DNA of 64,000 nucleotides. Origin: Eledone cirrhosa (taxonomy: Eukaryota). The position numbers and the translations under genes were made by a program. Below are positions 1 to 64,000 of this stretch, in pieces. The number at the start of each line of letters is the position of its first letter. Position 1 is the stretch's first letter. The DNA is taken from positions 388,120,001 to 388,184,000 of the forward strand of contig OZ024740.1 in the NCBI GenBank assembly GCA_964016885.1, written 5' to 3'. A model generated the notes under the pieces. The model was not told the DNA's origin, made no database searches, and worked only from the letters and a program-made list of their open reading frames with translations.

Positions 1-72
<72 letters not shown>

Positions 73-128
73 TATACATATATATATATATATATTTATA
101 TACATATATATTTATTAAAATAACAGAT

Positions 129-298
129 TAAAGTTAATGCAAAGAATCGCTGCTTTCACCCTTAACGGGATCTTCTGAAACTAACAAAGTCAATCTGTAA
201 ACGCAGACTTACGTCTCCGAATGCGTTTACAGATTGACTTTGTTAGTTTCAGAAGATCCCGTTAAGGGTGAAAGCAGCGATTCTTTGCTTTAACTTTA
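129..298. repeat. Near-perfect 77-bp-arm inverted repeat (fold-back) between (TA)n tracts, carrying a degenerate hammerhead-like motif
   Basis: 129-205 is the reverse complement of 222-298, with a 16-nt loop. The right arm reads CAGAAGA-TCCC-GTTAA-GGGT-GAAA-GCAGC. Confidence 0.9.
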
Positions 299-302
299 TA
301 TG

Positions 303-351
<49 letters not shown>

Positions 352-352
352 G

Positions 353-387
<35 letters not shown>

Positions 388-391
388 GTAT

Positions 392-1160
392 ATAACTTTG
401 AATAACTTTGAAATGTTTTGGCCAGTATTGGCCCAGGCCATGTCTAACTTAATAGCACCACCTGGCGAAGTCTTTCAATTCAGGATTTGGGCACCATGGC
501 CCATTCGAGAAGAGAATTACTGTTTGCGGAGACATATCCGGGTGTGGGTGGTTTGTCCGGGATTACTTGGAGGAATTTGTCCAAAGACTTCTTGAATTTT
601 GTGTGGTCAGTTTCTGTTTTGACGTGTCCTGGTGTGATGTTGAAGAGAGCAGGGCCGATTGAGGTGAAATAATTGTGCCGTATTGTTGTTATGAGTTGCG
701 ATTTAGATTTTTGTATGGGACGGATAGCACGGGGCCCAAGCCTTGGGTGTATCTTGAAGGCGATGCCAACATCATTTGGGCAGTGATGATGGAACATTTT
801 CCACATCATGCAGATAATATAACGCTCACGGCGACGTTGGAGTGAGTAAAGTTTCAGGTTTTCTAGTCGACCCCAGTAGTCAAGGTCTGACATGCCATCT
901 ATCTTTTTCGTGATTGCCCTTTGAGGAGCTTCAAGTTTCATGATACTTTGTTTCGTGTGGGGAGACCACAGTGGACAACAGTATTCAAGGTGTGGTCGGG
1001 CAAAAGTATAGAAGAGAAGGATAATGGTGTGGGAATCTCTCGACTGGAAGGTTCTGAGGATCCAGGAACACATTCTGCGGGCCATGTCAACTTTGCTGCT
1101 TATATGCGTGGCCCAGCTTATGTTGCTGTCCACGGTTACTCCCAAGTCTCTGATGTTGTT
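392..1160 (-). mobile_element. 5'-truncated CR1-clade LINE (RT thumb/C-terminus and 3'UTR)
   Basis: Minus frame reads [24 protein letters not shown] and [17 protein letters not shown], typical of CR1-group ORF2 C-termini. It ends in a (TTCAAAGTTA)2 tail and is flanked by TA tracts. Confidence 0.85.
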
Positions 1161-1175
1161 ATATGTATATATATG

Positions 1176-1208
<33 letters not shown>

Positions 1209-1356
1209 GTATATGAGAGAGAGATGTAAGTGGGAGTACGTTGAGATGCGTGGTGTGTATAAGATGTGTGAGATGTGTAGAATGAAGGGAAGAGTATAAA
1301 GGATAAAATATGTATATATATATGTATATATGTATATATATATATGTATATATATG

Positions 1357-1520
<164 letters not shown>

Positions 1521-1536
1521 TATATATATATATAAA

Positions 1537-1592
<56 letters not shown>

Positions 1593-1650
1593 GTATATAT
1601 GTATATATGTATATATATATGTATATATATATATGTATATATATATATGT

Positions 1651-1699
<49 letters not shown>

Positions 1700-1706
1700 G
1701 TATATA

Positions 1707-1737
<31 letters not shown>

Positions 1738-2131
1738 TGATATATATGTATATATGTATATATATATGTATGTATATATATATATATGTATATATATATG
1801 TATGATGTTAAAACAGGAATGCCGTTATATATATGAATATATATATGTATATATATATATATATGTATATTTATATATATATATATATGTATATGTATAT
1901 ATATATATGTACATATATATATATATATATATATGTAGATAAATCTACCAAGAGTTAACGGTAGTGTCCAATCCGTATGAAGAACTCAATGTATTCCGGA
2001 TATCATGGAAAGAAGAGATGTAATGAAAAATCACTTCCGGTGAAAGATAAACGGTATACAGAGTCAAGATAAAATATTAACCAAATAATGAATAAAACAA
2101 TGAAACAGTTCCTTATATTAAACAAAAAAAG

Positions 2132-2285
2132 TTCATTATTTAACGATCGTTTCTAGGATATATATGTGTTAGAATTGGCATGCATATTCAACAGATCTAT
2201 GTACAAAATTATACAAAATTATACAAACTATCAAGATTAAATATACATACCAACACATATATACGCCGTCTTCAGAAATAATGAA
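2132..2285 (-). ncRNA. Type I hammerhead motif with very long helix II (family H1)
   Basis: Reverse complement of 6361-6516. Confidence 0.7.
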
Positions 2286-3185
2286 ATATATTTATTGATA
2301 ATAACAACAATTCAATATTTCAGGTCCGTTTGGGAACAAAATTGACCAATGAAAATACAAAAGGTTTTATGCAGTTCGGTGTGTGTATATACATGTAACT
2401 ACCCTTACACATATTTTACAAAAATGTATGCTCAACATGTATACGCATACCAAAAGGATGGATGCAAATACAAAATTTCAAGGTTAATGTCTCTGTAAGT
2501 TTATAATGCACAGATAAGATGCGTATAGACACATAAATATGAAATAAGTGTATACACATATTCTCATACTCACACATATCCGTACAATCACACACACGCG
2601 CGCGTATATGTATAAACATACACATAATTACGAACATACAAACACACACACACCCCCACTCACATATATATATGTGGATATAATATCATAAACCTAATTA
2701 ATAACATTATTTTAGAAATTAATTTAATTTAAATGTTAGTTAACCTATAAATTTAATTTAATTAAAATTCTATTACAGATGAGAATATAAAATATTGTGT
2801 AATCATAAATTGTGAAAAACCTTTAAATATTACTAATATATACTTAGTAATTTAATTTATAGATTAATTTTAATTTATTTAAACCTTTTATTAAAATTCC
2901 TTTACAGATAAAATATAACAAAATATCGTGTATCCAATGACAGAGAAATAATTTTTAGTATTATAGACCTAATTAATATACATTTTAGAAATATATTTAT
3001 AATTTGGTTTTAAATTTAGTCAACCTGAAAATTTAATTTAATTGGCTTAAAATTAGTATCCTTATACAGACGGATTGCAGAATGTCATGTAATCATAGAA
3101 TGGGATATGTTTTGGATATATACCTAGTTAATATATTCTTTGCAATTTTTGAAAAAATATGTATATGTATGTATGTATATGTATG

Positions 3186-3240
<55 letters not shown>

Positions 3241-4063
3241 GTATGTGTATATGTGTATGTATATGTATATGTATATGTATTAATTTTGATTTCTATTTGC
3301 ATATAATTATATTCTGCTATTGATAAAATACAATATCTGTTTTATTTATTATATACCTAATTAACATATACTATAGAAATTAATATATAATTTTTAATTT
3401 AGTTAACCTATAATTTATATTCTACTACCGATGTAATACTTTATTTGTTTTTTCCCTATTACTAAATTCATTTCCTAATATTGATACCATAACGTTATTA
3501 ACTTTAATTTAGTTATACTATAATTAATACTCTACTACTATTTAACTTCAAAATTCTGCTTCAAATATTATAAACCTAACTAATTTACACCTTAGAAATC
3601 AATATGTTAACTATCTTTAGTTTAGTTAACATATAATTAATGGTATACTTATTTATTTTGAGATGCATAAATTTTGCCTTATTTCTTGTATTTCCTAACA
3701 CTGAAACTATGTAAAAACATACATTGGATCCAGATACAGATAATATTCTATGTTTCTTGAAACATATATTTACTATAATCCCCTTCTCCAACCCCCCCCT
3801 TTCCCCCATACTATTATCATCTGTGTTTGTAAGCGTGTATGTATGAATATATATGTAGGTAGGTGTATATATGTTTGGGTATTTATATCTGAATATAAAA
3901 ATACATATATGCGCATGCAAATAAGAATGTAAGATTGTGTGTATATATATGTTTGTATGTATATATATATGTGTATATATGCATGTGTATATATATGTGT
4001 ATGTGTATGTGTGTATGTATATATATGTGTATATGTGTATATGTGTGTGGGCGTGTATGTGTG

Positions 4064-4104
<41 letters not shown>

Positions 4105-4343
4105 ATGTATGTATGTATATATGTGTGTGTATATATATGTATGTCTCTCTATTTATATGTCTATCTTCGTATCTATGTGGGTATATGTGTGTGTGTGCAT
4201 GTATGCACATGTATGTGTTTACGTGTATATGTGTGTATGTGTATATATGTACGTGTGCGCACATATATATGTGAGTGTGTGTGTGTGTGTGTGTATATGT
4301 ATATATATATATATATCTATGTGTGTATATGTGTCTATATTCG

Positions 4344-4386
<43 letters not shown>

Positions 4387-4603
4387 TATTATTATAATAT
4401 AACTTATGTGTATGTGTGTATATGTGAGGGTGTGTATATGTATATATATGTGTATATATATGTGTAAAAAAATATATATGTGTATGTCTGTTTTTTGTGT
4501 GTGTGTATATATATGTATGTGTATATATATGTGTATGTGTGTGTTTGTATGTGTGTTTATGGTTGTATGTGTGTGTGGGTGTGTATATATATAAGTGTAT
4601 GTG

Positions 4604-4640
<37 letters not shown>

Positions 4641-4952
4641 CTCTATTAATGCGTGTATATATGTATATGCCTTTTTCTTTGTATGTCTGAGTTGTGTGAG
4701 GGTGTAGTGGTGTTTGTATGTATATACGCATATATGGATGCGTATGTATTTGTATATATGAGTATATGTAAGTGCGTATGTATGTATGAATATATATCTA
4801 ATTCTATGTATGAGTATATATGTGTATGTATGTATGTTGTGTGTGTATGTATGTATGTGTCTATGTGTGTATATATATGTATATATGTGTGTTATGTATG
4901 TATGTATGTGTATGTATGTACATATATGTCTATGTATGTGTGTATGTATATG

Positions 4953-4983
<31 letters not shown>

Positions 4984-5196
4984 CTTTATTTTTTATATAT
5001 ATGTGTGTGTGTGTATGTGTGTGTGTGTATATATATCTTTATATATGTGTATGTGTATGTTCGTGTAGGTGTATGTGTGTGTTTGACTATATATGTATGT
5101 GTGTATGTGTGTATGTATGTATATGTATGTGTCTGTACATGTATGTATGTGTATGTACGTATGTGTGTGTATATGTGTATGTATATATATATATAA

Positions 5197-5244
<48 letters not shown>

Positions 5245-5519
5245 GTATCTCTATTTGTATATGTATATGTGTATAGGTATATACCTTTTTCTTTGTATGT
5301 CTGAGTTGTGTGAGAGTGTAGTGGTGTTTGTATGTATATACCGATATATGGATGCGTAAGTATTTGTGTGTATGTATGTATGTCTGTATGTATTTGTGTG
5401 TATATATAGGTATGTATGTGTATATCTGTATGTATATAAGTATGTATGTGTATGTATATGTGCGTGTATGTGCGTGTATATATATGTGTGTCTATATAGT
5501 ATGTGTGATTATATGTGTA

Positions 5520-5567
<48 letters not shown>

Positions 5568-5671
5568 TATATGTATGTGTGTATATGACGTGTATGTGTG
5601 TATATGTATATGTTTATATATGTGTGTGTATGTATGTTCTAAGTGTGGATGTGTGTATATGTATGTGTGTG

Positions 5672-5744
<73 letters not shown>

Positions 5745-6360
5745 TTTCTTGATATATTTCTTTTTTCTTTTTTCTTTTTCTTTTCTTTCCTTTTTAATTT
5801 TTATTTTTTATTTTCTTAGTTTATAGATACATCTATAATAAGCAGTCTGCCCAAACCGTTGAATACTGACCTCTCCCCCCCTCCCACCTAATTTCTGTAT
5901 CTTGATCTAAATGTGTGTGGCAGTGTTTATGTGAGTGAATTAATATCCATGTGCCTATGATATTATATCCACATATATATATGTGAGTGGGGGGGTGTGT
6001 GTGTTTGTATGTTCGTAATTATGTGTATGTTTATACATATACGCGCGCGTGTGTGTGATTGTACGGATATGTGTGAGTATGAGAATATGTGTATACACTT
6101 ATTTCATATTTATGTGTCTATACGCATCTTATCTGTGCATTATAAACTTACAGAGACATTAACCTTGAAATTTTGTATTTGCATCCATCCTTTTGGTATG
6201 CGTATACATGTTGAGCATACATTTTTGTAAAATATGTGTAAGGGTAGTTACATGTATATACACACACCGAACTGCATAAAACCTTTTGTATTTTCATTGG
6301 TCAATTTTGTTCCCAAACGGACCTGAAATTTTGAATTGTTGTTATTATCAATAAATATAT

Positions 6361-6516
6361 TTCATTATTTCTGAAGACGGCGTATATATGTGTTGGTATG
6401 TATATTTAATCTTGATAGTTTGTATAATTTTGTATAATTTTGTACATAGATCTGTTGAATATGCATGCCAATTCTAACACACATATATATCCTAGAAACG
6501 ATCGTTAAATAATGAA
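6361..6516 (+). ncRNA. Type I hammerhead motif with very long helix II (family H1)
   Basis: TTCATTATTT-CTGAAGA-[117 nt closed by TATATATGTG/CACATATATA]-GAAA-CGATCG-TT-AAATAATGAA. Perfect 10-bp helix I and palindromic helix III. Confidence 0.72.
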
Positions 6517-6576
6517 CTTTTTTTGTTTAATATAAGGAACTGTTTCATTGTTTTATTCATTATTTGGTTAATATTT

Positions 6577-6643
<67 letters not shown>

Positions 6644-6665
6644 TGTACATATATATATATATAAA

Positions 6666-6700
<35 letters not shown>

Positions 6701-6727
6701 TATATTGTACATATATATATATATAAA

Positions 6728-6849
<122 letters not shown>

Positions 6850-6852
6850 ACA

Positions 6853-6912
<60 letters not shown>

Positions 6913-6944
6913 ATACACAAGAATCAAAGCTATGTTAGAACATT

Positions 6945-6998
6945 TAATTGCTGACAATTGTTTCTTCCAAGCCTAGGCTTGGATTCTTCGGAGTATTA
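6945..6998 (-). ncRNA. Hammerhead variant with CCGAAGA core (family H2)
   Basis: Minus strand: TAATACT-CCGAAGA-A-TCCAAGC-CTAG-GCTTGGA-A-GAAA-CAATTG-TC-AGCAATTA. Helix I is imperfect. Confidence 0.55.
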
Positions 6999-7280
6999 TT
7001 AATAATGTTTTTACATATACTCAGTCTCTTATTCTGCTGAAGAGTCATACAGATACATATTGTGGACAACAGTCTGTGATGGCTAAGATTTAAAATTACA
7101 ATTAAAAGCTTTTGGTGGAGCATGTGACAGATAGATAATACAAGAGCGTCTAGTACATAATTAAAATTAAAGAGACAGTATGTGCGTTAGTCATACATAA
7201 AGCAATTGAACAGGCAAACGTATGAAGCATATATGAATGCTGGGTGTTGCATAAAAAATACAAGCACATAAAGCAGGTGT

Positions 7281-7519
7281 GTTAATATATTATGGTGGTT
7301 GCAATGCTGAGATATTTTCAGTATAGATAGAATATGTCTGTCTGTAGAATAAGAAAGTTCCAGGTTTCACATCCATTACATACTATAACAAACACTCAAC
7401 ACAAATACATTGTGACATATGTAATGAATGTGAAACCTGGAACTCTCTTATTCTACACACACACATATTAGATATACACTGAAAATATCTCAGCGTTGCA
7501 ACCACCATAGTATATTAAC
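7281..7519. repeat. Imperfect ~100-bp-arm hairpin (fold-back or MITE-like)
   Basis: 7281-7383 is reverse-complementary to 7418-7519. Confidence 0.85.
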
Positions 7520-7577
7520 CTTACCTGTATATAGTTGTATATAGTATATACATAACTGTAAATAGTACCCTTAATAT

Positions 7578-7638
<61 letters not shown>

Positions 7639-7754
7639 ATATATGTATATATATATATGTATATATATATCTGTATATATGTATATATATATATTTATAT
7701 ATGTATATATATATATTTATATATGTATATATATATATATGTATATATGTATAT

Positions 7755-7788
<34 letters not shown>

Positions 7789-7799
7789 ATTTATATATG

Positions 7800-7842
<43 letters not shown>

Positions 7843-7845
7843 ATG

Positions 7846-7958
<113 letters not shown>

Positions 7959-8181
7959 GTATATATACATGTATATATATATATATGTATATATATATGT
8001 ATATATGTATATATATATGTATATATGTATATATATATATATATGTATATATATGTATATGTATATATATATGTATATATATATATATGTATATATATAT
8101 GTATATATATATGTATATATATATGTATATATATATATGTATATATATATGTATATATATATGTATATATATATGTATATA

Positions 8182-8286
<105 letters not shown>

Positions 8287-8574
8287 GTATATATATGTAT
8301 ATAAGTAAATATTAGCGAGAATCGAATTTCAGCTCAGGAATTAACGAGAATCACTTCCGAGTTTTGTGGCAAGCACTCGATAATTCATATGAATTAGAGC
8401 TTACAACTTACGTTAATGGCCAAACACACTGAGATGGTGGTTAAACTAATCATCCACACACCGAAAATTCGATAGCCTATTTCGGGTCAAACACATATAC
8501 AGATATAAACATATATAAAATATATATATATATATGTATATATATATGTATGTATATATATATACATATATATG

Positions 8575-8607
<33 letters not shown>

Positions 8608-8633
8608 GTATATATATGTATATATATATATAT

Positions 8634-8857
<224 letters not shown>

Positions 8858-8863
8858 TATTAT

Positions 8864-8893
<30 letters not shown>

Positions 8894-8901
<8 letters not shown>

Positions 8902-9214
8902 ATGCTTTGGGAGGGTCATGTTGCCAATAAGAAACAGACGCACCAATTGTTTTCAATCCAATTTATTATAAATTAAATTTGTAAACTTAAGAATTTATAA
9001 ATTTCCGGTTGGTTGGTTGTTTCCATAACCGGACGGTTGTTCATATATTGTCAAAGTTCTTTCGTCACACATTCTGTGACCTCTTCAGTGACTGGGGATT
9101 CTTTTCTTTGTTTTTTTTTTTATTTATAAATTTAATTCATAATAAATTGGAGTGAAAGCAACTGGTGCGTGTGTTTCTTATTGGCAACATGACCCTCCCA
9201 AAGCATAACAATAT
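8894..9214. repeat. Inverted repeat (~90-bp arms) with an HHR in the spacer
   Basis: ATTGTTATGCTTTGGGAGGGTCATGTTGCCAATAAGAAAC... is mirrored at 9123-9214. Confidence 0.88.
9050..9092 (-). ncRNA. Minimal type I hammerhead motif (family H3)
   Basis: Minus strand: GTCA-CTGAAGA-G-GTCACA-GAATG-TGTGAC-GAAA-GAAC-TT-TGAC. Confidence 0.65.
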
Positions 9215-9266
9215 CGGTTTCAACACACGTTTTCAGATAAAGTATCTTGCTAAACAAATTCAGAAA

Positions 9267-9333
<67 letters not shown>

Positions 9334-10574
9334 TTGTTCAATCTGCGGTAACTACAGTAAGGTATTCAATACAAATCAGAGTATACATTTTTAATATAGA
9401 AATGGCTTCTACAGGACTAGAACTGTTTCATTCGAAGGAAATCATCAGGAAAGAATGAATGAATGGAACATTTTTTATATAAAAAAACTATCAATAAGGT
9501 TGCATGACCCGGGTTGTTCAGTAGCTTACTTCTTAATATCAGGATTGTTGTTTCAACCTGAATGCTTGCCTCTTTAATGTGTGATATCATAACATCAATT
9601 TGACCAATTATGACTGGAATTGGAGAGGAAATCATATGCGAAACATCACCTTGTGCCACGAGAGCATACATATACATGCATATGTATAAAATATGTGTAT
9701 GCGTATATCTTTCTTTCGCAGTGTCCAGCATGTTCATTTTAAAATTATGTAGACATGAGTTCGACCCTTCTGCGGTGCATCTCTAGACTATTTAAAACTT
9801 GATAAACCCTATATTCGGCAGCAGCAATTCAAAATGTTATCATGTCACTAAATCACCCTGTCAGTTACGGTATGGCGTCTAACTCCAGGACACTTATATA
9901 TCAATTCGCTGTGTGGGTAACTTGGGTGGACGAAAAACTGAATGCTCTTCATGGAGACCATTGAGCCATCCATATATTTTAATCATGTATATAGACGAAA
10001 ACCGAGAAAAAAAATGAAAAACTGATTGTCAAGCAAGGTCGCTGGCGTTGTTACTGATCCTTACTTTTCATTCGTGCCTTTAAAAATGCAGTAAACCACT
10101 CATTAGTCGGTTGGGTGTCTGTAAATAATGATGCTATTGTTCATAATTTGACATATAAAGCAAAAAATAAGTTGCGAGGTTAAAGTCATTTTCAATAGCA
10201 TACTTAAATGGTGGAGAAGCCAACACAATAACGGGGTGTGATTAATTGGACAATTTAAAAAAAAGCTAATTACACATATAGAGTCAATTCATTGTTAGCC
10301 TATTATAGTTCCTGATATAGATTTAGTTATATATCTTTTCACGATCATCCAATTAACTATCATCTGATTTAACTAAAGACTCCGTTCTCTTCTCAAATTT
10401 CTACTGTTTTCTGCTTTTTGTCCCAAACGCTATCATTTTTGCCTTTACATACATACAGACGCTCAACCAGCCATATATGATTTAATAATCCTTTTGCAGT
10501 ATAATATATATATAAACGGAAAAAATGAAACGAAATTTTATTTTTCACTCTTAGTACGGCTGTTACTTAAATAT

Positions 10575-11110
10575 AAGTATGTATACATACATACATATAT
10601 GTATACAGACGTACAGTATGTATATATATATACATACATGCACACATATATATATGTACGTATGGATTCACCGAACATTTATTATAATGCTCGGTGTGTT
10701 TGTAAACAAACATCCCGAATTAAGCCGTACAGTGTCTAGCAACCATCGTTGCTCATTTGTTCAACACTGACAAAGGAACGCTGTACTAGTTTCAAGCCTG
10801 CCAGATGATTGAACGTGTGAAAGTATATACTTTCAGACGTTCAATCATCTGGCAGGAAGGTATACGTTGCTGACGATATCTAATAAGCTTGAAACTAGTA
10901 CAGCGTTCCTTTGTCAGTGTTGAACAAATGAGCAACGATGATTGCTAGACACTGTACGGCTTAATTCGGGATGTTTGTTTACAAACACACCGAGCATTAT
11001 AATAAATGTTCGGTGAATCCATACGTACATATATATATGTGTGCATGTATGTATATATATATACATAATACTGTACGTCTGAAATACATATATGTATGTA
11101 CGTATACATA

Positions 11111-11112
<2 letters not shown>
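10575..11112. repeat. Nested fold-back: ~220-bp outer arms plus a central ~60-bp palindrome
   Basis: 10575-10797 mirrors 10888-11112. The central CCTGCCAGATGATTGAACG..GAAAGTATATACTTTC..CGTTCAATCATCTGGCAGG spans 10797-10856. Confidence 0.9.
10864..10906 (+). ncRNA. Minimal type I hammerhead motif (family H4)
   Basis: ACGTTG-CTGACGA-TATCTAATAAGCTT-GAAA-CTAG-TA-CAGCGT. Confidence 0.7.
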
Positions 11113-11170
<58 letters not shown>

Positions 11171-11629
11171 ATGTGTATATATGTGTATGTATGTATAATT
11201 ATATATATGTATGTATACGTGTGTGTGTATGTATTTATTTATTTATTTATATGTATGTATGTGTATGCGTAAATATGTGTGTATTGCTTACCACGTGTGT
11301 TTGTTTATTTATTTGTGTCCGTTCCTGTATCGCTGTCAACGTTATAATAATGTTTATTATTTTTTATTTTCTTAAGTCGAATATTTTTTTATTTGGATGT
11401 GACGGCCTTTTGCATTATTATTTTTATTATTATTTTCTTATAATTAATTGTGTACGTGCGTATGTAGGTGCGTGTACATATATCTATATATATATGTGTG
11501 TGCGTATGTATACGTGTATATATGTGTGTATGTATGTGCGTGTATGTACTTGTGTGATTATATGTATGACTGTGTGTGTGTATATATGTATATATATATA
11601 TGCATGTGCGTGTGTATGTGTATGTATGG

Positions 11630-11691
<62 letters not shown>

Positions 11692-12017
11692 ATATGTATA
11701 TATGTGTCTATATGTATGTATGTGTGTATATGTATATATGTGTCTATATATATATATGTGTATGTGTATATATGTATATATGTATATATTTATGTATATA
11801 TATATATATATGTGTGTATGTATGTGTTTATATGTATGTATATGCGTGTGTGCGTGCGTGTGTGTGTGTGCATGTCTGTTTATCTACTTTTATATTTATT
11901 CTTTTTCCTCTCTTTTTTTTCTCTCTTCTTTTCCCCTCCTTCTTCCTTTTCCAGCCTCACTTTCATATAGATTATATTTTTGTTTTTAAAATCCGCTCAA
12001 TAAATACACCAGGATTT

Positions 12018-12078
12018 TTTCATTCTGATGAATGAAAGCAAATATCGTTTGCTTTCAAGAAACCACTGGTAAATGAAA
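12018..12078 (+). ncRNA. Type I hammerhead motif (family H5)
   Basis: TTTCATT-CTGATGA-A-TGAAAGCAAA-TATCG-TTTGCTTTCA-A-GAAA-CCACTGG-TA-AATGAAA. 7-bp helix I, 10-bp helix II, GUA cleavage triplet. Confidence 0.85.
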
Positions 12079-12357
12079 TAATTATCATATGTTGTTTATT
12101 ATCTTATGTTATTATCTTATGTTGCTTAACTATTAAACTCTGTAACCTACATAGAGCACTCTTTTTTCCTGGAAATTTCCGACGGAATTACTTCATTCAC
12201 ACATATATATATACAAATAAAGATTCAGCGAGAATCGCATTTTCGGCGGGCAGGAAAAGCGAAGCGAAACGCACAAATCATAATTGATACGGGCAAAGTG
12301 ATCAACAATGTATTAAGAAGCCATACAAAACTGAAAAGGTGGTCAAGAAAGCATTAA

Positions 12358-12425
<68 letters not shown>

Positions 12426-12426
12426 C

Positions 12427-12507
<81 letters not shown>

Positions 12508-12850
12508 GTATATGCAGACGCACACATACAGAGACCGAGACACACACATAAATACATACATACATATACATACATACATACATCTATCTATCTATCTATC
12601 TATCTATCTATATCAAATCTAGCTGCCGTCTGTTCTACAGTGTGGATGTCATTCACTTCGCACAGAAGTTTTGTTCAAATTTATTGAGGAAATTTTGTGA
12701 GTTCAAACTTAATTTTGATACAATTGTGTAGCTTGACCCTCCGTCTGAACTGTCAGGCGGTGGGTCAGCTCATCTTTACCCCTCCTAGAGGTGAAAAACC
12801 TGTTTTAAAAAAAAAAATTTTGTGTAAAAAATTTCAATCGTCTAACAGAA

Positions 12851-14728
12851 ATGTTAAACGCAGCGAACGAAAATAGTGGTGGGGGGACAGCGGTAAGAGT
12901 TGTAAGCTCGCACGCTTTAGTCCTCCCTTCCTTCCCAACTAACGTCATAGAGAAGGAAGGAAAAATGAAAATAAAAACGGACGAATCTGCGGAGAAAAAA
13001 TTAAATGTCGAAAACAACGAAGAAAAAAAATTTGAAAAATTGCATGACAATACTAATAACACAAACAAAGACACAACAAACAAAAAAATAACAGTTGAAA
13101 ATAACATAATATCAGAAAACAAAGCAGACGACAAGACTTCATTTGCACAGAAAACAAAGAAATCTTTGACTTATATAGCGGAAAACATTTCAGATGTGGT
13201 ACGAAGGATCACGGACGCAAAACAATACATAAGTGAAGGTGAGAATGGTATTTTATTGGTAAAAATGCCTCAAGAATTCACGAAAGACATTGAAAGCCGA
13301 ACGGTCAAGTTTCGGACCATCAACAACAGTACAAAAAAACCTGAACAGCCTTCTCAAGCAGATATCAAAACAGTACTCGCAGAAGTACTGAATGAAACAA
13401 CTTTCATAAGAAAAGACAGACTGTATGGAAGCCTAGCAATTATCATGAAGAACGAATCGGCGGCAAAAAAATGTGCTTTGTCACCGATTCGTTCGAAAAA
13501 TTTCACCTTTTATCCATCTTATATGGGGAAAAAAACTCAACGCATATGGCTGGACGCAATGATGCCAGATGTGGACTACTGCTGGCTCATAGCTGGCTTC
13601 ATCGATCCAGTGAATGACAACGTGATTTCCATTGGGAAAACCACAGGCAATGCGTTCAGTGGAACAGGTATAGAGCTGGTAGTACAAATGAAGCCTGAAC
13701 GCATCGCCCAAATACCCGACAGAATCCTATTAGAGGACCACGGGTATATAAACATTAGCGTGGAGGGGAGAAGGCCGTCCTGCCATATCTGTGCAGGCAG
13801 AGGGCACCTGAAGGCCGCTTGTCCCCAACTCAACAAAAAGAAAACCCTGCTACCAACACCAGCTCCACCACCACCACCACAACAGATAAACAAACAACAA
13901 AACTCAGTCCCACCCAACCCGTCCCTCAGTAACACCACAACACCACCACAACACAAACAGTCACAACACATTACCCCAAAACAAAATACAGGCCCACCCA
14001 ACCTCTCACTCAATAAAACAACACAACCACCGCAGACACAACACACAACACAGTCTAACATAGTGACATCCATCTCCCCCACAAAGAAAACCAACACGGA
14101 AACATTACCAGCAAACATACCTCTTCCCTCCAACACTGAAGATAACCCAACGAATTCGGAGGAAGAAACGGAGTCCTTCAGACAGATTAAAAGGAAAAAA
14201 AGAAAACATGTGCAAAACACACAAGGACAAACAACCCCCACCCAAATCGCAACACAATCTAACAAAACAGAAAACACCCCTCCAGCAACAAACAAAACCA
14301 AACCTGCCCCTCCCCTCTTCGAAACACTCACACCATCGGAAAAAAAGACACTACACTATACTTACATCAACAGAAACAATAATAAATTAAATGAACTCAT
14401 ATACAATAATCCTTCGGTACAAACCGAAGGTGTAAACTTTGTTTCTTCAGAAAACCACCCACATTTAAAACTAATAAAAATCCCAATGAACCTCTACCAA
14501 AAACTAAAAAAGGATTTTAAGGAGGACGTAGGACCACCCTCTGTCAAACCCATAAACCGCGTCCTACTAAAAAGCTTTCCCCCTCCCCTTCCCCTCCCCA
14601 ACACAACTCCAAACACCCCAACCCCACCACACACCGACGACCCCACACCACCACAAGACACCCCTTCACCCAACACCCCCGACCCCATGGAAGTCGTGCA
14701 ACCCGAACCCCGGGAAGCGGAAAGGTAG
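12851..14728 (+). CDS. Tx1 ORF1p (CCHC zinc knuckle, Pro/Thr/Gln-rich linker)
   Basis: 625-aa ORF with CHICAGRGHLKAAC (CX2CX4HX4C), directly upstream of ORF2. Confidence 0.9.
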   Translation: MLNAANENSGGGTAVRVVSSHALVLPSFPTNVIEKEGKMKIKTDESAEKKLNVENNEEKKFEKLHDNTNNTNKDTTNKKITVENNIISENKADDKTSFAQKTKKSLTYIAENISDVVRRITDAKQYISEGENGILLVKMPQEFTKDIESRTVKFRTINNSTKKPEQPSQADIKTVLAEVLNETTFIRKDRLYGSLAIIMKNESAAKKCALSPIRSKNFTFYPSYMGKKTQRIWLDAMMPDVDYCWLIAGFIDPVNDNVISIGKTTGNAFSGTGIELVVQMKPERIAQIPDRILLEDHGYINISVEGRRPSCHICAGRGHLKAACPQLNKKKTLLPTPAPPPPPQQINKQQNSVPPNPSLSNTTTPPQHKQSQHITPKQNTGPPNLSLNKTTQPPQTQHTTQSNIVTSISPTKKTNTETLPANIPLPSNTEDNPTNSEEETESFRQIKRKKRKHVQNTQGQTTPTQIATQSNKTENTPPATNKTKPAPPLFETLTPSEKKTLHYTYINRNNNKLNELIYNNPSVQTEGVNFVSSENHPHLKLIKIPMNLYQKLKKDFKEDVGPPSVKPINRVLLKSFPPPLPLPNTTPNTPTPPHTDDPTPPQDTPSPNTPDPMEVVQPEPREAER

Positions 14729-14761
14729 GTCTCTACACTCTCCTTTGGCTCTGCCGCCCAC

Positions 14762-17700
14762 ATGGATGTGTTAAGAGTAGGATGTTTGAATGCACGTGGC
14801 CTGGGTTCAACTTGGAAGCAAGCAAAGCTTCTAAATGACCTCAGGTCATGTAGTATAAATGTAATGGTTATCTGTGAGACTCGAATCAGCGTCATGCGGC
14901 AGCTGGCCCCCACCTTCGATGACTTTGAGGTGCATGCATCTCTCTGTCAACCTGGAGGTGGGGGTGGGGTTGTCGTGCTGCTGCAAAAACACCTGGGTCT
15001 TGCCGTACAGGTTGTGCACTCGGACCCGGAGGGTCGTTTGTTGGTGCTAGACGTTGGCAGTAGTGAAAGTGCGGCCTTGAGACTGGTCGCCGTCTACTCC
15101 CCTTTCGGAGCTGAACGGCCCGACTTCTTCCAGCGTTTGGAGACTTTTCTGGGAACGTCGCGTTCCCTGCTTCTAGCGGGGGATTGGAATGACATCCTGG
15201 ATGCACGTTGGGACTATGCAGGAGCATGTCCTAATAGAGGGGGGTGTAACAGCCTCAAGGGGTTACTCGACCGTTTTAACTTGGTCGATAGATATCGACT
15301 AGATTTTCCAACTGTGCCTACCTGGACTTGGAGAAACCACAGTGGTCAATCTAGATCGTACTTAGATAGATTCTTAGTTAGAAGTAAGGATAGGGACATA
15401 TTAAGCTGTCCAGAAATGCGCACGGTTGGCTACACGGATCACAAATTAGTGACCTGCGTGGTCAATCTCGAGAAAACACATAGACAGGGTCCCGGTTACT
15501 GGAAACTTAATTTGTCTTTACCGGCAAAAGAGACTTACAGAAACCGGATTAGCAGATTAGTTAAGGAGAGGTTGACGGGTGCAATCGTCAACAACCGATG
15601 GTGGGCATCTCTCAAAAGAGAGATTAGAACAGAATCAATAAGTTATAGCAAGATGTTAGCTGCCAATAGGAATAGAAACGAGAAAGAATTAACAGGTAAA
15701 TTAGAAGAGGCAATCAAGAGCGAAGATGTGGCCAGAGTGCTGGCATCGAGGACGGCCTTGAACCAGTTTTTCGATGCAAAGCATGAAGGCTGCGTCATTC
15801 GAAGTAAAATACGTGCTCTAGGTAATGAGGGGGCCAAAGCCGTTGGATGGGCCCGCGTGACAGAAGCTAAAAGTGGAAATCGATCCACCATCCGGTCGTT
15901 GCAAGACGAAGATGGACGAGTGATCCGGGAGCCTAAGCAGATGTGCGAGGCCTTTCAAAAGCACTTTGCCCGATTGTTCGGGGGAGGCGAGGGTCCGGGC
16001 CGGGGCGTGGATTTCGGTCCATACCTCGACGGCCTGCCGCGTCTCTCGAGCAAAGAGGCAGAGTCCTGCGAGGGACCAATCTCGGCTGATGAGATCGGAG
16101 ATGCGCTGAGCCAATGCAGCAGACGCAAATCTCCAGGTCTCGATGGTATACCTTACGAACTTTATTTAGCAATGCCGGTCTTCTTCTCCGAACTCCTCGA
16201 AGCGGTCTACTGCAATTGGCAGCAGAACGGGAGAATTCCTTGTTCTGTAGCCAAGGGCGTAGTCACGCTGGTGAGGAAGGACGAGAACAAGGGGGATAGT
16301 ATAAATAATTTTCGGCCCATAACCCTGCTAAACACAGAGTTAAAGATTTTGGCCAAGGTGTTAGCAAAGAGGTTGGCGCTTGTCGTGGGTGGCCTGGTGG
16401 GAGATGCGCAGACATGTGCTATCCCATCCAGGTCCATTCACGATAACCTCCACCTCATGCGATACATCATAGAGAGGGTTGGCAACAAACCCGGCTTCGG
16501 TGGGGCCCTGATCAACTTGGATCAGTCTAAGGCATTCGATAGGGTCGACCATGGTTACCTGGATGCGGTGCTAGCGGCGGCTGGGTTCGGTCCTGTTTTC
16601 AGAGGCTGGATCACTGCCCTACATAGCAACCACATCTGTTCTAGGATCAAGGTGAACGGCTACCTTTCGAAGCCGTTCGAAATCACACGATCCATTCGAC
16701 AGGGGTGCTCTCTCTCCTCCCTTCTGTACGTATTGACTCTCGAGCCTTTACTGAGGAAGTTGGAGTTGTTGCAGGGTATCCCCCTGGAACCAGGATTGAG
16801 CAAAGCGGTGTCGGCCTACGCCGATGACGTAACAGTAATGGTATCAACCGACTCGGAGATCGAGGCGATCGGTACCTTACTGGAGGAGTACGAAAGGTTG
16901 TCAGGAGCGAAACTGAACCGGGAAAAATCCATCGGGCTGCAACTCGGAACGTGGAGAGGCAGACCGATGCCTCCCGATGGTGTCGTCGGACACTGGACGG
17001 AGGGCCCGGTAAAGTTGCTTGGGGTCTGGTTTGGACCGGACCTCCAGGTGGAAAAGAACTGGAACGAGGTTACGAACAAGGTGTTTGCACTAACCCAGAA
17101 ATGGGCCAAGTGTAAGCTGTCCCTAAAAGGCCGGGCGGAGGTGGCGAACATTTACATAGCGTCCGTCACTTACTACCGCCTGACTGTCGTGCCTTGCCCT
17201 AAGGAAACACTCACCACCATGGAACGCATGCTCTTCCAATTTCTTTGGAAGAAGCGTCCTCCTATGGTGAGAAGATCCATCTGCTGCCAACAACCTTCGA
17301 AAGGAGGGCTGGGGATGCCGTGGTTGATGATGCGTAGGCACGCATTAAGGCTACGGCACCTACAGGTATTCCTCACTGGTCAACCGGTGTGGGCTCCGTT
17401 CGTGAAACGAGCCTTTCCGAGACTCGTCTCACTCACCGAGCTACAGTCCTGGGTCAAGCAAAGATCCGGAAAACTGGGAGACTGGCACACTGAGTGTGCT
17501 CAGGCGCTCAGGGCTCTCTGGCAAGCGGGCCGGGCCATCGGTGGAGAATCCACCTCATCATTCTATAGAGGGCTGGTGGCTAGCAGGGGCGATGACACCC
17601 TTGGAGAGTCGCTGGACATGGAAGAAGACGAACTGGCCAGCCTGTTCGGTAGGACTTTCGGCCCAGGACCAATGGACAACTTCCAGAAGTCACTGGCCTG

Positions 17701-18199
17701 GCAGTGCTACCGAGGGGCTCTACCCGTTCGAGAGAGGCTCTACAGACACGGGCGCCCGGGCAGGGATCCCTCAAAAAAGATTTGCCCTAGATGCGTGCGT
17801 CACGAAGAAACCGTGGCGCACGCATTGGTGCAATGTCCGGGCGTGGCTGATCTGTGGGGCTACGCCGAACAACTGCTGTCGCGGGTGGCGCCGATTAAAT
17901 TGACAGCCGAGTCCGTGATGACAATCAAACCGCCTCCCCTCTTCACAAAGGAAGCAAAGGCGGTTTTTCTGTGCGTAATAGCCATGTTGAAAGAGGTTGT
18001 TTGGTGGACACGATTGAAAGGTCTGAGGTCAGGCAACTTCCTCTCTGGCCATAGTCTGGTCTACTTCTTCCGATATCACTTCGGAAGAAGGATAAGAATG
18101 GAGAGAGAGGTGCTTGGCCACAGGCAGTTTTATGAAAGGTGGGTGATAGTGGCGAGAATGGCTCGTGTAAATGGGCCTTCTCTGTATACCATCCTGTAG
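14762..18199 (+). CDS. Tx1 ORF2p: APE endonuclease, reverse transcriptase and C-terminal zinc finger
   Basis: 1145 aa with NARGL, GDWND, YLDR, TDH, GYWKLN, SPGLDG, FRPITLLN, DQSKAFDRV, YADD and CPRC..ET..H...C. Confidence 0.97.
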   Translation: MDVLRVGCLNARGLGSTWKQAKLLNDLRSCSINVMVICETRISVMRQLAPTFDDFEVHASLCQPGGGGGVVVLLQKHLGLAVQVVHSDPEGRLLVLDVGSSESAALRLVAVYSPFGAERPDFFQRLETFLGTSRSLLLAGDWNDILDARWDYAGACPNRGGCNSLKGLLDRFNLVDRYRLDFPTVPTWTWRNHSGQSRSYLDRFLVRSKDRDILSCPEMRTVGYTDHKLVTCVVNLEKTHRQGPGYWKLNLSLPAKETYRNRISRLVKERLTGAIVNNRWWASLKREIRTESISYSKMLAANRNRNEKELTGKLEEAIKSEDVARVLASRTALNQFFDAKHEGCVIRSKIRALGNEGAKAVGWARVTEAKSGNRSTIRSLQDEDGRVIREPKQMCEAFQKHFARLFGGGEGPGRGVDFGPYLDGLPRLSSKEAESCEGPISADEIGDALSQCSRRKSPGLDGIPYELYLAMPVFFSELLEAVYCNWQQNGRIPCSVAKGVVTLVRKDENKGDSINNFRPITLLNTELKILAKVLAKRLALVVGGLVGDAQTCAIPSRSIHDNLHLMRYIIERVGNKPGFGGALINLDQSKAFDRVDHGYLDAVLAAAGFGPVFRGWITALHSNHICSRIKVNGYLSKPFEITRSIRQGCSLSSLLYVLTLEPLLRKLELLQGIPLEPGLSKAVSAYADDVTVMVSTDSEIEAIGTLLEEYERLSGAKLNREKSIGLQLGTWRGRPMPPDGVVGHWTEGPVKLLGVWFGPDLQVEKNWNEVTNKVFALTQKWAKCKLSLKGRAEVANIYIASVTYYRLTVVPCPKETLTTMERMLFQFLWKKRPPMVRRSICCQQPSKGGLGMPWLMMRRHALRLRHLQVFLTGQPVWAPFVKRAFPRLVSLTELQSWVKQRSGKLGDWHTECAQALRALWQAGRAIGGESTSSFYRGLVASRGDDTLGESLDMEEDELASLFGRTFGPGPMDNFQKSLAWQCYRGALPVRERLYRHGRPGRDPSKKICPRCVRHEETVAHALVQCPGVADLWGYAEQLLSRVAPIKLTAESVMTIKPPPLFTKEAKAVFLCVIAMLKEVVWWTRLKGLRSGNFLSGHSLVYFFRYHFGRRIRMEREVLGHRQFYERWVIVARMARVNGPSLYTIL

Positions 18200-18665
18200 G
18201 TAAAGAAGTAAAGGAGAGGGGAGCACCTTCTCCATGTGCTCCCTGGGCAAAGGATTGCACACTTTTTCGGGGGTGTGTGCAACCCCCATCACGTCCCCTC
18301 CCTTTTGAGGTTATTTTCGATTATTTTCATGTTACACCCTTTTTACTCGATTATATGTAAACTCCCCCTTTGTATTTTTCCCTTCTTTTTATGCCTTTAT
18401 GGTAAATAAAGAAATCTATCTATCTATCTATATCAAATCTAGCTGTCGTCTGTTCTACAGTGTGGATGTCATTCACTTCGCACAGAAGTTTTGTTCAAAT
18501 TTATTGAGGAAATTTTGTGAGTTCAAACTTAATTTTGATACAATTGTGTAGCTTGACCCTCCGTCTGAACTGTCAGGCGGTGGGTCAGCTCATCTTTACC
18601 CCTCCTAGAGGTGAAAAACCTGTTTTAAAAAATTTTGTGTAAAAAATTTCAATCGTCTAACAGAA

Positions 18666-20546
18666 ATGTTAAACGCAGCGAACGAAAATAGTGGTGGGGG
18701 GACAGCGGTAAGAGTTGTAAGCTCGCACGCTTTAGTCCTCCCTTCCTTCCCAACTAACGTCATAGAGAAGGAAGGAAAAATGAAAATAAAAACGGACGAA
18801 TCTGCGGAGGAAAAAAAATTAAATGACGAAAACAACGAAAAAAAAAAATTTGAAAAATTGCATGACAATACTAATAACACAAACAAAGACACAACAAACA
18901 AAAAAATAACAGTTGAAAATAACATAATATCAGAAAACAAAGCAGACGACAAGATTTCTTTTGCACAGAAAACAAAGAAATCTTTGACTTATATAGCGGA
19001 AAACATTTCAGATGTGGTACGAAGGATCACGGACGCAAAACAATACATAAGTGAAGGTGAGAATGGTATTTTATTGGTAAAAATGCCTCAAGAATTCACG
19101 AAAGACATTGAAAGCCGAACGGTCAAGTTTCGGACCATCAACAACAGTACAAAAAAACCTGAACAGCCTTCTCAAGCAGATATCAAAACAGTACTCGCAG
19201 AAGTACTGAATGAAACAACTTTCATAAGAAAAGACAGACTGTATGGAAGCCTAGCAATTATCATGAAGAACGAATCGGCGGCAAAAAAATGTGCTTTGTC
19301 ACCGATTCGTTCGAAAAATTTCACCTTTTATCCATCTTATATGGGGAAAAAAACTCAACGCATATGGCTGGATGCAATGATGCCAGATGTGGACTACTGC
19401 TGGCTCATAGCTGGCTTCATCGATCCAGTGAATGACAACGTGATTTCCATTGGGAAAACCACAGGCAATGCGTTCAGTGGAACAGGTATAGAGCTGGTAG
19501 TACAAATGAAGCCTGAACGCATCGCCCAAATACCCGACAGAATCCTATTAGAGGACCACGGGTATATAAACATTAGCGTGGAGGGGAGAAGGCCGTCCTG
19601 CCATATCTGTGCAGGCAGAGGGCACCTGAAGGCCGCTTGTCCCCAACTCAACAAAAAGAAAACCCTGCTACCAACACCAGCTCCACCACCACCACCACAA
19701 CAGATAAACAAACAACAAAACTCAGTCCCACCCAACCCGTCCCTCAGTAACACCACAACACCACCACAACACAAACAGTCACAACACATTACCCCAAAAC
19801 AAAATACAGGCCCACCCAACCTCTCACTCAATAAAACAACACAACCACCGCAGACACAACACACAACACAGTCTAACATAGTGACATCCATCTCCCCCAC
19901 AAAGAAAACCAACACGGAAACATTACCAGCAAACATACCTCTTCCCTCCAACACTGAAGATAACCCAACGAATTCGGAGGAAGAAACGGAGTCCTTCAGA
20001 CAGATTAAAAGGAAAAAAAGAAAACATGTGCAAAACACACAAGGACAAACAACCCCCACCCAAATCGCAACACAATCTAACAAAACAGAAAACACCCCTC
20101 CAGCAACAAACAAAACCAAACCTGCCCCTCCCCTCTTCGAAACACTCACACCATCGGAAAAAAAGACATTACACTATACTTACATCAACAGAAACAATAA
20201 TAAATTAAATGAACTCATATACAATAATCCTTCGGTACAAACCGAAGGTGTAAACTTTGTTTCATCAGAAAACCACCCACATTTAAAACTAATAAAAATC
20301 CCAATGAACCTCTACCAAAAACTAAAAAAGGATTTTAAGGAGGACGTAGGACCACCCTCTGTCAAACCCATAAACCGCGTCCTACTAAAAAGCTTTCCCC
20401 CTCCCCTTCCCCTCCCCAACACAACTCCAAACACCCCAACCCCACCACACACCGACGACCCCACACCACCACAAGACACCCCTTCACCCAACACCCCCGA
20501 CCCCATGGAAGTCGTGCAACCCGAACCCCGGGAAGCGGAAAGGTAG
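18666..20546 (+). CDS. Tx1 ORF1p (copy A2)
   Basis: 626 aa with the same zinc knuckle. Confidence 0.9.
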   Translation: MLNAANENSGGGTAVRVVSSHALVLPSFPTNVIEKEGKMKIKTDESAEEKKLNDENNEKKKFEKLHDNTNNTNKDTTNKKITVENNIISENKADDKISFAQKTKKSLTYIAENISDVVRRITDAKQYISEGENGILLVKMPQEFTKDIESRTVKFRTINNSTKKPEQPSQADIKTVLAEVLNETTFIRKDRLYGSLAIIMKNESAAKKCALSPIRSKNFTFYPSYMGKKTQRIWLDAMMPDVDYCWLIAGFIDPVNDNVISIGKTTGNAFSGTGIELVVQMKPERIAQIPDRILLEDHGYINISVEGRRPSCHICAGRGHLKAACPQLNKKKTLLPTPAPPPPPQQINKQQNSVPPNPSLSNTTTPPQHKQSQHITPKQNTGPPNLSLNKTTQPPQTQHTTQSNIVTSISPTKKTNTETLPANIPLPSNTEDNPTNSEEETESFRQIKRKKRKHVQNTQGQTTPTQIATQSNKTENTPPATNKTKPAPPLFETLTPSEKKTLHYTYINRNNNKLNELIYNNPSVQTEGVNFVSSENHPHLKLIKIPMNLYQKLKKDFKEDVGPPSVKPINRVLLKSFPPPLPLPNTTPNTPTPPHTDDPTPPQDTPSPNTPDPMEVVQPEPREAER

Positions 20547-20579
20547 GTCTCTACACTCTCCTTTGGCTCTGCCGCCCAC

Positions 20580-23500
20580 ATGGATGTGTTAAGAGTAGGA
20601 TGTTTGAATGCACGTGGCCTGGGCTCAACTTGGAAGCAAGCAAAGCTTCTAAATGACCTCAGGTCATGTAGTATAAATGTAATGGTTATCTGTGAGACTC
20701 GAATCAGCGTCATGCGGCAGCTGGCCCCCACCTTCGATGACTTTGAGGTGCATGCATCTCTCTGTCAACCTGGAGGTGGGGGTGGGGTTGTCGTGCTGCT
20801 GCAAAAACACCTGGGTCTTGCCGTACAGGTTGTGCACTCGGACCCGGAGGGTCGTTTGTTGGTGCTAGACGTTGGCAGTAGTGAAAGTGCGGCCTTGAGA
20901 CTGGTCGCCGTCTACTCCCCTTTCGGAGCTGAACGGCCCGACTTCTTCCAGCGTTTGGAGACTTTTCTGGGAACGTCGCGTTCCCTGCTTCTAGCGGGGG
21001 ATTGGAATGACATCCTAGATGCACGTTGGGACTATGCAGGAGCATGTCCTAATAGAGGGGGGTGTAACAGCCTCAAGGGGTTACTCGACCGTTTTAACTT
21101 GGTCGATAGATATCGACTAGATTTTCCAACTGTGCCTACCTGGACTTGGAGAAACCACAGTGGTCAATCTAGATCGTACTTAGATAGATTCTTAGTTAGA
21201 AGTAAGGATAGGGACATATTAAGCTGTCCAGAAATGCGCACGGTTGGCTACACGGATCACAAATTAGTGACCTGCGTGGTCAATCTCGAGAAAACACATA
21301 GACAGGGTCCCGGTTACTGGAAACTTAATTTGTCTTTACCGGCAAAAGAGACTTACAGAAACCGGATTAGCAGATTAGTTAAGGAGAGGTTGACGGGTGC
21401 AATCGTCAACAACCGATGGTGGGCATCTCTCAAAAGAGAGATTAGAACAGAATCAATAAGCTATAGCAAGATGTTAGCTGCCAATAGGAATAGAAACGAG
21501 AAAGAATTAACAGGTAAATTAGAAGAGGCAATCAAGAGCGAAGATGTGGCCAGAGTGCTGGCATCGAGGACGGCCTTGAACCAGTTTTTCGATGCAAAGC
21601 ATGAAGGCTGCGTCATTCGAAGTAAAATACGTGCTCTAGGTAATGAGGGGGCCAAAGCCGTTGGATGGGCCCGCGTGACAGAAGCTAAAAGTGGAAATCG
21701 ATCCACCATCCGGTCGTTGCAAGACGAAGATGGACGAGTGATCCGGGAGCCTAAGCAGATGTGCGAGGCCTTTCAAAAGCACTTTGCCCGATTGTTCGGG
21801 GGAGGCGAGGGTCCGGGCCGGGGCGTGAATTTCGGTCCATACCTCGACGGCCTGCCGCGTCTCTCGAACAAAGAGGCGGAGTCCTGCGAGGGACCAATCT
21901 CGGCTGATGAGATCGGAGATGCGCTGAGCCAATGCAGCAGACGCAAATCTCCAGGTCTCGATGGTATACCTTACGAACTTTATTTAGCAATGCCGGTCTT
22001 CTTCTCCGAACTCCTCGAAGCGGTCTACTGCAATTGGCAGCAGAACGGGAGAATTCCTTGTTCTGTAGCCAAGGGCGTAGTCACGCTGGTGAGGAAGGAC
22101 GAGAACAAGGGGGATAGTATAAATAATTTTCGGCCCATAACCCTGCTAAACACAGAGTTAAAGATTTTGGCCAAGGTGTTAGCAAAGAGGTTGGCGCTTG
22201 TCGTGGGTGGCCTGGTGGGAGATGCGCAGACATGTGCTATCCCATCCAGGTCCATTCACGATAACCTCCACCTCATGCGATACATCATAGAGAGGGTTGG
22301 CAACAAACCCGGCTTCGGTGGGGCCCTGATCAACTTGGATCAGTCTAAGGCATTCGATAGGGTCGACCATGGTTACCTGGATGCGGTGCTAGCGGCGGCT
22401 GGGTTCGGTCCTGTTTTCAGAGGCTGGATCACTGCCCTACATAGCAACCACATCTGTTCTAGGATCAAGGTGAACGGCTACCTTTCGAAGCCGTTCGAAA
22501 TCACACGATCCATTCGACAGGGGTGCCCTCTCTCCTCCCTTCTGTACGTATTGACTCTCGAGCCTTTACTGAGGAAGTTGGAGTTGTTGCAGGGTATCCC
22601 CCTGGAACCAGGATTGAGCAAAGCGGTGTCGGCCTACGCCGATGACGTAACAGTAATGGTATCAACCGACTCGGAGATCGAGGCGATCGGTACCTTACTG
22701 GAGGAGTACGAAAGGTTGTCAGGAGCGAAACTGAACCGGGAAAAATCCATCGGGCTGCAACTCGGAACGTGGAGAGGCAGACCGATGCCTCCCGATGGTG
22801 TCGTCGGACACTGGACGGAGGGCCCGGTAAAGTTGCTTGGGGTCTGGTTTGGACCGGACCTCCAGGTGGAAAAGAACTGGAACGAGGTTACGAACAAGGT
22901 GTTTGCACTAACCCAGAAATGGGCCAAGTGTAAGCTGTCCCTAAAAGGCCGGGCGGAGGTGGCGAACATTTACATAGCGTCCGTCACTTACTACCGCCTG
23001 ACTGTCGTGCCTTGCCCTAAGGAAACACTCACCACCATGGAACGCATGCTCTTCCAATTTCTTTGGAAGAAGCGTCCTCCTATGGTGAGAAGATCCATCT
23101 GCTGCCAACAACCTTCGAAAGGAGGGCTGGGGATGCCGTGGTTGATGATGCGTAGGCACGCATTAAGGCTACGGCACCTACAGGTATTCCTCACTGGTCA
23201 ACCGGTGTGGGCTCCGTTCGTGAAACGAGCCTTTCCGAGACTCGTCTCACTCACCGAGCTACAGTCCTGGGTCAAGCAAAGATCCGGAAAACTGGGAGAC
23301 TGGCACACTGAGTGTGCTCAGGCGCTCAGGGCTCTCTGGCAAGCGGGCCGGGCCATCGGTGGAGAATCCACCTCATCATTCTATAGAGGGCTGGTGGCTA
23401 GCAGGGGCGATGACACCCTTGGAGAGTCGCTGGACATGGAAGAAGACGAACTGGCCAGCCTGTTCGGTAGGACTTTCGGCCCAGGACCAATGGACAACTT

Positions 23501-24017
23501 CCAGAAGTCACTGGCCTGGCAGTGCTACCGAGGGGCTCTACCCGTTCGAGAGAGGCTCTACAGACACGGGCGCCCGGGCAGGGATCCCTCAAAAAAGATT
23601 TGCCCTAGATGCGTGCGTCACGAAGAAACCGTGGCGCACGCATTGGTGCAATGTCCGGGCGTGGCTGATCTGTGGGGCTACGCCGAACAACTGCTGTCGC
23701 GGGTGGCGCCGATTAAATTGACAGCCGAGTCCGTGATGACAATCAAACCGCCTCCCCTCTTCACAAAGGAAGCAAAGGCGGTTTTTCTGTGCGTAATAGC
23801 CATGTTGAAAGAGGTTGTTTGGTGGACACGATTGAAAGGTCTGAGGTCAGGCAACTTCCTCTCTGGCCATAGTCTGGTCTACTTCTTCCGATATCACTTC
23901 GGAAGAAGGATAAGAATGGAGAGAGAGGTGCTTGGCCACAGGCAGTTTTATGAAAGGTGGGTGATAGTGGCGAGAATGGCTCGTGTAAATGGGCCTTCTC
24001 TGTATACCATCCTGTAG
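20580..24017 (+). CDS. Tx1 ORF2p (copy A2), apparently intact
   Basis: 1145 aa with RQGCPLS and YADD intact. Confidence 0.97.
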   Translation: MDVLRVGCLNARGLGSTWKQAKLLNDLRSCSINVMVICETRISVMRQLAPTFDDFEVHASLCQPGGGGGVVVLLQKHLGLAVQVVHSDPEGRLLVLDVGSSESAALRLVAVYSPFGAERPDFFQRLETFLGTSRSLLLAGDWNDILDARWDYAGACPNRGGCNSLKGLLDRFNLVDRYRLDFPTVPTWTWRNHSGQSRSYLDRFLVRSKDRDILSCPEMRTVGYTDHKLVTCVVNLEKTHRQGPGYWKLNLSLPAKETYRNRISRLVKERLTGAIVNNRWWASLKREIRTESISYSKMLAANRNRNEKELTGKLEEAIKSEDVARVLASRTALNQFFDAKHEGCVIRSKIRALGNEGAKAVGWARVTEAKSGNRSTIRSLQDEDGRVIREPKQMCEAFQKHFARLFGGGEGPGRGVNFGPYLDGLPRLSNKEAESCEGPISADEIGDALSQCSRRKSPGLDGIPYELYLAMPVFFSELLEAVYCNWQQNGRIPCSVAKGVVTLVRKDENKGDSINNFRPITLLNTELKILAKVLAKRLALVVGGLVGDAQTCAIPSRSIHDNLHLMRYIIERVGNKPGFGGALINLDQSKAFDRVDHGYLDAVLAAAGFGPVFRGWITALHSNHICSRIKVNGYLSKPFEITRSIRQGCPLSSLLYVLTLEPLLRKLELLQGIPLEPGLSKAVSAYADDVTVMVSTDSEIEAIGTLLEEYERLSGAKLNREKSIGLQLGTWRGRPMPPDGVVGHWTEGPVKLLGVWFGPDLQVEKNWNEVTNKVFALTQKWAKCKLSLKGRAEVANIYIASVTYYRLTVVPCPKETLTTMERMLFQFLWKKRPPMVRRSICCQQPSKGGLGMPWLMMRRHALRLRHLQVFLTGQPVWAPFVKRAFPRLVSLTELQSWVKQRSGKLGDWHTECAQALRALWQAGRAIGGESTSSFYRGLVASRGDDTLGESLDMEEDELASLFGRTFGPGPMDNFQKSLAWQCYRGALPVRERLYRHGRPGRDPSKKICPRCVRHEETVAHALVQCPGVADLWGYAEQLLSRVAPIKLTAESVMTIKPPPLFTKEAKAVFLCVIAMLKEVVWWTRLKGLRSGNFLSGHSLVYFFRYHFGRRIRMEREVLGHRQFYERWVIVARMARVNGPSLYTIL

Positions 24018-24230
24018 GTAAAGAAGTAAAGGAGAGGGGAGCACCTTCTCCATGTGCTCCCCGGGCAAAGGATTGCACACTTTTTCGGGGGTGTGTGCAA
24101 CCCCCATCACGTCCCCTCCCTTTTGAGGTTATTTTCGATTATTTTCATGTTACACCCTTTTTACTCGATTATATGTAAACTCCCCCTTTGTATTAGTCCC
24201 TTCTTTTTATGCCTTTATGGTAAATAAAGA

Positions 24231-24391
<161 letters not shown>

Positions 24392-24546
24392 ATATACACG
24401 GGTGTGTATGATTGTGTATAGAAGATTATATTAATAAGAGGAATTCCAACTTTGTCTGATTTACTCGTTTTATTTACAATCCTTTAAAATTTATAATGGT
24501 ATTATAGTGAAATAGTATGATAGAATATTAAATGTTAAGTGTTAAT

Positions 24547-24585
24547 TGAACAAGTATTTTCATGCTTTCGCAATCTTCAGGTTCA
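24547..24585 (-). ncRNA. Minimal hammerhead (family H6); helix III altered to GAAA-ATAC
   Basis: Reverse complement of 26574-26612 with one substitution. Confidence 0.65.
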
Positions 24586-24929
24586 TAATGTGTGGTGACA
24601 GACAAGTTTGCAATTTTTAACTGTAATGAGATGGGTAAATTTTGTACCTTATATACAGTGAAAAGTGGCTCCAGAATGCTAAATCTTGCAAACTGTATTT
24701 CGACCAATCGGTGTGTAGTTTCACTGAATTACTAAAGCTGATTGGTTTGGGAGTCACGGTTGGTTGCGCATGTCTAACGACCACTAATTGATCCTATCCA
24801 AAGCATCAATTGTTTTGCTATTTTTAGAAATGATGAAAATAGCATTTTCTAGTAATCATCACTATCAACATCACTTTTCTTATTATTGTTATTGTTGTTG
24901 TTGTTGTTAGTCGTGGTAATCTCCCATTA

Positions 24930-25745
24930 TTATTTTTCATTTAGCTTGGGTTTGAATTTATCAATAAAATTCTTTTCTTTGATTTTTCTCTTGATTTCAC
25001 TTGGGCTGTGTAATTTGTAGAATGGGAATATTATAAATATTCCCTGACCACATATTGCTAGATTGTTACTTAGGGGTATCTGACGGATATTTGGGTCTCT
25101 GATTTGCTGTCGGTGTACCCGTGCTCGTTGCGATAGTGCATTTCCAGTTTGAGCGACATATATTTCTTCACAATTCGGGCATTTAATGCAGTAAATTAGA
25201 TTTCTGCTTTTGCAGTTCATATTTGCATTTGGGAATATTTTTCCAGTTTTTGTTTTCACATATTGACCGGCGTGTATGGATTGAAATGTGCCGCATCGAC
25301 TATCATTGCATTTAGATACAGTGAATGATTGGTCTTTGTTGTTAAGGTCAAACTTTGCTTTTGTTAGTAATTGCTTCAAATTTTTCGGCTGTCTTTTACT
25401 AAGAGTCAAAGATCGATCTGTGATTAAGCCTTTTAATTCATTATTTTGAGCAATGATCGGTAGGTTTGCTTTGGCAGTGTTGAAGATATTCTGGTGACAT
25501 GGGTCATTATAAATGGTATGACCAGTTCTTGGTTTCTTCTTCCTTGGGTTGCCCTAAGTTGTTGTATAGGTATTTTTATAGCCCGTTGTATGTGAATACA
25601 TAGTGGTTTCAAAATAATGTCAACAAAATTGCTTAGACGATGGGTGGGGCATGTTGGACCAGCTATAATAGGTCTAAGTTTTAAGTCTTTTGGGTGTAGT
25701 AATTTAATGTACTCACTGTTTTGTTCTCTTACTGCCAGTTGTATT
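24930..25745 (-). pseudogene. PLE ORF remnant: RT N-terminal piece joined to linker and GIY-YIG
   Basis: Reads LRPIIAGPTCPTHRLSNFVDIILKPL, then IPIQQLR..VIPF, then CNDSRCGT and NLIYCIKCPNCEEIYVAQT. Confidence 0.8.
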
Positions 25746-25749
25746 TCTT

Positions 25750-26229
25750 TTGACTCTTAGTAAAAGACAGCCGAAAAATTTGAAGCAATTACTAACAAAA
25801 GCAAAGTTTGACCTTAACAACAAAGACCAATCATTCACTGTATCTAAATGCAATGATAGTCGATGCGGCACATGTCAATCCATACACGCCGGTCAATATG
25901 TGAAAACAAAAACTGGAAAAATATTCCCAAATGCAAATATGAACTGCAAAAGCAGAAATCTAATTTACTGCATTAAATGCCCGAATTGTGAAGAAATATA
26001 TGTCGCTCAAACTGGAAATGCACTATCGCAACGAGCACGGGTACACCGACAGCAAATCAGAGACCCAAATATCCGTCAGATACCCCTAAGTAACAATCTA
26101 GCAATATGTGGTCAGGGAATATTTATAATATTCCCATTCTACAAATTACACAGCCCAAGTGAAATCAAGAGAAAAATCAAAGAAAAGAATTTTATTGATA
26201 AATTCAAACCCAAGCTAAATGAACAATAA
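25750..26229 (+). pseudogene. PLE GIY-YIG endonuclease remnant (5'-truncated)
   Basis: CNDSRCGTC Cys motif, NLIYCIKC..C...YVAQT...L..R...H and C-terminal E..FI...KP.LN. Confidence 0.85.
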
Positions 26230-26573
26230 TAATGGGAGATTACCACGACTAACAACAACAACAGAAATAATAATAATAATAAAAGTGATGTTGATAGTGA
26301 TAATTACTAGAAAATGCTATTTTCATCATTTCTAAAAATAGCAAAACAATTGATGCTTTGGATAGGATCAATTAGTGTTCGTTAGACATGCTCAACCAAC
26401 CGTGACGCCTAAACCAATCAGCTCTAGTAATTCAGTGAAACTACACACCGATTGGTCGAAATACAGTTTGCAAGATTTAGCATTCTGGAGCCACTTTTCA
26501 CTGTATATAAGGTACAAAATTTACCCATCTCATTACAGTTGAAAATTGTAAACTTGACTGTCACCACACATTA

Positions 26574-26612
26574 TGAACCTGAAGATTGCGAAAGCATGAA
26601 AGTACTTGTTCA
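26574..26612 (+). ncRNA. Minimal type I hammerhead in PLE 3' repeat (family H6)
   Basis: TGAAC-CTGAAGA-T-TGC-GAAA-GCA-T-GAAA-GTAC-TT-GTTCA. Confidence 0.8.
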
Positions 26613-26743
26613 ATTAACACTTAACATTTAATATTCTATCATACTATTTCATTATAATACCATTATAAATTTTAAAGGATTGTAAATAAAACGAGTAAAT
26701 CAGACAAAGTTGGAATTCCTTTTATATATATATAAGTATATAT

Positions 26744-26821
<78 letters not shown>

Positions 26822-26908
26822 GTGTAAAAATTGCATCAACTATATATATATATATATATATATAAGTTAAAACAATGAAATAAAAAATCAAGTCATTAGA
26901 GATATACT

Positions 26909-27048
26909 TCACTGCTTTACGATCGTTTCTAGATGGTGATAATACATTGTATCTATACTCAGTTATTGATCTATGTAAGTTTACAATCTATCAGATAGAG
27001 AGAATATTTACTTACATGCATATCACCAGTTGTTTTCAAAAGCAATAA
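26909..27048 (-). ncRNA. Degenerate long-helix-II hammerhead related to H1
   Basis: Minus strand: TTATTGCTT-TTGAAAA-CAAC-TGGTGATA..TATCACCA-TCTA-GAAA-CGATCG-TA-AAGCAGTGA. Confidence 0.55.
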
Positions 27049-27294
27049 TAATTTTATTCAATAATAATTTTACTCAGAATTACTATCATGTCCATATTTG
27101 GAGGTAGTTGAAGAACTAACGAATCAAATTGACGAAACGTAAAATCATTTAATTTAATAATTATAAAAATATTTATTCTGTCGGATTAAAGAAACAATAT
27201 TTTTTTTAAATATAACCCTGTGCTTTTTCACTTTTAATTTTAACCTATATCTGTTATTGTATGGAACCTATTCAACTACACACACATATATCAG

Positions 27295-27487
27295 AAAGGG
27301 TGTGGTAAAATACCAGGTGGACCATAATCCACCAGAGTACTCGATACTTGGGGTAGTAGAGTGGGTAATATGAAAAGAGTCAGGACCCCGATGACCGAGC
27401 TCCGACCGTTTCGACAGCTAGATCCGAGCATTCGGATCTAGCTGTCGAAACGGCGGGAGCTCAGCCGTCGGGGTCCTGAATCTTTTT
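27295..27487. repeat. Short fold-back repeat (family also at 36385-36543 and 47670-48255)
   Basis: Shared CCAGGTGGACCATAA..AGTACT and GTCGAAACG..GAGCTCAGC.GTCGGGGTC segments. Hairpin at about 27375-27487. Confidence 0.8.
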
Positions 27488-27514
27488 TACAGACACACAG
27501 ACACACAGACACAG

Positions 27515-27544
<30 letters not shown>

Positions 27545-27545
<1 letters not shown>

Positions 27546-27727
27546 ATCGTTTCTACTTTTGGCACAAGGCCAGCAATTATCCAGTGCATTACTGGTACTT
27601 TTATCGACCCCGTAAGGATGAAAGGCAAAGTTAACCTCGGCGGGATTTGAACTCAGAATGGCAAGGCCCGTAACTCTATGCGTCAAAGCATGGCGTCCGA
27701 CCCTCTACCGATACTGCCAGTCCACCG
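27545..27727 (-). mobile_element. tRNA-derived SINE (family S1)
   Basis: B-box-like GAGTTCAAATCCCGCCGAGG and GGCCTTGTGCCAAAAGTAGAAAC tail on the minus strand; many copies in the window. Confidence 0.85.
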
Positions 27728-27729
27728 TA

Positions 27730-28267
<538 letters not shown>

Positions 28268-28308
28268 GAAAATAAAACAAAGGAGCCTTCAATACATCAA
28301 AAGTCTTT

Positions 28309-28353
28309 ATTAGCCAACAATGTTTCGTCCTATTAAGGACTCATCAGGGCAAT
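28309..28353 (-). ncRNA. Canonical minimal hammerhead (family H7)
   Basis: Minus strand: ATTGCC-CTGATGA-GTCCT-TAAT-AGGAC-GAAA-CATTG-TT-GGCTAAT. Confidence 0.8.
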
Positions 28354-28622
28354 TAAAACAACAAGAAGTACTATCGGCCAATACAAGCCGAAAACTCCGA
28401 AGAATATGGAGTGTACATACACTAAAGTATTGCAAGATTATGGGTAAAAATATATAATAAAAATCACTAAGGAGGTGTATAACATTTAGAACCATATTAC
28501 AAATATAGTCCAAAGCAAAAAAAAACCTAGAGCTAAACAAAGGTGGTTATATAGAGCGGGAATTATATATAATACTATATAATATAATATAATATACTTG
28601 TAACAATATTAAAATTACAATA

Positions 28623-28679
<57 letters not shown>

Positions 28680-28880
28680 CATGAAACGATGAGTTACTAA
28701 TCGAAACGAATAACAATAAATGATTACAATGTATAGCCAGCAGGACTGGTAGAATCATCATTTCAAATTTCAGTAATCGTTTCCACAATATCTTAAACGT
28801 ATGATTTAATTACCAACGAAAGGGATTTTCAAGCGAAGAGCAGACAGATAGTCCAGCCGTATTTATTACTTTGTTTTATC

Positions 28881-29304
28881 GTGGTAGATTGGCAGTATCA
28901 GTAGAGCGTCGGAAAATATGCTTTATGGCATAGAGTTACGGTCCTTTACTCTCTGAGTTCAATTCCTGCCGAGGTTAGCTTTACCTTTCGTCCATACGGT
29001 GTCGATAAAATAAATTACCAGTAACACACTGGGGTCGATTTAATCAACTTTCCCTCCCCCAATTTGTTGGCCTTGTGCCTAAATCAAAAAACATTATCAT
29101 TCATATGGAAAGGGTGGTGAATTGGCAGTATCGATAGAGGGTCGGACGCCATGCTTTGACGCATAGAGTTACGGCCCTTGTCATTCTGAGTTCAAATCCC
29201 GCCGAGGTTAACTTTGCCTTTTATCCTTACGGGGTCGATAAAATGTACTGGGTAATTGCTGGCCTTGTGCCAAAAGTAGAAACAATTATCATTCATATGG
29301 AAAG
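28881..29304 (+). mobile_element. Two tandem S1 SINEs; the second has a 20-bp TSD
   Basis: ATTATCATTCATATGGAAAG occurs at 29093-29112 and 29285-29304. Confidence 0.85.
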
Positions 29305-29827
29305 CGGAACTTCTGAATTAATGCATGATTTAATTTTCCCCATGAAACACCTTATTAGACTGTTAATTAATAGTACATACATTGAAATAAGTTGTTGTAG
29401 GAATGTCAGTATATGTTATATCTTTGAAATGTTATTTTGTTTAGCATTCATTACGTTATTTTAAAATTGTATGAAAAATATCTATTCAGAAAATTACGTG
29501 TAGCATTCTAGTAAAATAATTTGCAGCTCGTAAAGAGCTTTCTAGCCACTAGATATTTATACAATTAGCCATATTGGTGAAACTAATTTGCAAATTATTA
29601 GACCTACTGTAAATAAAACATGTGTAAGTTACATCATAATATCTATAAAGAGCTGACAGAGTATCAACACTCCACTATTGTTAATGAAATCTAAATGTTT
29701 TATTTGATGTTTACATAATCATATGTTTACTTTTCGAAATGTAAAAAAATAGTAGAAATGTTTAAAAAATCTTTTTACAGACGTTATAATATGATGCAGC
29801 ATAATTCTAAATTTCATAAGTTATAAT

Positions 29828-29999
29828 TAATTGTTTCTACTATTGGCACAAGGCCAGCAATTACCCAGTACATTACTGGTACTTTATTTTATCGACCCCG
29901 TAAGGATGAAAGGCAAAGTTAACCTCGGCGGGATTTGAACTCAGAATGGCAAGGGCCGTAACTCTATGCTTCAAAGCATGGCGATACTGCCAATTCACA
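29828..29999 (-). mobile_element. S1 SINE with an internal deletion in the head
   Basis: Matches other S1 copies. Confidence 0.8.
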
Positions 30000-30620
30000 G
30001 AATTAATAAACTCTATAGATAGACCACATTTTTAAAGATAAAAATAACTTTGTTATTCATAGGTTACCGCAAGACTCTCTAGATGGAGTTAATAGATAGC
30101 AACTTACTATTTACAAAACATTCTCAAGTTCTCACTTAAATCTAATATTATTAAAAATATGCTAAACGATCCGAGAGAAACCGAGGTTAAATTATTCATT
30201 TACTACTATTCTGGGAATATAACCACAAGTACTTGCGAAAGATCAGTAATACAGACAAGATATCTAAAAGTATTATCACATAACTGCTCCAGGCGTAGTG
30301 TACTACAAAGATAATCAAGGCGTGCTTCGGTACATTAAACATGACAGACGAGTTAAAATTCTATTTCTATATTCTAAAATATTTCAAACGTACTGTTTGA
30401 CTTCAAAGGTGCAATACAAAAGATTAAGACTTATTGATAACTTATCCTTTTCTAAACGTAATCAGAAACCATTGTAACTTATTATTTCTGCGGGTTGTAT
30501 AATCTATGATATATAATAGAAGTGAATGGAGATGTATGACTGGAAATAAAGGAAAATGAACAAAATACAATTATAAATATATTACAACTATTGTGTTTGA
30601 AGATCTATATCAATTTTGTC

Positions 30621-30707
<87 letters not shown>

Positions 30708-30884
30708 AGAATCGATCGACTTTCGTCAAATCGGACCGAGGGAACAATGTTTCCGTTTGTCTTTCCAATTGCTAATACTATCTATCGGTCGCAACTCCAG
30801 CTAGAAGTAATAATAATAAATGTGAAGACTAAAATCCAAAGAGGGCTCGATAAAGATATATAAGAAACCTAGAGCAATCTGTTA

Positions 30885-30955
<71 letters not shown>

Positions 30956-31155
30956 ACGTATACATACATATTTACATTTAAGTATCAGCCGTACTAAGAG
31001 TGACAAATGAAATTTCGTTTCATTCTTTTCCATTTATCGTTTTCGGTGCGCCCGGCCGACTAACTCACTCGATATGCAAATTAGGCTGGTCAGCCGTTAA
31101 TATGCATAAGGAAAGTATATACTTTCAGACGTTCAATCATCTGGCAGAAAGGTAT

Positions 31156-31198
31156 ACGATGCTGACGATAGCTAATAAGCTTGAAACTAGTACATCGT
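31156..31198 (+). ncRNA. Minimal hammerhead (family H4, second copy)
   Basis: ACGATG-CTGACGA-T-AGCT-AATA-AGCT-T-GAAA-CTAG-TA-CATCGT. Confidence 0.8.
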
Positions 31199-31381
31199 TC
31201 CTGTGTCAGTGTTGAACAAAAGGGCGACGATTGTTGCCTGAACACTGTACGGCGTAATTCGGGCTGTTTGTTTGTTTACAAACAAACAAACCGAACATTA
31301 TAATAAATATTCGGTAAATCCATACGTACATATATATATATATGTGTGCATGTATGTATATATATATACATACTACTGTAC

Positions 31382-32002
<621 letters not shown>

Positions 32003-32043
32003 TATATGTGTGCATGTATGTATATATATACATACTACTGTAC

Positions 32044-32111
<68 letters not shown>

Positions 32112-32244
32112 TATATATATATATATATATATTTATATATTATATATGTATATTATATATATATATTATATATATATATTATATATATATATTATATATA
32201 TATATTATATATATATAATATATATATATATTATATATATATAT

Positions 32245-32276
<32 letters not shown>

Positions 32277-32280
32277 ATAT

Positions 32281-32312
<32 letters not shown>

Positions 32313-32338
32313 ATATATGTATATATATTATATATATA

Positions 32339-32387
<49 letters not shown>

Positions 32388-33989
32388 TATATATATATAT
32401 CACTTTCAGCGCACATCTTTTATTCGATTCAAATACCCTGCTTTACTACGTGTAAAGCAGGGTTCGTTGTATTGCTAGAAAAACTTAGCATTGTACTTCT
32501 TTTCTGTGTGTCAAACCATTGCCAGAGTCCATAACTGATTCTAATCAGGTGAATGGACTAATAGAATGTTCCTCAAGTGTCAATGTGAATGAGTTCGTAG
32601 CTTGATTTTTACATTTTCATATTGGTATACTTGAAGACTTATAATCCAGACAGAACGTGAAAAGCGTAGCATTAAAACTGATATTTGTCCTGAAGAATAT
32701 TTATCAAAGATCTGAGTAAATATTTGGAAATTTTCAGTTGCGAAGATGCCAAGTTTTGTGCACAATTTTGTTTTATCATTTTATAATAATTTAACGTGGA
32801 TATATAGATGAGACATATTTTTAGAATGATCTAGTAGACTGTTTGCCAATGATTGTCAGTATTGCACACATTTACGATAAACAGTACAATCAGAGCACAG
32901 AAAATTTCTATTAACATTTTCTGGAGAATGCTGGGAGGATGCGAATGTGATCATATCTCCATTTGAGGTAATTTCTGTATTTTATGGGGATGTGTGAGGA
33001 ACATGTATTTATTTATAAGATGAAAGTGAAATGAATGACCGAACTCTGGCGGTAATCTAATTGGGACACTCAAGGTTCTGGGTGTATTATGCTTACACAC
33101 TATATTGGCTTCTTTGCCTGACAAATAGTTTGCAAATATGCATTTTGTGTTATTTTAAAGGTGGTATTTTGTATTTAGCGTACGAGTAAATAACGAGGAT
33201 AGAGCCGGGAGTTTTATTAATGGCGATAGTGTGAAATATTCATGGGATAGAATTGAGAGTGTGATGTAACAATTTCACTTGGGATTTTGATGAACTTCAA
33301 AAATAGTAATTTAGATGATGATGATTCGAACAGACAAAGGTAGTTCTGGTGTATATTTGTGGTATTGCCTTATCCTGAAGCTTCTGACAGTTTAGGTTTT
33401 AATATTGTGTTCGTGTACCTGATGGCGAAATGGGTCAGAAGAATTATCTACACGAAACTTGTGTATTTTTTCCCGTACTACTGTTATCATTGTGCAATTA
33501 TGTTGGCTGTTTTCGTGAAATATCTAAGGCCGTTTGATTGGTATGCATTCTGCGTATATATTTCAGGTGGTTATGATAACATAAGTTGAGTGTGACCGTT
33601 GGCTTTGGGTGTTAATGCTCTCTTGCTTTCTTTATATCTGTAATTTTCAGATCTTCGGAGACTAAACCTGTTGCTCTTTATTAGTTTCTGGGCTCTGAAT
33701 TAGAAAAGGGTACTCATGTTTAAAGTTTAAGTTGTCTTCCAGATTTAGCTTAAAGGAAGGTTTTTCCATGTTTTTAAAATAAATAATAAGAGAAGGGGGT
33801 CAGGGGATTGTAAGCTTCTGTCAGCATTGTTGGACTAACAAAATTGAAGAAATATGGTCAAATACTTTCTTACTGTAAAAATTACGGTTAATATATGTTT
33901 TTCACTGAAAATATGATGATTAAAGGCAACTAAATGAACATTCACAGTAACTCGTTTTTTTATTATCGTAATCATTTACTTTCCATGAA

Positions 33990-35570
33990 TCAAACTGAGT
34001 CGTCACGATTCATACTTGTATAACCAATCCAGAAAATAGTGTTATATTTGTGGCAAAATAATCTTTACTGCACAAATGAGAACTACGTAAAATATAGTTA
34101 GAAGGGACTATCTTCTTTATTTTGGATGCAAAGTGGGTGACCAAGACAAGACTTTGGCCCCACATATGTGCTGCAATGCGTGTGCAACAAATCTTCGCCA
34201 ATGGATGATAAGGAAATGAAAGTCTAAGTCTTTAGCAGTTCCAATGGTCTGCTGTGAGTCAACTAATCACTTACACTTAAATGATTGTTACTGCTTTATT
34301 GTGCAAGCAGCTCGGAAAGGACTTAAAAGGAAAAGGAAAAGAAATGTTGATTATGTTGATATCCCTTGTATCAGGAGCCCAGTAACACACAACAAAGTAC
34401 CACCTACACCTGTGCCGCAAAAAATAATTCCTGAATTTAATGATGATGAAGAAAGGAGTTTGAAGTACAATTTGGAGCTTCAACATCAAAAGACCCAAAC
34501 TTTGATTCAATGTACCCAACAACAATAATACGATAAAGTGAACTAAATGATCTCATTTGAGATTTAGAGCTGCCAAAAAATAAAGCATAAAATAAAGCGA
34601 AATTGTTGGGCTCATGGTGACAGCAATGAAATTCGCTTGCTGATAAAGTCAGAGTATGCTTCTTTAGAAATCGTGATAAAACCTTTTGGGGAGCGTTGTA
34701 GTACTGATGTCGACAGACGTATGAGGACTTTATGAATTGACTTCCATCCAGAACATAAGAAATTATTAATTGATTCGTCCAAAGTTAGCCTTAAAGGTGA
34801 TTTACTGTACATAGGCAATGGTTTACCATCACTTCTGTATAAATTATATACAATAATTACCAGGGGCAGATTTGTGGCGACTTAAAAGTTATTGCTTTAT
34901 TGATGGGACTACAATAATGCTACATGAGATACTGTTGTTTCTTGTGTGAAATGGGACAGTTGTGCAAAAGATTCTCATTACATAGATTGGCATGAAGCAA
35001 ATCACTAAAACCTGGGGTAACAGATGCACAAAATCTGCCTCTTGTAGATGGTGAGAATATGTTGGTGCCACCGTTACCTGTCAAACTGAAGTTGATGAAA
35101 AATTTCATAAAAGGTTTAGATAAGACAGGACAGGTCTTTAAGTATCTCGGAAGGAGGTTTCGAAAATTAAGTGAAGCGAGGATTAAAAAGGGTGTGTTTG
35201 TCGGTCACCAAACTCATAGAATCTTAAAGGACGATGAGTTTGACCGAATTATATCGGAAACAAAAGGTAGTTTGAAACAATTTTCAACTCGTGTTACAGA
35301 ACTTTCTAGAAAATCACAGTGGGGAATACTATTAGGAACTTGTGCAAATTCTACTGCTTTCATACCAGTAAATCGGCTGTAATACATTCACACTTGGATT
35401 TTCTTCTCATGAAATTGTGGTGCGTTGAGCGACGAATAGGAAAAAAAGGGCTTCAGTGTAAATGGAGCCCAAACATGTTAGGAGATTACTGGCAGTTAGT
35501 TACAAGAGATATATCAGAACTTGAATACAAGAGGGAGGTTAAGAAACACTGTGTTATCAACATGAAATGA
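33990..35570 (+). pseudogene. Degenerate DNA transposase, Chapaev3-like (CMC superfamily)
   Basis: Frameshifted motifs GDQDKTLAPHMCCNAC, DCYCF, PPLPVKLKLMKNFIKGLD, LSEARIKKGVFVG, HSHLDF and MLGDYW. Family assignment is from recalled motifs. Confidence 0.7.
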
Positions 35571-36675
35571 GTGTCATTTTTGTGTCATTAGCACGTATTT
35601 GTAAACTCTCAAATATCTAAGGAATTAAACCCAGATCTTTTTTCACTGTGCTAGTAAGACCAAAATATATCAATAGTGGACACCATTGTTTCTGAGGATT
35701 TGCTACATTTATAATCTTTAATAATCTCCATCAAATATTGGCTCGATTGGATTTTCAACAGTCCGTCATTTTGTCCGTTTCGGATTAATGTTCATTAACA
35801 TGCTTACATAAATAGAGTTGGCTTCATTTAATTATATTTATATGCATATGTGTGTATTTGTGAGCGTGTGGTCGTAAACATTCTTTACATAAGCATATAA
35901 TGGCATATAGAGGTTGCTAAAAACTGTATTCCAAATACTTGGCACAAACATTATTCACTTGGTCGGGTTGCATAACACATAATAGGTGACGGCTTAAACA
36001 AATCATTGCAAATAATTAGCTCATGCTGTAATATTGGTATTCATTGAAAAGTGTTGCCAAAGTATTTGTATTTTGAATGCAAATGCTGCAATAGAAAATT
36101 GAAAGAATACGATATGATAAATGACGATACTGCAACAATTATCCATGAGAGTATTATTCGCCACATCTGCCACGACGTAGGATTCCGTAACGCGGAAAAA
36201 ATGCAAATTTCTTTATATCCTTCTTCACACGTTCTCATAACAAGATTAAGCATTCGTGTGGTGTTGATATCTTCGAAACTTATTTCCATGTGTCCATATA
36301 GACGTCTAATTATATAAACTTACTCATACTCACACACGAATTATCTCGGAATATACATACAAACACACACACACATATATAACAAAGAAAGTGTTGTAAG
36401 AAACCAGGTGGACCATAACGCACCAGAGTACTTGATACTTAGGGTAGTAGAGTACGTAATAGGAAAAGAGTCAGGACCCCGACGTTCGGATCCAGCCGTC
36501 GAAACGACCGGAGCTCAGCCGTCGGGGTCCTGACTCTTTTCCTATATATATATATATAGATAGATATATAAAGAGCTAGAAACCACGCGTTGTCGATTAC
36601 TTCACCTGAGTATAGGTGTATAAGGCTATGCTGGAGAATAGGTACAAATATGTTTATACACACACACACACACCA

Positions 36676-36751
<76 letters not shown>

Positions 36752-36952
36752 ATCTATCTATCTATATAATAATAATAATAATAATAATATTTATAGTTAT
36801 ATATACACTCTATACAACTATAAACAGGAAAGGACAGTAATTCATTACTACCTTATTACCAGTAAGAAAAATAGCTCAATGTAATTACATCAGATGTTTT
36901 ACAGAGCAGGTATATAAATTACACAATAATCAAAGCTATGTTCAAATCATTT

Positions 36953-37005
36953 TATTGCTGACAATCGTTTCTTCCAAACTTTCGTTTGGATTCATCGGAG
37001 CACTA
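36953..37005 (-). ncRNA. Hammerhead variant with CCGATGA core (family H2, second copy)
   Basis: Minus strand: TAGTGCT-CCGATGA-A-TCCAAAC-GAAA-GTTTGGA-A-GAAA-CGATTG-TC-AGCAATA. Confidence 0.65.
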
Positions 37006-40000
37006 GCAAAGTTTGGATATATAATTAACTTCCTATTCAACTGAACAATCATATAGATACATGGATATTAATGTTGTCAACAAAAGTTTCGTATTTACAG
37101 AGTGGAATGGATGTAACAGAGATTACATGAGAATTGTATAATAATTAAAGAGGCATTAAGGTAGAAAGTTACTCGTAAAACGAGGACACTAGCAGTACAT
37201 ATGCAAGCGTATAGAGAGTGCAAATGCGTTAGGCATATTCAGCTGTCCTGTATATGCCTCTTCAAGATTTAAATCAATAGTTATAATCAAACACACGTTT
37301 CCTCATCTACTAACTTTGTACATTCTCATTTAGAGCCAGTAATTTCCTTCCGATATTTGATGATCTCTTTTGATGGTTTCAAGTATTCAACATTTAAAAA
37401 TCATTCCTTTAAAGAATATGCGTTTTCATTTTCAAGGCTAAGCCAAATTCAGGTCTGATCAGTTCCTATCCCTAACAAATGTCAAGAGCGACGAAAATTC
37501 GAGCATTCCGTTCATATCATGTCCATTATTGATGATGCACATAGCAATATTCTACAATGCTTACATACATTGCTTAATCAGCTGATTGAAGAATATTAGC
37601 TTATCTACATGCTATAACAAAAAACGTCTCGCACACACTGTTTTTGTGATTTTGTTTGTTAAAATCTTTTGCACCACTGCCACAATGGACTTTATGTGTA
37701 TCAAGAAATATCCATCCATGCCATCTAATACACACCTCTCTTCTGTGCTAATTATCTTTATTGTAACTAGCAGAAAAACGACCCTTCGAGTGGTTTTCTG
37801 CTAGCATGTGTAGTGTGTATATTGATATTATACGCACGTATATATGCATGTAGATATGATACATCAAATAAAATCGTAATTGACAATATACACAGAACTT
37901 GAACGAAGACTGTGTTACATTGTCTTATGTAATCAGTAACGTAATCCATGATACATTAAAAAAAGACGATATTATATAAACTGGTTAGGAGAAAATTAGT
38001 GACGGAAATATATGAATGTTTATTTAAGCGATCGCTAACAGGAAGTGTTGACATTTGAACATTTTAAAGAAGTGAGTCTTAAAATAAACAACAAAATTAT
38101 TTATATTTAATCTAGAATAACGAAAATTAGTAGATAAATTATGTAATATTCATTCATTATTTATTCAAAGTAATCCAACTTATTTTACAAACGGGATAAA
38201 AAAATATATTCTGGACGCAGTCCTGCACTGCTTCCTTTATTATAATTTAGATAGAGAACAGTCCAATTAACCATTTCTCCTCACTAAACTGGGAACCTTT
38301 TGGAAAACTTTGCGCATTCGTAATTTCCTATTGGTGTTCACATAGACAGGTTCTAACTGAATATCGCAACAATCCAACATTACCAGTCTGTTAGGACTTG
38401 CAAATAGTATCGGTGTTGTCTTCCTTCTTTGTGAATAATTAATACAAATTAACATCATACAAAAGGAAATTAAACTAGATGATACTATCTTTAGCGATAA
38501 CAGAATTATCACATACTGAATATGCTACTTTGTCTCCAATCAAAGAGTAATAGAATGAAAGTCAGTAAAAGATAATGCATTCTAAGACAATAAAAAGAAA
38601 AGATAATATCAGACACAACCAGCTAATTATTTACTGATTGCTGAAATAAGTCTGACGTCAATTTTAAGAGCGAATGAGAAACAGACAAAATATAATTCCA
38701 ATGAGGATTTGTCTAAAATGGAAAACAAAAAATAAACAGTAACCCGAAATAACAAACATAAATACTATATTCAGAAGATAAAATCAGAAAGGTTAAAAAA
38801 TGTCAATGGATGTTGGAAATAATGATCTAAAACGAATATAATTTGGATACAACTAAACCACGAAAAAGAAACACTCATCCATAATGACACATATATAAAA
38901 ATAAGTACCTGACACAATTTAGTTTGCTTTTCCTATAAATTTCGTATAAATTTAAGAGTTCATTTATGCAACCAAATTGTAAACAGAATACATAGATTTG
39001 CTGTTGTTTTTGTTTATCTCGGAGATAGCTCTGATCAAGTAGGACTTACTTTGATCATGCAGTTATTTTAGACATATTTCATTTAGGTCTTCATCAATAA
39101 ATTGTATTCTTCTTTCCTTTCTTAATTAGATTTTTATTTTCTAAAATTTCGAGCCAGGCACAACAGCGGCTGGCTGTTAATATAGTAACTAGGACAAGTG
39201 CAATTAAGAATATTCATTGTAATGAAGGGTAATGGCTACTATAGAAAATCATATTAATATTTATTTTTGCATTGAACAACTGGTGATGATTTGCTGCGAA
39301 GAACATCAAATGTTTTAGATGTGTATTTATAGTTCTTTATCATTCAGAATATTTCTTTGGGACAAAATGTTTTCATAACTTACAGCTTTATTTCCTTATC
39401 GTTCCCTTCATTAATGCTTGCGAACTTTTCATTCTTTGAAATGGAAAAAAAAGAATGATGGAAGCAAGTATGCAAGAACGAACAAATAATAAATAAAGGA
39501 ATTTATAATTAAAATTAATTGAAATTGAAAATTTCGAATATAATATTAGATTTAATCTCCATAATAAGCGCGAACGTTTGTCTGAGTGTCTTCAAACAGT
39601 TTAAATAGTTCAAACAGTTCAAACAGGCCCAACATAATTTATAAATCTAAGAAAGATATTGTCATCTACGTCCTCCTGTGATAAAAAGAAAAACTAAAAA
39701 ATGGAAGGGGGAGTGATGCAGAGGTTGAGGATAAAATGACACTATTCTAATTTCATTTTCTGTATTAAAAAAAATTTTAAATTTGAAAATGTGTAATTTG
39801 CCTCGTCAATTTCTCTTCAATGTGTTTGAGCCTTAGTTTGTGTAAGCGTGTTGCAAGAGTTTTTATGAATTTATGTATATGCAATACTAGTTTGTATTTA
39901 GATGTGTATCCATGCAAAATTTGTTTGTGATTTCGAGTGTTGTATGTAATGTGTACAATGTGTGAGTGTTCGTGTGAAATTACGAATACACGCATTATAC

Positions 40001-40414
40001 TTCTGCTTGTACATGAAATCCTTGTTTATTCAAATCCTATAAAGCCCCATTCAAGGGAATGACTGACTACTGAATTTCGTGGTCATCTCCAGGCATCAGC
40101 ATTGTAGCGCCATATATCCTGAGTTTGTTAGGCAAGTGCTGCCCACCCAACGAAAATGATGAATTTATCAACAATATTTATGTTATTCAATAATATAATC
40201 ATTTAATATTATCATTTAATATAAATTAAAGTTAATTGTTATCTCCCTGGTAGTGAAATAGTTGGAAGTTTTTTTTTCTAAGCTATTATATTTGTATCAG
40301 GACATGTATTGGTTTGAGGTAGGATGTAAGGTATGTGACAACTATATCCACTGAAGGTAAGTGACATTCCACCAGTTTACAATCACACTGTGTAATACAG
40401 CACAACTTTGATGT

Positions 40415-41240
40415 TTGAGAGTGTTTGTTATGAGTGTGATTTTAAAAAGCAAACAGTTTCAGACATTCACAAGAGTAAGGAGAAAATCAATGGAATTCTT
40501 GTTGAAATATTATGTTCACGCAAATTCTACACATTCATCTGGTAGTGCAAGGAAGCGTATGAGAATCTTAACCCTTACCTTTCTCAAGGATGCAGTAAGG
40601 AAATGGTCTATCCATCAATGATTCTGTTATACCAAGATTAGTGGTGAAGAAATATATGTTGTTGCTGCCAAGTTAGTTGGGCAGATGTCAATCAAGAAGT
40701 TTGAAACTAATGATTGTTGATATAGAAATCGCCATGTGATGTGTAATGAAATGTACCTTTGCGAAGCTGACAGCGCACTCTTTTAGTCTTTTACCTGTTC
40801 CAGCTATCCGGCTGAGGCCAGCTATCCGGCTGAGGCCCTTACTAACTGAAGAAATCAAATTATTCATTGGAAAGGACTCCTAATTTTCAAAGTGTACAAT
40901 GAGGAAGAAATTGTGTATTTTTGGCGTTGACTGCCCCGCAACAACAAAGTTTTCAAGAATGATGGCTCTATAGGTGGTCGTAAATGAATACAGATCATTG
41001 TTCGATGCTTCAATAATCTGCGAGTTTTTAGTTAATGCACTTTTACTCATACAATATTACTATACAAAGAAATGCCGGTTGAAAATGGTTATTTTGATAG
41101 GTCGTTGTTTCCGCATTTAATTCACCGTGCGTAGCGTAAATATCAGAAGAATATTCTAAACATTTCTGCAGATGATATACTACCATACCCCAGCCAATTG
41201 TTTCTGGTGTTATTGGAGCCTGTAAGTGTTTATTCCAACA
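40415..41240 (+). pseudogene. Tigger/pogo-like transposase fossil (psq-HTH, CENP-B HTH, start of DDE domain)
   Basis: KQTVSDIHKSKEK; RKRMR..L.DAVRKW..Q..ISGEEI..AAKL..F....RNRH...EADSA; VYNEEE..FWR*LP. The 3' boundary is uncertain. Confidence 0.7.
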
Positions 41241-42656
41241 ACGATGAAAGCGAACAATCTTTTAAAAACCTATCGACTTCAAACATTCAGCACAGAATGT
41301 TACCAATCTAACTACTGTTTGAAAAAGGCTTATATTTGATGGAGAGGTAGAATACAATGTTCCCAAAATTGAGGCAAGAAATATTTATCGTATACTTTAT
41401 AGGACTGACAAAAACAAGTGTTACACAGGAGGACATCAGGCGCAGTTAACAAAAGAAGAAATAGAAAGTATACTTAACATTGTTGACAGCAAAGATTTTT
41501 AAGAGGATAAAAATTGCGAAGCAAATTTTAAGAAATGCCAAATCACTGTTAATGACACTTCGTTCTTTGAATTAGCATCACAAACTCATTGTCAGCTACA
41601 TTATGGACGTCTTACAGTCATGAAGGAACACGTGAAATCAAAGTAGGATTATGCCGGTAAATACCGTAATTCGATTCATTCTTGAAGTCAAAGCGTTTCG
41701 AACATTCAAGAGCTGAGTCTTTGAGTCAGGCCCTCGACAATCACGTCAGAATTATTCTTTCATGCGTGTATAATATTTAATACTAACATCGATTAATTCA
41801 CAAAGTCAACCCCAACAGATGTCCATCTTCTCAAATTCCAACGATTAAACGAGGATTCGCTGCATTTATATGATTTACGTGTGAATATGCAGTTCTGTGT
41901 ATATTGTTTATACAGCTATATGCAAAAGTGGGTTTGGTGGGGGTATTTGTATGATGTAGAATTCCATGAATTCCATCTACAAGCCTTTCTCTTTATATAA
42001 AAACATATATATAGGAGTCCCAGGTTCAATCGGGAGTAACTGCAGTTAAAAGGTACTCAATACATTATTATAATGTAAACATCAAGTTCTAGTTCTGTAG
42101 AAGCCATTTCTGTATTAAACTTGATATATATATGCATATATAAACTTCTGTTTTGTTATTGCAAATTCCTTCCCATTTTTAGTATTGAAATATGAGATTT
42201 AACCATATATAGGTGTGTGTTTGTTTGGGCTTGTGTGTGTGTATGTGTCTGTCTGTATGTACTGTTGTGTTTTTTTTAGCATGTATATATGTGTCCGTCT
42301 GTGTTAATCACATTTATCGGTTATTGAAATTATATATTCATGCAGACAACGCAGAATTATAATGCGTCTCCTTCAACAACTTTGCCGCTAACTTACTACT
42401 TTATTTTCCGGGCAAAGCATTAACACAACCAAGGGCAATACATATGCTCTGTTTGAGTATAAATGTTGTCCACTGTAATTCGCAATGTATAATTTCGAAG
42501 TCAACATTATCATAATTAATGAAATTGTGTGAGAATAAAAAATATAAAAAATATAAATAAAATTATACCATTAGAAACGTATATATGAAAATATAGAAAC
42601 GAAACTAATTGAGGTAATGAGTAACAAAAGAATGAATATGAAGATATTGAAATAAT

Positions 42657-42813
42657 TGTTTCTACTTTAGGCACAAGGCCAGCAATTACCCAGTTTATTA
42701 CTGGTACTTTATTTTATCGACCCCGTAAGGATGAAAGGCAAAGTCAACCTCGGTGGGATTTGAACTCAGATCGTAAAGGGACGTAACTATGCTGGAAAGC
42801 ATGGCGTCCGACC
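42657..42813 (-). mobile_element. 5'-truncated S1 SINE with 19-bp TSD
   Basis: ATGAAGATATTGAAATAAT at 42638-42656 and 42814-42832. Confidence 0.9.
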
Positions 42814-42894
42814 ATGAAGATATTGAAATAATCAGATATAAATAGCTGTAAGAGAATTCACGATAAAACAATATAAGGTAAGGATAAAGACAAT

Positions 42895-43217
42895 CTTCGG
42901 TCACGAATGACCATGGGATCTGCGCCTAGAAAGTTCCACCCCAAAGCACAAGTCCGGGAAAGGCTGTTTGTGGAAGACAAGCAGTCGCTCATGCATATCA
43001 GTCTCTCCCTCTCCACGCCACTGGTGTTGTCCAAAGGAAAGGCAATGGCCGATACAGGTTGGCACCAGTGATGCCACAACTCATTTCTATAGCTGAGTGA
43101 ATTGGAGCAACGTGAAATAAAGTGTCTTGTTCAAGAACACAACGCAAAAGCCTGGTCCCAGAATCGAACTCACAACCACCCGATTGTAAGCCCGACGCTC
43201 TAACCATTAAGCCATGC
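42895..43217 (-). mobile_element. Second tRNA-derived SINE family (S2)
   Basis: Minus strand tRNA-like head TGGTTAGAGCG..GAGTTCGATTC, then a GTGTTCTTGAACAAGACACTT core. Confidence 0.75.
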
Positions 43218-44261
43218 ACATATATATGAATATAATATAAAAAGGGAAAGAAACGATGACGGGCAAACGAAAAGGTTAATCTAAAGTCAATGGAAGTAAT
43301 CAAAAGAAAATGTGTTATAATAGAACTTCTTAGAAGCGTTATTGAGAAAAGGATTTATTATAATACACATTGAAAAGAAATTCATTGATATGCAGGAAAT
43401 CACTGAATTAAAAATTATGGTTTAATATTCTTCAAAGATAATAGTGTAGGAGATACAGATATACAGAAGAGATAATCTCCCTCATCTGAATGGAGTTTTA
43501 GAGAATAAAATAATAATATCGGTTGATATAGAAGATGATAAATGTCCTTTATTTCAGCAGAATCAGGATGTTCTGTAATCTTGAGTGAGTTCTTTTCATA
43601 TGGAATTGTAAGATATAATTCTACATCAAACTAGCATTTTTATAACCCTGGATTAAAATGGTTTAAGGCGCTTAACTAAAGGTAATAAGCACATCATTAA
43701 AATGGATACAAAAGTACGCCACCCGATTGTAAGCCCGACGCTCTAGCGATTAACCCATGCAGCTATATATAAATATAATATAAAAAGGGAAAGAAACGAT
43801 GACGGGCAAACGAAAAGGTTAATCTAAAGTCAATGGAAGTAATCAAAAGAAAATGTGTTATAATAGAACTTCATAGAAGCGTTATTGAGAAAAGTATTTA
43901 TTATAATACACATTGAAAAGAAATTCATTGATATGCAGGAAATCACTGAATTAAAAATTGTGGTTTAATATTCTTCAAAGATAATAGTGTAGGAGATACA
44001 GATATACAGAAGAGATAATCTCCCTCATCTGAATGGAGTTTTAGAGAATAAAATAATAATATCGGTTGATATAGAAGATGATAAATGTCCTTTATTTCAG
44101 CAGAATCAGGATGTTCTGTAATCTTGAGTGAGTTCTTTTCATATGGAATTGTAAGATATAATTCTACATCAAACTAGCATTTTTATAACCCTGGATTAAA
44201 ATGGTTTAAGGCGCTTAACTAAAAGTAATAAGCACATCATTAAAATGGATGCAAAAGTACG
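43176..44261. repeat. 543-bp tandem duplication
   Basis: 43176-43718 is repeated at 43719-44261 with few differences and CCA microhomology. Confidence 0.92.
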
Positions 44262-44788
44262 CCATTTGCTGGGATTGAACTAACTTAAAATACTTCTCTG
44301 GCACATATTTTATAGGCCACCGAATTTGACCGTAACAGGATTTGATTTGGGAACGGAAAGCGATGCAAACAAATGCCGCAAAACATTTTGTTTGCTACAT
44401 TAAATATGATGTCACGAAACCTCCCATGTCTATACAATTTCAAACGCAAATTCCTTGATGACTGACTACAAATATTGCTGTGAATCCATCATTCTCTCAG
44501 TCCAATGATTCTCATTCGAAACGAAAGAGTTTCGCCATTGTGAGCAATTGCTCTTTCAATTACACCAGTAAAATTATATATTTACGTTATCTTTCTGATA
44601 AAGGTAGCCATATTACATACTTACACAAACATACACCACACACACACACACACGTTGCACCCATATATATATATATATATATAGTACTAATGTTATTATA
44701 TATGATGTGTTCTTGCTATGTTGACCAGGAAAACCTCACATCAGGGTATGCTCGATGCATATTTAAATGCAGTATGTGTGGGTGTAGT

Positions 44789-44912
44789 CCCTTTACGATC
44801 TGAGTTCAAATCCCGCCGAGGTTGACTTTGCCTTTCATCCTTACGGGGTCGATAAAATAAAGTACCAGTAATGCACTGGGTAATTGCTGGCCTTGTGCCT
44901 AAAGTAGAAACA
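44789..44912 (+). mobile_element. 5'-truncated S1 SINE with 18-bp TSD
   Basis: AGTATGTGTGGGTGTAGT at 44771-44788 and 44913-44930. Confidence 0.92.
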
Positions 44913-45122
44913 AGTATGTGTGGGTGTAGTAATTGGTAAATCGCAACTGAGGACCTATTCGGTTAGGTTTCCCAATTACTATACATACATATAGACAGGG
45001 TGGCCCAAAAGTCACACAGGAGGTTTAGCTTTTATTAATTTCCTGAATTGTACAGATTGATGTGATGTATGACATTTTGAAACAACGTAAAAGACAATGG
45101 AAATTATTTTGCACTCATCAAT

Positions 45123-45161
<39 letters not shown>

Positions 45162-45202
45162 TATATCAAAATGAAAATCCAAAGACAAGGTAAAATTCCA
45201 AT

Positions 45203-45286
45203 CATTTAATCACGACACGTTTCAATAAGAGATAGATCGATTGTGAAGCTATGATCGATTATCACTGATCTCATCAGGTGAAAATG
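45203..45286 (-). ncRNA. Type I hammerhead (family H8)
   Basis: Minus strand: TCAC-CTGATGA-[47 nt, ATCGAT/ATCGAT stem]-GAAA-CGTG-TC-GTGA. Confidence 0.75.
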
Positions 45287-46651
45287 AATTGTCTTCAAAT
45301 TCTTGATATGAGGGAGAAAAAATAACGATGTTCTCTCACAGAATTCATTCCCTCATATGGAGACACACCAGTCAGTCAGAGACAAGGCGACTGCTATTAG
45401 CTTTAGTTGAGGTCATAAAAGTTTTCAGATTTCTATCGCTGCAAAAGACGCTGGACATCAATCAAATCTGTAGGGATACAGTCAGTCACAGTTAAAAGTG
45501 AGTGGATACACATACACTCCACACCTACATACATCGGCTCGAGGTCAAAGAAAAATATATACATATATATACACACATCAACACAGTATTAAACCCGTAG
45601 AATTAGCGTGGGTGGGTACACACACACTTTCACACACACCGAAGCGATGTCCGAGGAAAAACATATATAAGAATGTACCAACACAGCACTCACCGAAAAG
45701 TTACTTCGCAAAGCAACAGAAGCCATGTCGGTCAAATCTCAATTTGACGATGTAAATTGGAAATATTGGGTTAATCAACGCTACACACATACACACACAC
45801 ACACGCGCGTGCGCGCAAGTCAGTTCAGTTCAGTGTTCTGCTATACGTGTATAGATTCAATTGTAACATCCATATCTTCAAGTGTGTGTTATGGTATATG
45901 GTATATACACATCCGACCCCCCCCCCCCCCAAAAAAAAATGTGGGGGGGGGGGTATGTCCGGGTATATACACATCCATGTGAAGAGCAAGCAATCAGCTC
46001 ATGTCGAACTCCTTGTGTACCGTTGTCCAGTTGAGAATCCGAGTCACCAAATCCGTGCGTGCAAGCAACTTCAATGTGGGCCGGCAAAGGGCTCCGTGTA
46101 GGGTTGTGTATTGGGTAAATGCGTCCGCAAGTGCGATTTCCCGTCACATGGGCCAATGAGCTTTTAAGATAGTTGTTTGAGTGGTGGAGGTGTGTTATCC
46201 AACACACAAGGTGAAGTAAGAAAACACAGGGCAGTAAAATCCAAAGGATGTGTGTAGGCCCATTAATGGTGTGTCAGTATCGTTGTTCAATCCGTAACAG
46301 TGAGTCCTCCATGGTTAGATGATCACGCATCAAAACCTGGTGTAGTGTTCAGTCGGTAGGAACGTGACAGTCGTAAATGTGGGAGCTCAATGTCTAAAGG
46401 AAGCGGGTACTGTGTGTAGAGCTATGTATAGGGAGCGTAATCGGTCCTAACTAAGTGTGTAATCAATCTAACTATTTACTAGCTAGGTATTCTACAAGAG
46501 AGCACTCAGCTGTGAGAACTCCGTGGAAACAGGCCGAGTATCGTTTGCAAGTGCGCAAACAATCTTAGCTGTCTAACAACCTAAATGTGTCACTGTCCGT
46601 TTATTGAGAGAACTCTAGGGCTAAAATAGAGAGGGAGGAGTTATTGGTAGG

Positions 46652-47160
46652 TTACCTTCCAAAAATTCCGCGGAATGTTTTCGAGGTTCTATGTTGACAG
46701 TTGCTGAAAAAATTTGCTCTTCTATTAATTAATAGGGGGCCGCCTCTAATAATATTGAAAGTTTCAGCTATACATAAATTGCAGACGCCAGTGCTGCCGT
46801 TATAAGGTTGGGCTGAACAAACTATGGACCAGGATAAGGAGTGCTCTATATTCTGATGTTTAAGCTTCCAGACTAATTCCGAAAGTGCCATGCTATTTTT
46901 CTTATCTAATCTATTAAAGGTATGGTGGTGATTATGCCATCTAACCTTAAATTCCGTGGCAGTTGCCCCAACATCCCTAAAGGTTCTATTAGGAGTGGAG
47001 ACCTTACAGTCATAGACTATGTTTTTGGTAAGGCATTTCCTAGCCATGGGGCAGGTGGCGGTGCTTCTGCAGTTACATTTTTTGCTATCGATCTGGGTGG
47101 TTTCGGATGGGCCACGGTACCTTTGGGGTCGGGTCTCAGTTCCAGTCTGCTCTATGTGTA
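46652..47160 (-). pseudogene. PLE GIY-YIG endonuclease remnant (CNC..CP..C / C.LC..E type, possibly Naiad-like)
   Basis: KKCNCRSTATCPMARKCLTKNIVY..VGATATEFKVRWHNH..LSELVWKLK..WSIV..CNLCIAE..LIN.R....CQH. Confidence 0.82.
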
Positions 47161-47169
47161 AATTCCCTT

Positions 47170-47255
47170 CATTTTCACCTGATGAGATCAGTGATAATCG
47201 ATCATGGCTTCACAATCGATCTATCTCTTATTGAAACATGTGTCGTGATTAAATG
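47170..47255 (+). ncRNA. Type I hammerhead (family H8, inverted copy)
   Basis: CATTTTCAC-CTGATGA-..-GAAA-CATGTG-TC-GTGATTAAATG. Confidence 0.75.
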
Positions 47256-47321
47256 ATTGGAATTTTACCTTGCCTACGGATTTTCATTTTGATACTTATA
47301 CTCCGTTTTACATCATCTAGC

Positions 47322-47431
47322 TGTTCCCTCGAATGGAATTGGAGATATACAAAAGCGTAGAGAACTTAATATTGCTAACATAAAGTTATTGGTCCATTTT
47401 ACACAACCAATGATGCACCTTACTATATAAC

Positions 47432-47503
<72 letters not shown>

Positions 47504-47504
47504 C

Positions 47505-47542
<38 letters not shown>

Positions 47543-47637
47543 AGGTGCAATATTGGTTGTGAAAAGTGGTCCAATAACTTTATGTTAGCAATATTAAGTT
47601 CTCCACGCTTTTGTATATCTCCAATTCCATTCGAGGG

Positions 47638-47641
<4 letters not shown>
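47322..47641. repeat. ~105-bp inverted repeat centred on (TA)n
   Basis: TGTTCCCTCGAATGG..CACCTTAC is mirrored after the TA tract. Confidence 0.88.
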
Positions 47642-47671
<30 letters not shown>

Positions 47672-48257
47672 AACCAGTAAGACCCCGACAGCTGAGCTCA
47701 AGCCGTTTCGACGGCTAATTCTGGACTAAACGAAAATGTATCCTGGTATTTAAATAGCCGATCTTCTCAAGGGGTAATTCCATATATGGTCAAAGTGATT
47801 GTCAAAAATCAGTAGTAATTCTGTGGTTGCAAATTAGTAGGGGAGATGGTGGCTAAACCTGCCAGTAGGAGAAAGAGGGGAGGGGGTGGAGTAGCCCCAA
47901 TCAAGCGTTTGTAGTGCCAGCTACAGCTGGGCATGAGGTCAAAGAAGATACAGGGGAGGGGGGGGAAGTCGGAACGGTAGGTAGAACAATGGGGGGTAGA
48001 AATATATAGGAAAGAAAAAATACTGAGAGTGAAGAAAAGCAAATAAGTGTAAAGAAAAACAAATGAGTGTAAAGAAAAAAGTAAAGTAAATTAAATTCTA
48101 CGACCTAGGTCTCTAGCTATTGTTAGTCTAGAATAAATAAATAAATAAAGAAAGAAAGAAGTAAAGAAAGAAATAAAGAAATAACGAAATAAGTAAAATA
48201 AGTATTGAGTACTTTGGTGCGTTATGGTCCACCTGGTTCCTTACCACATTTCCTTCG

Positions 48258-48340
<83 letters not shown>

Positions 48341-50099
48341 TATACATATATATATATACATATACATATACATATATATATATGAATAAAATCTCAACAC
48401 AAATAAAAACATTATAAACAGTTACGCCCCATGTGTGACTTTTGCCCCCCCCCCCCCCCCTGTGCATACATACATACTAACATACATACATGATGGCTGC
48501 CCCCTCGTTATCGAGTATGGCCATTGCACGATATAGAATTATTAATAATTATTAATTAATTCTATCGTGCAATGCTTGTGCGTGAAGATATTTTTTAAAG
48601 TGAGAAAGTCTGTGCACTGAGCCAATCCCACTCTCTGAGCGACAGTAGCTATAACCCGAAAAGAAGAAAAGATCAACATCATCGGTAACTACTGAGCCAC
48701 AGGTTTTATATCGGAGTTATTCTAGTTTCCTGAGTTCTCTTCTCCTAGAAGAATGCCCTGACAAAGGCTAGGGGCCCCTTCACTCCCAGTGGTTTAACAG
48801 CGTGATCGGGTATCCAGCCCGAATATTTCTATGTCCCCGCGCATATACATACATATGTACATGTGTATATACATATTTACATACATATATACATATTTAC
48901 AGGCTTTTGGATGGCCGTTGACCCTTATGAGTTCTTCCGCCCTACATAAATACATACATACAGACATACATATGTATCTATCTGTTTGTCTGTCTGTCTA
49001 TCTCTCTATCTCTCACTTGCTCTCTCTCTCTCTCTATTTATCTATATATCTATCTACCTATCTATCTATCTATCTATCTAATCTAATAAACGCATTGAGT
49101 ACTAATCTGATATATGTGTATATGTGACTCTGTATCTCTTGCGTGCATATGTATACGTAGACACACATATGTAGACGTAGACACACGTACGTAGACGTAG
49201 ACGCACGTATGTAGACGGAGACGCACGTATGTATGCATATATTTGCGTATGTTTGTACGTACATAAGTATTATATGAATTTGAAGCTTGCTATGAATTTT
49301 CTTTATCAAAACCTATATACTACATTCCAATACCATCTGACATAATGTAAATTATTTTTATTTTGCCTCATCCGTTTGTAATAATATCTCTTTAGAGAGA
49401 TTGTGTATATAATCCAGTTAACGTTATGATATTGCTCTGTATCGGCAATATGATAAATGGTTTGGAAATTCGTTTCGCAATGAATGTGTGGTATCTTGGG
49501 CAAGTGTCTTTACTACAACCTTGAGTGAACCCAAACCCTGTGAGGGACATTGGTTGACGGGAAATGTACGCAAGCTTGTCATTCAAAGGTCTGGCCCCTT
49601 CACATATTGTATCACACTGATTTGACTTGGGAATCTCGTTAGGGATACACTTGTCTATGGATGTTGCAGCCACCAACAGTTTAATTAGAGAAGCGGACCT
49701 TCAGTTGGCCAAATACGTGAAATTTCTACGATAAAACAGCTGAGGAAAAACTATAGCGTGTTACAGATGTATAATATTAATGACAGACCAGTATACACCA
49801 ACGTTTATATGATAGCACCTACCGTCGGAAACCACATAGTTGGTCGAGCATTTATAGTTATAGCTCGTCGGAGTAGAAGATTAATTCAAAATTTACAAGA
49901 ATGTGGGTGTATACTACAGGATTACATTAACCATATAAGGTGGCACTGCGTGTTGAAATTAATTGAATTTAATGAATGAATGATTCCGAAAGTTCTGATA
50001 GAGTCGTAGTGGCATCGTTCCTTGGGCATTTGAAGCCTGGCGGAGCCCATCCCGCTCCAAGCCTGAATAAAGCAAATTTCTTTCAGTGAAAGATAGAAA

Positions 50100-50295
50100 A
50101 TGAGATTGAGGACATGAGAAAGAGATATAGAGAATTATTCGACCCACGGTATTAGACTGGTACTTTTTTATCGACCTCGAAAGTATAAAAGGCAAAGTTG
50201 ACCTCGGTGGGATTTGAACTCAGAAAGCAGAAAGCCGGAACGAATATCACAAAGCATTCTATCCGACGTTCTAACGACTCTACTAATTCACTGCT
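50100..50295 (-). mobile_element. Diverged S1-type SINE
   Basis: GGCAAAGTTGACCTCGGTGGGATTTGAACTCAG core. Confidence 0.7.
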
Positions 50296-51114
50296 GATAT
50301 ATTTCATAGCGCACTAAAAAACGGATTATCTCATCTAGGCTCAAACTTCGTTTACTAATCTACAACTCACTACATTTCTCTACCTGTCAAGGGTGGCATT
50401 ACATTTATAGTCAATATCAGTAACGGGTTCATTAAAACGGAGACAGCTATTTGCATCATTGAAGTATTCTTCGCAGTTAGTTGATTTTGTAAATTACTAG
50501 CTTCTTAGCAATGCTTGTTTTTGATACTATGATATGCAACATATAAAACTAATAGATGTATCCAGGCAATTTCCTGGAACATTAATGGAAATGTACTGTT
50601 GCAAACAACTACAAAACTAATGTACAATCTCAAACTGTAGTGAAAATAAGGCATTAAATATATTAGTTTCTGTTTCTGTTGATATTTGGCAAGAAACTAA
50701 CAACTTTCGAATTAACTATCCACCTAGCATTTGTATTTAAATCGGCCTTCATATTTGCATATTAATATTTCGTCTATATTTTGATATCAAAATGCTTTCA
50801 TAGTTGTTCACACTGTGAGGAATTCTATATGGAATTGTAGAGCTATCGACTAATATAGTCCTATCTATTTTTGCTTGCCCGAATCCATACTAAATGTCAT
50901 ACGGCAACCGGTGAAGAATTTTAAATATGACGTCCACGATACATTTACGATCCTATGCTATTTTGTTAGCACTGCTGAGAACATAACAAATTATGGTGAA
51001 AATGGAAACGTGAAAACTCTAAAATATACGTGAAAACGTGAAAACTTCTAAAATATACAGTGACTGATCGGCCTGATTTGCATATTAGCAGACTGGTTGA
51101 CCAGTCAGATCTGC

Positions 51115-51176
<62 letters not shown>

Positions 51177-51182
51177 TATATA

Positions 51183-51861
51183 TTACACAAAGAGAAATGT
51201 GTTACACAGTGAGAAGTGTGTAAAGAATTATTACAAGTGATTTTACCGTTACTGTATAGGGAACAATATCTACAGGTAAGCAATTAAATAGAAAAAAACC
51301 AGATCAGAATCAAATCTCTGGATTGGAATTTTAAATCACAAACCTTATAACTATATTTTGCTCATACGAACCTAGTTTTTCGTTTCACCACTTATATGTG
51401 TCACCACCTATATGTGTAGAATAACAGTCCAACATGGATCATCAGTCAGCAAAATGCGAGACTGAATCCTGCACATCTAACCTTCATAGCTAGAGAGATT
51501 GCAAATAGACACGCTGGCCAGAGTGGGCGAAATCACGTGTTATTCGAATCAAATAACAGCTCTCGTGGATTGGGGAGGATGCTAGAAAGTGCAGCCCAAC
51601 CATGCTGACTGATGATCCATGTTGGACTATTATACTACACATATAGGTGGTGACATATATAAGTGGTGAAACGAAAAACTAGGTTCGTATAGTTATAAGG
51701 TTTGTGATTTAAAATTCCAATCCAGAGATTTGATTCTGATCTGGTTTTTTTCTATTTAATTGCTTACCTGTAGATATTGTTCCCTATACAGTAACGGTAA
51801 AATCACTTGTAATAATTCTTTACACACTTCTCACTGTGTAACACATTTCTCTTTGTGTAAT
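51183..51861. repeat. ~260-bp-arm inverted repeat containing H9 hammerheads
   Basis: 51183-51451 mirrors 51603-51861. Confidence 0.9.
51355..51455 (-). ncRNA. Type I hammerhead with full helix III and extended helix II (family H9)
   Basis: Minus strand: ATTTTGCTGA-CTGATGA-TCCA..TGGT-GAAA-CGAA-AAACTAGG-TTCG-TA-TGAGCAAAAT. Confidence 0.75.
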
Positions 51862-51914
51862 GTATACTTACATTTGAGCTCGGAAGGAAATTCTTTATTC
51901 TTCTTTGAGCTAAT

Positions 51915-52034
51915 AATACTATTATTATTATTATTATTATTACAGCGAACTGCGGAATACTCTTAATTCCGATTTTTGTATATATATATATATATATACA
52001 AAAATCGGAATTAAGAGTATTCCGCAGTTCACTG

Positions 52035-52058
<24 letters not shown>
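51915..52058. repeat. Palindrome centred on (TA)n
   Basis: TACAGCGAACTGCGGAATACTCTTAATTCCGATTTTTG is mirrored across the TA tract. Confidence 0.88.
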
Positions 52059-52066
<8 letters not shown>

Positions 52067-52140
52067 CTATATATATGCAGTCGTGATTATAAACTGTGGA
52101 TAGGACGGAAGCTCGAGCATTCTGAGACTGATAAACCTAT

Positions 52141-52442
52141 AATAATTGTTTCTACTTTTAGCACAAGGCCAGCAATTACTCCAGTGCATTACTGATGTTT
52201 TATTTCATCGATCACGTAAGGATGAAAGGCAAAGTTAACCTCGGCGGGATTTGAACTCAGATCATAAAGGGCCGTAACTCTATACTGGAAAACATGACGT
52301 CCGACCGTCTACCGATACCGCCAATCCACCGCCCTATAATAATTGTTTCTACTTTTGGCACAAGGCCAGCGATTACCCCAGTGTTATACTGGTACTTTAT
52401 TTTATTGACCTCGTAAGGATGAAAGGGAAAGTTCACCTCGGT
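52141..52442 (-). mobile_element. Two tandem S1 SINEs
   Basis: S1 tails at ~52141 and ~52338; CCTATAATAAT is repeated. Confidence 0.85.
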
Positions 52443-52492
52443 AAGAGTATGGCAAGTAATTTCACAGCAACACTAACTATGCATATATATAA

Positions 52493-52523
<31 letters not shown>

Positions 52524-52528
52524 TGTGT

Positions 52529-52622
<94 letters not shown>

Positions 52623-53433
52623 TGAATGTGCCTGTGTCCAAATAACTTTAAACGAGACAAAAAATCACGCTCGAGAACACAAGTAAATACTCCCATGTAC
52701 TAATCGCATATTTTCAAATAAAATATCCTGAATAAGAGTATGTCGACGGCTTCCCGACAAGCAACATGATAAATATAGCAAAAATAAAACATAAATATAG
52801 CTACAAACTGATATATATTACATAGGTATAGAAAAAAGCTGTGTGTATTAAAAGCATTGAACGTGGAACTAAAGATTATCTAGAGTAGCAGAAATTGATT
52901 GAAACCTGGTAAGAGAACACACATTGAGATGAGATCGAAGCGTTTTATTGGCTGCGTAGCTTATCGATGAAAATGTACATACCATGTTTTAAGTGCAAAC
53001 TAAATCATTCGGTACGTCTAAGAATTTTGTGGGTTAATTTATAACTGAATAAAATCATTGATAAATAGTAAAATGTGTTGTTGCAAATGGGTCACACGTC
53101 CTCGCCAAATTCAGAATACTTTCATAGCAGTTTGAATATCCAATCATCAAATCGTATGTGGGAATCATACTGTTATGCAGAATATACCAACAAAGACTGA
53201 GTGAAGAAGGAGAAGAAGAAGAAGAAGAAGAAGAAGAAGAGGAGGAGGAGGAGGAGGAGGAGGAGGAGGAGAAGAGGAAGACTTTATGTAAAGAATGACT
53301 TTATTGTAAATATTCAATAAATGCTGGAGAGAAGAGAAGTTGCGTAAAAGATATGATGTCATAAGAGTACGACGTTGGCTTGGAGAGAGGATATTAGTTA
53401 GAGAATATTTGGAGAAAGGATATTAGTTAGAGA

Positions 53434-53595
53434 ATTGTTTCTACTTTTGGCACAAGGGCAGCAATTACCCAGTGTATTACTGGTACATTATTTTATCGAT
53501 CCCGTAAGGATGAAAGGCAAAGTTAACCTCGGCGGGATTTGAACTCAGAATGGCAAGGGCCGTAACTCTATACGTCAAAGCATGGCGTCCGACCC

Positions 53596-53626
<31 letters not shown>

Positions 53627-53715
53627 TGTTTCTACTTTTTGCACAAGGCCAGCAATTATTCCAGTGTATTACTGGTACTTTATTTTATCGACCCTCTAAG
53701 GATGAAAGGCAAAGT

Positions 53716-53716
<1 letters not shown>
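53434..53716 (-). mobile_element. Two tandem S1 SINE copies with an (AAT)n spacer
   Basis: S1 sequence at 53434-53595 and 53625-53716. Confidence 0.85.
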
Positions 53717-53757
<41 letters not shown>

Positions 53758-53758
<1 letters not shown>

Positions 53759-56700
53759 TTTTCTTTATTAACCACAAGGGTTTACATAAAGTAGACATTA
53801 AGGACAGTACAGGACAATACAGGACGGTACAAATGGGAATTTCTGCGTGTAAAAAAAACAGAGGATGTAATAAAATAACAAAGAAAAATTCCCCAATAGG
53901 GGGGAGACTTCCGAGGGACATTTGTGGAGAAATCCCATTAAAAGACCAAAGTGACCCTGACCACCAGGGTAAGTGCCCTCTCCCAGTTTTCCACCTTTAA
54001 TTTACAGACACATACTCAGAGTAGGGCCATTCACTCGGGCCATACTTGCCTCTCTCACCCATCTTTCAACAAAATGCTGGGAAGAGAGCACTTCCCTCTC
54101 TACCCTGATTTTCCTTTTCAAATGAAATTTGAAAAAGTTAATCAGGGCATCACCGAAGAGGTTAGTGCTCGTCTTCAGCACTTTCAAACGTGTCCACCAT
54201 ACTATCTCTTTCGCCATGGCCACCAGACAGATAAAAACTGCCTGCCCTTCCCGGCTAAAGGAAGAGGGCGGGGCAATCCTCACGATGGACTCAACTGATA
54301 GCTGGATCCGTCCTACACGTGATAGCAGGTGTTCGACATAAACCCACAAGTCAGCAATGCTCGGACACTGGACGAGTGCGTGCAGGACGGTTTCGTTGCC
54401 CTGCGCGCATCTCGGACATGCCCGGCTGACGGCACCTCCATGCCTGTAGAGTTTATCCCGAACAGGCAAAGCTCCCCGGTAGCACTGCCAAGCCAGGGAT
54501 TTCTGGAAGTTGTCCATAGGCCCCGGCCCGAAAGTCCTTCCGAAGAGATTGGCTAGTTGATTTTCGTCGACGCCTAGAGTTTCTCCAAGTACGTCGTCGC
54601 TCTTCCCCTCCACTAATCCTCTATAGAACGCCAAGGTGGAGTTTCCACCGATCACATTGCCGGATTGGTCGAGCGCTGTGAGCGCCTGAAAACATTCCAG
54701 TCTCCAAGCGCTCCCTCTCGGTCTTCGCTTGACCCAGGACTGCAGCTCCGTCAAGGAGACGAGCTGGGGAAAGACGTGTCTAGCAAACGGCGACCACACC
54801 TGATCACCGTCGAGGAAGAGGTGGAGATGTCGTAGCCTGAGCGCGTGTCTGCGCATCATCAGCCACGGCATGCCCAGCCCTCCACGTAGCGGGTGTTGAC
54901 AGCAGATGGACCGCCTGACCATCGGAGCGCGTCCGTTCCACAAAAAGCGAAAGAGCAAACGCTCCAGCGCAGTCAGGACAAGGTACGACGATCAGGCGGT
55001 AGTAGATGACGGACGCGATGTACGCGTTAGCCACTTCCGCTCGACCTTTCATGGATAGCTTCCTCTCCGCCCATTTCTGGGTGAGAGAAGCCACCCTGCT
55101 CGTCACCTCGTCCCACTTTTTGTCCGTCTGGAGGTCCGGACCGAACCAGACCCCTAGCAATTTAACCGGTCCGTCCGTCCAGCGCCCGACGACGCTGTTG
55201 AACGACATGGACCTGCCTCTCCAGGTGCCGAGCTGCAGGCCCACTGACTTTTCCTGGTTGATCATTGCTCCTGTCACCGCTTCGTATTCTCTTAGTGTAG
55301 TGCCGATTGCCTCGATGTGTTTGGCGTTCGACACCGCTACGGTGACATCGTCCGCATATGCTGACACGGATCTTCTGCATCCTTGTTCGTGCGGGACCCC
55401 CCTCAACGTCTCCAGTTTGTGCAGTAATGGCTCGAGAGTCAATACGTACAAGAGGGACGAGAGGCGACATCCTTGGCGGATCGAGCGCATGATGTTGAAC
55501 GGTTCTGAAAGGTGACCGTTCACTCTCACTACAGAGCAGATGTCGCTGTGCATGGCAGCGATCCAGCCTCTGAAGACGGGCCCAAAGCCAGCCGCCCTCA
55601 GGACTGCCGCTAGGTAACGATGGTCGACCCTATCGAAGGCTTTCGACTGATGTAAATTTATCAAAGACCCACCCGTGCCAGGTTCCCTAGCTACCCTCTC
55701 TAAGATGTATCGCATGAGGTGGAGGTTGTCGTGGATGGATCTGTCGGGAATGGCGCATGTCTGTGCCTCTCACACCAGACCACCAACGACAAGCGCCAAC
55801 CTCTTTGCTAGCACCTTGGCCAAAATCTTGAACTCTGTGTTTAGCAGAGTTATGGGTCTAAAATTATCTATGTTATCCCCCTTGTTCGGATCCTTTCTCA
55901 GCAGTGCCACCGCTCCTCGGCTTACAGAGCTAGCAATTCTCCTGTTCTGTTGCCAGTTGCAGGAGACGTCCGCCAAGAGGCCTCCGAACAAGTCTGGCAT
56001 TTGTACGTAAAGTTCATAGGGCAGACCATCCAAACCAGGCGATTTACCCCTTGTCCTGCCAGTCATTGCCTCCCGTACTTCAGCGGTTGTTATCGGCTTT
56101 TCGCAACACTCCGCCCCAGTGGCCGAAAGCCGCGGCAGTCCGTCGAGGTAGACACTAAAGTCCATCCCTCGATCCGGCCCGCCACAGACCCCGAACAGTT
56201 GAGCAAAGTGTCGCTGAAAAGCTTCACACATTTGCCCGGGATCGAGTAGCATGCGCCCGTCGTGGTCCACCAAAGACCGGATCGTGGTTTTGTTGCCACG
56301 ACGCGCCTCCGCCACTCGGGCCCATTGAACGGCTTTCGTCCCCTCGTGTCTGAGAGCACGCACCCTAGCTCTGACAACGCAGCCTTCGTGATTTGCATTG
56401 AAGAATTGGTCAAGGTCCAATTTCGCCGCAAGCACGTCGGTCGCGATGCCTTTACTAAGCGCCTCGTCTAATTTTCTAACTAATTCTCCCTCTGCTCTAT
56501 TTTTTTCTATTGCTAAAGCCTTACTAAACCTAATGGACTCTATTCTAATTGCTCTTTTCAGAGCAAACCACCACTTGTTGTTGACGATGGCCCCCGTCAA
56601 CGCCCGCTTAACTAGTTCGCTAATCCGGTCTCTGTAGGCCTTGTGCGCTGGTAAGGACGCGTTTAGCTTCCAGTAGCCGGGTCCTCGTCTATGAAGCCTA

Positions 56701-59527
56701 TCTAAGTCAAGCACACAGATCACGAATTTGTGGTCCGTGTAGCTGACTATCTTGAATTGTGGACAGCCTATGCTAGACCTATCTATTTCCCTACAAAATA
56801 CTCTATCTAGATATGATCTGGATGACCCTATGCGATTTGTCCAAGTCCACATTGGTACATTCAGGAAATCCATTCGGCACCTGTCAGACAGTTCAAAAGG
56901 CCTGAGCAGGTTGGTGAGACTCTTGCACCCTCCTTCCCTATCCACTAATCCCACACAATTCCAGCGTGCATCTAAGATCCCGTTCCAGTCGCCCACTAAC
57001 ACTAAAGAGCGGGACGTTCCAAGAAAGGTCTCTAGACACCGGAAGAAATCAGGCCGCCCTGCTCCTGTCGGGTCATAGACGGCCACTAACCTGAAAGCTT
57101 GCCCGTCTCCGCTGGTCACGTCCAGCACCACCAACTTACCTTCTGGGTCCAGGAAGATGGCACGTATGTCAAGATCCAAACCTCTCCGAAAAAGCACAGC
57201 AACTACTCCCCCCGATCCCGGACGGCTGGGAGATGCGTACACATCGTAGCCGCCGAAGATCGATGCGAAGGCCCGTGCTTCGGAGATTCTGGTCTCGCTG
57301 ATGGCCACTACATCTATGTTTAGTGACCTGAGGTCGTTGAGCAGGTGGCCCTGCTTCCATGACGATCCCAACCCACGCGCATTATGCTGCCTATTCTGAG
57401 TGAGCTCATGTTGAAAAGGAGTGGAAAAGATGGGAAAGACCACTTACCTTACTTCTCGTAGAGGAAGGATGGTTTTTCCATCCTTTTCACTGCTTGTGGC
57501 CTCCTCAGGAAGGATGTCCTTATAAATCCTCCTGGAGAGTGCTTGTCGGAAGTCTCCGATATCTTTGGGGAATTTTTGTTTTTGTGTCATGTACGTTTTC
57601 TGTGTGATGCGAGTGATTTGTATGTGTGGAGGTGGTGTGAATTTTTGGGTTGTTGTGTTGTCTTTGTCTGTGGTGCTGGTGTTGTGTTGGATGTAGTGTA
57701 ATAATTGCTTGTTGTTCAAATTTAATGCTGTGTAGTGTGTATCGTTTTGGTTGTTTTGTTTTGTTTGCGTTTGTTGTGGGTTTGTTTCTGTTTCGCATTT
57801 TGGTAACTTTTGTGGTGTAGGTGATGGTGGTGTTGGGGTTAATGATGGTGATGGTGTTGGTGTTTGGGTTGATGGGGTTGGTGATGCTGGTGTGGATGGT
57901 GGCATATCTGTTCTAACTTTTTTGTTTGTTAATTTATTTGTTTCCCTCTGTATTTTGTTTTTGGAGGGGGAAGGAAGAGAATTTTTTCTTTTTTGGTTTC
58001 TTTTTTTTTTTTCCTTATACCGTTTCCCACTCCTCCTCGTCACAATCTGTCTCCAGTTGTGATAGGCCGGGGAGTGGAAAATCCTCCACAGGCGTTAGTT
58101 TTGGTAGTGGCGTGATGGATGGTGTAGGCGCTGGTGCTAGTTCTGAAGCGTTGGGTGGTGATGGCGTTGGTTTTGCTGGTGGTGAGGGTGTTGGTTTTGC
58201 TACTGTTGCTGGGGTTTTTGCTGTTATAGTTGCTTCTGTTGTTGCTGCTACAGTTGTTGCTGCCATCTCTGCTACTGGTGGTGTTGATGGTTGTGTCACT
58301 GGGGTGGGTAGGAGAGGTGGCCTCAACCTTTTAGCCTGAGGGCAGAAAGCCCTTAGGTGGGTTCCTTCACCACAAACGACACACCTAGGCCTTCTGCCCT
58401 CGACAAGTACGGTAAGGTGGCTGCCGTCAGTGAGGTCTATTACCTCTGGGATCTCCTCAATGCTTTTTTGGTCCGCTTGGATCAGGAGCTCCATCCCAGA
58501 TCCGGACCAGTTCTCCTGCTTTTCTTTCGCTATTTCGATTATCCTGGTGTTGGCTTCGATGCCAGCGAGGACGCCAGCTATTGGCCGGTGGAATGTGGGT
58601 GACCCTGATCTTTACGAGTCTCTGGCCACAATAGCTTGGGACGAGTGTGAAGTCGTCACTTCTTAATGGGGCCTTGGAGTGTTTTCTGGCCTCCTGTGAT
58701 GTTTCAAAGAACACGTCCACGGTTCCATACTTCTGCCCACGTTTGATGTGGGTTTTTTTTGCCCACACATGTCCCAAAGCTTTTTGGATTTGGGACTCGG
58801 ATGCCCGTTCCACTCGGCGCGATTTTATATTAATTGTTCGATAAGACACGGTGCATAGGCGCCGATGCTCCATTTTATTAGGTGGGGTGGGGGTGGGGGG
58901 TGAGGCTGACCCTGTACCCATCTTTCTTTACAATTTTTTTGGCTTCTTCTAATTCCTCCTGAGTTACCTGAAATGCTTCGCACTGTTTTGCTACTCTGGC
59001 AAAACTCAGGGTGGTTTTCTTAATGTCATTGTTGCTGTTGTTGTTGTCGTTAGTTTTGTTATTATTAATTTTAGTTTCAGTTGTGGTGGTGGTGGCGTCA
59101 GTGGTGTTCGGTGTGGAAGAGTTCATTTTGGTTGAATTCATTTCGATATCACGAATTAATTAATTTTTTTCTTTGGGTTCTGTTGTCGCGGTGGTGTTGG
59201 TGGTGGTAGTTGTCGCGGTGGTGTTGGTGGTGGTGGCGGCTTTAACACCTGCAGTCATTGGTAATGGCGGGAAATGAATGTCTGCCTGAGACAAATTTAA
59301 AATATTGCTACTGCTTATATCTTTAGTGTTGGAAAACGTAGTAATATTTACAATGGTGGTGTCGGTGTGAGGTGTTAGTTTGTGAGAAAGGCACTGAGGG
59401 TCGCCTTCAAGACCGCATGGTAAATCCGAAATAATACGATAGAAAAACAAGGTAAATCCGAAATAATACGACAGAGAAACAGGCTAAATCCGAAATAATA
59501 CATAGCAGAAAACAGCAGTAATATTAA
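53758..59527 (-). mobile_element. Full-length but frameshifted Tx1-type retrotransposon, family B, bounded by (ATT)n
   Basis: ORF1 pieces (CVVCGEGTHLRAFC knuckle) at 57444-59450 and ORF2 pieces at 54002-57409 (YADD present). The 3' end is AATAAAGAAAAC followed by (ATT)n. Confidence 0.92.
59421..59510 (-). promoter_or_regulatory. 3 x 32-bp tandem repeat at the 5' end of Tx1-B (putative internal promoter monomers)
   Basis: TAAATCCGAAATAATAC at 59421, 59453 and 59485. Function is inferred. Confidence 0.5.
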
Positions 59528-59715
59528 TAATAATAACGTCATAAGAGTTAAGATACCTTCGTAAATTTGTATGGATGGGTGGCTGGAATGAAAACGGAAT
59601 CAACTCTAGTGGCACATTTTAGCAGATAAGAAAGTGTCTTATCTCTTCAATAGTTTCAAGACGAGTGCTAGGGTAGCCAGCATAGAGAGAGATATATAGA
59701 GAGAGAGGGGGGGGG

Positions 59716-59853
59716 GGCACTGAGGGTCGCCTTCAAGACCGCATGGTAAATCCGAAATAATACGATAGAAAAACAGGGTAAATCCGAAATAATACGACAG
59801 AGAAACAGGGTAAATCCGAAATAATACATAGCAGAAAACAGCAGTAATATTAA
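59716..59853 (-). mobile_element. Isolated Tx1-B 5'-end fragment
   Basis: Near-identical to 59390-59527. Confidence 0.9.
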
Positions 59854-62800
59854 ATTGCCTGCCCTTCCTGGCGGAAAGAAGGCGGCGGGTCGATCTTCAC
59901 TGTGGACTCGGCCGATAGCCAGATCCGTTCTACACGCGACAACAGCTGTTCAACATAACTCCACAAGTCAGTAATGCATGGACACTGGACGAGTGCGTGC
60001 AGAACGGCTTCGTTGCTCTGCGCGCATCTTGGGCAGGTCCGTCTGACAGCACTTCCGTGCCTGTAGAGTTTATCTCGAACCAGCAGTGCCCCCCGGTAGC
60101 ACTGACAAGCGAGGGATTTTTGGAAATTATCCACGTCCCCGACTCTAAAGTCCTCCAGTACAGACTGGTAAGTTCGACTTCGTTGACTCCCAGAGCCTCT
60201 CCGAGTGCGTCGTCGCACTTCCCACCACTAATCTTCTATAGAACTCGAGAGTAGAAGTTCCACTGACCGCATTGCCTGCCTGGTAGAGGGCAGTGAGTGC
60301 CTGGCAACATTCCAGATGCCAGTCACCCAGTCTCGGTCTCTTCTTGACCCAGGACTGAGGCTCAGTCAAAGAAACGAGCTGCGGAAAGGCCCGTCTGACA
60401 AACGGTGACCACACCTGTTTACCGTTTAGGCAGAATATCTGGAGATGCCGCAGCCTCAGCGCGTGCCTACGCATCATTAGCCACGGCATGCCCAGCCCTC
60501 CACGTAGAGGGTGTTGGCAGCAGATGAACCGCCTCACCAGCGGAACCTGACCCCTCCTCAATAATTTGAAGAGGAGCCGCGCCAAGATGGCGAAGCGCGA
60601 ACAGGGGCAAGGGACGACGATCAGACGGTAGTAGATTACGGACGCGATGTACGCGTTCGCCACCTCCGCCCGACCTTTCAGTGATAGTTTCCTCCCAGCC
60701 CATTTCTGGGTGAGACTGGCTACCCTGCCCGTCACCTCGTCCCAATTCTTATCCACCTGGAGGTCTGGCCCGAACCAAACCCCGAGCAACTTTACTAGTC
60801 CGTCCGTCCAGCGCCTAACGAAACTGTTGGACGGCATGGCCTTGCCTCTCCAGGTGCTGAGTTGCAAGCCCACCGACTTTTCCGGGTTAAGTTTTGCTCC
60901 CGTCAACCTTTCATATTCCTCCAATAAGTTGCCGACCACCTCGATTTCTGATGTGTCCGACACCATCATGGTGATGTCGTCCGCATAAGCCGACACAGCT
61001 TTTCCGCGTCCCGGTTCGAGCGGGATGCCCTGCAACAGCTCCAGCTTCCGCAGTAAAGGCTCGAGAGTCAATACGTACAGAAGGGAGGAGAGAGGGCACT
61101 CTTGACGGACCGATCGGGAGACCTGAAACGGTTCCGAGAGGTGGCCATTAATTTTGACCATCGAGCAGGTGCCGCTGTGCATTGCAGCGATCCAGCTTCT
61201 GAAGACGGGGCCGAAGCCAGCCGCATTGAGGACAGTCTCCACGTACCGATGGTCAACCCTATCGAATGCTTTCGATTGATCTAAATTGATCAGAGCCCCA
61301 CTGAAGCCAGGTTTACACCCTACCCTCTCTATGATGTATCGCATTAGGTGGAGGTTGTCGTGTATGGACCTGGTTGGGATTGCGCAAGTTTGCGCCTCCA
61401 CAACCAAGTCCCCGACGACAAGCGCCAACGTCTTCGTTAACACCCTGGCCAAAATCTGTGTTGAGCAGAGTTATGGGCCTGAAATTGTCTAATGTGTCCC
61501 TCTTGTTCTCGTCTTTCCTTATCAGCGTCACTACGCCCCGGCTCACAGAACTGGGAATATTCCCGTTCTGCTGCCAGTTGCAGTAGAGGGCTTCGACAAG
61601 TTTGGAGAACAAGTCTGACATATTTACGTAAAGCTCGTAGGGCAGACCATCCAAACCGGGTGACTTGCGCCTCATGCAGCCGACAAGGGCATCCTGAATC
61701 TCGGCTGAAGTAATTGGCCTTTCGCAGCGCCCAGCGTCAGCCGTCGAGAGTTGCGCCAAGCCATCAAGGTAGGGACTGAAGTCCGCCACCATCTCTGACC
61801 CGCCACTTCCCCCGAACAACCGAGCAAAATGTTGGCGAAAGACCTCACACATCCGCTTGGAATCGCTCAGCTCGTGTCCGTCTCGGTCCGTCAAAGACCG
61901 AATCGTTGTTTTATTACCACGCTGCGCCTCTGTCACGCGGGCCCATCGGACAGCTTTGGTTCCCTCGTTTCTCAGAGCACGCGCCTTAGCTCTGACAATG
62001 CAACCTTCGTGTTTCGCATTGAAGAAATGGTCTAATGCCATTCTCGCCGCTAGCACATCAGTTGCAATGCCACTACCAATAGCCTCGTCTAACTTATCTA
62101 CCAACTCCCCCTCCTTTCTATTTTTCTCTAACGCTACTTCTTTGCTAAACTCTATCGACATTACTCTAATCTCTCTTTTGAGAGCCCCCCACCATCTATT
62201 GTTGACGACTCCCCCTGTCAACTTTTTCTTAACTAAATTGTTGATCTGGTCCCTTTAAGCCTTACGTACCGGAAATGACATGTTTAGCTTCCAGTAACCA
62301 GGTCCTAACCTACGCGTCTTATCTAGGTCGACCATACAGATCACAAACTTGTGATCTGAATAGGCGACCGTTTTAAAACGTGGACAGCTTACACTATTTC
62401 TGTCTATTTTCCTAATGAAGATCCTGTCTATATACGATCTAGATGACCCTATGTGGTTAGCCCAGGTCCACACTGACGCATTAGGGAAATCTAATCGGTA
62501 CCTGTCAGACAGTTGGAACTGGCTGATCAGGTTCTTGAGGCTTTTGCACCCCCGCTCCTCTCGGATACTTCCACACAGTCCCAGCGTGCGTCTAAGATGC
62601 CGTTCCAGTCCCCTGTTACAGTAAAGGACGAGACGTACCCAGAAAGGCTTCCAGGCGTCTAAAGAAGTCCGGCCGTCCTGCCCCAGTAGGAGCATAGGCG
62701 GCCACCAGTCTAAAGGCACCACCTTCATTATAGTTCACGTCCAGGACCACCAACTTCCTGTCCGGGTCTCGGAAGATCGACCTTACTCGAGATCCAGGCC

Positions 62801-63825
62801 TTTCCTAAACAGCACTGCCACCCCGCCTCCCATTCCCGGCCGGCTAACAGATGCAAAGATCTGATAGTCGTCGAAAATGGGGGCTAGTGCACGCGTGTCG
62901 GAAATACTGGTCTCGCTGACGGTAATTACATCCATTTCTAGAGACCTGAGGTCGTTGAGCAGGTGACCCTGCTTCCAGGATGATCCCAGGCCTCGAACAT
63001 TTAAACATCCTACTCTTAATACGGCCATGTTGGCAGGTTAAACAGAGAGAGAGAAAGGTTTCCTTATCTTCCGGGCTCTTGTGAAGGTCGGGTTGTTCGA
63101 CCTCCATAGTTGGTGGGGTTTCTTTTGGGAACCCCTTTAACAGTCTTGAAGTGGGTTTTACGTTCGGGGTTCCCACGTCCCGAGGAAAGCTGTCCCGTAT
63201 TTCTTTGAATATGTCGAGCGACATTCGCACCAGAACCAAATCCTCCGGCACGCGAAATGTGTTCGATTTAAAAGTTTCCCCCCTCTTTTTGTATATTTTC
63301 ACTTCGTGCTATGAATGCCATCAGTTCCTTGTTGGCCCTCCTGACGAGCACGAAGTTTTGTATGTTTTGTTGGTGTGATTTTATTTGTTTGCGTGGCTAT
63401 GGTGGTGATGGTTTTGGTGGTGTTGTTTCGGTTGTGTCTGTGTTTGTTGTGTGTGCGGTGTCTGTGGTTTCAGATGTTTGTGTGTATATTTGTTCTTGCG
63501 TCTGTTTAGGTTCTTTGCGTTTGGGGGATTCTGGTGATGGTGATGGTCGTGTTGATGTTGGTGTTATTGAAGAGATGTTTGCGTGGGTGGTGTCTGCATT
63601 TTTTATTGTGGGTGATTTTGTGCTTTGTTGAGTTTTTTTGTTTTTTGTGTTTCCTTTTTTTGTATTTTGGGGGATTTTGGTTTTCCCTCATCTTCACTAC
63701 TGGTAGATTAGGGGTCTGTGTCTGCAAGTGTGTCTGTATGTATGTTTATAGTTTTATTGGTGTGTGTATTTTTGGGGGGAGGGAGATTTTAACAGCTTTC
63801 CTCGTTTCCCCCCCTGGGTGGTCAA
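59854..63825 (-). mobile_element. Degenerate Tx1-type element, family C (closer to A), truncated at both ends
   Basis: MAVLRVGCLNVRGLG start at 63028, RT motifs at 60145-61452 and CPRC finger; the C-terminus is cut after QEGQAI. Confidence 0.9.
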
Positions 63826-63828
63826 TGT

Positions 63829-64000
63829 TGAAGACAGGCCCAAAGCCAGCCGCCCTCAGGACTGCCGCTAGGTAACGATGGTCGACCCTATCGAAAGCTT
63901 TCGACTGATCTAAATTTATCAAAGACCCACCCGTGCCAGGTTCCCTAGCTACCCTCTCTACGATGTATCGAATGAGGTGGAGGTTGTCGTGGATGGATCT
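63829..64000 (-). mobile_element. Additional Tx1-B RT fragment running off the window edge
   Basis: Near-identical to 55571-55742. Confidence 0.88.

Follow-up and report, generated by a model that had tools for sequence, protein, structure and literature searches.

The hammerhead motif at positions 6361 to 6516 of the window, by which we mean the whole 64,000-nucleotide stretch of the Eledone cirrhosa genome analyzed here (contig OZ024740.1), is the terminal-repeat (pLTR) hammerhead of a recently active Hydra-clade Penelope-like element (PLE). That it belongs to a PLE at all is practically certain. It is a real, selected structural variant of the Hydra-clade pLTR hammerhead, and its extended helix II arm probably carries control signals of the element, a splice-donor-like site and an unchanging hairpin. 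The explanation that we favor, at a probability of roughly 55%, is that the pLTR hammerhead opens a capped RNA and that the stretched helix II carries 5' control signals.

On the forward strand, the two halves of the ribozyme core, CTGAAGA (6371 to 6377, C3 to G8) and GAAACGATCGTT (6495 to 6506; GAAA-CGATCG-TT, comprising GAAA, a 2-bp helix III, and a palindromic GATC loop), are separated by 117 nt. A perfect 10-bp helix I (TTCATTATTT, 6361 to 6370, paired with AAATAATGAA, 6507 to 6516) and a 10-bp helix II stem (TATATATGTG, 6383 to 6392, paired with CACATATATA, 6480 to 6489) can be read directly from the DNA, as the original prediction had described. The core has the type I form CUGANGA/GAAA/UH with a C3-G8 pair, and helices I, II, and III surround it with covariation; helix III has 2 bp and never varies. 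Cleavage is expected after 6506, by the established hammerhead numbering. The motif pattern had three matches in the window against none in 100 shuffles, and RNA beginning at 6364, which would leave 7 nt of the 5' strand of helix I, folds with a z score of -5.0. The arm between the core halves (6378 to 6494) had been seen as an insert in helix II. The insert is there, but not as a loop: folding and covariation indicate a paired extension of helix II, 117 nt long, forming one irregular hairpin closed by a C.A mismatch. A diverged relative at 26909 to 27048 (-) has the stems and motifs attributed to it, but its core reads TTGAAAA and not CTGAAGA; it lies in a family B pLTR copy with a U3-A8 hammerhead (26860 to 27131 [-], 5' limit approximate). 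The expectation that standard hammerhead searches would miss the motif was also borne out, with no match to the Rfam hammerhead model in the window at gathering thresholds, as expected given the long arm.

The hammerhead lies in a 5'-truncated copy (2682 to 6579 [+]) consisting of a 3.9-kb 3' untranslated region (UTR) and the pLTR, with a short 3' end in (TA)n and no open reading frame (ORF). This copy aligns with a full copy (L300) from the end of the ORF onward. An inverted 5'-truncated copy (1933 to 2691 [-]) carries the same hammerhead at 2285 to 2132, 99% identical and overlooked in the original prediction, and has the longer "tail" end. Between the two 3' ends lies a conserved tail motif, ATTGAGTTCTTCATAC (1975 to 1990 [-]); the 23-nt motif at this place and in L041 and L370 shows 91 to 96% identity between the three families A, B, and D; it is a candidate signal for reverse transcriptase (RT) binding or priming.

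Across the 3.0-Gb AT-rich genome, family A has 9,694 close copies with the full arm and family B has 638 copies with an intact 5' core; the 14-mer CTAGAAACGATCGT has 15,915 matches, versus 12 for its reversed control. The tandem unit measures 6.7 kb and runs from hammerhead through 5' UTR, an 813-amino-acid (aa) ORF, and the 3.9-kb 3' UTR to the next hammerhead. The ATG is 280 to 370 nt downstream of the hammerhead, and the arm is noncoding. The ORF, for which we found 118 homologues and no scoring Pfam family, encodes an RT with a C-terminal GIY-YIG-type endonuclease, including YRDD and VY..YIG, as in PLEs; the pLTR tandems, the inverted truncated copy, and the optional tail are likewise PLE features. 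All 90 scored ORF matches were 99 to 100% identical and stop-free over the first 472 aa, which indicates that the family spread recently. Compared with family A, the best-matching ORF segments are 60 to 78% (B) and 65 to 77% (D) identical.

Assignment to the Hydra clade follows from SDKT, CNCRNKTNC (CxCX5C), CRLC (CxxC), and CNH (CxH) in the ORF, from the absence of a CCHH motif (from visual inspection of 16 of the 33 aligned rows), and from insertion into (TA)n as seen in the 3' flanks. The RWK motif position reads RWR in the family A ORF and RWK or RWR in homologues. A first assignment to the clade "Nematis" was dropped after comparison with these Hydra diagnostics. The unit is not "generally under 3 kb," owing to its 3' UTR; as far as the available part of Craig et al. 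goes, small size in Hydra is a tendency and not diagnostic (PMC8557442).

The window holds further repeats. One hammerhead family with a 47-nt helix II (47173 to 47255 [+] and about 45200 to 45285 [-]) flanks a Hydra-type endonuclease fragment (46670 to 47086) that is 36% identical to the family A ORF. More hammerhead motifs, with 27-nt and 14-nt arms, occur at 12025 (+), about 10870 (+), 31162 (+), and about 28340 (-), and a worn hammerhead may sit near 27115 to 27140. Duplicated GIY-YIG fragments at 24930 to 25553 and 25708 to 26229 (-) have CCHH-type cysteines of another Penelope clade; they were considered as part of the hammerhead element and rejected, having no match to the Hydra ORF. 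Two tandem, near-identical LINEs (12809 to 18199 and 18615 to 24017 [+]), L1/Tx1-like, have an open ORF1 and a 1,156-aa ORF2. An inverted repeat of about 114 nt, rich in GC, lies at 27373 to 27486, with relatives at 36459 to 36545.

Published Hydra-clade type I hammerheads are among the closest known systems. In the available part of Craig et al. (2021, PMC8557442), these share the pLTR position, (TA)n targets, and inverted truncated copies, a C-terminal GIY-YIG ORF with DKT, CxCX5C, CxxC, and CxH, and an optional tail, a short helix III, and a frequent mismatch at the base of helix II. They differ in the arm: the 26 Hydra rows in File S2 of that paper have a stem II of 3 to 7 bp and loops of 3 to 10 nt, whereas the Eledone arms span 95 to 126 nt. 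The published elements are also generally under 3 kb, compared with 6.7 kb here. Hydra-1_Obim is a separate family with a 22-nt arm, and GAAACGATCG had no match in the supplement; the longest arms in the table (about 50 nt) belong to plant PLE-X elements (all PMC8557442). Cervera and de la Peña (2014, PMC4209133) similarly report a short palindromic helix III implying dimers, U3-A8 covariation, and opposite-strand pairs 100 to 700 bp apart, but their "larger than usual" helix II has 7 to 8 bp, and the part of the paper available to us describes no motif inside it. Among 76 related marine-metagenome loci, 30 had a hammerhead, all with arms of 11 to 25 nt; a relaxed rescan of all 76 gave no long arm, and the apical motif described below had one chance match in them, inside an ORF. 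Other hammerhead families of the Eledone genome have arms of 47 to 62 and 96 nt, and long arms are therefore a trait of multiple elements in this genome. The 96-nt arm (L302, 4433 [-]) is branched and unrelated in sequence. A family with a 50- to 52-nt helix II (L303, 4327 and 4895; L304, 5465 [-]; L305, 6861 [-]) has a donor-like GTAAG(T) about 13 nt past the cleavage site.

To assess selection on the fold, we compared 13 hand-picked copies from families A, B, and D, in which changes represent only a few independent events. Pairing was retained in 98.5% of cells, against 27 to 48% in slid controls, and 10 of 26 pairs had changed on both sides, including 3 of 8 in helix I and 5 of 7 in the basal part of helix II; the claim that the structure is under selection is thus upheld. 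The core pair also covaries between C3-G8 and U3-A8. It is C-G in 113 of 114 A and D copies and U-A in 47 of 47 B copies, both counted with an extraction pattern that favored intact cores, and U-A in 99 of the first-listed 100 of the 638 family B matches. In four lineages, helix II folds as a single irregular hairpin (z scores of -2.4 to -7.2), and the distance between core halves is 95 to 126 nt among 161 distinct copies.

Near the tip of the arm, two near-invariant motifs face each other: TGATA(G/A/T)TTTGTA on the 5' side (6413 to 6424) and TACATAGATC on the 3' side (6443 to 6452). Together they total 22 nt and are 92 to 100% identical between the families, compared with 36 to 62% for the adjacent helix II strands and 50 to 73% for 60-nt flanks, in agreement with the original prediction that the insert motifs are more conserved than their surroundings. 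The 3' motif is 100% identical between family representatives and has 16,455 matches genome-wide, versus 460 for a control. The gap between the two halves ranges from 4 to 18 nt, and length changes are confined to the terminal loop. Because 7 of the 8 apical pairs never vary in the 13 copies, the apical hairpin is held at the level of sequence and not by shape alone. The arm may hold a protein-binding or regulatory module, as had been suggested.

The 5' ends of genomic copies suggest where the RNA probably begins. Among the first 100 intact family A copies on contig C1, counting both halves of fold-back pairs, 41 begin at most 8 nt before the core, with 19 starting precisely 7 nt ahead of it; another 4 begin at 11 to 21 nt, and the remaining 55 extend further. 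Genome-wide, 2,738 of 9,061 family A copies (about 30%) lack the parental C before ATTATTT, 7 nt before the core; the nonparental base in its place is G in 619 and A or T in 2,119. There were 464 ends one base shorter, with 9 G in the first 100 (scaled, about 42 G), and 196 ends one base longer, with 14 G in the first 100 (scaled, about 27 G); the counts at 6364 and its neighbors miss any junction base identical to the parental one. When 21 of the G junctions were read by eye, 2 clearly came from fold-back sequence and most others had no visible template. In family B, G makes up 35 of 79 nonparental bases at the equivalent site (hand count; 27046 [-] in the window copy). Family D showed no G excess, with 15 in the first 100 of 109 ends against a background of about 13 to 15%. 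The surrounding TCATT in helix I, with its A at 6364 as +1, is Inr-like. A sharp 5'-end peak with an extra G points to a capped start at 6364, which we hold to be quite likely; untemplated extra G at full-length 5' ends has been attributed to cap copying (PMC3287187).

Could the peak instead be a site where RT drops off or folds back from helix I, and the arm the product of neutral slippage in AT-rich DNA? Many junctions are indeed fold-backs with helix I sequence, the stem strands are (TA/TG)-like, and arms of other families in the genome reach 47 to 96 nt. Helix I is 10 bp long, yet the peak stands at 7 nt, is one base wide, and has an extra G, and the stems of the three families, although of unrelated sequence, still pair, with an invariant apical motif; this account is very improbable. 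We also think it unlikely that the conserved motifs belong, as DNA elements, to an internal promoter downstream of the start, with RNA pairing only rescuing the ribozyme. Their position at +32 to +90 of the putative start would fit such a role, conservation acts on sequence, and the promoter of Penelope itself is internal (PMC2377424), but the gap of 4 to 18 nt between the apical halves fits an RNA loop better. A DPE-like AGACG at +28 to +32 is found in family D, and families A and B have no match; a conserved DPE downstream of the start was therefore rejected. Some pLTRs of families A2 and D (L457, L459 to L462, L483, L545, L554, L556, and L559) are joined, precisely at the putative +1, to the 3' end of a different common repeat (ending GTAGAAACA), possibly through template jumping onto a SINE-like RNA or as a chimeric nonautonomous element.

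Shortly after the capped start that we favor, the arm contains a splice-donor-like hexamer, GTATGT at +33 (6396 to 6401; GTAAGT in family B, at 27015 [-] in the window copy). The hexamer begins between +32 and +34 in all three families. All 57 A1 copies have it at +33 or +34; of 34 A2 and A3 copies, 30 have it at +33 and one more each at +29 and +35; in B and D its position is +32, in 43 of 47 and 22 of 23 copies, respectively (two of those in D reading GTGTGT). The bases around it are only 36 to 50% identical between families. A pyrimidine-rich linker follows, then a branch-point-like YTGAT at the 5' apical motif and an acceptor-like TTACATAG, with its AG at 6448 to 6449; the GT..AG span is mostly 42 to 54 nt. 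An intron motif set (GT donor, branch point, pyrimidine tract, and YAG; consensus as given in the available part of PMC13644364) is thus present in all three families. Several points weigh against its use as an intron: the GT..AG stretch is short, the donor is predicted to be fully paired in families A and D, the donor-to-branch distance would be just 19 to 25 nt, and the ATC after the AG and the entire hairpin are more invariant than splicing requires. The literature searched gave no minimal intron length for cephalopods. A distal candidate acceptor, TAG before TTGAGCTC, lies about 35 nt upstream of the ATG in both A and B but carries mutations in 2 of the 10 distinct full 5' UTRs. Extra GTATGT sites near the ATG in A1 were rejected as the conserved donor, their segment being missing from A2 and B.

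Precisely spliced genomic copies were not found among 16 shortened copies, compared with 9,694 full ones, nor among 8 and 11 sequences retrieved with two further patterns, the latter 11 being an unrelated repeat. This is weak counterevidence, because PLEs retain introns. Contigs from runs not recorded as RNA, searched over two full 5' regions, had no GT..AG joint and are uninformative. The donor has a somewhat less than even chance of being used in splicing, and it is rather doubtful that the 42- to 54-nt GT..AG intron would be spliced as such. Still more speculative is the full proposal that the mRNA begins with a ribozyme whose arm holds a functional intron donor and that U1 and splicing compete with closure of the hairpin, deciding the fate of the RNA.

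An alternative that we consider improbable, though ahead of the other two, is that the arm serves solely as an RNA hairpin to which the RT-endonuclease or a host factor binds, and that the splice-like hexamers are never used. The invariance of the apical pairs, with length changes left to the terminal loop, and the burial of the donor-like site in the predicted fold agree with it, as does the recurrence of TTACAT in the conserved tail motif; a Poseidon hammerhead, moreover, cuts only with its element's protein (PMC11167929). Protein binding leaves the hexamers at +32 to +34 unexplained amid so little identity, however, and the tail motif is nearer the 3' ends, where copying starts.

Cleavage itself probably occurs in vivo, by a modest margin of confidence. 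Copies beginning near the cleavage site numbered 67, versus 18 at a control site, with AT-rich microhomology uncontrolled; hand counts put helix-I template switches at 12 of the 67 and single-A insertions at 5 of the 18, and we rejected these 5' ends as a sign of cleavage, the difference being too weak. Set against the thousands of copies that span the site, the 67 starts imply that copies are usually made from uncut RNA, as in the Anolis Poseidon element PAc. The hammerhead fold of the monomer lies 3 to 5 kcal/mol above the best fold, a point against our favored explanation. This weak monomer fold and the 2-bp palindromic helix III would nevertheless fit slow cleavage assisted by dimer formation or protein, as reported for other PLE hammerheads.

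Under our favored explanation, RNA polymerase II would start at 6364, making the hammerhead the first 150 nt or so of the RNA. Signals needed just behind the start (the donor and the invariant hairpin) would then fall between the core halves, and pairing across the whole arm would keep the core foldable. With its short palindromic helix III, the ribozyme would cut slowly, in dimeric form or assisted by the protein of the element, and new copies would be made mainly from unspliced, uncut RNA, short pLTR-only transcripts included.

Two characterized elements offer parallels. In Drosophila virilis Penelope, the promoter is internal, and a conserved intron of 75 bp lies 46 bp downstream of the start (Schostak et al. 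2008, PMC2377424). According to the available part of that paper, its start lies inside the pLTR and is Inr-like, its conserved donor is a few dozen bases downstream, and the intron is retained in genomic copies. The order differs, in that the Penelope intron ends at helix I and the ribozyme comes after it (PMC2377424), whereas the Eledone element appears to start at helix I, with the splice-like signals within helix II. Likewise, PAc combines a hammerhead in the pLTR with a tail delimited by two 3' ends and uses uncut RNA as template, but its ORF starts in stem II, unlike the distant ATG here (Frangieh et al. 2024, available part, PMC11167929). In the literature searched, many subscription papers lying outside it, neither a helix II of about 100 nt in a PLE hammerhead nor a start site at helix I has been described; the start-site evidence is a new addition of the present analysis.

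The function of hammerheads in PLEs has been called unclear (Craig et al., PMC8557442). With thousands of copies, intact ORFs, a putative start placed to a single base, and three diverged families that mark the important bases, this element family allows a connection among start, splicing, and cleavage to be tested directly. If the proposed competition is real, an arm of about 110 nt would decide between mRNA and an unspliced, cleavable transposition template, and the element would carry a hammerhead whose helix II incorporates a spliceosomal switch. Descriptor searches with a short helix II overlook whole abundant families, and some elements recorded as having a "half core" or no hammerhead may be long-armed.
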